Origin: Octopus vulgaris
Taxonomy: Eukaryota
Direction: 5' to 3'
Length of the DNA: 64,000 nucleotides
Assembly (NCBI GenBank): GCA_951406725.2
Contig: OX597814.1
Span: forward strand, 148,552,001 to 148,616,000
The notes beneath the pieces were generated by a model that worked only from the letters and a program-made list of their open reading frames with translations, was not told the DNA's origin and did no database searches. Within the stretch, counting starts at the first letter, position 1, and each line of letters starts with the position of its first letter. A program made the translations under genes and the position numbers. This document shows positions 1 through 64,000 of this stretch, in pieces.

Positions 1-1741
1 ATTTAGAATTTATTGATGAATTTGAAATATAGAAACTATAGCATTCCTTGTAATAATTTGTTTGTACGTCAGTGTGTTTCTATTTGATGTGTTCTCTATC
101 ACTTTACCAACAGAGTTAGCTTCATCAAGCAACGTAGGATACATGATACTTAAAAAGAAAAGTCAAAAGCAGAGAAAAAGGGAACAACAGAAAAATAAAT
201 TAGCTATATGCTATCATTCATTTGCAACTAATTTTGAATTATAGAATATCACTTCCATTAGCAAATTACGGAGAATGATAAAGAGCGTCGTAAAACTGAG
301 CTGTTATTCTTGCTAAAGAATAAACAATATAATGACAGTTATGGAGAACAAAAAAAAAACATTACAATAATATTCTGATTTGAAAATTAGCAGCAGTCTA
401 ACTTTTGCAGATTCTGTAAAATAAATACAGAAATATTTTACGTAAATCTTCTATACTCTGTATTATATATTTGCTTGTCAAAAGAGAATGGATTTCAACG
501 AAACAGTATTCTATTATTAACGGCATACGTTAGCTAATTATGTCTCTGAACACTTCAACATTTATCACGTTTCATATATGTTTCGCTGTACTGGGATGTG
601 CTTATGTGAGGATATAGGACTATTGTAAACAACGTCCCCTTAAACATTTCAATCCGTATTCTTAGTATACCGGAAATTTCAGAATTAACACTCTGCAGAA
701 CTACTACGATGGTTTGACTGAGAAGAACCTTTTCAAGAAATAAGCCGAAGAGAAAATGATACATCAGTTAAAATAATGAATTTTCGTGCTTGCAATATTT
801 AGTTTCATTACAAATATCTACTCAAAGATAAGTGCTATGTCGAATTAATTTTTTATTAATTCTAACCACGCTGCGAAGTTCATTAGAACCGGACACTTTT
901 GAGAAAGGACTGCTAATGTATAGGATCTACACACCTGCAGATATTCAATAGGAATTATACCTCGGTCAAATAAATCCATAAGACCATTGAAAATTAAATG
1001 ATCAATATCAACTTTTGAATATGAAGACGAAATGGGAGGTGGTAATATTTTAGAAACAGATTTATAATATGCCACAAAGGTTTCCCTATCAAAGTGTAAT
1101 ACTGGAATCAGATTCAAGTCTTGTTACCTTAAACGCGAGTCTAAGTTTTTATATGTTTCTTCCCAGTTCTTTTCAATAAATATTTTCCTAATTGTAGAAT
1201 GTGAGTTATAAAGTGTATTAGCTGCCCATTGGCTAGGGCTGACAGGACTCCACAATTCAGAGCAAACGACTGCTTTACAAATGTTCCTTTAAATCATTAT
1301 CTCTCTAATTTAAAAAACGGATAGTACAAAGACCATCACACAAATGAGAATTTAGTTTTTTTTTATTTGTTGAATCTTATCTAAATGTTTAAATCACTAG
1401 ATCTCAACAATCTAAACCTTAAGGACTCATTTGATTCCGATTTTACCCTTCTGGACCTGAATAAGCATTTCATGTTTTATAAAGTATCATTATACTTTTG
1501 TAATATTATAAGGAAATAAGTAACACAATGGCTAGAATATTGGTGCATTGTAGAAGTACAGCCAATTTACTGCACGTAAACTTTAACAGCACACACATAC
1601 ACATGCACACACACATGCATATATATATATAGTGTCTGTGAGAGAGAGAGGGGGAGGGATGGACAGAGGGTGGAGAGAAGGAGAGACAGAGAGAGAGATA
1701 GAAAGAGAGAAAACAAAGACAGAGAGAGAAATATAGTTATG

Positions 1742-2629
1742 GCCGGTGACCTATAAACTATCTTCAAAATGGAGGGAGAATGCCACGTGGCTAGTTTTTG
1801 AATACATACACAGACATACAATAAAGGTCAAGTGCATGGGAATATGTCTGTCTTCAGCCACGATCTGGAACCTACCCAGTCAGCTTGTGGGTACCAGGAT
1901 TTCAATAGGAATCGCCTGATGTTAAACAGTGTCCGAAGACTGTTCTGTAATTTAAGATTTTCTCCCGGCTGAGGGATTTCTTTGACATCGTCACCCGGTC
2001 CATTATGCATGTCTTGCAACATTTCCACTCATTAATGTGCGGGACCGGTTTTTCTAGGTTCTGCCATTTGAGTTACCATATGATTACATGTGTCCCTTCA
2101 TCCTTCAGACCCCACACGTGCTTTGCCAACGACGTATAACATCTTTCCGGGATCCTAAACGGGTATGTGTTATTATTGTTAACATTATTAGCATTATCAT
2201 TAGCGATGGTGCTGCTATCATTTCTGTTATAGTTGCTGTCGTTTCTATAATCAATACTGAAGGGCGAAGGAAATCCACGTGTAATTACATGGCTAATCAT
2301 ATGGGACATCCTAAACAAACCGAGTCCCTACATCAACAGGAGCAAACGTTGCAAGCTTTGTATAGCGGGGCTGGCGTCAATATTAAAGAACTCCCTCGAC
2401 CTGAGGAAAATCTAACTTAAATTTTAGTATTGAAGTTTCAGACCCCGTTTACACTTCAGGCGATTCATATTGAAATCTTGGGGCTCACAAACTGACAGGG
2501 CGGATACCGGTTAGTGGTCTAAAGTAGACAATGCCTTGCACTTGATCTTTCATCTTTGTCTGTATGTTCAAGAATTAGCCACGAGGTTTTTCTCCCTCCA
2601 TTTTGAAGAGACGCTATAAGACACAGGCA
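1742..2629. repeat. Long diverged inverted repeat (fold-back element); arms ~1742-2108 and ~2257-2629
   Basis: The reverse complement of 2257-2629 aligns along 1742-2108 (e.g. tcttcaaaatggagggagaa, gatttcaata.gaatcgcctga). The ORF track shows related peptides on opposite strands (VKEIPQPGENL / IKELPRPEENL). Confidence 0.9.
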
Positions 2630-2778
2630 ATTAAGGTCTGACGAGATGTATGAAAAGCTAAGCGCTCTATGGACGCAAACCAGGTAAACTTATGAAACGG
2701 CAATAATAATTTCTCTCAAAAATACTCTTGTGCTTAGTGAGCCTCTCTTTCGGATTCATGATGTACTGACGATATATA

Positions 2779-2829
<51 letters not shown>

Positions 2830-2879
2830 GTGTGCGCGCGCGTACGTATGCATATATGTAAGCATGTCTATATGTAGTT

Positions 2880-3078
2880 GTAACTTACAGAAAAATAAAT
2901 AATTAAGACAAGTGTATGGTATGAACTAATGGCAGGTGTATTAGTTTTATGCTCAGGAAAGTGAGAAAGTTATTCTACGTTTTGAGCCTACGCTCTTTAT
3001 CAGAAACGAATATGAGGAAATAAATAGAGAATAATAAAAAAAAAAACTTGTGGATTTAGCGATCCGCTTAGTCATAGC
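2880..3078 (-). mobile_element. Short PLE-pLTR-like interspersed element with a decayed minimal hammerhead core
   Basis: Homologous to 10546-10731. Minus strand of 2976-3003 reads ctgataa-a-gagc-gtag-gctc-aaaa-cgta. Confidence 0.55.
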
Positions 3079-3157
3079 AAGATTAGTTGACTGGCGCAGA
3101 ACTCAACATACATATTGTCCAGAAAACAAAGCTATAACAGTATAAATTTGTAATAGA

Positions 3158-3342
3158 AAACAAATTCATGACACCGGAAAAACCCAGTCTTATGTAATGA
3201 AATTCATTCGCTTCCAGCTGTCTCTATTATGAGTTGTGGTTGACGCATAGTTGCGTACCAGGATAACATCTTATAGCAGAAACAGTTGTAAGCGAATGAA
3301 ATTTATTAAATAACATTTGTTTTTTCTTGTCATCTCTTTGTT
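3158..3342. repeat. Degenerate ~185-bp hairpin element
   Basis: taatgaaattcattcgcttccagctgtctct is the inverted counterpart of agaaacagttgtaagcgaatgaaatttatta. Homology extends outward to the caaa..atgaca ends. Confidence 0.75.
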
Positions 3343-3344
3343 GC

Positions 3345-3389
<45 letters not shown>

Positions 3390-5949
3390 TGTCTGTGTTT
3401 GTGTCTGTGTGTGTGCGTGTGTTTAAGAATAAGACACTTTTATGTGACTGTTGCGCAACTTGAGACAAACACTTTGCCAAAGTCAATATTAGGAAACTAC
3501 ACTTTAAAATAATTGTATTTGTCAGGAATATTTTAATCGTATTAGCTTTTAAATCTTTCTGAATATGCGTCGATTTATATCAGCTTAACTAATTAGAAGC
3601 ATTGGTTTCATTATTAATCACTTAATAGGAAATAGCTGAGACTCCATTCCAACTGCGCCACTTGAAACACCGAGTTCTCTCTTTGATCAAAACTTAAACT
3701 AATGTAAATTAATAATACAGTTGAATTATTTTATTAATAGTTGGTGGATTAGATGAATCGCTACATTGGTGGGCTATAGATCTTGCTAGCTTTAAACATT
3801 ATCTTTTAATATTTTTCTGATTTCAATTGCAAGCAGTGATAAACCTTGATTGATTTTATCAATCTATGATCGATAATGTGAGCTGTCAGTCATATACTGT
3901 AGATGATTTATCGAGTATTCTCTCAAACCACATCTATGCATTGTTCCTATGTTAGAATACAACGCTGCACTTCATTTAACCGATTAATAATGCGTGTTGC
4001 GTATGCAAGGTTAGTACACCTTTGATGCACACAATTACTTTGTGGCTTGTAGATCTATATTTGCTCTTAGTATGTAGAATCCGTTGCATTATATTCATGT
4101 CAGTGAAGAGTTATGGCATCGTAAACAAGCATCGATATCTTGTCAAGAAACATCATCATCAACTCCAATTCCTCATATGTTAGTAAATTACACAGGTGAA
4201 ATGACTGAATAATGAAACACAACCTTAACGGAATAGCTATTGAGCTTAAGAATGGAATGACAATCATGATACCGCAAGCATGATTTAGTCGGAAACATTG
4301 GTGACGTTAATGTTCTGATTAAACAACCTTTATGTAACGGCTGCTGGAAAATACATGTTTAGAATATGGTGCTTTATACAATAATTTTAATCGTTTGAAA
4401 ATCATGCCAAATATATTAAAATGTCTCATCTGAACCCCATAAAGCCTGTTACAACACCTAATGTATTTCAGAAAGGGTTATAAATTGTAGTAAAAACAAA
4501 AACAATCGCTATTTCAATACAAATTTGCAGTATTCAAAGTGTAAGTTACAAAGCTGTAGCTTTGAGACATTAAATAAAAGCCGGTAGATAACACACGCAA
4601 AATCGGTTTGGCCAAATTCTGGTATGCTGGTCTCAGGATTTGGCAAAAATACATGTGCGTCCTTGCGGTTATCGTAGAAAGATTCCAAAAGACTTGGACA
4701 TATACTGAAAGGGAAAGCCTTAGCGATGATTGTTGATTTCATTTACCTCTTGAAAAGAAAACTACAGGAAACTTAACTATCTGTTTCCGTATGGTGTTAT
4801 ATTATTTTATCAAATTAAACTTTCATTTGATTCCAAAAATTATAAATGTTTGTATGTTAGGCCCTGAAACCAAAAGAGATAACGTAAACTTTTAATTTGC
4901 CTCATATATTGCTCAATGTGTTACCTTCACGTCAGTTAGTGTGCTTGCATAACATTTGTAGTCCTCAATCAAATGTATTCCAGTCGTGAACTACACGTCA
5001 ATATTAAGGAATAGGAAATGAATGATAGTTACGTTGTCTGTGTCTTTTGCTCATTCAACTTTTAAAATTGTAAGGGGTCACTCAGTTACGTTAATTAAGA
5101 GCCAGCAGCTACGATTGACATATATGAGAGCACACCCAATATCGAAGTTAAGTGGGAGAATCGAAAATACTACAGATTAAGAATGGAAAATAACTGTAAC
5201 GGTAATAAAATTTGGATTTAATAGCATCATAGTTAATCAGCAAAGATATAGAATTTGGCCGAAAGCAACGTTCATATTCACGAGTAAAACATGGATATAT
5301 ATTGGCATTTAATAGTCGATACACACTAAATTCACAAAATGGGATGTATAGTTGGAAAGTCGTAGCATAAAATAGAACGCTAAGCCACAGGCCCTCAATA
5401 ATAACGTAGTGTCACTGCCAAAAACGTTAGTGTTACAGTGGTGGGAATGCTTCCTTATTTTCTGGTATATACCGAGGATTACATTTTCTAACATTTCATT
5501 CCATCTTTAAGGCAGCAGTTTGAAACGTAATGGAAGTTTATTTTTACAGTGTGAACTGCTTAGAAAACACTCATAGGTGACTTCAAAGTTAACGATTAAT
5601 TATATTTATGGGAAACTTCTACCACTGATTATAGACACCACAATTTCTTCATGATGAGTGAATGTTACATTACTTTGTATCTTGAAGTATATGTTGTCAC
5701 AAACCAAGATAAAGAGAAAAGCACAAAATACATCTAAACGTAAAGAGACAGTGAAGTCCATGAAATTCAAGGAAATGACCAGAAATATTTATCATATTAA
5801 TCTTTGTGGAATATATTTTGCATCCGATTATTAGGTGTTCTATAATACTTTCAATGTATTATGTTCATAAGCCGAATTACATTTTCCATAATACAGAAAC
5901 TTTGCTAATTTTGTCGCTGGATAGGAGGATCTTGAGAAGAAGAGTAATA

Positions 5950-6085
5950 CGATTTCATCGACCCTAGTAGCTGACTGGTACTCCAATTATCGAACGTGAA
6001 ATGACGGAAGGCAGAGTCGATCTCGGCGGAATTTGAACCCAAAAGTTAGAGACCGACGAAATACCGGTAGGCATATTGTCCGGTG
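5950..6085 (-). mobile_element. tRNA-derived SINE, family A (partial, decayed)
   Basis: Shares ctggtac..ttatcga and gtcga.ctcggcggaatttgaac with the copies at 31547, 39950 and 53663. The minus strand has a B-box-like gttcaaattcc. Confidence 0.75.
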
Positions 6086-6643
6086 TACTTACTTAAAAGC
6101 ATATATTTTATCATCTGTAGGAAATTGTGATGAAAGAAAAAGCCTATTTCGTCTGTAAAAAATTCATTTCGGTGAAATATATTTACGAAAAATGCACAAC
6201 AGGTAACGAAAAGCAGGCAATATTAACGGTGAAATACATTTCAAATGAGAAAGTTCTACTCACAATTAGTTGAAAATGAACACTTAATGTTGGATTACTT
6301 AAACATATCTACTCGTATCATCTACAATATTATACATTTGTATTTATAATTACAACTATTGGCATAGGTAGGGATGATATTTGCGGTTAAAAAATGAATA
6401 TACGAAATGAGTTACTTAAGAAAATGAAAAATGTGATATAATATGTAAATTTGAGAAGAACAATGAAATTTAGTAATAGTTTTAATGGATCAGGTATAAT
6501 TAACTATTTCTTATTAAATATCTCTCCAATTTGCAATTGTAGCATTGTGTTGGGAGAAATAGGATCTCTGAAACAAGTAGAAAAACAAAAGAAGAGTACT
6601 TACTCATAATCCTTCCCCAAAGACATTTTCATAACGTACACAC

Positions 6644-7036
6644 ATGTATGTATGTATGTATGTATGTATGTATGTATGTATGTATGTATGTATGTATGTA
6701 TGTATGTATGTATGTATGTATATATGTATGTATTTATGTATGTATGTACGTACGTATGTATGTATGCATGTATGTATGTATGCAGGAAAGTAAGCAGTTA
6801 GTTAGGTTTATATATGTGTATATATATATATGTGTTTGTGTGTTTGTGCGTGAGGGTACAAATACATACATACATACATACATGCAAACACACATATATA
6901 CACGCACATACATACGTACATACATACATACATACATACATACATACATACATACATACATACATACATACATACATACATACATACATACATACATACA
7001 TACATACATACATACATACATACATACATACATACA
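6644..7036. repeat. (TATG)n followed by (CATA)n microsatellites
   Basis: Directly visible tetranucleotide arrays in opposite orientations. Confidence 0.95.
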
Positions 7037-7231
7037 CTTAAAACCACACATATAGATGTGCACAAACAGACGCATGCACGCACATATTTATATATGCGTA
7101 TCGACCGAAATCTAAATTAAAGTATTATTAAATATATCTGTATACCCCTCCGGAAAGTTCAGAATATCTATATTGAGATTTTTGAGAAGACTGTGCTAAT
7201 TGAAATGAAATTGTATTATAGTGTGTGTCCA

Positions 7232-7656
<425 letters not shown>

Positions 7657-8499
7657 AAGAGAGAGAGTGGGATAGTGAGATATTAATGTAGTTATATATG
7701 TATGTCTTTGTGTGTGAATGTCTATGTACATAAGTATGTGCGTGCGAGTGTACATATATACATATGCGTACATGCATTCCTGTATGACGTAGATATACGT
7801 ATTCATTTGACGAGGTTCTGAGGGTCCTTGTGCACTACGTCTTAAATATCTGTTAGTATTTTATGTTTAATCCATTGATGCATTGCAGAGCTTTATTTAA
7901 CTCATGAAGAGGAGGTTTTCAAAATTCTGTAAATTCTACTTTAATGCGAATTCACTTAACTATTGATCTTGAGATAAATATCTTTTCTTATAATTTCACT
8001 TCTTCGTTCAGATCATTTGGCGAACAATTATTTAACATAGAATGAAATATATTTTCTGAGTCATAGTAAAGTAAAAAGTATGATAAATGAGTTGAAGGTC
8101 ATTTACTCTCAATATTTTGATATCAATTGATGACTTTGCATGAAATTTTATTTATAAATTCCACACAGAAGAAAAAATACTTTTTCATCTATCTCATGAA
8201 TATAAATGTACATCCGTATTTCTGATTGGTTCGATAATATTGTTTAGATATTCATATTTTTGCAGACCTACTTCTATAGGCTTTCATGTTGGTAATATAT
8301 GTATAGCTAACATTGTGATAATCTTAATGATGTGTAAAGCTCTAATTTGAAATAAAGAATTCATGCATATTTGAGCGATATGAATGATCATTTGCTGTCC
8401 AAACGTGTAATATCATGAATTAAGTTCCGCCAGTATTCTGATTAATGTTAGGGACCGTACAATTTTACTTACTGTCTCTGTAAACATAGACACTGCAAG

Positions 8500-8720
8500 A
8501 AATTACGGGCCCTACAATATTGATGTGCTTGATGTCGATAACATTCCATTTAAACTGTCGTAGAACTTCTGCATGAAAAACTACAGCAGGAAGAAGATTC
8601 CAAGGGAACGATATTCTGAGAAGGACATAGGATAAAAAACGTCTTTGATGCAGTACGGAAAATGAGAGGTGGAGAAAGGTGTGTTGTATGCGCGTCATTT
8701 GCAATTTCATGTGACTGATT
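8500..8720 (-). mobile_element. Decayed 3' end of a CR1/L2-like LINE ORF2
   Basis: Translation SYVLLRISFPWNLLPAVVFHAEVLRQFK resembles the SFFPR...WN.LP..VV.....L..FK C-terminal motif. Confidence 0.5.
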
Positions 8721-8766
8721 ATTACCGAGAATCAGACGTTAATGTAGTAGCAATATCATATACAAA

Positions 8767-9448
8767 ATAGAGACGACACACCTATGAACAAGTGATGCAT
8801 ACTCTCTCCATATGAATTTTAACGAAACAATCATCCGATCCGTACGCCTTCAGCTTAAAGATCAAAATAGCATTGATAATTCTAGAGAATGTTGGGGAAA
8901 TCATGGCACCTATGGCAGCTAGCATTCTTTAGTACTTTTTCTCTACACATCAACACGTTTTCAATTGCATCCCACAACATACGCAGCAACACTTTCTGAC
9001 ATGCCTTCCCTCTGTATCTGATTTAGAATCTTCCGCGACCTTCTATAATTTGTAAATCACTAACTTACGGAACCTAGTACTTTACCAGCCACGTACAAAT
9101 TTGTGGACCTAGCTAGTAATATACAACACCTCAGCACCACAGAATATCTCCTATTTTGCCATTCTACCATTTTAACTGCCTCTCTTATTGTGCGCATTCC
9201 ATGTTGAAATCTTGAAGCGCAATTAGCTCAGAAACCAGCATGTCCCGTTTCAGTAAGTATGCTCTATTTCAATATTTTATAACATAATGGGGCAATTCAT
9301 TTACCAACTCTTTTAGCAATCAACTGTATGAAAGGAAGTTGTACATTAGCAAGAACTTTATAAAGATACCTTCTTTGAAATAAATTAGATTCTGAAGCCT
9401 AAGTTTAGGAATATCTATATCCGTAAAATTTTAGTTCACATTAACCAT
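8767..9448. repeat. ~680-bp segment repeated at 12634-13314 (copy 1); possibly a decayed LINE fragment
   Basis: Long shared stretches, e.g. cgccttcagcttaaagatcaaaata and gataattctagagaatgttggggaaatcatggcac, with indels. Confidence 0.9.
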
Positions 9449-9799
9449 CGCTATTTTGCTCAGGAAAAAGATTGCAATTAGCCCTCACGAAATAATTGCA
9501 AATATTCCACCCATTTCATTTTCTAACTGAAAATTAAATAACTCTTATGAAAAGATTCGAAATATACCCTAGTAAATATCCGAACGAAGCTTGCAGAAGG
9601 ATATGCTCAACAGAGACGAAGCCTATTTAAATTAGATGCTATAAGATAGCTTTCAGCAAAGTTAAGACCATTATTAAACAACTATTATGTACTCAGTGTG
9701 TGCATTTCTACAGAAAATTATAACGGGTTTTATCAAAATCTTCATTCTTCATAATAGAAAGGAGTGTTCGGTACGTAACTATTTATTCTATATGCATAT

Positions 9800-9858
<59 letters not shown>

Positions 9859-10545
9859 CGAATTGATATGGATCGGATATATATATATATGAGCATGTAT
9901 GAATGCATGTACACACACATACACACGCGCGCATATATATATATATATATATGTTTAGATTGATAGATATATAGAGAGATAGATATAGATACATATACAT
10001 ACATTGGAACGTAAATGTCAGTTTACGTGTACGAGAGTGGATTTAGGGATCTATACACACAAGCACACAATCCAAAATACATAACCACAGGTAGCATTAC
10101 ATATAGAAAAATACAGAGCGGTATAGATAGTTACATTGACATATAGGCAGTTAAAGTGAATTCTAGGAGATTAATATCAAACTGAGTTCCTCCCTGCAAC
10201 CAGCATGACGAATATTGCATAGAAATAAGATAGTGAAGTTTATAATTTGTTCCTATGTTTCCTGTTTGTTTAGTTTTTTCCAGACTTCATTTCGATATAT
10301 ATAAACGCACCTTTAAATTGTTCTTCCAAAAGTATCTGGGTGCGTAATCAATATCTTTTTAAGTGATTCAGTCAAAGAAGTACGGTCATACTGGGGCACC
10401 AAATTTCGGGCTTTAGTTAGTCAACTCAACACCAATGTGCTAAACATATCGGTTAATGCGTATCACGGAATCCAAATCAAACAGTTTTGAATAATATATA
10501 TAAATCCCAATAAATGTGTTGAGTACCATATATATATTTATATAT

Positions 10546-10731
10546 ATAGGGAGAGTTTACGGAAAAAAAAAAACAAAGACGGGTGGTGTACAAAACAATC
10601 AACAGATGTATTAGTATAACGCTCAGGAATAGAAAAAGTCTTTTACATTTCGAGCCTACGCTCTTCTACAGAAAAGGACACAGAAAACAAGGAGAGAAAA
10701 ATGTGTGTAGTGGCTAACGACCTATCATGGC
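10546..10731 (-). mobile_element. Short PLE-pLTR-like element inserted in (TA)n, with a near-canonical minimal hammerhead core
   Basis: Minus strand of 10638-10677 reads ttttCTGTAGAaGAGCgtagGCTCGAAAtgTAaaag. (TA)n flanks both sides. Other copies lie at 2880-3078 and (partial) 29838-29888. Confidence 0.6.
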
Positions 10732-10835
<104 letters not shown>

Positions 10836-11441
10836 GGACATTTATATATGTGCCTGTGCGTATGTGAACATTCATATGTATATTCTTATATTGCCTGGCA
10901 TACGATTCATGTTTGATTTTTTTTTAGAACTCAACAATTGCTTGTTTGCTCAGGTAACAAAGGGGCAAGAGGCAACAACTCCTCAGTTAATGGCAATTAG
11001 TGAGGATTTATTGGAAGCGTTTTAACCCGATGTAGTCACTTACATGGGTGGGATGACAAGAAAGGAGTGATGTTAGAAATGTGAAGTCTAGCATGCATTA
11101 TTTCGTTAGTAGCAAGTTCCATCACACAAATCCTTGGTTTCCATTGTTTCTGTGCGTAACTCTTTCTTTGAACTGGTTGATAACCCTCCATACTCAGTCT
11201 ATGAATGTTTGAGCTTACCCTGATACTATTTCATAGGTATGTACAATGTAACGAATGAATATTTGCTGTTTGACGGTCTTTTCAGCCAGATGTTTACCTT
11301 AAAGGAGAGTTATATCTGCCTTGCTTCTTCATACTTTCATAAATTATGTACATATATGTGTGTATGTGTAAGTCAGGGGCAACATGTACTTTTTATGTGT
11401 GATGAAATTATATGCTTGTAAGTGAAGACCTCAACCTGATT

Positions 11442-11496
<55 letters not shown>

Positions 11497-11553
11497 TATG
11501 TATATATATATATATATATACACATATATATGTATATATATATATATATATAA

Positions 11554-11598
<45 letters not shown>

Positions 11599-11639
11599 GT
11601 TATTTATATTAACTGTATGAACTGTGGGATACTATCAAG

Positions 11640-12633
11640 AACCTACAATTCAAACGACACCCACTAAGAAATAGCATCTACCAAAAATACCTTAAGGTCC
11701 CAATATATAAACTGAAATTACAAAAGGGAATTATTGTTCACTCCGATAAAGCCAGGAACTCCTACACTTTCGATATAAATTTATTCCGCCAGTTACTACA
11801 TAAAAAATTACAATAAAATACAATATTGCACCTAACAGCACCTTAACATCTATGATCTTAGCAGCCAAAAACTTTATGACAGACTACATTATAGAGGACA
11901 AAACCGAACCCTTCGTACCTTCTGGAACCCGCATTACACTAAAAGATCATAAACCTAACTTCTTAACGGATACGAAAGTTAGATTAATATGCCGCAATAA
12001 GTCACATCTATGTAAATCAAGTAAATTAATATTAGATAAATACATCCCTAAGCTAAAGAATATGATAGCCCTGGTACTATGGCCCAACACATATGAAGCC
12101 GTAAACTGGTTCTCTAAAATACAGAACATAATCACGCACATCCTACAAATAGATAGAAAAGATTACTACTCATCTATTAACCCTACGATCCTAAATAATG
12201 CACTTATCTTCGCCAGAAATCATACCCAATTAACTATGAAAGAAATTAATGTAATATTAGAAACGAGGAAATCAGTAATAAGTTTCAATAATAAACCCTG
12301 GGTAAGAAAGGACTCCCCTAATAACTTCGCCATCACCATGGGGACCTCAGATACAGCACAGGTAACTTTCTTAGTGGGCATCTATTTGCTATCATACCTA
12401 CAGGAAGAATTCCCAGAACTCAAGAATGGATTATAGAGGATGATGCACGATTCATACTAAAAATACCTTCAAATAGGTGTTTAGAGCCCATTAAGAAAAG
12501 CATTACGCAAATCCTTAAAAAAATTGGCCTAACTATTACTATAGAAAACGAACACAACTCCATAAATTACTTAGACACCAACTGCAACCTAGTCACAGGA
12601 ATCCACGAACCCTACATAAAACTTAACACACCT
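11640..12633 (+). pseudogene. Penelope-like element reverse transcriptase relic
   Basis: ORF 11852-12436 carries TLKDHKPNF, VRLI, DYYSSI, RKSVISF...W, FAITMGTSD.A, and GL followed by a frameshifted (Y)RDD. IIVHSDK lies upstream. These match PLE RT motifs. Confidence 0.85.
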
Positions 12634-13314
12634 ATAGAGACAACACACCTATGAATAAGAGATACATACTTCTCTCTCCATATGAATTTTAACGAAACAA
12701 ACATCCGAGCCGCACGCCTTCAGCTTAAAGATCAAAATAACATTGATAATTCTAGAGAATGTTGGGGAAATCATGGCACACATCGCAGCTAGCATTCTTT
12801 AATTCTTATTGTCTACGCATCAACACGTTTTCAATTGCATCCCACAATATACGCAGCGACCTCTTGCTGTTGATTTCTTCTTGGCTACTTTACTCTATAT
12901 CTGATGCCTTTAATCTATATTTGATTTAGAAACTTCTGTGACCTACTATAATGCGTAAATCACTAACTTATGAAACCTAGTAATTTTCCAGTCAGGTACA
13001 ACTTTGTTGACCTAGCTAGTAATATACAATCTCTCAGCGCCACAGAATATCTCCTAATCTGCCATGTTTGTGTCTCACATAACTTCCCATGTTTCTAACA
13101 TTTTATCTGCCTCCTTTTGTGCGCATTCAATGTTGAAATCTTGAGGCGCAATCATCTCAGAAATGGGCATGTTCCGTTTCAATATTTTGTAACGTAATAA
13201 GGCAGTCCATTTACCAACTCTTTGAGCAATCAACGGTATGAAAGGAAGGTATTCATTTGCAACAGCTTTGTAAAGCTACTTTCTTTCAAATAAATTCTAG
13301 CTCACATTAACCAT
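12634..13314. repeat. ~680-bp segment repeated at 8767-9448 (copy 2)
   Basis: Direct alignment to copy 1. It abuts the truncated PLE RT. Confidence 0.9.
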
Positions 13315-13869
13315 TCACACATGCTTTATTTTTATCTATTACTTATTTTCATTTTATTTTTATTGTATTTATATTTTTTAATTATTTACTTATTATTTTT
13401 CTCCCACACTTTTGAGTATATTTTTTGCATGTATATTTATAAGTAAATCCTTTGCTAATTAAGTAACCAGTAAAACATATATTGTTCACTTTGACACGGC
13501 TGCTTCAAGCTTGAAACTCATGTCAGTGTAACTCACTGTAAACATCACTATTATTAACATTAGAACAAAAATTATACCCTCAAAAAGCGAGATTAGCGTG
13601 CAAAAATGGAATAGTCCAGATGGACTATTATACATAAAGGACTATAGCTTCAACTGCGCATTGCTTTTTGATTCACCGTAAGGTTTGTTGTTATTATTAT
13701 TACTGTTTAACTATTGTTATCACGTTTGTTGGTTCCTCGTGTGTTGCATTTGTTAAATAATTGTAAACTGGGAGAAGGAGCTTTGGTTATTGTTTAAAAA
13801 TTGAATTGCGTCTCTGTTTGGAGAAATTGACAATATTTTCACCGTTTACACGGAAGCATTTTTGTTAGA

Positions 13870-14400
13870 ATGCCTTCGATAGAGGAAAGTCCAAAAATAA
13901 ATTTCGGTGCAGCTATCGGCGTCGCGAACTCATTAAAATTAAAATGGAAGAAATACAAACCTATTTCGGATTCATCACCGACAAAGACGGTGAATCTAGG
14001 ATAACACCACCAAACGAAAAAAAAATTAAAGAAAAGAAAAGACTATTATCTATAAAGTATCCAAAGTAGAGAGAAAAATAAAGATTTAAACACCTGGAGG
14101 AAAGCACCATCGAAAAGTGTCTTGGTGCGACTATGAAAGATATATAACCAGAGGCGGTAAATTCGCCACAATAGAAGCAAGGTTCGAGTCAACGGAGTGT
14201 GCAAGGAAGTACTCGACTCGAACCTTGCAAAGTGGAAATATTTTATTTTCACTTTTATATCTGGGACGTAGGACGTCCCAGATAAAAATTTAAAATGTCC
14301 CCCCAGAAGTAGAGGTAGGCTGGATTGTAGCCACATTTCCAAACAAGAGGGAGGACAAGATACAATTGATCGAAATTGCAAGAGACGGGCCTACAATTCC
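13870..14400 (+). mobile_element. Possible decayed LINE ORF1 (L1/Tx1-like)
   Basis: Interrupted frame YITRGGKFATIEARFESTECARKYSTRTLQSGNILFSLLYLGRRTSQIKI*NVPPEVEVGWIVA has an RRM-like I.NVP.E pattern. Family assignment is tentative. Confidence 0.35.
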
Positions 14401-14589
14401 AGTCTGTTATATATTTTGAGTATTGTTATCACTAGCAATATCAAGATATAACTTTATATTTTGATGTATATATAGATGTACATGTAATATGTACACATAT
14501 ATATACACATATATACATGCACTAGCACTATGACCCGGCATAATGCTAGTATATATATATTAGAATGTTTGGAGATGATGTACAGGTAT

Positions 14590-14731
14590 TATATATTAGA
14601 AGAAATGTGGTTCTCAGAAATCTGGAATGTTTTATATTTACAGATATTTATTAGTATGTTACATGTAACATGTAACATATTAATAAAGATCTGTAAATAT
14701 AAAACTAGCCAGATTCTGAGTACTTCATTTC

Positions 14732-14743
<12 letters not shown>
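14590..14743. repeat. Near-perfect ~154-bp palindrome embedded in (TA)n
   Basis: tatatattagaagaaatg...tatgttacatg / catgtaacata...catttcttctaatatata. Confidence 0.9.
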
Positions 14744-14782
<39 letters not shown>

Positions 14783-14795
14783 GATACTTCATTTC

Positions 14796-14843
<48 letters not shown>

Positions 14844-14845
14844 GT

Positions 14846-15146
14846 TGTAAATAATAATAATGGCATTTTTATATAAGCCTAAGGCGTATGGCGATCACCT
14901 TGCAATGACTACGGAAAACAGTCTACCAATGGTGCAGAAAAAAATAAGGCTTTCTTATCCACGTGGGAGTCGAACGCACTTATTCATGTTAACATGAAAT
15001 GTGTGTTCGATTCCCACACGGTTAAGGAAGCTTCCCCCTTCTGTTGAGGTCCTATATGCCCCTTATTAAAACATTTCCCTTTGTCATTGCACGGTGACCG
15101 CCATAAACTTAATGCTTATATAAAAATACCATTATTATTATTTACA
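14846..15146. mobile_element. ~300-bp palindromic (MITE/fold-back-like) element, copy 1
   Basis: Termini tgtaaataataataatggcatttttatataagc / gcttatataaaaataccattattattatttaca, centre ttcatgttaacatgaa. A related copy lies at 38617-38932. Confidence 0.85.
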
Positions 15147-15204
15147 GGATTGTAAAAACGGCGCCGTATAAAAATAAAAAAAACAACATTTGCACCGAAA
15201 TATT

Positions 15205-15245
<41 letters not shown>

Positions 15246-16092
15246 ATGTGTGTGTATGTGTGTGTGTGTGTATATATATACATATATACATATATACACA
15301 TACACATATTTCTGTACGTATAGTTGTATCTTTGAAATGTATATCTTTTTGTGAATTTGTGTGTGTGTGTGTGTGTGTGTGTATTATTTGGTCTTTATGA
15401 AAAGAAATATCATTTTTATTTTGGTCAACGGTTTTGCTTTTGCTTTTTCATTACTGTGATGTGCAAACTTGATTATAAAAAAAATGACTATTTAATATAT
15501 ATATAGTTGGATTTATATGTGGTTATTTTCTATAATTCTATTTGCAGAGTAGAAGCTTGTCTCTGTGTATGTGCACTTTTGTTTCCCTATATTTTATGAT
15601 ATGTCATACGTTATGACTCATTACACCTCTGTTGCTCTTTTCTCTGTGTAAACGTTCGTAGAAAATTCATTAGTTACAGAATATCAGACATCTTATAATC
15701 GGTTTTTAATGAATATCAGCTGTATTGGGGCAAACCATATGGCATTTTTTCGACATTTGTTAAGTCCGGTTACCAAATATATATATTATCTTTCGTTGGA
15801 GGTTGCAGATAATTTGCAATTTACAAGAATATTATTATTTTTGTTTTAGATGTAATATTTTTCACTCACATTTGCTATTATGAATAAATATTCAAAACAA
15901 TTTTTCTTTTCCATTCGCTGATATTATTGGTGACGACGACGATGGCGATGATGATGATGATGATGATGATTACGACGACGACGACTTTTATGGTGATGAT
16001 GATGATGCTGATGGTGGTGGCGGTGGCGGTGGCGGTGGTGGTGATGAATTTGATGAGGAGGAGGAGGATGATAATGATGATTTTTATGGTGG

Positions 16093-16126
<34 letters not shown>

Positions 16127-16566
16127 AGTAGTGGTGGCATTAGTGATGTTGCTATTCCTCTAACTGATATTCATACTAATGTAGCTCGCTAGCTCTGGAG
16201 TTGTGTTTTGTTGTAATGGCGTTCGTAATGAAATCGCATTGTTCACATTTTAACCTTGTCAATAACTTCGCTTTAATATCTGTCATCCAAGGAGTTAATC
16301 TAGATGACAAAAGACTCCTAATGAGTGGATCCTATTGTTCAATTCTCACACATATAGTGACACGAAGACGCACGCAAATACACATGTTGCCCCAACACAT
16401 ATATAGGCATATAAATGTGCATATAAATGTGCGTATATATACATACACACATATATTCATACATACATACATACATTCATGCATACATGCTTACGCACGC
16501 ATACACTCACACAGACAAACATACACACATATACTTATAGTCTAAATATGTGAGTAACCTTATATG

Positions 16567-16613
<47 letters not shown>

Positions 16614-16719
16614 TTACATACGTATGCATATATAATATGTATACACACACACATATATATATATACATATACATAAATATATATAATATATACATAATAT
16701 TATACATATACACTACATA

Positions 16720-16772
<53 letters not shown>

Positions 16773-17414
16773 ATATGTATAATATAAGTGCACATATAAG
16801 TATATGAACATCTGTGTATATGACACCATAGGTGTATCCCTCTTTCAGTAAAGTAGACATTGATTTTTCCACTACATTTGTTGTTTTCGCTCTTATTTCA
16901 ATTTTTTTTAGATAAGCTCATAACTCCAACTGAGTATATTAATAAAGAAGCAGTGACTTTACACCAACGAATTACATAGGCGCTTTGAAAGTTGATTTTT
17001 AACCTGTCAGTTTGATAAATAGAAATAAGGTGTAGGAGGTTGGATTGAAAATCGTTGAAAAAGTAATTTTCCATTCAGGATTACATTACTTTGTTCCATT
17101 GACTGAAGTAATATAGTTTCTTTTCCACTATCCCATATTATTTTTCCCCACTCGTTTTCGGTTTCGTTCTTATTAATATCATCAACGTCGTCACCGTCGT
17201 TGTCCTCGTCATCATCACCTCCAAAACATATTTCCTCAACGTTACCTTCATCTCTAACTACTTGCATTATTCAGAGTAATATGTTGACAACCATGACGAC
17301 GATGATGATGATGATGATGATGAAGGCATTAATGTTTACTGTCATTCTTCTTCTTATTATTATTATTCCTCTTCTTTTTCTTCTTCTTCTTCTTATTATT
17401 ATTTTTTTTTCTTC

Positions 17415-17825
17415 TTTCAGATTTGCTTCCATTTCTTGCCGAGTGTCTTCCCGACTCCTAGGGCAAAGAAACTCATAGTATACATTGGTAGGCCATTACA
17501 CCAAACTCAATAGTTCGTTCATTTTTATTTTTTTTATTTTTTTTAAAGTTAAATTAAAATACATGAGCAGCAACAATTCTCACATCGACAATGCTCTTCT
17601 CAATACATGTGATGTACCAGTTAAGACAATCTTTTGCACTTCTTGCAGGGATGGTAAGCCAGCGATCATTCTCATATAATTTTCGGTTCCCTTCTTGATC
17701 ATTCCTAGTGCTCCTACGATCACTGGTATTGTAACCGCCTTGAGATGCCACATTTTCTCAATTTCAATGAGTAGGTCTTTATATTTTCTGAGCTTGTCAA
17801 ACTCTTTCGCTGAGATATTATGATC
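17415..17825 (-). mobile_element. 5'-truncated R4/Dong-clade LINE (end of the RLE endonuclease plus 3' UTR)
   Basis: DHNISAKEFDKLRKYKDLLIEIEKMWHLKAVTIPVIVGALG...VLTGTSHVLRRALSM is homologous to 58476-58715. Its 5' junction is in a long (TAA)n. Confidence 0.9.
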
Positions 17826-17924
<99 letters not shown>

Positions 17925-17996
17925 CATCATCATCGTCGTCGTCGTCATCATCATCATATTCATCATTATTGTTATTATTATTATTATTATTATTAC

Positions 17997-18027
<31 letters not shown>

Positions 18028-18030
<3 letters not shown>

Positions 18031-18325
18031 GAGTGAGAGAGCAGTGCATGCCATCAAAGTGACACTAGGGTAAAATATACGAAGCCCAGTTTACCCATCT
18101 GATAATGGTACACCAGTAATAGGCATCACAACCAAATGTGCGCGACATGGTGATCTCATATCAAGATAAACAGCGCATGACCTTGCAGGTGGGGCCTAGT
18201 TAGAATTTTCTTCTGGTCAAGTAACCCATCCCAAAGAAAAGGCCCCTGAATAAGGGTTGCTTAAGGATGTTGAACGAAACACACATGTTACCAGAGGTGA
18301 ATTATTCAAACCCCAAAGAACTCCA
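18028..18325. mobile_element. Probable short interspersed repeat adjoining (TAA)n
   Basis: An abrupt ~300-bp higher-GC block starts at the end of a (TAT)n tract. There is no second copy in the window, so the call rests on context and on recollection of octopus repeats. Confidence 0.4.
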
Positions 18326-18439
18326 TCTTCATCATATTGCAGCTTGTTGTCAGAATCAATATTATAATTACTCTGATATTAAATAATATTTCACTATTAA
18401 TGTCAATCATTATCTAGTATTTTGGTAGATGCATCGCTG

Positions 18440-18495
<56 letters not shown>

Positions 18496-18520
18496 TGTTG
18501 TTGTTGTTGTTGTTGTTGTT

Positions 18521-18555
<35 letters not shown>

Positions 18556-18847
18556 TGTTGTTTCAGTAGTAGTAGTTGTAGTAGTAGTAGCAGTAGTAGT
18601 AGTAGCAGTAGTAGTGGTTCTGTTTCTGGTGTTGATTATCGTGATAGTGACAGTGGTCGTCGTGGTAACAACAGTGGAACAGGGAGTTGTGATAGCGGAT
18701 GAGATGGTTATACTGGTGATGGTTGTTGTGGTTGTGGTGGTGGTGGTGTGAATGTAGTAATGGTTGTTGTAGAAGTATTTTAAAATAGCAGGATTAGCGC
18801 AGAAAATAATGAAGTGGTTGATGAAGTACACGATGATGCTGACGAAT

Positions 18848-18906
<59 letters not shown>

Positions 18907-20306
18907 TTAACAGTAGTAGTAGTAGCAGAAGAAGAAGAAGAAGAAAAAGAGGCGGGGAAGAAATGGAGGAAGAGGCGGAAGAGAAGATGAGTCCGGAGCA
19001 GAAAATGAAGAAGAAGAAGGGGATGATGAAAGGGAGGAAGAGGGGGAAAAGAAGGGGAAGAGGAAGAAAAGAAAAAATGAAGAAGTAAAATAAGAAAAAT
19101 AAGAAGGCGAAAAAGAAAGGGAGGAATAGAAGAGGAAAGAGAAATAAGAAGGAAACGAAGAAGAAGAAGAGAAGAGAAAGAAGAAGAAGAAGGAGAAGTA
19201 GAATGAGCAGAAGAGGAAAAAGAGGATGAAGTAGCTGAAGAGGAGGCTGAGGATGGAGCAAGAGCAAGTGGATAAGGGGAAGAGGATGTAGAGGGACAAG
19301 TGGGTTAGGAGAAGACGATGTTCAACAGCGAAATTTAAAAGATAGTGAAGGAAAAAGAATAAGTAGCAGGAAGAAGACAAAAAGAATAATAAGAATAACA
19401 GAAAATGGAATAGGAAGGATGGGAGAGGTGAAAGAAGGAGAGGGTGTTTGGATATTTTTTCTGTTGGTTTTAGTAATATTTTTCAGTTCGTATTCCATGT
19501 ATAACTTTTCTTTACGGAAGACAATATAGCTTATTTTAGCAATAACAGCAGACATCAGCAACCATTACCAACCTCCTACTCATCCTCCTCCTTCTTCTCA
19601 TCATCATCATCATCATCATCCTAATCGTCATCATCATTACCATCATTACCATCATTATCATAAAGATGAGTGGTATTATTAGTTGTAGTTGTTATAGCGA
19701 AATTACTACTACTACTACCACCACCACCACCACCACCACTACTACTAGTAGTAGCAGCAGTAGTAGTAGTAGTAGTATTAATAGCAGCACAAATAGTAGT
19801 TTAAGTTGTTGTTGTTACTGTTGTGTAGAAGTAGCTACAGCAGCTCTACTAGTAGTAGTTGTAGCAGCAGTTGTAGCAGAGGGACCAGCAACAGCAGCAG
19901 TAGTAGTTGTTGTTGTGTTTGTTGTTGTTAATATTGTTTTAGCGTTACCATCGTTTTTACTTACTCTAAATTTTATGTTACATTTCCTTCACAAAATTGA
20001 ATTTCTAAATTTACATACTTCTATTAATATAAATCAAGTATTGGATAAATAGACTAATATCCTTAGAAATGGAATGGAAAAAACTAGATTAAAAGGAAAT
20101 CAGAGTTCCATTGCCCCGGCTAATCAGTTAATATGAGGAAATACATATACGAGAAAACGTAAATTGAATAAATAAATAAAAGTCATCGGAGGGGCAATGC
20201 ATACTCGAGAAGATAAGTGGAGATAAGTTTTTTTTCGCAAATTATAGCGTGGCTTGCAATGCGTTGTTTATCCATGCTTTTTAATTAAAGTGATTTATTA
20301 TTATTA

Positions 20307-20473
<167 letters not shown>

Positions 20474-20513
20474 ATTATCATTATTGTTATTATTATCATT
20501 ATTATTTTAAGTA

Positions 20514-21270
20514 TCACTAATATAAGTATTTATACTCCGGTGAAATTAAGAAATCAACTCGTGAATAAGAAAAACAGTCGGATCAATCACACACACACAC
20601 ACACACACCCTCACACAGATGTATATTTATATACTATTTATGCGTGTATGTGTGTATGCACCTACACGTGTCTATGCGCATATGTACGCCATGTTCTATA
20701 CACACGCAGAAGAGAATCGATTCATATGAAAAAGAAAGTGGACAAAATGAAATATTTATAGTATATATTGTATAGAATTTGAGTGTTTTGAACGACTTCA
20801 AAAAGTGACAGTTAAATCAAACGTACTGTAATTCGTTTTAGGATATAAATATGACCACTTGCTTATCGGGAAATTTGTAAATTCGTTATTTAAAATGTTT
20901 TTTCTTCTATAAAGATCACCATTATAGATATTATACTACGGTAAATAAACGAAAGCCTCGAATCCATCATTGTACACACATTGATGCACGCGTGCACACT
21001 TTAACACGCGCACGCGCGCAATTATGTATGTACTCACACGTGTATATGTGCATATGTACACCATGATCTAAACACACTCACACGAGTGTCGATTCATATG
21101 AAAAATAAAGTGAACATATTGCAATACTTATAGAAAAATATTGCATGGAATTAGAGAAGTGTGTCACCATTATAGGTATTTAAAATCCGGTGAAATTAAG
21201 AAATCAACTCGTAAGTAAACGAAACCCACAAATTCACACTGCACACACTTGCGCGCGCCAGCGCACATTC
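20514..21270. repeat. Three decayed tandem units (~250-400 bp)
   Basis: tccggtgaaattaagaaatcaactcgt occurs at ~20536 and ~21186, tcgattcatatgaaaaa..aagtg at ~20717 and ~21088, and tcaccattatag at 20916 and 21164. Confidence 0.75.
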
Positions 21271-21289
21271 GCATGTCTATCTTTGTATC

Positions 21290-21762
21290 TACTCTTTTAC
21301 TCTTTTACTTGTTTCAGTCATTTGAATGTGGCTAAGCTGGAGCACCGCCTTTAATCGAGCAAATCGACCCCAGGACTTATTCTTTGTAAGCCTAGTGCTT
21401 ATTCTATCGGTCTCTTTTGTCGAACCGCTAAGTTAAGGGAAGGTTAAACACCCCAGCATCGGTTGTCAAGCGATGTTTGAGGGACAAAGACAGACACACA
21501 AGCACATACACACACATACACACACAGACACACAGACACACACACACACGCACCACACACACACGCACACATATATATATATATATATACATATATACGG
21601 CGGGCTTCTTTCAGTTTCCGTCTACCAAATCCAACCTCAAGGGTTTGGTCGGCCCGAGGCTATAGTAGAAGACACCTGCCCAAGGTGCCACGCAGTCGGA
21701 CTAAACCCGGAACCATGTTGTTCGTAAACAAGCTACTTACCACACAGCCTCTCCTACGCCTA
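21290..21762 (-). mobile_element. tRNA-derived SINE, family B (internal TA/TG microsatellite)
   Basis: The minus strand starts taggcgtaggagaggctgtgtggtaag...ggttccgggtttagtcc..ctgcgtggcaccttgggca and ends in (gagtaaaa)n. Copies lie at 29985, 30400 and 51785. Confidence 0.85.
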
Positions 21763-21967
21763 CTTAGGTATGTTTAAAGATAATCAAACCAAATTTTCAT
21801 CGTTTCGAGCCACTCCCCCAAAGACTGTTTTTGCCAAATTTGGTGAAAATCCGTTAATCTGTTTTCCACTAATTTTCCAAAATCGCAAACAAAAACGGTT
21901 GATTACAATGCACCGCTTTCGATTAAGCTCGCAGCACATTAATAATAATAGTAGTAGTAACAATAAT

Positions 21968-22850
21968 ATACTTGAAATCGAAGAGCAACTCAAGGAATGT
22001 TTGACTTCCATCAACATCTGCGCTGTTACTGTAGTCCGCTATGGTACTTCCATCTCGAAATGGACACAAGCGGAGATTGACCAACTCGATGGCACTACCC
22101 GAAAGATAATGACAATGCATGGTGCCCTCCACCCTAAAGCAAATGTACACAGACTCTAAATGAAGAGGGGTAAAGCTGGACGTTGGCTGATAAGCATGTG
22201 GGAGTGCATCAACAATGAAAGAAGAAATATGGCAGAATATTTGGTAAACAGCAAACAAGACATGTCACAGTATACTGCTAGTGCAGAAGGAGGCAACGAA
22301 AAACGGACTTGAGAGTTCTCATGAATCCCGACCAAGAACACCCAGCGAGAGAGAAGAAACCCTTCTGTGTATGGAACTATATGGTCAGTTTCACCGTGAA
22401 ACTAACAAATTAAAAGACCAGAAAGCATCAAGGAGATGGCTCAACAAAGGTGACCTAAAAAAAGAAGACTGAAAACCTAATCATCGTTGCCTAAGGAAAA
22501 GGGCATTGAATACCAACTCAGTGAAAAAGTGGTATATATTTCAGAATGTGTGGGAATAGGGTCAAAAGCGTAACTCACATTGTTTGTGCTTGTGAAAGTC
22601 TTGCACAGAAAGAGTACAAGCGTAGACACGACAAGGTAGCCCAAAATCTTCACTTGCTACTATGCTGTATATATGGATATGAGGTTACGGTTGCTTAGTA
22701 CCGACATACACCGGTAAAGGTAATGGACGAAAAGGTGAAAGGCAAAAAACCTCTGGGACTTTGATTTCAAGATAGACACGGTGTTAGAGCACTGAAGGCT
22801 GGGTATAGTACCTTTTAGAAGGGAGAAACAATTGTTTGATAGTAAAGATA
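21968..22850 (+). pseudogene. Decayed R4/Dong-clade LINE (post-RT region, CCHC knuckle, start of RLE)
   Basis: INICAVTVVRYG...TRKIMTMHGALHPKANVHRL, LYGQF, WLNKGDLKKE, RMCGNRVKSVTHIVCAC..LAQKEYKRRHDKV. It starts after a TAA/TAG tract and has many stops and frameshifts. Confidence 0.85.
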
Positions 22851-22924
22851 TAATCAGCTGTACCCCTGGAGGAACGAAAAGAACTCTGCGACTCAAACAC
22901 TATATTTGGAACTATGAAGGTATT

Positions 22925-23335
22925 TTAACGGTCTAACAAAATGCAGGCAAGTACTTTTCCTACTACAGACAAAAGGGAAATCCCACGAAATTTACCACAA
23001 AGATCTTTTGGACACAATTTATACAATGAGACTGAAATGGCATCAATCCAGTCTTGAAGCACTTTCTCAGTTCTCCAACAGTGACAAATTAATATTGTTA
23101 AGAGTTCAAGCATTTTGTCACCCACATATTTCAAGACTTCTGCAGAGATTTCATCAGACCCTGGAGACTTATTGTTGTTCAGCTTATTCACAGCTAAATA
23201 AATGTCATTTAGAATTGCTTCAAATGTCATCTCTTCTATAACTGGAAGGTGTTCGATTTTTTGTATCATTCTCATGTCAGCGGATGATGGTCTATTCGAA
23301 AGTGCAGAAAAATGCTTTACCCAACGCATATGAAT
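22925..23335 (-). pseudogene. RTE-clade LINE fragment (tether and start of RT)
   Basis: RWVKHFSALSNRPS...AVNKLNNNKSPGSDEISAEVLK...QDWIDAISVSLYK...FRGISLLSVVGKVLACILLDR. Confidence 0.85.
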
Positions 23336-24599
23336 AGAAACGGTGTCAGTCAGAAGCAAACGTCCAATTGCTGTTCTCACTGCATATATATATGTACGTA
23401 CATACACACGGACAGACATGCATATGTATAATGTTGAAGCCATCCACAATTCTGTTTTTGTTACACATATATATGTACCGTGAAATAGGTATGCAGTTAT
23501 CCTTCAGTTTGATATAAAATACTTTCCATATATAACTTAACATTAAACATTGTAGTAAACGTGAGTGTGCGTATGTGTGTGCGTGTGTGATGATGTATAC
23601 TCAAATACGTGCATTTATATATGTATATAATACACACACACACACACATATATATATGTACATATATAGACATATAGATACACGGATATATACATGCATA
23701 TACATTCATACAAATAGATATTGTTATATGCTTGGAGTTGTTAGGAACATTTGTCTATATGCTGGAGTTTTTCCCCTCGACACTTGATCTTTTCCGTTTT
23801 AGACAGGCTTACGAAAGAGTAATACGTCTGACAGTGATATCTACCGTAAGGTTGTATATTTGTTATAGATGGATTTTCGTTTAGGCAGATTATCTGCGCT
23901 CTACTCTAGGAAAATTTAATATTGTAAGGCTGGCGAATATCTTTAAATCTGCTTGGAACGAGCAAATAAATTGCTCAATATTACCACACTCGATGTCACG
24001 AATTCTCGACAAAGTGGCTGCTATGTTTTCAGTATCAATAAACATTATTTAGCTTTTAGACTCAACTTAAGGATTATAAAATATTCTATTTAAAATAATC
24101 GAGACTCAAGCTTCATTTTATAAGAATTGTCATTTTCCATGAAGACTTGCATTTTATCTGTCTTTGCTATAAACCTGAGATATGGTCACCAGAGTAATAA
24201 AGTATCACAAGTTTGAGATTGTGGAGGGAAAAGGATAGAATTACACGCAATTAAATGTTTGCTTTTGTATGTACCATTCTGCCATTGTTGAGGCCGGGTT
24301 TAAAAGCGCAATGCGATAATACAACTGAGGGATTTCTTCTATTATCTACTGTAGGGAACATCCGTGCCTTAGAATGGTCGTACTTTAAGCTTCAATATTT
24401 TATGTATATTAGATTGTTCTCGAAATGCAGGCAACACTTCTTTGTTACTTCCGTTCGAGAGTTACAAATAGCGATAATTTTCAAAGACTTACATTTCGTT
24501 GTGTGATGTTAAGTCACTTTAGTTTCTTTTTGAGTTGAAGACACATACTAACGATCAATTCACTACAGAATATTCTGGATGCCGAAAAGTCATCACATC

Positions 24600-25330
24600 T
24601 ATTGGAATCATTAGTGAAATGTGGCATATTATGTTTATGATATTCATGCTCCAGAGCAAATTTATAATTATACAATTATTACAAATACAATGTTTGGTGG
24701 AAAGCTTCAAATCTTTATCTGATGAAAGTCGTATCTCGTGTTAACCAAACGCGACTCGTCAGTTCAGAAGCTTGTTTCAAAATCTAAGAATCTATCCCGT
24801 ATGACAAAGATGTTGCTAAGTGAAACAGAATCCCGTATATCAAGTGTTGTGATCTTGAAAAGTTAATGTTGATAAAACGCACTGTCTGAACTGAACCATT
24901 TTTTAAATTGTTCAATCTAAACATAAGTACAACAGAAGTAAAATATTTGAGAATAATCCGTATTTCTTATATATATTCTTCTTCAGACGTGACTATTTCC
25001 CTATCGTCAGCGTACAACAAATCGTGAAATAGTGAAATAGTGTCACGATTGTTGTTAATGTAATTCTGAAGGAATTGATATTGGACAGTGATATATATTT
25101 CACGGACTTGAAATACTTGAATAATTACGAATGCAAGGTACACAGAAAATAACACTCACAGAGTTTAACACCATAGTTGGCACCAGCTTCTAGATGACTC
25201 GATTCTGATATAAAAGTATTAGAATTCATGTAGGACTCCTTCAAGATGTGCAGTTAGACAAACCTATCAGTAAATTTCGGTGAGCTCACAGGTTTTCATC
25301 AATTCACCAATCCCAATTGTAAGTTCTGCA
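24600..25330 (-). pseudogene. Highly decayed RTE-like RT fragment
   Basis: LFSVYLA...LFHDLLYADD, with KQASELTSRVW downstream on the minus strand. Confidence 0.6.
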
Positions 25331-26766
25331 TTGTTCGCTACACAGTCATCATGAAAGAACTTCGAACGACCAGCCAAGATAATACTCGTTATAAGATAGT
25401 ATCAAATAATATGATAATAGAAATGTTGCTTGTACAAAAGAAAAAAATATATTCCCTAAGTTTCATGGGATGAAACAAAGGAAGACAAAATGATGTGTGA
25501 AGTCAACGCATGTTTCATGTTAGCTTTCATTCTAATTATGTTAACAGACAAGGGCAACCTGAAAACAACGGGATTTTGATTTTGATGTTGTGCATATCTT
25601 ACCCGGATGTTCTCAATAGAATTATGTGTCCAGCAATTTGAATGGTCTGACTCTTTGCTTTGTCAACAGCATGAGCATTTTTATATTCATCCATTATTTT
25701 ATACATCTTGATTTTACATTGCGTGGTTTCAAGCAGACTTCTTTCAGCAAAATAGATGAGAATTTCTTAAAGAGGTTTTGACCATGTAACTGATTATATG
25801 TCACAAGTACAACTCACAAGCGTATGTCACATACAATGATCGTTGGTGACTGTATGCGTGCGTAAGTGTGTATTTTCGTGTGTTTCTCTGTGGATGTGAA
25901 AGTGCACACTCGTGAAAATATGTTTCTCTCAGTTTTAGTTATAAGTAGGAAAAATATCAACTGCGAATAACAGCATGTGTATAGCATATGGTATACTTAA
26001 TGTACCATTTCTTTTCTACTTTTTTAAATGTTTGATATTATATTTATGCTTCTTTCACATAGCGCTTTGCATCGTCCAGGCCTATATTATCCCGAAATGC
26101 ATTTTGTCTTCTCATTTTTGTGGTATATGTTTTCATTGTGGTATATGATTTGAGGGATATTTCTTGCTACTTTGAGCTCTGGAAATGTCTACCTATGAGA
26201 GATAATGATAGCTTACGTAATCCAGAGCAACCTTAATGAGATATGCAATTATATACTTTCCATTGCTGCAGATAATTGTAGAGTATTTTAGAAATAATAT
26301 GGTATCTACTAAAGTCATAACCTGACTTAACTATCCGCTAAGACTAACAATCATTTCTCAAAATTAGAATGCAGGTGTGTTCTGTTCTTGTTGCTGTCAT
26401 TTTGTTACAGGTAATATGTGAACGAGAAAATCAATGACGAAATTATTTCCGTTTTATTTTCAGATATTGTACACCAAAGTAAACATTATTCATTGCTACA
26501 GTGGTTTTATTATAGTATTACTAAGGTGGTTTAGCTGCTATTTCTAACAATAGTGTGACAATGTATGTTAGTGGCAATTTGTGTTGGAGCATACAGAGCA
26601 TGTTTTCTGGTTCGGCCCTGTGTTGCACACTAGCTTCGTATGTTCGCTAAGAGTCTATGGGAAATGTTCTAGTAAACAGTGGAATCGTTAATTTGCGTAT
26701 CTAATACTTCCATCTCTCTGTTTCTCTCACTCTCTATCCCCTTTACTCTCTGTCTTTCTTTCTCGC

Positions 26767-26804
<38 letters not shown>

Positions 26805-27779
26805 TTTCTACCTATTTTCTTTCTCACTCTCTCAGAAATGTCTGAGACAATTTCAATCTTCTTCAGGAAAATCCAGCTAAATTTAATATCCTACTAGACC
26901 AAACATAGGCAACATTCCTCTTGAGGAGAACAGCATAAAGCATGAAACGTGGACAAGCATCAGACAGCCTGCGCTACAAGAATGCAACAAAATAATTTTT
27001 CGCTAGGGATTTCAGAAAGTTGGTTCATGGCTGTTCTAAACTATGCCGAAATTATCATAGCTTCTGTAGCATCATTTAACATAAATGCACACGATAACCA
27101 GATTTGAGTAGTAATCTCTACTTCAGATATTCATTTTCAAAAAGCAGAAGCCTTAAATTTATAATATGTTAAAGTCCAGTTTTTCCACAAAGAAAAGGTA
27201 TAATTTTCAAGCAGAACGTAGGGGATATTTTGCTTTATAATTCTTAAATATTACATATTAAACATGCGAATATGTACGATTGGGAATATGAAGTACGGGA
27301 TATTTTTATATCTTGTGTGATCTCTTTGAAGCGCTAAGACATTGGATATAAGCTTATATGTATAAATGAGTCAAATAATACATTAGTGTTTGTGTATTAA
27401 TAAGAGTGTGAGTAGTTAGGTGAAGGAGTGAGTCTGTGAAAGATTCATGAAGGCACAGAACGTGCGCAGATGAGTCAATTAATGAATGATGCAGTGAATG
27501 AGCGTATAAAGAAAACGGGCTAATAACTGCATGAATAACTCAGTGAGTGCTGTCAGTTGTCGGGTTAGCAAGACGATATGTCAGTGCGTCTCAGAGGGAA
27601 CGTGTCATGACTTGTGAAAGTGGATATGCTCGTAAATGAGTGATATAGAGAACAATAGGCTGGAAGTGTTTATATGATATTTGGAATTAAATGATATGAT
27701 ATTTGGAATTAAACTACGATAATAAATCCACGAATATAATATATACTAATTTAAATTTTATATGGGGAATATATATGTT

Positions 27780-27970
27780 TCTCATACAGGCGCAAAGTTT
27801 CTCAGTTTGAATCGATTAAATTGGTCAGAATCTTTAAATAGTGTTTATTTTATTGAATGTGGAAAGATAACATATATAATTGACTTCGTGAAATTTGAAT
27901 GCCACATACAAAAAAGGAAACTACATAACATTCGGGAATTTTTGCGGTACTCTAATATTTTTGTCATCCT
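27780..27970 (-). mobile_element. Very decayed SINE, family A
   Basis: Residual similarity to 31547-31761 (aggcgcaaag, ttgacttcgtgaaatttgaa). Confidence 0.4.
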
Positions 27971-29984
27971 AACTTCACAGCATTTATCGAAAAATCGTAG
28001 CTACTAATAGAGAACGTAGGGAAATGTGTATCACTTAAAAATTTCTTTTAGACCAAATTGATTCTATTTAAACTAGTGTTTAAAGCATTGTTTTCAAAGA
28101 AACATTACAACGGCGAATCAATTTGTAACTTTTTCTGTAAGTTAATATATATCTTAAATATATTTTTATGCGGCGGGGCTGCTTCCTTACTGTTAAGTTT
28201 TCTGAATACCTGAGGACATTGCAACTGATTTTTCTATTAGTATAGAAAATTAAATCGTCAATTCGATCACTACCGTGCTTGTGCTTGTGCAATAAAGCAG
28301 CTTCATGTATGTCGAAAATATGTTGAGATGTTCGATGATCCTTACTCATCGCATGGTTGCTGGTTCGGCTACATATGTCTACTAAGAGTCTAGAGGCAAT
28401 GTTCTAGTAAACAGTGGAATTTTAATCGTTTTATGCGATTTGAAATTCGAGTACAACTATTCAAAATAATATAACATAGAGTGAAATATCTGAAAGAGGA
28501 GGATTTCCAAGGCTTCTATGCTGTTGGCATTTTTGAAGTCGTAGCCCAGTGATCAATAAGCTCCTATTATAATTTCCGAATTTTTCCATCCTTCGCATAG
28601 CAGCTTGTCGAAAGTTTTTTTTTCTTTTTTAATCATAATATAGATTCGGGTGCCAAAACGTATATCAGTGCATTATGGGACCTTGGGACGGAGAGAGAGA
28701 GAGAGCGAGAGAGATTGCATGTTTTGATTTCAAAGACATGAAGGTGAACCATTGTAACTTCAAATGAGCTCATTATGTTGCATATGTTCGGAGTTTGCAA
28801 TTCGAGGATATTTTCTCTTCTCTATAACGAGTCACTGAGACTGCGGAAAGGGAATACAATGTGCTTTCATCTTCGGGTTAGTCATTAAACAAGTTAGAGT
28901 GTTTATACATCATCTTGAACCATAATATGGAGATAGTAATTCAAGAGAACATAAAGTATTGCAAAGTAGTATCTTATTTCATGCATTTTAAATAGCATTG
29001 CGGACAAAAAGAGAAAGAAATGGTCTGAACTTAATTGACTGCTAAAAGTTTAGCCTTAGACTTTGCATCAGTTTTCGATTAATTTCGTTTATGAGATGAC
29101 TTATGAGAACCACTGTAATTCAGGTGAGCAGCGTAGAGGAAATCTAAGTTACTGGAATCCCACGTTTCAAACTTTATACAGGGTTTAATCTTTTTAAGAC
29201 ACTTCACAGAGGAATACTCTTCATCATTTTCCTTGAAAATTTGGTGACAATGTTTCTGTATCTTGACAGCTACAAGTGCTTGTTCCGATTTGGGAAATCT
29301 GGTATTTAAAGTTTTATGTTCCTTAAAGATTTTTGTTAAGTTTTCTCATTCCACTCTTATCGTAGTGACCGGTGGGATACAATGCATGATGAGACAAATA
29401 CAAACTAATTGTGGCAAAAAAGAAAAAGGAAATTTGATATGAACTTCTAAGATTCACAAGCACACACATTCGCAAGAACACGTGTTAGTTTGTATGCGTA
29501 CAACGTTTATGTAAAATCGCACATAAAGATATTGACCATTGATTAAATGAAAAAGCATGCAATACATCTAAGTCCAGTACTAAATTGATTTTAAAAGTAA
29601 ATGATTGTCAGTGACCAGGAGGATTTCCTTAGGCTTTTTTTACAATAAATGCATACATACACATGCAAACGTACATACATGCATGCATGCATATATACGC
29701 GCAAACATACATGTATACATTTATATGGGATGGACACACACATGTATATGTGTGTGAGTGAGTGTGTGTATGTGTGAGTACGTTTGTGCATTTGTGTGCA
29801 CGCAATTATTTATGTATATATATATTTATGTATATATATAGGGAGAGTTTACGAAATAACAAAAGACGAAGACAGGTGGTGTACAAATATACATATATTC
29901 ACACGCACACACACACACACATATATTTATAAATACACAAACACAAACACACATATATATATTTATATAAGTACATATATATTT

Positions 29985-30145
29985 TGCCTTTTACTTGATT
30001 CAGTCATCAGACTGGGTCGCCGCTTTGAAGAATATTTAGTCGTATGCAACGACCGCAAATCGTACTTTTTTTTTAAGTCTATCTGTTCTTTTCGCCGAAC
30101 CGCTAGGTACTGGATATGCAAACATACCATATATATGTATATATG

Positions 30146-30202
<57 letters not shown>

Positions 30203-30375
30203 ATATATATATACATATATACGACGGGCTTTTGTCAGTTTCAGTCTACCAAATCCACTCAAGAGTCTTTGATCGGCCTGTGGCTATGCTTGAAGACATT
30301 TGCCCAAGGTGTCACACGTCACACACTGGGAATGAACTTTGCGGTGGGAAGGACGGTTCTTAATATTCAACCCTT
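29985..30375 (-). mobile_element. SINE, family B (decayed)
   Basis: cttttacttgattcagtca...gccgaaccgcta...acgacgggctt...ctaccaaatccactc...tgcccaaggtg. Confidence 0.8.
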
Positions 30376-30399
30376 ATAATTCTATCTTACTGCGGCCTC

Positions 30400-30700
30400 G
30401 ACGAATATTAAACGGAAGAATTGATTCCGATACTCATTTCACTTTAAAGATTGGTATCTATTTTGTCAGTGTCTGTTAACTCTCAAGCACACCATCACCA
30501 GTTGACGTGCATGGAGGAGGACAATCGAAGATACAAAGACACATACATACAAATACATATATGACGGAATTCTTTCAGTTCCTATCTGGCAAATTTACTC
30601 TGAGCGTTTCGTTCCCCGAGAGTGCATAACTGAAAACACTTGTCCAACGTGCCACCACGTGCGACGGAGACCGGAAGCATGTGGGTGTGAACCAAGCTTG
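30400..30700 (-). mobile_element. SINE, family B (more decayed, adjacent tandem copy)
   Basis: atatgacggaattctttcagtt...gaaaacacttgtccaacgtgcc...ccggaagcatgtgg. Confidence 0.65.
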
Positions 30701-30711
30701 TTTGTTCCTTA

Positions 30712-30731
30712 TCTGTCTATCTTTCTTTCTT

Positions 30732-30806
<75 letters not shown>

Positions 30807-30811
30807 CTCTT

Positions 30812-30902
<91 letters not shown>

Positions 30903-30960
30903 CTCTATCTATCTATATATCTATCTATCTATCTGTCTGTCTGTATGTCTGTCTATCTAT
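30712..30960. repeat. (CTAT)n microsatellite
   Basis: Directly visible. Confidence 0.95.
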
Positions 30961-31546
30961 CTAGCTATCTAGCCGTCTGTATTTTTGTCTTCCTGCATTT
31001 TTACGGATGATTGCAGATAAAAATATTTTGTATGAAATTGTTTGGTTTAAATACATGCAATATGCAAGCACATTACCTTAGTAAATATATACGTAAATAT
31101 CATATATATGAAAAATTAAGTGTCCATCAAATCTCATTCACCACCGAGAAGGTTTAATAATATGCATAATCCACACGTATAACTTATGTCCTTTCTACGC
31201 AATGCCAAAAATTACCGTATTTAATTCAACCTAAATGACCTAAATGCATAACCCCTGTATGTCTGTCTCCTGTCTTCTATTTCTATATTCTTCCGTATTC
31301 CTACCAACTTAATTATCTACATTCATTGCGGTCCGTGTTGACATTGATTGCCAATTCAACAGTATCCCGTATAGATACTACCGATAAAAATGATTAATGT
31401 ATATCGTTAATCTCCAAACTAATTACCTGTAAATATCTTCTCATAATTCATTGAAGAATGTCCACGACTGAGCCGATGGTCCTTCCTAAGATATACAAGT
31501 AATTCAACTATTTTCGTTAACTTTGGAGCGCTACTAATACTCATTT

Positions 31547-31761
31547 CTACTATAGGTACAAGGCCTGAAATTTTGGGTGAGGGAGACAGTTGATTAGAGC
31601 AACCCCCAGTATGTAACTGGTACTTAATTTATCATTTATCGACCCTGAATGGATGAAACGTAATTTCCACCTCGGCGAAATTTGAACTCCCAACTTAGCA
31701 ACGAGCGAAATGCCGGTACGTATTTCATCCAGCGTGCTAAAGATTCTGCTAGCTCGCCGCC
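31547..31761 (-). mobile_element. tRNA-derived SINE, family A (near full length)
   Basis: The minus strand begins ggcggcgagctagcagaatctttagcacgctgg (A-box-like), then gagttcaaatttc (B-box-like), then gataaattaagtaccagtt. Confidence 0.85.
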
Positions 31762-32256
31762 CTAGTGCACTAATAATACTACCACTTAATTCTAAGCTAT
31801 AGTACATTTAGTTTATTTCTAAACATATACATCTCCTAATTTGTTCTATTTGATTTTATCTCATTCCCCACTTAAGCTTGTTTAAAATTACATAAATCTA
31901 TTATTATAGTATGATATACACTGACCTAATTCTTCGCATTGATAGTGGAAGTATGTGTGTGGGTGAATATTGTCGGCACATGAATGCGTATTAATACATA
32001 TGTGTGTTATAAATGCACAAATAATTATAGAGCGACATCTGGTCAACTAAACAAATTTGATCTTCTACTGACTACAAAATTACTATCTGACATAAGTATT
32101 TGAATGCGAATTGGTATGAGTGAGTGAATGAGCGTATGTATACGAATGCGTGTACATGGATTTATCTAAGAATATTCATATGACTTATATGCGTTTGTGA
32201 GTGGTTGCAGTTATCAATGAGCTAAGGGTTAGGGTTATATATATATATATAGGTAC

Positions 32257-32382
<126 letters not shown>

Positions 32383-35297
32383 GTGTGTGTGTGTGTGTGT
32401 GCTTATGTATATATATATAGACACACACATACACATATACATATATTGTTCCGCGACATCTTTATCAAAGCCTGTTTGGCGGTAACTTTTGCGTCATTAA
32501 CTAACAATTATCTTTAAATAAAAAAAATATTATTGCACTACTGTTTAGTCGCCAAAACAAAGTTATGTTGAAAAATAGATCCCAACAGCGAACAGCGTGA
32601 ATGTTCAAATGGAATATTTAAGTATCGCAGATGGACGTTTGTATCACTAGATTAGTAAGTAAGCCATATCTTCATTTTATTTTTATGTCAATAATGAACT
32701 TTCTCAGCACCCGACGTAAAGGTAAACAAGGAAAAGTGATTGGCCAATTAAACCGTTTGGAGATTAATGCCCCCAATGAAAATAATAAATAAAACATTTG
32801 CTTCCACTGTTATGTCACAGTTAGATCCATCAATGTTACCTGACGGATTTCAAATATCTAAAAGCGATTGGAATCTAGAACCACGATTTTAATAAACAGA
32901 GAAAAATGTTCTGCAGCATGTATTATGTACTATTTTCCTTTTTATATAAACTGTAATATTTTCTAATTTTATGTGTGTATTTGCGTACGTATGCCTTTAT
33001 AAATTGTTTTGATGGAGCTAAGATCTTTTTCTTGAATGGAGAAGAAAACTGTAAATGGTAAACAGAAATTCGGATATTTACTAAATGAAAAAAACTATAC
33101 GAGCAAGATATTTCGATAACTGTTTTTGGAGTAAAAGCATTGACACATCATAAAGATAATATGTAACTTATTTATAAAATACGATATACAAAAATGCTTC
33201 CGAACTCGCAAAGAAAATGCATTCGGGCACAGAAACCTTTAGTTATTGTTTTTTTTGTTTTTTTTCATTTAAACAGAATATCGTTATTCAGTAGTTATTT
33301 CTTTTCAGCAGCAGCTTCCAAAGGAAACCACCTTCACATATCAAACCTCTATTGGCTGATCAAATATCGTCATATTTATGGTAATACAAAAATATATACC
33401 TTCTTAGGTAGGTTCGCAAAGTCGTCATACACGATAGCACTAAAATACACAAAAGTTAAAGACACATTAGCAAGTGAGTTATAGAGATGTTAGTGTAGAA
33501 TACCTACCCGCGCGCCAATTATGATATTACAGGTGTGTATCGTAATGAGTAAATTTTTTATTGTCATTTAATAACTTATTAAACTTCACATGTAAATGAA
33601 ATGGGAGGAGAAATCATCTTTTTTTAATGTCAACGGGAATGGTAGATAACTTTTCCACCATCAACATATCAAACAGAAAGAGACTTTACCAAAGATTGTG
33701 CAGTCAAATGTAATTGAATCATATCCATCGTTTGAGAAAAATCTATCCTAGCGAATACGATAGACTTTCGGCGAGTTTCCCATCATCGCCCAGCAGATAA
33801 ATATAATGAAGCATGCAAAATCTACTCTCGATTGTATAATAGTTCACCCTAGATATGGAATTATGTCAAAAACTCATGTAATTTTCGTACGAGAACTACG
33901 ATATGCAAACGTGTTTGATAATGCATAACGGAATCACTGAGACAGACTACATAGAGAAATTGCAGAAAGAAAATATTTTTCATCGTTTATATTGAGTGCG
34001 GAGGTGTATCCCAGATACTTGTAACAGTCTCGATTTCGCTAAGGGTAAACGCATGAGGGTTTTGTGAAACACAGCAACAACAGACAGATGCCAGAAATTC
34101 TATATAGATTTCCTTTGATTTACTTCATACACAATCTTCAGCATGCGGTCGTATGTATTGATTCTGAAATCATAAAATCAATTATTAATCAAACAACATC
34201 TGGCATTTAGGGATTTTAGAATTTGTTATAATGTGCATGTATGGAAAAGAAGTTGAAGACTCTAAATTCTGTTTTTTATATTTAGTTATTTTCTGTCATC
34301 AATGAAGAGGGTCAATAAAATAGTAGGGGATAAAACGGCATCTTTATATTTGTGCACTGCTGATTAAAAATCAACATTTATTCAAAAGAATTATCTTGTT
34401 AAAATCAACTCAATTCTTAGAGGAATCCATAGAAGCTTTACTAGCATGAATTTATCTCCTGTAGTTGCAGAGAAATATCCAATATCCGTTACCGGTTTTA
34501 CATTAAATTTGTATAAAATTTAAACGAGTTTTGAAACACAAGTGCAGATTTCATCCTTTCTTAAGCCTTATCGCATCAAGACACGCGTTTGAGAATGCTT
34601 TAATATTATGTTGAATATTGCTTAGAAAGAAAATGATAAACAAATAGAAATATTAAAAAATGTATATTACCAACTTTCAATATATACTATCAATGATTAT
34701 TTTAATGTAATATTCACTCTTTGATTTTAAAAATCTCGAATTGACAGGTTTCGAGAGAAATAGAAAAAATATATGATATATGTATACTGTAAAAAAAAAA
34801 CGACATGTCGGTTTTCGTAATAAAATGATAGCTAAGAAGGCTTTCTGCTGTTTCGGTACACATAAAGAAACCAAAGATTCCAATATTGCTATTCAAACAA
34901 TGTATTCCACACAAATTCAGATATTCAATATCATGCAATTTTTATGTTTGGAATGCTTTCGTTTAGAATCCACACTAAATATAAGTTGAAGAAAATTTAT
35001 GTAAAAACATACGATAAAATATGTTGTACATGTAACCACTGAGTTTGAAGAATTAATATGATATTAATACACATAGATATTACACGTACATATGTACATA
35101 TACATAGATATATACAAATTCAAACACAAACACACACACGTTTATATGTATATGTGCATATATATATGTATATATAAATATGTATATATGTGTGTGTGGG
35201 TGTTTATATTTATATATGTATGTATATATGTGTATGTATGCATGTATGTTTGTATATATGTATACATGTATATACCTAATTTATATAAATGCACACA

Positions 35298-35382
<85 letters not shown>

Positions 35383-35383
35383 G

Positions 35384-35431
<48 letters not shown>

Positions 35432-35979
35432 TACATATGCATATGTATACATAAATATATATAAACATACACACACATACACACACACACATATATATAG
35501 ACAAAATTGTCTATTGTAACGTTATGTGTATGCAAATGAAGCTCCCATTTCATTATGTCAGCTATATATGTACGCATGTATGTATTGATTGATTTCGCTC
35601 TCCAGGAGAGCAAAAATCAATCATCATGGAGGAATTTACAGTACTCTGCGAAGGAAGACGCATCATTATGTTCGAGCTACAAGAAAAGGGAATATCAGTA
35701 ATTGGCTATTGAGGCACCGGTGAAGTGGTGGGGTTTCATCTAATTTCTCGTTGTATTCGGCCCCTGTAGTCTCCCACTGTGTTCGGAGTATTGTTCCCTA
35801 CAAAATATAGGTCTGAAGGCTACATAGAATATAGACATGCCACATCGGAACCAGTGGAAATCAATTGTTAGTTGTGTTCCACAAGAACACTCCCACTAAG
35901 TATACATGTTATAATGCGAAACTATTCTGATTCAATAATCTTAAATGAGGAAGGGTTTCCGGACTGCGATATATTCAGA

Positions 35980-36013
<34 letters not shown>

Positions 36014-38544
36014 CAAACATGCATAAAAATATGTACATATCTGTGTTTGTGTGCGTGTATATATCTATGTATATTATGTATATGTGTCTGTGTGTGTGTA
36101 TGGAGCTTTAGCCAGCAGGAAATGATACCAACGCATTTCAACCCTGAAACTTAATACCCACTCCTATTTATCGGTCGGGCAAATCACTACTTATCATCAG
36201 CTCCTCGCTCTTGCTTCATAACCAGCATGATGCTCTTTCTGCTGCCCCTCATTCCTTGTACACGGCCGCCTGTCGCGTTTTTATTCTCATTCCAATAACT
36301 ATAATCACATCCATAACAACTTGACAGGAAAACCCCTACAGTTACATCGACTATGAGCCTTCATGACCTAATCAATTTTCCCCCTGCAATCCTTTATATA
36401 TGGGAGTGAGATGATAACTCTCTGTTTTCTCGACAACATGTGCATATAAGGCATTAGAAAATGCATAGCAAAAGAATTCCACTTGCATGGAAAATGCATT
36501 TCACATGCTTATACCAATTCATCATTCATTAGAATTTCGACTGCAGTTTATTACGTTTGCACTTCCTTTTTATAGGAACATTTACATACGACATTTATTA
36601 ACGTGAAGTTTAATGAATGCCCTAGTCTTACTGCTTGACATCTTCACCAAACATTATATTCCGGAGCAGTAACTAAACACGAGCCTTCCTATATTATAAA
36701 TTGGATACCTGCCATATTTAAGAATAAGAGTTGAGTAGAGGGACTTCTATGTTGGACTTGCCTGCTTCTTTCAAAGACATAACCGATTCTGATTTCCAAG
36801 CTCTGCAGGTGTAGTGAAACCCATAAAACGAATTGTTAATATATGTATAAAAGTGTGACTTGTCAAACATCATTTAATCTATATTACGATATAAAGACAT
36901 ACATCGCACATTATAGAGCTATTGTACACAAGCTTTGCTACAATTAAGTTCCCATTTTATTTCCATAATGCCCATAGAGACGATCAATAATGTTGGCAAT
37001 AAAAAAAATAAATTATGATAACCTCTGGGATAATATATTTTGCATGCAGAAAGATATTAACTGCTCACAGAATAAAATGAAATAATATTCATATAGACTA
37101 AACTATAATGTCATTGGAGAATATATATGTATGTTAAATGTAGAGAGACATGAAAGAAAGCGAGCTGCAATATAAAATTACAACGCCCGTATACACACAT
37201 ACACGCATACGAGAACAATGATGACAAGTAAATTGATCAAAACAGTAACAATATCTTTCGTATACGGTGGAAATCAATATATATATAATGTAAATAAAGT
37301 TTTACTTATATACATATCAGCTGATTTAATGTGCATTACGGTCGAATATTTAAGAAGGTTATGTTGCAACTACAAGATCCTGGCTTCGATACTGCCACAT
37401 GGGCCTGTGTGAAATAAAGAAATAACATGGGCCTGTGTGAACATCTTTAGTCTTCAACTAGCTGTTAACTTGTGACTGAGATTATGTAAGCAGGAAATGC
37501 AGCGAAAACTGACGGGTCGATTCTACCTGTGGTTTAAAGCAGCCTTAAATCACTCTAAGCTCACTCACATATCGCAACATGTCAAACTGACTTTTTCTGA
37601 TATTCATGCATAAACATATATAAAACAATATACATATATATAACAAATAGCTGGACCTGAGTACAAAGTACTACACACAGAGGTTCTAAACAAAACAATG
37701 GACGTTTAATGCTGAAAAATCATACATTTTTGTGAGCTTGCATTCGCTTGTGCCTATACAAAGATTACGTTAATTTTACTATAGACAAACGACAGTTTCA
37801 CAATATATTTGCATGTAATCTTAGGCAACTGATTTATTCACTAATTTCATTATTATTTGAAATATCAGAGAAGTATTTTCTTACGACTTAACACTCTATT
37901 AATTCTGCTTAGAATTCACGATAAGAAAAACAATTTTAATTTCACTTCTAGAATAAACAAGCCTGTCCTTTTTATTTATTAATGTTTACTCTGCAATTCC
38001 CACGAACAGACGTCAGATAAACTAAATCTCAAATGTCGCATTAATTTCGTAGATAAATCTCTTATAGAGTCTATGCTTTTAACAATCAACACAAGTTTTT
38101 TTTTTTATACAATATAAATAGAATGGATTTAAAATGTTATTAAAAATATTACATTTGAAATCTAATATCACAAATGAATAAAATATAATGGCGAAATATT
38201 GCAAAGAAACTGGAGACTGACAATAGTGTCTCGATCATTAGATTGCTTACAACTAACATCTTTGTTATGGCAATACCTGTATTGCAGACAAAAAGAAAAA
38301 ATGCACTACGATGTGGATCAAATAGACTAGTTAATATATGTTCGGAATACTGATCAGCAATTTTGGTTATATGGAATTATAATGTCGTAAAGTGACTTTC
38401 TGGCTTTTATCTCGAACTGACAGTATATTTAAACAATGTTGTGTACTTCCAGCAGTTTCTATACGAAAATAATACTCTTTATCTGCTGAGAAATGCAAGT
38501 CAGTATATGGACAGCATAATTGTGAGAGTTTTTTAATATTGTGT

Positions 38545-38616
<72 letters not shown>

Positions 38617-38619
<3 letters not shown>

Positions 38620-38932
38620 AAATAATAATAATTGGTATTTTTGTAAGCTTAAATCTTATAGCAATCGCCGTGTAATGACGAAGGGAAATAGTCTAATAAT
38701 GGGCCATATAAGCCCTCGACAGAAAAAGTAGGCTTTCCCATCTGTGTGGGACTCTAACCACATCCCTTTGTAAACGCGACTAAGTGTGTTACCGATTACG
38801 CCATGGGGGAAAGCCTACGTATTTTTTCTGTCGAGGGTTTATATGCCCCATTATTTGACTATTTTCCTTAATCGTTGCATAGTGATAGCTATAAGCTTTA
38901 AGCTTATAAAAATACCATTATCATTATTTACA
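38617..38932. mobile_element. ~315-bp palindromic element, copy 2 (family of 14846-15146)
   Basis: Termini tgtaaataataata..tggtattttt / aaaaataccattatcattatttaca. Internal ccctcgacagaaaaa / tttttctgtcgaggg. Confidence 0.85.
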
Positions 38933-39180
38933 GAATTATACACCTCGACACTGTTTAACAAAAGGAAAAAAACTTCATTCCGACGATGCTGTAAAACGCG
39001 CCTTCCAAGATTTTATTAACTCTAGATTGCCAGGTTTTTACAGTTCCGGGTCGGACCGCCGAAAGGGCAGAAGTGTATTGACGATATAGGTGCATACTTT
39101 GATCAATAAAATGATTCCGTGTATTTATAAAACGTTGGCAAACTTTTTCTTGTCTTCAAATTTTATACTTGACGACCTAT

Positions 39181-39247
<67 letters not shown>

Positions 39248-39283
39248 GAAAGAATGGATTCGAACGAAGATGTTAACAAAATT

Positions 39284-39376
39284 CCTTTACTCTCGACATA
39301 TGTTTCGAAGACAACATGGTTTCATTCCAAAGGAATAAAAGGTGCATTATGCAATCTTCTCATCAGGAAAGAAAGG
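39284..39376 (-). ncRNA. Type I hammerhead ribozyme candidate (intact core)
   Basis: Minus strand: ccuuucuuuc-CUGAUGA-gaagauugcau...auguugucuuc-GAAA-cauau-GUC-gagaguaaagg. Stems I and II pair, and stem III is the palindrome ACAUAUGU. Confidence 0.75.
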
Positions 39377-39420
39377 GAGAATTTCGAAATTTTTGTTTGT
39401 CTTGTTGTCGAGAGATGCTC

Positions 39421-39511
39421 CCTTTCTTTCCTGATGAGAAGATTGCATAATGCACCCTTTATTCCTTTGGAATGAAACCATGTTGTCTTCGAAACATGTC
39501 CAGAGTAAAGG
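39421..39511 (+). ncRNA. Type I hammerhead ribozyme candidate (core intact, first stem I pair mismatched)
   Basis: CTGATGA at 39431-39437, stem II GAAGA/TCTTC, GAAA at 39491-39494, stem III palindrome ACATGT, GUC ending at 39500. Confidence 0.65.
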
Positions 39512-39737
39512 AATTTTTTTAACATCTTCGTTCGACTCCATTCTTTCATTTATTCAAATACAACACACAAATTTCTGCACATGAACCCAGGGTTTCTACC
39601 CTTGGACAGGTCGCTTCAACCGTGTTTCTTATGTGAATTTGCTACCCTGGTTTCGGTTCAACGAATTTTCCGTGCTGACGATAAACATAGGATAATTCAT
39701 TCACCTATTTAAATATATACATACACACACACAAACA

Positions 39738-39857
<120 letters not shown>

Positions 39858-39949
39858 CGTATTCAAAGTGACTAATTTGCCAAGCACCACCAGCATTGCC
39901 AGAACCAAAAGTGTGAACAACTCTTAGCTACAGGTAAAGCACTTATCTA

Positions 39950-40100
39950 TTCTTTCCTACTCGCGGAACAAGGCCTGAAATTTGGGTTGGAGCCAGTCGA
40001 TTACTACACCCACTCCAGTATGCAACTGGTACTTATTTTATCGACTCCGAAAGGAAGAAAGGCAAAGTCAACCTCGGCGGAATTTGAACTCAGAACATAA
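39950..40100 (-). mobile_element. SINE, family A (missing its 5' head)
   Basis: acaaggcctgaaattt...caactggtacttattttatcgac...aaggcaaagtcaacctcggcggaatttgaactc. Confidence 0.8.
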
Positions 40101-40395
40101 AATCATTTATCTCTTGACTGACAAGGGAAAACAGCCTCCCTACACGAAGCGAGGAGTGTCATATCATCGATAATTTCGGATTGAATTAAACCTCACCAGT
40201 GATATTCACTCTGCTGGCTAGGCTTAAATTGAACTCACTATGTATGTTTATAGAAAATACTATACGATTTAGTGGCTGATTCACTAAAACTGTGAAGTGA
40301 AAATTATAAATTAAGGTTGCTACTCGCAGTTTAAAAGCCAAAAGTTTGTAGTACTGTCGTCACTAAAGTGACTAAGGGTGGAGACAGACAGACAT

Positions 40396-40560
<165 letters not shown>

Positions 40561-42402
40561 CAGGTAGACGAATGTGGTTCAAAGCTGATTTCGACGTACA
40601 GGTTCCTGAGATGTTTGAGGAGATGAACCATCAAGAATCTATATGGTTTTGTTTTCAAAGTATAAAGTTCATTATTCCTACCATGGTATATATTTTCAAA
40701 ACATAGACAATACTAATTTATTACTTTCATTTAGCTAAATACCAGAATTTGATAAATGAAAATCAACTGCAAGCAGAGCTACATATGGAAATGGCAATCT
40801 TAGGTATTGAAATACATATTGATTCTTACAAATGCAATATTTCTTGTTCCATTTTGTGTAAACGTTTCGTAATTCAGTGCCACTAAATAAATAAGCTTCG
40901 CCCGAGAAATGTGATATTTTTGCAAGTAATTGCCCCAACGCTACTCATTACATCTAGATCACAGTCGGCAGCACTGTGATTTCGTTTATCTAAAAGCCGT
41001 ATATTTGGCAATTGCAGCTAAAATACCGTTATACTTTCGTATATTATAAATGGATTGATATCTTTAGTCCTAGCAATGCGACCGCAATAAATTATCTGTG
41101 AAGTTATGCTCGTGTTCTGTACAAATCCACAGAACTTTCAAAACCATCCGTTTCTCTATTGATTTCTTGTGAACACAAATTTACTAGTTCCTAAAATACA
41201 GATAGATATACCAACCTTATTTTCGAAGAGAAGGAATTCATGTGATAGGAAATGCTACGGATATTATTTATAATGTTACTCATTAGATTACTGGTATAAG
41301 AGCGGGGGAAAGGGGGAGAGGAGGCGATTTGAGAGAAGTTATGGTGAGTGAAATATGTAATTTTCTTTGAATAAATGTTTCCTCCGTTCCTTACCCCCGT
41401 CTGTAACGCTTTCATGTGATTAGTTGAAGGGAAAGGTGAAGAGCGAGAGAAAGAGAGGGTAAGGCGACGAGTGAAAGAGAAAGAGGTATAGTGCTGTCTA
41501 TTAAATCTATGAAATTGTGCGTAATGTATACAAAGTGGATATATAAATTACATTAAGTGATGATCATATTCCAAGTTCTATCATTTTTCGATGTGCCGCA
41601 GATGAGTGACTATTTTTTATATACTGGCAAAATACAGGCTACGATTTCAGATTTTTTGGATAAAGTTTTCAGAAATAATCCAATAAGTTTATCATTAATT
41701 CCATGAAATATCCACGGGTCCAGCTAGTCAATATAATCAACAATAAAATCGTATATATTACATTTGAGGTATATAAAGATGTGCTTTATTTTTTGCTCTT
41801 CCATTAAATATAGATGCTTAAACGATTATATATACTAAATAACATAGATCTTATCATTCACATATTTAATTTGAGTTGATTGAATGTTCAAAGTGGGAAA
41901 TATAAGCAGTTTTTGAATGACTGGAAATATGTTAACAAATGTATGAAATAATTGATTGTACATATTATCACATACTCAGCACAATATATACACGTATAGA
42001 TATTATTTTCATATCCCATCCCAAACCACGTCACAGAAGACAATTGTATTATAAATTATTTGCAATGCAATAGAATTATATGTTTAACCGACAACTACAT
42101 TTGACTGAAAACTACATTCGACTCTTTCGATAGTTCAAACGTATTTACATGCACCTTATAGCACGCTGAATATAAAGTCCGCTGTTCCCCAACCGGACCT
42201 GAAAATACACAAATCTCATGAACTTGATACTACAGTTCTAACATCATTCGAGTGTTTCCATATTAGATCATTTGTATTTAATTTTAACCACGTTATTATC
42301 AACACATTTATTTTGAAAATTTACCTTTGGAATTCCAATCTCCTCCAGACCTTTTACTATTACATAGTGTTTAAATACATAACTGAAAATCTATTGAAGA
42401 AA

Positions 42403-42469
<67 letters not shown>

Positions 42470-43007
42470 ATGAGAATAAACACATAAATGCGGAACGAAG
42501 AGGAAAAATAGTACTCGAATACCAGATGTTGAGTAATGTGCTTTATTACAAAACAGCAAAAATATCACAAAATCTGCTACTCAGACATTCACGCTCCCAT
42601 TGGTCAGACATATGTATTTAGAATGGAACAAAAATAAGGTTATAAGCAAAAATATACAATTAGTTTAATAGGCACACATTTGAAAATGATTTTGTTTCAT
42701 TGGTCCATTCAACAAACGGTCTCTTTCATGACGGTTGCATAGAATGAACGAGTTGCGGTATAAAAACATCATCTTATTATTAAGAAAATCGAAGCAAATC
42801 TTCAATCGAAAATAGCTTATAAAGAAGATCAGTTACTGAATACCTAGGGTAAATAATTATCAGTTAAAATATTAATCAAATATAACATTAAAAGTTATAT
42901 CCGTTTAAAGAAATACGTTGGATTACGTATACATTTAGCAGTATATATACATACCAAACCATCTACATACATATACACACTAAACATACAGACGCATGTA
43001 CATAGCT

Positions 43008-43050
<43 letters not shown>

Positions 43051-43090
43051 AACATATATAGACAATACATAAATATATATCCAAATGCAA

Positions 43091-43156
<66 letters not shown>

Positions 43157-43899
43157 ACACGCATAATATATCTTGGTGCATGCTTAAACAAGTTAGTTGT
43201 TACAGGCGAAAGAAAGAGAAATAAAAAATTAGAGAAAGAAAGGGGAAATAGAAAGGGATAGATAGGGATCGTGGCGTTCGAATGTATGTAAAGGCAATTT
43301 GATACTCCGTTTCTCTTGCGCAACGAACGCATAAAAACGCACACAAATTATATGTATATCTACATAAGCACAAAAATAAAATACGAATATACATACATAT
43401 AGATATGCATACAAATATACTAAAATATATACGCAAATACATGCTCACATATACACAACTATTTACACATATGTATACACATTTATATATGTTTGCATAT
43501 ACATATATATGTATATAAATATATATATATATATATACACATATATATACATACATATTTATATATATATATACATACATACACAAAAGTATACGCATAT
43601 ACATATACATACATATACACACCTACAATTCATACATATACATGAGTATATAGAGACATATCTTCACATCAAGATAAATATATACATCAGAACGTATATC
43701 TACAAAACATTTTTTAAACTTTGTATATAATATTAAAACATGAAAATATCGAAATTGCATTAATTTGATATAATATAATTAAATACGTGAGTAAGCAAAA
43801 AAAAAAAAACCTCGGTGAAGCTGAAGCTTAAATTTGTAAAACAGTCGAAGGCTTTCTCAAAAAAAAGCATTGGAAAAGAAAACTTAAATTCAAATACGA

Positions 43900-44500
43900 A
43901 ATTCAAAAAATTTTACAAACACAGTATCTTGTCGGTTGACATTTCATACTTTACGGCATGCCTGCAGGATTTCAACAGCTCGCGTCTATGGTTCAAAGTA
44001 TTTTTATCCTGGAATATGATGAAGAACTTTTCTGAGAGGCAAAGATTACATTTTATAGGTCTTTTATAATCTCCATGTCTGGATGCTGATGCTTTTACTA
44101 GAATTTCCCATGTTAATTTGAAAGGACAGGTGTCATTCTCTTTCACTTCCCAGGCATGCTTTACAAAACTTGTCGCTGTCCTCTTATCGAGGTATTGGAA
44201 ATAATTTCTGTGGGAATAGAATCGAGTCTTAAATGAATTTTCCGAAGCACCTGAATATGTTTTATATTCTTGCTAGACATCTACTGGCACTTTGGCTCTA
44301 TAAACGATTCCTTTTTCCAGACATTTTCCTTCCAACAAACACCAAATCTCATCTTTGCAGTTGCAGTTCCTCAGATTAAATTCGGCAGAGTATCTCTCTG
44401 TAATAATGTTCGTATTATGCTGGCTAATAAAAGAGGTGAAGTTATTGCAACAACACTAGCTAACCTTCAGTGTTCTTATTTAAATATTCGATAGAAGTTA
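43900..44500 (-). pseudogene. Penelope-like element C-terminus with GIY-YIG endonuclease
   Basis: One frame with two TAG stops: TLKVS*CCCNN...HN...CNCKDEIWCLLEGKCLEKGIVYRAKV...TYSGASENSFKTRFYSH...HAWEVK...WEI...KCNLCLSEK...LNHRRELLKSCRH. Confidence 0.85.
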
Positions 44501-44539
44501 TGGCTACTTCCTGAATTCCTAGAGGCACGCCACAAAGTT

Positions 44540-45328
44540 TGAAATGTGAGCTGTCATTTATAATGGACAATTATAGACCGTCATTGAGAAAAGACCATAT
44601 GAAACCATCCAAGAATTGGTAAAAGAACTGCAAGTCAGTCGGAGAACTGCCTGTAACTATTTATATGCTATCGGAATATCAAAAAGCCTTGACAAATGGG
44701 TACTACTCGATTTGAATGAAAATCAGAAAATGCGCAGGTATGAAGTTCGTCGCTTCTTCTCTGCAACTAGACCGTATTGTAACTTGCGATGAAAAGTGGA
44801 TTCGACCAATTATAAAAATCGGTCTTCTCAGCAGTCGATCCAAAATGAATCCCCGAAAAACTTCCGTAAACTCGAGCTCTTCAAAAACAAGGTTATGACG
44901 ATGTTTGGTGGTGTACTGCTGGACTGAACCACTATAACTTCTCAAAACCGGAAAAAGCATTACTGCAGAAAAATATCGCCATGAAATTGCCAAAATGAAT
45001 GACAAACCGTTACTCCTCCGTCCCAGACTGAAGAAGGCCAATAATTCTCATAACGATGCACCACCACTCATTTCACTAATGACGCTCCAGAAGTTGAAGA
45101 ATTCCTGATCCAGTTCATTCTCCATGCATTTCTCCTACCGACTACCACATTTTCAAGCACCTTGATGGCATCATGCAAGAGAAGAATTTCAAAAATCAAA
45201 CATGTTGTTGTTAGTGCGTTCAAAGTGTTCATCACCTCCAGAACTCCATATTTTATGTTCCCCAAATAAAAAACAAATTGTAATCTGTTGGCAGAAAATG
45301 TATTGATTGTATTGGTACTTACTTTGAT
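44540..45328 (+). pseudogene. Decayed mariner transposase
   Basis: ELVKELQVS, LDKWV..DLNENQK, RIVTCDEKWI, SITAEKY, SPTDYHIFKHL, GTYFD. Many frameshifts. Confidence 0.85.
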
Positions 45329-45618
45329 GGACCACCTTAAATGGTTTTAATCAAACAAATAGACCTCTGAATTTATTCTATCTTACCATTGCCGAACCGC
45401 TGTATTACAGGAATATAAATACCGTGCCAATTGATGTCATGTGATAGTGGGGAGAAAAACACACACACACACACGCACATAAATATATCCATCTATCCAT
45501 CCATCCATTAATCCATACATACATTCATTCATACATATATACATACATACATACACACATACATATATACATACATGCATGCATATATATATTTATATAT
45601 ATGCATATATACATATAT

Positions 45619-45694
<76 letters not shown>

Positions 45695-45772
45695 ATAGTA
45701 TATATATATTTATATATATGGTTATCGTGTTTTCACTTAAGAACGTACTACAGTATAATATACAGCTCGTCG

Positions 45773-45827
<55 letters not shown>

Positions 45828-45924
45828 CGCCTTACTACAAACAGAAACAGCCACTGACATAAATATCTTTGTAGATATATGTATCTATATCTATTTCACT
45901 CTCTCTATATATATCTCTCTCTCA

Positions 45925-45955
<31 letters not shown>

Positions 45956-46796
45956 AATACATATGTATATACATGCATACATATGGATATAGGGGAAATG
46001 ATATAGTGAGAGAAAGATACAGAGAGCATCCTCTCACGACATCAACGAAGATGGTTTTCTCAATGTTCCATCGTGAATGTTTGTCTTTCCATATGTTTGG
46101 TTGGCCTTTAACTTCATGTTATGTTTCAGTGAATAGAATATCACTGCGGATAGTGGACTTAGCGTGCGTATTCACCAAATTATATCGTATCTCAATATTG
46201 TCTTGTCTTCATCATTATAGCGCAGTACATCAAAACACGCACGACATTGAACAACAGTACAGATGCGTGCAATGTATCCGTAAATCTTCTCTTTAGTTTT
46301 GTTTCATGTCATGTTTTATTCTGAACCCTCATGTGAAGCAAACATAGTTAAATATTTGTATACGTGTATATGTTTTTGTATTTGAATGTGTACATCTGTC
46401 TGTTTGCTAGTGTATTGGGTATTAAATATATTACGAAGTAGTTTCGTATTTACTCATTTTTTTATGTACAGAATGCTATGATGAAGATCTAGAACGTCAC
46501 AGAGGGATTTGTGAACTACTTGGAACATAACTTCGAGGGACGCATAGGATGATATAAAACAAAACAATAAAAAAAGGAGAATTGTTGATAGAAGAATGAA
46601 ACATCCTAAGAATTCACGGGGTAACTATAATATAATTCTGCATTGATAAATGTTTACATATACAAAGAGGGGAAGAAAAAGAAAGATATATATATCTATA
46701 GATATACATATACGCGTGCATATATACTTGTATATATGTCAACGTATACATATCAGCACACGCATATCTATGTATGCATATACATATCTATGTATG

Positions 46797-46834
<38 letters not shown>

Positions 46835-46972
46835 CGCATGTATATATATATACATATACTTATATATTTGTATATATAAATATATATATAAGTATGTGTG
46901 TGTGTTTGTGTGTATGTATAGATATGCATATTGCTATATGCATAGGTTTGTAAGACTACTTGTAAACGTGCA

Positions 46973-47600
46973 TTAGCTGCTATTTCTAATGAGTTCAGTA
47001 TGTGGCAAAGTAATTTATTTTACTAAGCCCTTATATATAATGTAATATTTTGAATTCGCCTAAAATGGTCCCTTTACATACTGAATACTTGGTGAAATTG
47101 ATTAATAATTAATTAATTTTACCCTCAATTGTTGAAATTATAATTCATCTCTCTCTGTTAAATGCTGCGGGTTTCACCGTTAATACATGGTGTTTGTCAA
47201 TTTTAACCCACGCTGGTGGAAAGGGGAGAGCAGAAATTCTTCGCTTGCATATTCGAATTTGGTAGCACTTTTAGTTCGAGCAGAATTCTAGAAGTGATAA
47301 GAAGCCGAAAGGGTATGCTCCCAACTTTCAGTGTTCCCAAATCCGATTCAAGGAATTCTGAGCTGACGAAAGAAATGTCGAATTGACTAATCTAGAAACG
47401 TACGTTCTCAAATAACCTTTGCACTTGATTTTTTAATGTTTTTTCCCCATACCTTTGTGAGTTGGTTTAGGCAAACATTATATGAGAGAGATCTTCTTTA
47501 AGTATTAGAAATAGCTGAAGAAATTTCTTTAGCTGCTATTTCTAATGAGTTCAGTATGTGGCAAAGTAATTTATTTTACTAAGCCCTTATATATAATGTA
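46973..47600. repeat. Exact 72-bp direct repeats (46973-47044 and 47529-47600) flanking 484 bp
   Basis: ttagctgctatttctaatgagttcagtatgtggcaaagtaatttattttactaagcccttatatataatgta occurs twice. Confidence 0.95.
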
Positions 47601-48031
47601 TATATATATACATATATATATATACACACACACACACGCACATGTATGTATATATATATATGTATATATATATATATTATAGATATATATATGACTCTGT
47701 GTGTGTGTGTGCACAATCAATAGCTGTATCCCTATATTCACCAATATATTTGAATATTGTAGTGTAAATTAAATATCAGATCGTCTATCCAGTCAATGTG
47801 GTTCATTTACTCCATATTGTTACTCTATATTGCTGATAGCAATAGCACTTAACTATAAAACTGACTTTCCTCCCTGTTTAGTTGAAAAAATATAATTGCC
47901 ACGTTTACAAGTAGTCTTACAAACCTATGCGTATAGCAATATGCATATCTATACATACACACAAACACACACACATACTTATATATATATTTATATATAC
48001 AAATATATAAGATTTATATACGCATATATAC

Positions 48032-48086
<55 letters not shown>

Positions 48087-48138
48087 CATATACACACATA
48101 TATATATACATATATACATATATGCATATTATATATAA

Positions 48139-48219
<81 letters not shown>

Positions 48220-48451
48220 TGTATGTATGTATGTGTGTATGTATGTATGTATGTATGTATGTGTGTGTAAGTGTATCTATGTATTATTAATTATGTATGC
48301 ATGTATATTTACAGTCGTGAATTCATTCATGCAAATGTGTGTGCTTTATATGCTATTAGGTATTTTATTGTGTATCCATATGTGTGTATGTATCTATGTT
48401 TGTGTGCATGTATGTGTGTTTGTAAATGTTCTCTCACCGATATATATATAT

Positions 48452-48492
<41 letters not shown>

Positions 48493-51190
48493 TACATTGT
48501 CTACGCGATTGTATGCTTTAGAGATTGTACTTCTTACACGCGATACGCTAACAATGCGGCATCGAGGCAGCAGCTAGCACTTATTGATACGTTATATTCC
48601 AACTTTCTCTAATGATCTTTCTTTTCCATTTGCAGATATTTTGTCTTTCCTTCTATCTTTGATTCCGCTTTCCTCTCTTTTTCTTACTCTTTCATTTCAG
48701 ATTTTTCTTTCTTTTTCTTTTACCTTCGCGAGTAAATGAGCGGTTTTACGTATCACGATCTCCGTTGGATGTCAGAATGACATGGCACATCAAAGTCTTA
48801 AAGATAATTTTGATTTCGTTTCCAAGTTACTGGTACAAATTTGAAAGATTGTTAAAATCCCACACGACAGACTTATTTAACAATATTGAAATGTGCATAG
48901 TTGTATAACCTGATGAACGGATTCATGCATGCTTCTACTAGCATAACTTAGGGTATGAATTGGTATGTAACTTGATGCATTGATTACTTTCACGTTATTT
49001 AGCATATTACAAGTATGATTATTAATTTTATTGCCGAAATAATATGAAAACTCAGACATTTTAAAAGGACAAGATTAAACTAGCAAAAAAGAATTTGGGA
49101 GCACGTTGTCTCTCTGGGCAAACCACGAGCTTCTCGCATCACCAAATCTTTGCATCCTTCAAAGGATACATTATAATCTTATTTTCTTCTCGAACAGCCA
49201 CTGGGTTGATAAAATTTAAATATACCACCAAGACAATTCGTGATTTGTACGCTAATAGCAATGTTGCTCTTCAATTATCAAGACACTTTTGTATGTGAAA
49301 CACATTAAAAGGTTCAAATGAATACCTAATTTCCTCGTACATCTGACCGTCATGACTTCGATTGCACTAATCATTCGAGCTGTTTATTCACTAAAATGAA
49401 GGAATCTTGAGTATAAGCGATTATTATAACTAATGAAACAGCAGAAATCTTTATTGTAATCCCGAAAATCACATGCAATATGAATAATGCTGCAACCATT
49501 AATGGCTGGTGATAGTATTACACTTTTATATATTCACTAATATGCGATTACGTGATGTAATTTCTTTCTTCATATGATTGATTTTACTGCGTTTTCTTCC
49601 ATATGTCAGTAAAAGTTTAATACCAAATCAAGCTACTAATACCATACGTACGGAACTAAACAAAGAGAAACAATAAAAATAGGTTCCTTAATAATTGTTA
49701 ATTGGAAGATTTACATATTGTAAATATTCTCACGTACAACATTAGCACAAATAACACTATTTTATGTGTGTAGTTCATCATAGTGCATGACATGCGCATA
49801 GCCCTCGAAATGGAGGTTATTCGCCAACACGGGGATTCAGTATTTGTATTGAAGTGAAAGGGACAAATCTCTTTTAGACAAGCACTCTAATATTTCACTT
49901 AAAGCAGCTTCCTTTCTCTTAACGTACTATAGATAATGGTTTTAATCAATGAAGAATAGATATATGCACCTTTCGTATAACAGATAGCGTTTTGGATTTA
50001 CGTAGGGAATTAAATAAAGGTTTTCAACTCTAGAACAGATTGTTATATCAAAATATTTCTTCTGTTGCATTATGAAATGGAAATAGTGAAGACGAAAGTT
50101 CTTCTCATTCTTATATGACATGGCTCTACCTTCAGATGTAACTCAATGATGAAGCGTTATGTAATTTGGAAAGCTTTACACTCTCAATTTTATATTTGAA
50201 AGTAATAGGATGTATACAATAGCTTGGATTGGGTAATTCGATAAGAATCAAGCAAATCTTTTCATTTAATATAGCTTAAGTAGATAACGGATGGATTGAC
50301 CTATCAAATATATTACAAGGAAGTAATTAAGTTATTGAATAAAATAGAATGACAGTTGTACCATATGAAAATCAATTACAGGAATAAATATCGAAATTTA
50401 TCAATTTACCACTGCGATATATACATTTCTAATGATCAGAGATAGCTTAAAGTTACAATATATTCCTATACCGTTGAATCAGTAACTACTAATTAATGAA
50501 ATTACATCAGAGAGTTGATTCTTTTTATCTCTATGATATTCCTCTCTATACTATAGTTAAGAAGATATTCAGACTGATAATAGAATGTGAGGATATCCTC
50601 TAGTATTGCTATTTTGATGGTTATATTTTTGAATGATATTAAACGACCTGGTAATCGCTACATTGTAACCTGCTTGTAGGGTTGTAATTCATTTAGCCAG
50701 GTTATGATGCAGAAGCATTAAGAATATAGAGAGAGACAAAATCCTATATGGGTGATTGTGTATGTGTGTGAGTATGTGTGTGTGTGCATGTATGTGTGTG
50801 TGAGTGTATTTGTCACAGTGTGTGTACGTAAATATGTGTATGTGTGTTTGTAAGATTGAACAAATCACTACGTATATCAAATGGATGTGTTATAAAACTA
50901 TTCCGCACATACAATAACAGCCATACCAACAATCCAACATACTTCAATTGTCAGCTGCCCCACAGATAAATACTATATATTGTATATTGTTATCTATGCG
51001 GTACTACATATATAGCAATCCTATACAGTTAACTTGACATGGTGAGAATAATATACAGTGACCCGAAACAGGTAGCGTAGGATCTTTTGTGGTAAGCACT
51101 AATACGTGTAGACTTTTTGTTGTATAAAAAGTATATACATACACACACAAACATACACACACACACAATCACACACACACACACACACAC

Positions 51191-51229
<39 letters not shown>

Positions 51230-51784
51230 TGCATACATTCACATATATATATATGTGTATATATGTATGTACTTCGTCTGCATTTGACCAGACTGATTAT
51301 GGTAGTTTGGGCTCCTGCTACGTCATCTGGGACATTCTCCATTTCATCTTTGGACCACCTTACTTAGATCGTTCAAAGCTCTTTCTGCTGCATTTTTGTT
51401 ATATGTATTCATTCTCTTCTGTTGTATATAGCTGTAAGATTTTTTCTAGTTATATATGCATTAATTCTTTGTATGTTGTATTTACATAATATCTTGCTTG
51501 TTCCTGTCTTAAAATACAATCGCTAGCTTTTTCCCAGAAGCTTAATAGGAGCTCTTGCACCTCCAAGATTGAGAGGTCTTCATGGTGAATGACGCGAAAC
51601 CACTATGCTATTTCGGGTCACAGAGTGACGAGGAAAAATCAGATGTGAATATTCCGCGCATCATGTGTTTACCTAGATTTGCCTTCCGTTAAATTTTCGT
51701 CTAGTGTTCCGTTTTCTCCGCTTTCATCTAAAGATTTCTTTCGGTTGTGTTCTTTCTGTTCAGTCATTAATATTGATATATATG

Positions 51785-51952
51785 AAGGAGTGACTGGTTG
51801 GGGAGTAAGCTTCATACTAATGAAGCTTGCTCCCCAACCACATAGTTCCGGTTTCAGTCCCACTGCGTGGCACCTGCTCGAAGCTAGGGCCAACCAAAGC
51901 CTTGTGAGTGGAGTTGGTAGAGGGAAAACGAAAGAAGCCCGTCATATATATG

Positions 51953-52024
<72 letters not shown>

Positions 52025-52178
52025 CGTGATTCTATTTGTGTTTGTGATCTGTTTACGCCCCCGCAACCTACCTGTTCGACAAGAGAGACCGATAGAATAA
52101 GACCTGGGGTCGATTTGTTAGAATAAAGGCGTTGCTCCATCACGGCTGCAGTCAAATGACAAAGAGGTAAAAGAAAAT
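51785..52178 (+). mobile_element. SINE, family B, with a rearranged head
   Basis: cccaaccacatagttccggtttcagtcccactgcgtggcacc...aagaagcccgtc-(TA)(TG)n-...agagaccgatagaataag...gcagtcaaatgac. Confidence 0.85.
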
Positions 52179-52227
52179 AATAAAGTACACACACACATGC
52201 ACACACACACATATATATATACATACA

Positions 52228-52262
<35 letters not shown>

Positions 52263-52911
52263 TATTAATACAGACATAACCATGCAAAAATACGATCAAT
52301 GGAGATGTGTAGAAAATATTGATTTAGTTAAATTAAATTAGATTTGGTTGATTTTATATTGCAAGCGATGAATTGAAATTATCTTAGGTCTGGTTTGTCA
52401 ATGTGTTAATAAACTTTTATTGATCTTATCTGCATCTTCTCTCTTGCTTTTTATAATGTTAGTAATATTATGTCTATGTGCCTATATTGCTAGGTATTCA
52501 CCTAGTCTAATCTTGGACATTTTTATGGTGGTTTATATCCTCACTTGTATATATATATATATATTATAGGGTAGCGAATATTCGTTATATATATCCCTAC
52601 CAGTGGTCTAACACGTATAAATAGTCAATAGACAACATATTCATATTTTAAAATAGTGTATATTTAAACACGAAAGAAAAATTACCCTTTGACAGGTAAT
52701 TTTTACATGTTAGACATAGCAGCCAATACTGCCAAAACCACAATTTAACAGCAATTTTCGATGTAATTGAAAAATAAAAACTTTTACCTTGTTATTTATT
52801 ATCGGTTATACGATGGTTTCGAAATTTCTTTAGCAAACAATATTATTTGTAATCCTTTAATAGGTAATTTAGCATAACAATATCATTGGTAGGCGAATTT
52901 CTCGTCAGTAA

Positions 52912-52955
<44 letters not shown>

Positions 52956-53479
52956 ATGAATCGATGCACAGGCAGATAGATAGATAAATAAATAAACAGA
53001 CAGATACGTACTTGCATACATACGTACGTACATACATACATAGCAAATTAAAATGACGAGGGAATAATAAAGTATATCACGAATTTATTCAGCTTACAGC
53101 TATTATGTTATACGATGAAAATGCACTCATTGTTGAATGCTTGTGCATCCCCCGATGGCTACATCGTACCTTCAAATAGGATATGTACTTTTATTTATAC
53201 ACAAACGAAAATGTAGGAAAGTCTTTATTGGCCCTCATAATCACTATCTGATTCTCATTTTCATCTTTTTCCGCTGTGTTCTTTCTCCCTTCCTTTCATT
53301 GTCTTGGATTCAATCCCATTGAAACTTTTCCATTCACAAGACATATTGTACATGTTTCCTTTTTTTATTTATATTTTTTGTAGAAACTCTTTTTATATGC
53401 TTTTGTAATAAGTTGATTGCATCTTATTACAGAAAAATTTTTATCTCAACGAGTGTTGTAACATAATTTCTTATTGCCT

Positions 53480-53545
53480 GGTGATTTTTATTATATATTA
53501 ATCCTCTTTACGCACACAGTGGATTAATATATAATCAAAATCACC
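53480..53545. repeat. 25-bp-arm hairpin
   Basis: ggtgatttttattatatattaatcc / ggattaatatataatcaaaatcacc, one mismatch. Confidence 0.85.
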
Positions 53546-53662
53546 TGATGCTTTGTTCTGATGCATATGTATACGGACATGTAACATAAAGTAATTAGTA
53601 TCGCTATACCAAAGGGAAATGATAATAATAACAATAGTAATAATAATAATAATAATAATAAT

Positions 53663-53850
53663 CACAAGACGTTAAATTTTGGTGCGGGGGGAGATAAGTC
53701 GATCTCTTGACTGGTACTTGATTCATTGTCCCCCCAGAAGGGATAAATGGCAAAGTCGACCTCGGTGGAATTTGAACTCGGAACGTAGCAATTGGCTAAA
53801 GACCGCTAAACAATTAGCCCGGCGTGCCAACGATTCTACCAGCTCGCCGC
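53663..53850 (-). mobile_element. SINE, family A, flanked by (TAA)n on both sides
   Basis: ggcaaagtcgacctcggtggaatttgaactc...gccaacgattctaccagctcgccgc. Confidence 0.85.
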
Positions 53851-53889
53851 ATTAATAATAATAATACTAATAATAATGATGATGCTTTC

Positions 53890-54298
53890 ATTAATTTGCG
53901 ACATGGACGAAGGATGAGGGGGGGCTATCCAAAGATACACATAAAGTATTGGAAATGACAAAAGATAATAAATTATTTTTTAAATGTTTCAAAATGAATG
54001 AAAACAATAAACTACACACGGTATACACTGAAAAAAACGGAACACATGCATAGCCTAACAGATTTTTTAAAAGGGGGCGGGGAAGATAATGGGTGGATGA
54101 TAGAGACATGACCCTCCTGATACGGGGATGCCTAAAATCCCAGTAGCAAGTACCCTCTCGAATACCTCCTCTCCGACTCACAGGTCAGCACTTAGAGTGG
54201 TACCGTCCATTCTTGCTATTTTCACGCCCCTTTCTTAAGCCCACTCAAGGAAAGCACTTCCATCCCCACACTCAATTTCTTTTCCAAGAGAAACTTGA
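53890..54298 (-). mobile_element. Possible 3' end of an L1/Tx1-like LINE
   Basis: A short frame KFLLEKKLSVGMEVLS is followed by a pyrimidine-rich 3' UTR-like stretch and aattaatgaaag. Trinucleotide repeats bound it. The family call is tentative. Confidence 0.35.
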
Positions 54299-54325
54299 CT
54301 ATACTACTACTACTACTACTACTAC

Positions 54326-54375
<50 letters not shown>

Positions 54376-55007
54376 TCAACAACAACATCAATAATAATAA
54401 GAACGCCGGCCTTGACAGTGGCTGGACGTGATTTTCGCTGCTGTGAACATTCAGCAGCAGAAAACACAGCAACACTAATATAACTCAACAGGACAACGAA
54501 AAACTCTCAAAGACTGGAATATCTACAATTTCCTGTGAGTTTTTAAAATTTCCCTCAAAATAAGTTAAGAAAATTACATATCTACAGTTTTTGAAGACAC
54601 AAACGATCATCTTTAAAAACCTTAATATCTACATATTTCTGTGAAAATTTTATTCCTCTTTTCTTTTCTTTCTCCCTGAGTATTGTAAAATGTAAATTTC
54701 CTTTTTATTGCAAAAGCACTATTGTCTCCTCTAATTGGACATACAAACGAACATCTCTAGAAAACTTTAAAATTTAAATAATCTACAATTTTCTGTGAAA
54801 ATTTAATCTTTTTTCCTTGACAAACCGAGTATGTAAAAATTAAATGCAAGAAAAAAGAATGAAAGGTGTTAGTACCTGCCAATATATACAAACTGCATAA
54901 TTACAAAAAACTGTAAACCAGAGCAAAACTTATGAAATGAAGACAAAATTTCATAGAAAAATATTCAGAAATTCAAAAATTCAACCTGGTGAACATCAGT
55001 ATATATT

Positions 55008-55057
<50 letters not shown>

Positions 55058-55579
55058 CATTTTTTCTATAAGTAATTAAAAATAGAAAATTGTGACATGG
55101 TTATTTTCATGGCCAAGGTAAGCGCTCTCATTGACTACTAAACACATTTGACCTCTGCTGACCCCAAGGGTGTGAGGCTGCCTTTGTCACATTATCGCAC
55201 AGGAATGCCCATTGCTGATATCTCTTCACCATCTGCCGAATCTATTTACAGACCTGAGAAATTTAATCTATTCACCAAGCTGTCTATCTTGCTCCTCCCA
55301 GTCACCTATTTACGATAATCTCAACTACAAGACAAAACTTGAAACTAAACAGCATTCAATAAAACCTTTTAATAATAAATGGTGATGGTGGTAATAATGA
55401 TAATAATAAGAATTTAGCCAAAACACATGTCGGATCACAGGAAATATTAACAATGACAAATAAAAAAAATCAATATCGGTGGTAATGAAACTGAAGCCTT
55501 TGATGGTGACAGTGTTACACCCAGCAGACTCAAAGATACTTGTTCGACTCCAGCTTGTTGTTATCCAGCAAGGAACCAG

Positions 55580-56450
55580 CACACACAGCGTAGATGCAAC
55601 AAAAAACCAATGCTGTGATTTTTTGAGTGTTACTACATGAGCGACCTCGTAGACGAAAATGGTGTTCATCTTAGGGGATACCGATAACGTATGCATGATG
55701 AATAGACAGAAAGAGGATTGTTTCAACTCATGGAACACAGATTATGTGATCAAGCTAGAGCAATAAGAAAAAAATCGTTGTTTCACATAAGTAGAGCTCG
55801 GAACTACCAAATCGCACAGCAGAAAACAGAGGTGAACTCAATAATAAACCACAGGAAAGGAAGAGTGAGGGCTTACTCGATGAGACATATAACTGGTTTG
55901 GAAGAAGACAATAAAACTAAAGATGGGCGAAACAAGATACCTACGACAGAATAAAGCCAAGACTACAGGAGAACGATAGCGACATTATTTGTAAACTTAT
56001 AAAGGTTGATCGGTGGAAATTGAACCAAGAATCGAAAAATTTAAATGAAATTCTGAAATACATGGAAGCAAAAAATATCACAGAAACAAGCAATCTGATT
56101 AAGGCAGCAAATATTATTGTAGCAGAAAATGTGGATGTTGATGTCAAGAAAAAAGAAATGTAACGGAAGTGACAAAAGGAAAGATCCATGGTGGAAAAGA
56201 AAAATACAGGCGGAGTTTGATATGTTCTCGAGGGACATTTCTGTGATAGACCGAAAAGAGAAGTGGGAGCTTAAAAGCGAACAAAAAAAATCAGGCACAA
56301 AGCAGGAAGTATAATATTGAAACGAAGGGCTTGAAAGTTGTAATGTAGGAACTGAAACAGTTGCAAAGAAAGCCCGGTTCGAAATTTCCCCAAGACACCT
56401 GATGAAGGCTGGAGGGTATATCAACCGAAACGTTGTTTTAACAACAAACT
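55580..56450 (+). pseudogene. Decayed N-terminal part of an R4/Dong-clade ORF
   Basis: ECYYMS...RGYR*RMH...RGLF...EHRLCDQARAIRK, ITETSNLIKAA..IVAE, DPWWKRKI, ELKQ. Confidence 0.75.
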
Positions 56451-56612
56451 AGATGGGGACAAATATTCGTCAAATGTAAATAATTTAGCTCATGTAAATT
56501 ATGGGCTACAGACAAACGCAACTGAATATGTGTAGGATAAATTATATTACACCAGTAATACGTTGTGTTTGTATCGACAGTTTTGCAAGATGTTAATAAT
56601 TTATTTGCTTCA

Positions 56613-57050
56613 TTAACATATTACAATAAAAGCAGCCTGGCATTGAAAGTAACAGTGATCGTGTTGCAGTGTCTGAAGCCATCTTTCTGTTAGCTCTTTA
56701 ATGAAATATTGATTCCGTTTCCACCAAACACAAAGCATCACATGTTTTCGAAACTTCTCGTGTTTGGTGACAGGTTCCGGCACTTGTCCTTGCTTAACCA
56801 CTGCTTATTCTCGTAAGGATTGCAAAAAAAATATATTTTCCTTGGATTATTACTTGTCGCGATCCATGGTTCATTTTCTGCGCTCGTGATGTTTTATAAA
56901 CTGAGATGAGGCAGAAACTTTGGTGAAGGAGTAAAGAATTGGTATCAGCGCTGCACGAAACAAAATAACATAACAGTGGTTGGTTCAACATGACGATCTC
57001 TACCATGGACGCTAGGCTCCTCTCGCTGTAACTCGAGGATTAAAGCAAAT
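56613..57050 (-). pseudogene. Internally deleted mariner relic
   Basis: VKQGQVPEPVTKHEKFRKHVMLCVWW is joined directly to the C-terminal IKELTERWLQTLQHD.CYF. Confidence 0.65.
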
Positions 57051-57482
57051 AAGTTACCAAAATATAGCAACACTTTTCACTCAACACAATAAATAAGCAA
57101 TGCGTTTGTTCCAGACAATTTTAATAACCATACGTAATAACGTTAATGAATCAACTGCAATTTATTAATTATTTATACATGTTTCACTGATTAATACAAT
57201 GTAGTTTACAAATAAATATTGAAACATTCATAAGGGAACAACGTGAATTTATTTCATATAAGCAATTAAGCACAAATTATTTGACGAAACACAAATCAAA
57301 TTTCCATTCATAATATACGTAGTCATTATTTGTTAATTTTAATATGATTAAATTGTGTGATTTAAATTTAAATCCCTGGTTAGCTTTTGTGTAATATAAG
57401 CAGGATTCTTTTGCGACATTTTCAAAATAGGCTGCTGTTATACGTTTTGCATACACTACATTATAATTTGAAGAATGCTTTA

Positions 57483-57549
<67 letters not shown>

Positions 57550-57779
57550 TTATATTTATTTTTGTTCAATTCTGAAAAGAATTTGCCTGATGTAAGTGAA
57601 GGTACTTGTTAGAATTTCGAAATATTTATGTATAATTTTGCGAGGTTAATTAATGATTATTTAACGATACCTGAAAACAATGCTATCCTCAAAAACTCTT
57701 TTTAAAATCGCGTTCAAAAGTTGTTGTTGTTGTTGTTATTATTATTACTATTATTATTATAATCATTATTACTATTATT

Positions 57780-57987
57780 GAGTAGTCTTCATTTTATTGC
57801 GTGATTTCATTGCACAACCGAGTGCAGCTCTGTGTTTATTGGGTAATGTGCTGCGATTTGATGTAGTGATCTTATGTTCTATGTTGCAAGTGCTTTACGT
57901 AGGATGCGTGCTGTGCCTAGTTGTGCTATTTTTGTATGTTATATACACCTGTAAGTCCTGGTGTTTGGTGATGTATTTGTGTGAATG
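57780..57987 (-). mobile_element. Short 3'-end copy of the R4/Dong family, (TAA)n on both sides
   Basis: Aligns to 58373-58590 (accgag.gcagctctgtgt, cgtaggatg.gtgc.gtgcctagt, tgtaagtcctggtgttt). Confidence 0.9.
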
Positions 57988-58015
57988 TTATTATTATTAT
58001 TATTATTATTATTAT

Positions 58016-58354
58016 GTGAAGGCGCATGGTTCAGTGTTTAGAGCTTCGAGCTTACGATCGTTAGGTTGTGAGTTCGAATCCTGGACTGAGATGCGTGTTG
58101 AGTTCTTGAGGAAGACACGTTATTTGACGTTGCTCCAGTTCACTCAGCTGTAGAAATGAGTTTTGACGTCAAATGTTTCAAGCTGTAACGGCTCCCAAGC
58201 CTCCCCTTGGATAACGCTGGTGGCGTGGAGAGGGGAGGCCGATATGCATGGGTGACTGCTGATCTTACATAAACATCATTGCCCGGACTCGTGCCTTGGA
58301 GGGAACTTTCTAGGTGCAATCCCATGGTCAGTCATGACAGAAAGGGGTTTCAGC
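58016..58354 (+). mobile_element. tRNA-derived SINE, family C
   Basis: A-box-like tggttcagtgtttagagc and B-box gagttcgaatcc (58070-58081), then cttgaggaagacac...cactcagctgta. (TAT)n lies on both sides. Confidence 0.8.
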
Positions 58355-58475
58355 ATTATTATTATTATTATTCAGTAGTTTTATTTTTATTTTTATAGCG
58401 TGCTTTCACTTCACTACCGAGCGCAGCTCTGTGTGCCTTGGGTATGTGCTGTGATTTGTTGTGATGCTCTGATGG

Positions 58476-58761
58476 TTATTGTATGGAAAGTGTTCTGCGT
58501 AGGATGTGTGCAGTGCCTAGTAGTGCAATTTTCTGTATGTTATATGTGTTTGTAAGTCCTGGTGTTTTTGTTATGTATTTGTCTGAATATTTTTTTATCA
58601 TGCCTAATGCACCTACTATGATAGGAATTGTTTCTGTTTTCAGATTCCACATTCTAGTTACCTCTTTTTCCAGGTCTTTGTATTTTGAGAGTTTCTCCAT
58701 TTCTTTTAGAGACACGTTGTCATCTGCCGGTACTGATACATCAATTAGAAAGCATTTTTTT
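58476..58761 (-). CDS. Frameshifted C-terminal continuation (RLE endonuclease)
   Basis: One extra A in the A7 run (plus-strand T at 58755-58761) gives HEEKKCFLIDVSVPADDNVSLKEMEKLSKYKDL...IPIIVGALG...ILRRTLSIQ*. Confidence 0.85.
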
Positions 58762-60619
58762 CTTCATGGTCTCTGACAACTATATCTGGTCTGTTGGCCT
58801 TAATTTCTCTATCTGTGTGTATCGGCATATCCCAGAGTATGGTTGCTTTCTCGTTTTCTGTGACCTTTTCTGGTGTGTGCCTATACCATCTTTTTTCTGT
58901 TGTTATTCCATAATGTTGGCATAGCTTCCAATGTATGTAAGTTCCAACTCTGTCATGTCTGTGAATATATTCCTTCTTAGCCAGGACTGGGCAGCTAGAG
59001 ATAATATGATTTATTGTTTCTTGTCCATCTCCACATATTCTGCAGTTACTTGTAATATTTCTTTTCATTACATGTTTTTGGTAATTTCTGGTGGGGAGGC
59101 TTTGGTCTTGTGCTGCAATTAAAAATCCCTCTGTTTCTGCTTTGAGTCCTGAGCTTCTCAACCATTGCTGGGATTTTTCTTTGTCTATTTCTTTTGCGTT
59201 TAGTTTAGTCCAGTATTTACCATGAAGGGGCTTTTCTTGCCATCGTTTTATCATGGTTCGTTGCTGTTCTATTTTTAGTTTGGATTTCATTTTTTTTATA
59301 GCTTTTGTTGTTTCTTCATCTTCTTCTTCTTCTTCTTCATGTTTATTAGGTGGTATGATTTCTTGTTTGTATTTGTCAGCTTCCTTAAATACTGAGAACA
59401 GTTTTTTGTTTTGCTCGTGTTTTGCCGCTATCTGGATCAGTTTTCCTTCCTTCTGAAGTAGATATTTTTGCAGTTCTATGGTGGTTATTTTATAGTAGTT
59501 TTCCAGCTGTATAAGGCCTCTACCACATTCTATACGTTGTATATATAGTCTTTCTATGTCAGATTTTGGGTGATGCATCCTAGATCCTGTCATTATTTTT
59601 CTTGTTTTCCTGTCTATTTTGGTCAGTTCATTTCGTGTCCAGTTAAGGATATTGTAGCTGTAACTTATAACTGGGACAGCTAAAGTGTTGATACCTATTA
59701 TCTTGTTTTTAGCATTGAGCTCTGTGTTTAGTATTGATCTAACTCGTCTATAATATTCTTTTTTTATTTTCTCTTTCATTTGTGTGTGTTGTGTCTTATC
59801 TAGTTCATGGATTCCTAAGTATTTGTAAGTTTGGCTTTGGTCTAATTCTTTTATTTCATTTGCTTCATCTAGTGTGATGTTGTTACTCTTAACTAGTTTT
59901 CCTCTTTTCATGGTTACTTTGGCGCATTTTTCTAATCCAAATTTCATATCTATTTCTTTGGTAAATCCATGAACTGTCTTTAATAGTGTTTCCAGCTGTT
60001 TGTCATTTGCAGCGTATAGTTTTAGGTCATCCATATATAAAAGGTGGCTGATCGTTTTGCCGTAACATTTATATCCGCATCCAGTTCTATTTAGCATATC
60101 AGATAGAGGTGACAGTGCCAAGCAGAAAAGGAGTGGAGAGAGCGTATCTCCCTGGAATATTCCTCTTCTAATGGGGATGTCTTTGGTTTTCATGAGTCCC
60201 TCTTTTGTTTGGTGGTGTAGGACTGTTTGCCATTTATTCATAGAGTGCTCTATGAATTTTATGATTGTTGGTGCTACTTTGTTAATGGCTAGTGTTTCGA
60301 GGATCCATGTGTGGGGGATGCTATCAAACGCCTTTTTGTAGTCAATCCAGGCCATACTGAGGCCTTTCTTCTTTCTGTGGCTGTCTTCAGTTATGGCTTT
60401 ATTAATCATTAGTTGATCTTTACAGCCATATGAGCCTTTGCGGCATCCTTTCTGCTCTTCTGGGAACAGTTTGTATTCGTCCAGGTGCTTGTTCAGCCTT
60501 TGTGATATCACTGCAGTAAATGCCTTGAACATAGTAGGGAGGCAGATTATTGGTCTGTAGTTTTCTGGTTTTTCTGTTTCATTTGATTTTGGAATTAAGA
60601 TGGTTTTCCCCTTCGTGAG
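58745..60619 (-). CDS. R4/Dong-clade polyprotein, partial (reverse transcriptase, CCHC zinc knuckle, start of restriction-like endonuclease)
   Basis: LTKGKTILIPK..NYRPIICL, EQKGC, WIDYKKAFDS, GIFQGDTLSPLLF, HLLYMDDLK, YKYLG, CRIC...ETINHIISSC, RHD, WD, RPDIVV. Confidence 0.9.
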   Translation of the reverse strand, partial: LTKGKTILIPKSNETEKPENYRPIICLPTMFKAFTAVISQRLNKHLDEYKLFPEEQKGCRKGSYGCKDQLMINKAITEDSHRKKKGLSMAWIDYKKAFDSIPHTWILETLAINKVAPTIIKFIEHSMNKWQTVLHHQTKEGLMKTKDIPIRRGIFQGDTLSPLLFCLALSPLSDMLNRTGCGYKCYGKTISHLLYMDDLKLYAANDKQLETLLKTVHGFTKEIDMKFGLEKCAKVTMKRGKLVKSNNITLDEANEIKELDQSQTYKYLGIHELDKTQHTQMKEKIKKEYYRRVRSILNTELNAKNKIIGINTLAVPVISYSYNILNWTRNELTKIDRKTRKIMTGSRMHHPKSDIERLYIQRIECGRGLIQLENYYKITTIELQKYLLQKEGKLIQIAAKHEQNKKLFSVFKEADKYKQEIIPPNKHEEEEEEDEETTKAIKKMKSKLKIEQQRTMIKRWQEKPLHGKYWTKLNAKEIDKEKSQQWLRSSGLKAETEGFLIAAQDQSLPTRNYQKHVMKRNITSNCRICGDGQETINHIISSCPVLAKKEYIHRHDRVGTYIHWKLCQHYGITTEKRWYRHTPEKVTENEKATILWDMPIHTDREIKANRPDIVVRDHEEKNAF

Positions 60620-60671
60620 CAGATGGTTTTCCCCTTCGTGAGCTGATGGTTATTATTATTATTATTATTAT

Positions 60672-61250
60672 TGTCATTTCCATTTAACTTGTCAGAGCTC
60701 TCGATTTCACTTGCACCGAATAATTTGGCAAGAGAGGACAGCAACCTCTTGTCAAATATCTCACAGCGTCTCTTTCCACGATACGTAATTCACAACAAAG
60801 TACCAATCTCAAATTCTTCGCTGTCCCCAAATAAATCAATTTTCTCACTATGTTCTTCCCTCATGTCTCTCCCAATATCTCCTACATATTTCTGATACTT
60901 GGATGTTGAACCTCCCACTACCCCTACAAATTCTGTGACGACAATTACTGTCTTCATTGCCTACATTCGTGCAATTTCATCTATTTTTGGCTTGTACTTC
61001 TCAATCTTCTCCAGCTCTTTGTCACCCACTCGTGCATCACCAGTTATTACAATATCTATGATGTTGTCTTCCTATATTCTTTTATCCAGTAGATCAATGT
61101 CTAATCTCCGAACATCACTCATGACCTCACGCTGCATTGTAAAATCTAAGCTCTTATATTCATTATTCTCGTTGATGCCTTCTGGTTTAAGCTCGTTCCA
61201 GGTCAATGTCCTTTGAAAACAGTACTTCTCACAAAATCTCTATTGAGCAA
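60672..61250 (-). pseudogene. Old, decayed R4/Dong-clade 3' fragment (RLE domain plus 3' UTR)
   Basis: KPEGINEN..DF.MQ..RRLDI..DK..IIDIVITGDARVGDKELEKIEKY..EIARM*AMKTV. Its 3' end runs into the (TAA)n at 60651-60672. Confidence 0.8.
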
Positions 61251-62102
61251 ATCTGTTTTACGCAGAAACAACGCGGAAACATTGATAAACCTGTCATTAC
61301 CAGGAAGCAAGGATTTCAATTCTCCTTTTGTAAGTCAATTCATTTCACAGAAATGTGTGATTCTGAAGCTTTCCTAGAATGAGTATTTTCATTGTTTATC
61401 GGTTAAGTCATGGGAATTAATTAGTAGAAATGCTAGCTTTATAAACACCACAGCTCGGATATTGTATCTAGTAATTTCAATAGTGTGAATAATTTAGAAG
61501 CACAGAAGTGCTAGGCGCTGATTTTATAATTGCGAATTTTATTCTTCCCACCCAGAACTTTTGGTTGATTATCTAATTTATCCCGTAACATATGAATGCA
61601 TTTCCTCAATTTAATTTATTTTTTACTATTCCATGTCTTTTGTGTATGGTTCGATATGTATTTGGGGTTTCAAATTTTGCTTCAAATTATAGTTGTGTAA
61701 CAATACAAGGCTTATATTTACTTGAATGACCAGTTACAATAAATTGAATTTGATAGAATGTACAGAACTATTTTGTCTTCACTTCATATGTATTTCTACA
61801 ACTGATTACATTGATGTTTCTCTATTGAAAAACGAAAAACAAATGACGTGACACTATGTCGTTAATGTGACGGGGAAAATAAATGAATATCATGAGTTTT
61901 AATTTTATTCTGCAAACCATAGTTCATTCTTTTCTACAAAGAAGAATCTTTCTTGTATATATATATGGCAACAATAATTATCGTTCTTAAAATATTTAAA
62001 TATACCTGAGGTCTCGATGGATTGGGATTAGATTTGGTTACTGCTATTCTTGTTGATTTTTCAAAACTATTTTACCCTGGTTCTTTTAACGATTTAAATT
62101 AG

Positions 62103-62336
62103 GATGAAGATCCATCTAACATTGTGTATTGCAGTATTGTTTTACCTAAGGAGTGTATCATTGAAAGGTCGCTTCGTTTTGAAGGTGATAGCTGTCATTT
62201 GAACAAGACTGAACTTGGTGACTCCAGGAGCATTTATGACGGCATAAAGGGTCCCTGTTTTTCGCATTCGATTTCAGAGATGTACAATATATGTTGCTTC
62301 CAAGATGAGTTCTGCAAGACAAGCGAAAATGTATAA
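62103..62336 (+). other. Candidate Cys-rich coding exon or pseudo-exon
   Basis: A 77-codon non-repetitive open frame follows an AG, has 7 Cys and ends CCFQDEFCKTSENV*. No homolog recognised. Confidence 0.25.
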
Positions 62337-62964
62337 GAACATGAGATATATAGATAAAATGAATCAACAAAAAAGTAAATAATGAAGTTGTCTTAAAGAA
62401 AACAAAGACTGAATATCGACCCGGTTGTTGAAATTATTTATTAGTATGGCAGCAAATCCAAGATAAAAATGATAATCACGTTGACATTTTCAAAATGCCT
62501 CTACTGAAAATGAAAACGAAAATATGCTATTTTTATCACAGGGTAATTTTCTCATTCTATACAATTTTATGTACAGTTTAAGATAATGAAGTATTTGATT
62601 TTCTTTAGTAAGTTTACGGATAAAATACAGATAAAAAAGTATCCATTCTAAATACATTATTTGCACACATGTTGCTAACAGATTTTTTATAACGCCCAAT
62701 TTTATAGAATCACAAAAGCACGCTTATATTTTCATTTCTGGTGAGCTGTTGAAACTATAAGCTGATATATGAAACGGAAGTTTAATCCCATTTTTTATTT
62801 ACATTTAGTCAATAAAAAGAAAATCATATAAAGAATGTCAGAAACGTTGTAATTTCAAGCTATAGGCATAACATATTCATTTATCAGTTGCAAGAAACTT
62901 TACAAATGTCGAATAAATAATAGTTAATGTTTCGAAACATTATCAATTCTATTGAATGTAGTTA

Positions 62965-63362
62965 GCCGGTCCGGCATCGGTCGCTCGCTCCAGCGCCATC
63001 CATTTTCGGGGCCGGTCGATTCGGCAGGTAAGTTGTTACACACTCCTGAGCGGATTCCGACTTCCGTGGCCACCGTCCTGCTGTCTATATCGACCGACAC
63101 CCTTTCGGGGATCTAATGGGCGAAGCGTAGGGCACCTTAGCCGGACGTTCGGTTCATCCCACATCACCAGTTCTGCTTACCAAAAGTGGCCCACTTGGCA
63201 CCGTGCATTCGTCGTCGCATAACGGCGGCCGCCTCCGATCGGGAGAGGAGCGGCCCGTTTCGCCCGTTCCGAGTTCGAGAGTAGATCGAGGCCGTCAACG
63301 TCCCCGGGGCCTCCAGTCGTTCGCTTTACCGGACGGAATTGCGTGTCGTTCTCCCGCTGGCG

Positions 63363-63405
<43 letters not shown>

Positions 63406-64000
63406 CGGCTCGATTGGTCTTTCGCCCCTACACCCGGTTCCGACGATCGATTTGCACGTCAGAGGCGCTTCGGACTTCCACCAGAGTTTCCTCTGGCTTC
63501 GTCCCGACCGGGCGTGGATCGCCATCTTTCGGGTCCCTGGCCGCCTGCTACACCTGAGTCGGAGCGGGAACGCCGGAGGACGCGAGCGTCGCGGCGAACG
63601 CGCGGACCCGACCCGGGAACGATGCTTCGAAGCGCCGTCCCGCCAGAAGCGAGACGGCGACGTCGTGTCACGTTCTCGCTTTCGCTGTGCCGTCGGAGTT
63701 CGCGAAGTGAAAGGCTCCAACGACTCGCAGTCGACTGGGACTCCTCGGTCCGTGTTTCAAGACGGGTCGGGTAGGTTGCCGATGCTCGTCGCTGACCGGC
63801 GGCAGCGGGCGGCTTTTCGGGCGGAAGGTGTCCCGCGACCGCAACGCGCGTCGCCCCTTGCGAGGGTTTCCGCGCAGTCGCGGCGCGCGGGCGGCCGCGT
63901 CGCTCGCGACCTCCGCAAAGAGGCCGCGCGCGACTCGCTGCGTCGTTCGTGCTAAGGGCGAGGTGCGTTTGCCCGTCTCCGTCGGTTAGCCGTGCCTGCG
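62965..64000 (-). rRNA. 28S rRNA: 28S rRNA gene fragment (about D2 to D6), 3'-truncated, continuing beyond the window
   Basis: Reverse complements of conserved LSU motifs: gacccgtcttgaaacacggacc, tagtagctggttccctccgaagtttccctcaggatagctgg, gtgggccacttttggtaagcagaactgg, gaaaatggatggcgctggagcg. Confidence 0.97.

Follow-up and report, generated by a model that had tools for sequence, protein, structure and literature searches.

Penelope-like elements (PLEs) typically leave inverted, 5'-truncated copies of themselves, carry a one-sided tail of 30–40 bp, and are biased towards microsatellites (Craig et al., PMC8557442). Head-to-head repeats are abundant, palindromes occur at the junction, and self-priming has been proposed (Arkhipova et al., PMC3846280). 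For an anole element, both strands were cleaved and extended in vitro, and two internal start sites of reverse transcription explain the tail (PMC11167929). Here we describe an insert of ~470 bp in a 64-kb window (the whole stretch of octopus DNA that was analyzed), which is AT-rich, microsatellite-dense, and contains decayed transposon pieces. The insert resembles the insertion units of canonical endonuclease-positive (EN+) PLEs (Penelope/Poseidon, Neptune, Nematis, and Hydra; PMC8557442, PMC3846280): an inverted, truncated copy stands head-to-head with a longer one, a palindrome lies at the junction, the extension is one-sided, the target is a microsatellite, and the repeat carries a hammerhead. 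It differs from these units in having no open reading frame (ORF) and in the length of its extension (~160 nt versus 30–40).

Metazoan PLEs also encode hammerhead ribozymes; in Schistosoma mansoni pairs of them lie 100–700 bp apart on opposite strands. Their stem III is palindromic, and activity is low even for dimers (Cervera and de la Pena, 2014, PMC4209133); a review gives the dimer model (PMC6765202). The motifs at this locus resemble the published examples in having type I topology, a G10.1-C11.1 pair, an enlarged stem II, and a small stem III whose palindrome is suited to dimers, and in lying as a pair on opposite strands. By contrast with the forms described in PMC4209133, stem I is longer here (10 bp plus a bulge), stem II ends in a further hairpin, the two cores lie 65 bp apart, and an unpaired base after A9, typical of metazoan PLE hammerheads, is missing. 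The insert is also similar to animal non-LTR retrozymes in being short, non-coding, PLE-related, and present in many copies with a type I hammerhead (Cervera and de la Pena, 2020, PMC7229834; Li et al., 2026, 10.64898/2026.07.22.740005).

The initial annotation had described an inverted repeat (39242–39553) in which both strands bear a type I hammerhead motif. This repeat proved real by arm alignment, by folding against shuffles, and by descriptor search. When the left arm is read on the minus strand, its 138 nt align to 136 nt of the right arm (39418–39553) with four substitutions and one 2-nt indel (97% alike). Folding of all 312 nt gives –219.9 kcal/mol, compared with –66.5 ± 5 kcal/mol for 100 shuffles. 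The extent of the element, by contrast, had to be redrawn. The annotation had ended it with the right arm and had taken the palindrome as the unit; however, contigs that bridge 39553 show that the next ~160 nt belong to the same family, which runs through 39716 and, in other copies, also continues upstream of the center. The palindrome is thus a by-product inside a larger insert, which we place at ~39245–39715 because the same compound microsatellite flanks it on both sides. The features of the locus are collected in Table 1.

Table 1. Features of the insert and of its flanks in window coordinates.
Feature	Position	Strand	Basis or remark
Compound microsatellite, left copy, TATACATAC-(AC)n-(AT)n	39178–39244		Pattern found twice in the window, once on each side of the insert, with one orientation
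Short inverted copy of the element's 3' end, 5'-truncated	39242–39379	–	Arm alignment; family extent
Type I hammerhead motif with family core and stem III; CUGAUGA at 39366–39360; predicted cut 39295/39294	39284–39376	–	Descriptor, Rfam RF00163, folding
Perfect 12-bp palindrome at the inversion junction, centered on TCGA (39384–39387)	39380–39391		Equals its own reverse complement
Long copy of the element's 3' end, 5'-truncated at 39384	39384–39715	+	Contig coverage; upstream family sequence differs
Decayed type I hammerhead motif, predicted cut after 39500	39421–39511	+	First stem I pair lost through C at 39501 (G in the family); 2 nt missing from stem III
One-sided 3' extension ("tail"), ~160 nt, same family	39554–39715	+	Contigs X4-28, X4-29, X4-30, and X3-21 bridge 39553
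Compound microsatellite, right copy, longer than the left	39716–39857		Same pattern, same orientation

Collectively, the insert consists of two 5'-truncated copies of one many-copy repeat, joined head-to-head. The short minus-strand copy lacks the equivalent of 39392–39417 (26 nt) as well as the 3' extension, and stops at the equivalent of 39553. Within the extension, six-frame translation revealed no conserved ORF, Pfam gave no match, and folding was no better than that of shuffles. From their arrangement, the two flanking microsatellites are likely a target-site duplication that later changed in length; a looser version of the pattern has four more matches in the window, all on the minus strand, so that compound microsatellites are common here and the duplication is not proven. 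We also noted an AC-rich stretch (39558–39572) that starts just past the point at which the short copy ends. This is suggestive only; in the anole element, reverse transcription begins in an AC-rich stem-loop (PMC11167929). In addition, an imperfect inverted repeat was seen by eye 250 bp left of the insert (38640–38940, with arms of ~100 bp at 38640–38740 and 38810–38940), possibly another fold-back or MITE-like repeat.

Each arm contains, in the order given by the initial annotation, stem I, CUGAUGA, stem II, GAAA, a palindromic stem III (ACAUAUGU on the minus arm, ACAUGU on the plus arm), and GUC. The cleavage-site cytosines (39295 on the minus strand and 39500 on the plus strand) were found where they had been predicted, as were the bulged ten-pair stem I of the minus motif and the C:C mismatch that opens stem I of the plus motif. 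The 11-bp stem II closing a long loop was recovered in part: the stem is present, but 10 of its 11 pairs are standard (U.U mismatch at 39444:39484), and the loop itself holds an 8-bp hairpin. By the definition of a type I hammerhead (CUGANGA, GAAA, NUH, and stems I–III in type I order), the minus arm matched a strict descriptor, and the plus arm only a relaxed one. The strict descriptor had a single match in the window, on the minus arm, and the relaxed descriptor had three (both arms and 56399); 1 and 2 of 200 block-wise dinucleotide shuffles, respectively, also contained a match. An Rfam search of the arms, a check that the initial annotation had suggested, returned Hammerhead_1 (RF00163) as the top match on the minus arm, although its score of 18 bits (E 0.039) falls short of the gathering threshold (34 bits). 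This match covers the full model, and the core nucleotides are present together with a long stem II insert. The plus arm alone was not matched by RF00163, nor did this model appear in a 5-kb Rfam scan (37000–42000), which gave only miRNA-hairpin matches below their gathering scores, owing to the palindrome.

Upon folding the arms separately, we found that the two ribozymes are not equivalent: the minus motif keeps the family core and stem III, whereas the plus motif is decayed and predicted to misfold. In the minus arm, stems I and II form with pair probabilities of 0.5–0.98, and stem III of the monomer reaches 0.01. The computed intermolecular duplex of the palindromic ACAUAUGU has a free energy of –7.0 kcal/mol, which, together with the poor stem III of the monomer, fits cleavage as a dimer; the minus-arm ribozyme is accordingly predicted by folding to need a dimer for cleavage. 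The plus arm is predicted to misfold even alone, its hammerhead fold lying 10 kcal/mol above the minimum with pair probabilities of at most 0.05. Since the family has G at 39501 (~99% of depth in three DNA runs) and loose ends show a longer stem III, the C:C mismatch and the 2-nt loss of the plus copy are private decay.

The initial annotation had further suggested that hairpin formation competes with self-cleavage in transcripts of either strand. The predicted effect of the hairpin is stronger than competition, as equilibrium folding removes the ribozyme stems entirely. Read-through transcription of either strand would produce the antisense arm before the ribozyme. When minus-strand RNA was started at 39417 or farther right, the first stem I pair and the G10.1-C11.1 pair dropped to probabilities of at most 0.05; when it was started at 39379–39384, both stayed at 0.8–0.96. 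All of these comparisons of ribozyme and hairpin are equilibrium predictions and not kinetics. Because the plus copy is predicted to misfold and read-through RNA to form a 136-bp hairpin, both ribozymes at this locus are probably inert.

The family itself was examined in contigs from 4 of 24 listed public runs, which were aligned to the plus copy (39378–39716) at a likeness threshold of 80%. In the three DNA-type runs (organisms A, C, and B), 1680, 1540, and 1073 contigs were matched, most of them 90–99% alike; run X11 is possibly of RNA. All 29 bins of the plus copy were covered in all four runs. The family is therefore many-copy and heterogeneous, although summed depth is not a copy number. 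Nineteen contigs of run X4 continue upstream of 39384 with other sequence, hence the plus copy is 5'-truncated at this position. The summed depth falls after 39557 in runs X4 and X3, and not in X1; we did not take this as a common 3' end. Searches of the literature on octopus hammerhead ribozymes returned no description of this family; Repbase and Dfam lay outside the search, and the supplements of papers may list it. The supplement of PMC13282606 contained no sequence match to the family.

Variation among these copies bears on the ribozyme. Three of the four G.U pairs in the window's motifs are made Watson-Crick by family variants (39443, 39474, and 39503), and in four contigs stem II is a perfect 10 bp closing a loop of 10 nt. 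Among the variants listed (12 of 52 rows being unlisted), six of the eight that fall on paired positions preserve the pair or make it better, with two-sided changes unphased. None falls on the 13 core positions, but only ~1.8 would be expected there from 19 variants in 136 positions, which makes core conservation statistically weak. Taken together, these patterns are modest signs that the ribozyme may be under selection within the family.

Each arm is two substitutions away from the family majority (~1.5%), and the plus arm has an indel in addition. The description of the element as young was therefore roughly right, and on these differences the insertion appears recent but not new. At 13 of the 14 polymorphic positions within the arm (at least 10% of depth in a DNA run), both arms have the same letter, which suggests one source for both. 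The extension, however, differs from the family majority at ~9 positions as compared with two for the plus arm. A single source alone does not explain this excess, and the only explanation that we can offer is a divergent source subfamily.

The likely source of the insert, in our view, is one abortive insertion event by a Penelope-like retroelement that has one type I hammerhead in its 3' repeat (pLTR). The PLE traits found here are a hammerhead in the repeat with a short palindromic stem III; an adjacent, inverted, 5'-truncated copy placed head-to-head with a palindrome at the junction; and, at this one site, the same compound microsatellite on both sides, in line with the microsatellite bias and variable target-site duplication of PLEs. 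A one-sided extension is also present, but at ~160 nt it is much longer than the published tail of 30–40 bp. In such an event, the element's endonuclease would nick both strands of the (AC)n(AT)n microsatellite, and reverse transcription would start at two sites close to the RNA's 3' end (the equivalents of 39715 and 39553), which would leave the one-sided tail. Both cDNAs would then stop early and be joined at the self-complementary TCGA, or one cDNA would fold back there; our data do not separate the joining and self-priming routes. Two ribozyme motifs would result because each copy is long enough to include one. For elements that are intact, cleavage by the ribozyme would take place in dimers formed through the palindromic stem III.

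The initial annotation had called the unit PLE-derived and non-coding. Its structure supports this, but a link to a PLE ORF was not found, hence membership among PLEs rests on structure and not on ORF linkage. No Penelope reverse transcriptase (RT) or GIY-YIG ORF was found by Pfam in 147 frames of the window, comprising 26 frames and 121 of 162 further frames of at least 60 aa (the remainder being 16 already done, 3 inside an RT ORF, and the 22 farthest away); Pfam is not sensitive for decayed PLE pieces. An ORF at 58745–60649 was set aside, being 19 kb distant and carrying a zf-RVT domain at its C terminus with no GIY-YIG match. On the minus strand, this open frame of 634 aa encodes a non-LTR-type RT (RVT_1, E 4e-32, plus zf-RVT) with relatives up to 59% identical. 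The family sequence upstream, read by eye from 30-nt loose ends, showed no frame consistent across runs; in a frame ending at the ribozyme, the stop comes after only 16 codons. Six scans of viral, metagenome, and prokaryote genome contigs with family patterns gave no matches, as expected for an animal repeat, and are no evidence of absence.

Inverted junctions also exist in other copies of the family, as three of the six joints listed are strand switches. Each of these three has one side at 39427 or 39428 (runs X1, X4, and X11; two organisms; one contig each), that is, 3–4 nt upstream of the ribozyme core. One of them, from a contig of another organism, has the same 39384 break as the window. 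This contig departs from the plus arm by ~10%, a greater distance than that between the two arms, and so probably represents a separate event. It is conceivable, though doubtful, that inversion junctions occur at fixed sites (the TCGA at 39384; 39427/39428), with the folded hammerhead setting the stop of reverse transcription or the strand switch. Subfamilies that diverge upstream of ~39425 could give the same pattern of joints by alignment alone.

Other origins of the insert were weighed against a PLE insertion. The family could instead be a non-autonomous hammerhead repeat, either a non-LTR retrozyme or a SINE similar to the schistosome SM-alpha, with a tandem unit of more than 340 nt that is mobilized in trans; the palindrome would still be a by-product. 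We regard this origin as unlikely. Consistent with a SINE or a retrozyme, the 3' region has no ORF, and a B-box-like GTTCGANTC occurs at 39530–39538, 30 nt past the predicted cut, in both arms; a common family variant at 39534 keeps the B-box consensus and is also a CpG change. The scan used patterns that we take to represent the A and B boxes. Nevertheless, an A box was not found by strict pattern, the chance of a B-box match in a unit is ~15% by rough estimate, and ARAGORN detected no tRNA gene (0 genes) that would provide a tRNA-like head. Retrozymes have been proposed to derive from PLEs (bioRxiv 10.64898/2026.07.22.740005), and animal monomers are ~300 bp (PMC7229834), both points in favor of this origin. 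By definition, however, retrozymes consist of direct tandem units that place at least two hammerheads on the same strand, whereas the two at this locus are inverted; no tandem copy, nor any other copy, was found in the window. Furthermore, the six main joints listed include none that leads from the 3' end back to the start, although a longer unit would not show such a joint.

Considerably less probable is an origin in which the palindrome moved as a unit of its own, as a MITE-like or fold-back element bearing long terminal inverted repeats, or in which it arose after insertion by local inverted duplication. The 97% likeness of the arms, their common haplotype, and the TA repeats adjoining the left end would be compatible with such an origin. 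By contrast, the family runs 160 nt past the right arm and, in other copies, upstream of the center; two of the three strand-switch joints pair quite different break points; and the duplicated microsatellite brackets the 470-bp insert rather than the palindrome. We also considered an artefact of assembly or library preparation (a fold-back chimera), given that no contig was seen across this locus's own junction. A chimera would have identical arms, whereas four substitutions, an indel, and an asymmetry of 26 nt separate these, and both have changes of their own relative to the family; with a head-to-head junction at 39384 also present in a contig of another organism, an artefact is very improbable. 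Finally, that the locus is a host-used switch or source of dsRNA, in which the ribozyme and its antisense arm control the fate of an RNA, is barely credible: the hairpin is very stable on either strand, but the plus ribozyme carries disabling private changes and Pfam recognized no host gene nearby among the window frames.

Several further features were seen in the window. A second, unrelated type I hammerhead motif lies on the plus strand at 56388–56490 (CUGAUGA at 56399, stem III ACGU, cut after 56434). With an unpaired base after A9, it is closer to the published minimal PLE form than the palindrome motifs are; it matched only the relaxed descriptor and had no Rfam hammerhead match. A small inverted pair of CTGANGA at 24719–24762 forms a hairpin (z –2.0) with no matching GAAA, and may be chance or a decayed fold-back stub. 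Remnants of Tc1/mariner-type transposases occur at 44577–44789 on the plus strand (HTH_Tnp_Tc3_2, E 0.0023) and at 56616–56804 on the minus strand (Transposase_1, E 1.6e-5). A bacterial promoter scan, which is irrelevant here, gave 0 sites.

The arrangement reported here, head-to-head PLE stubs with hammerheads on opposite strands, is already published, and the locus, as one more such stub left by Penelope-like elements, matters little in itself. What it offers is access to a many-copy hammerhead family. How the inverted junctions and tails of PLEs form, and what their hammerheads do in vivo, are described as open questions (PMC8557442, PMC11167929). Fixed junction sites, if true, would give PLE hammerheads a structural role in integration, and the many copies of this family, together with its possibly fixed junction sites, would let the questions of junction, tail, and hammerhead be tested by counting alone.
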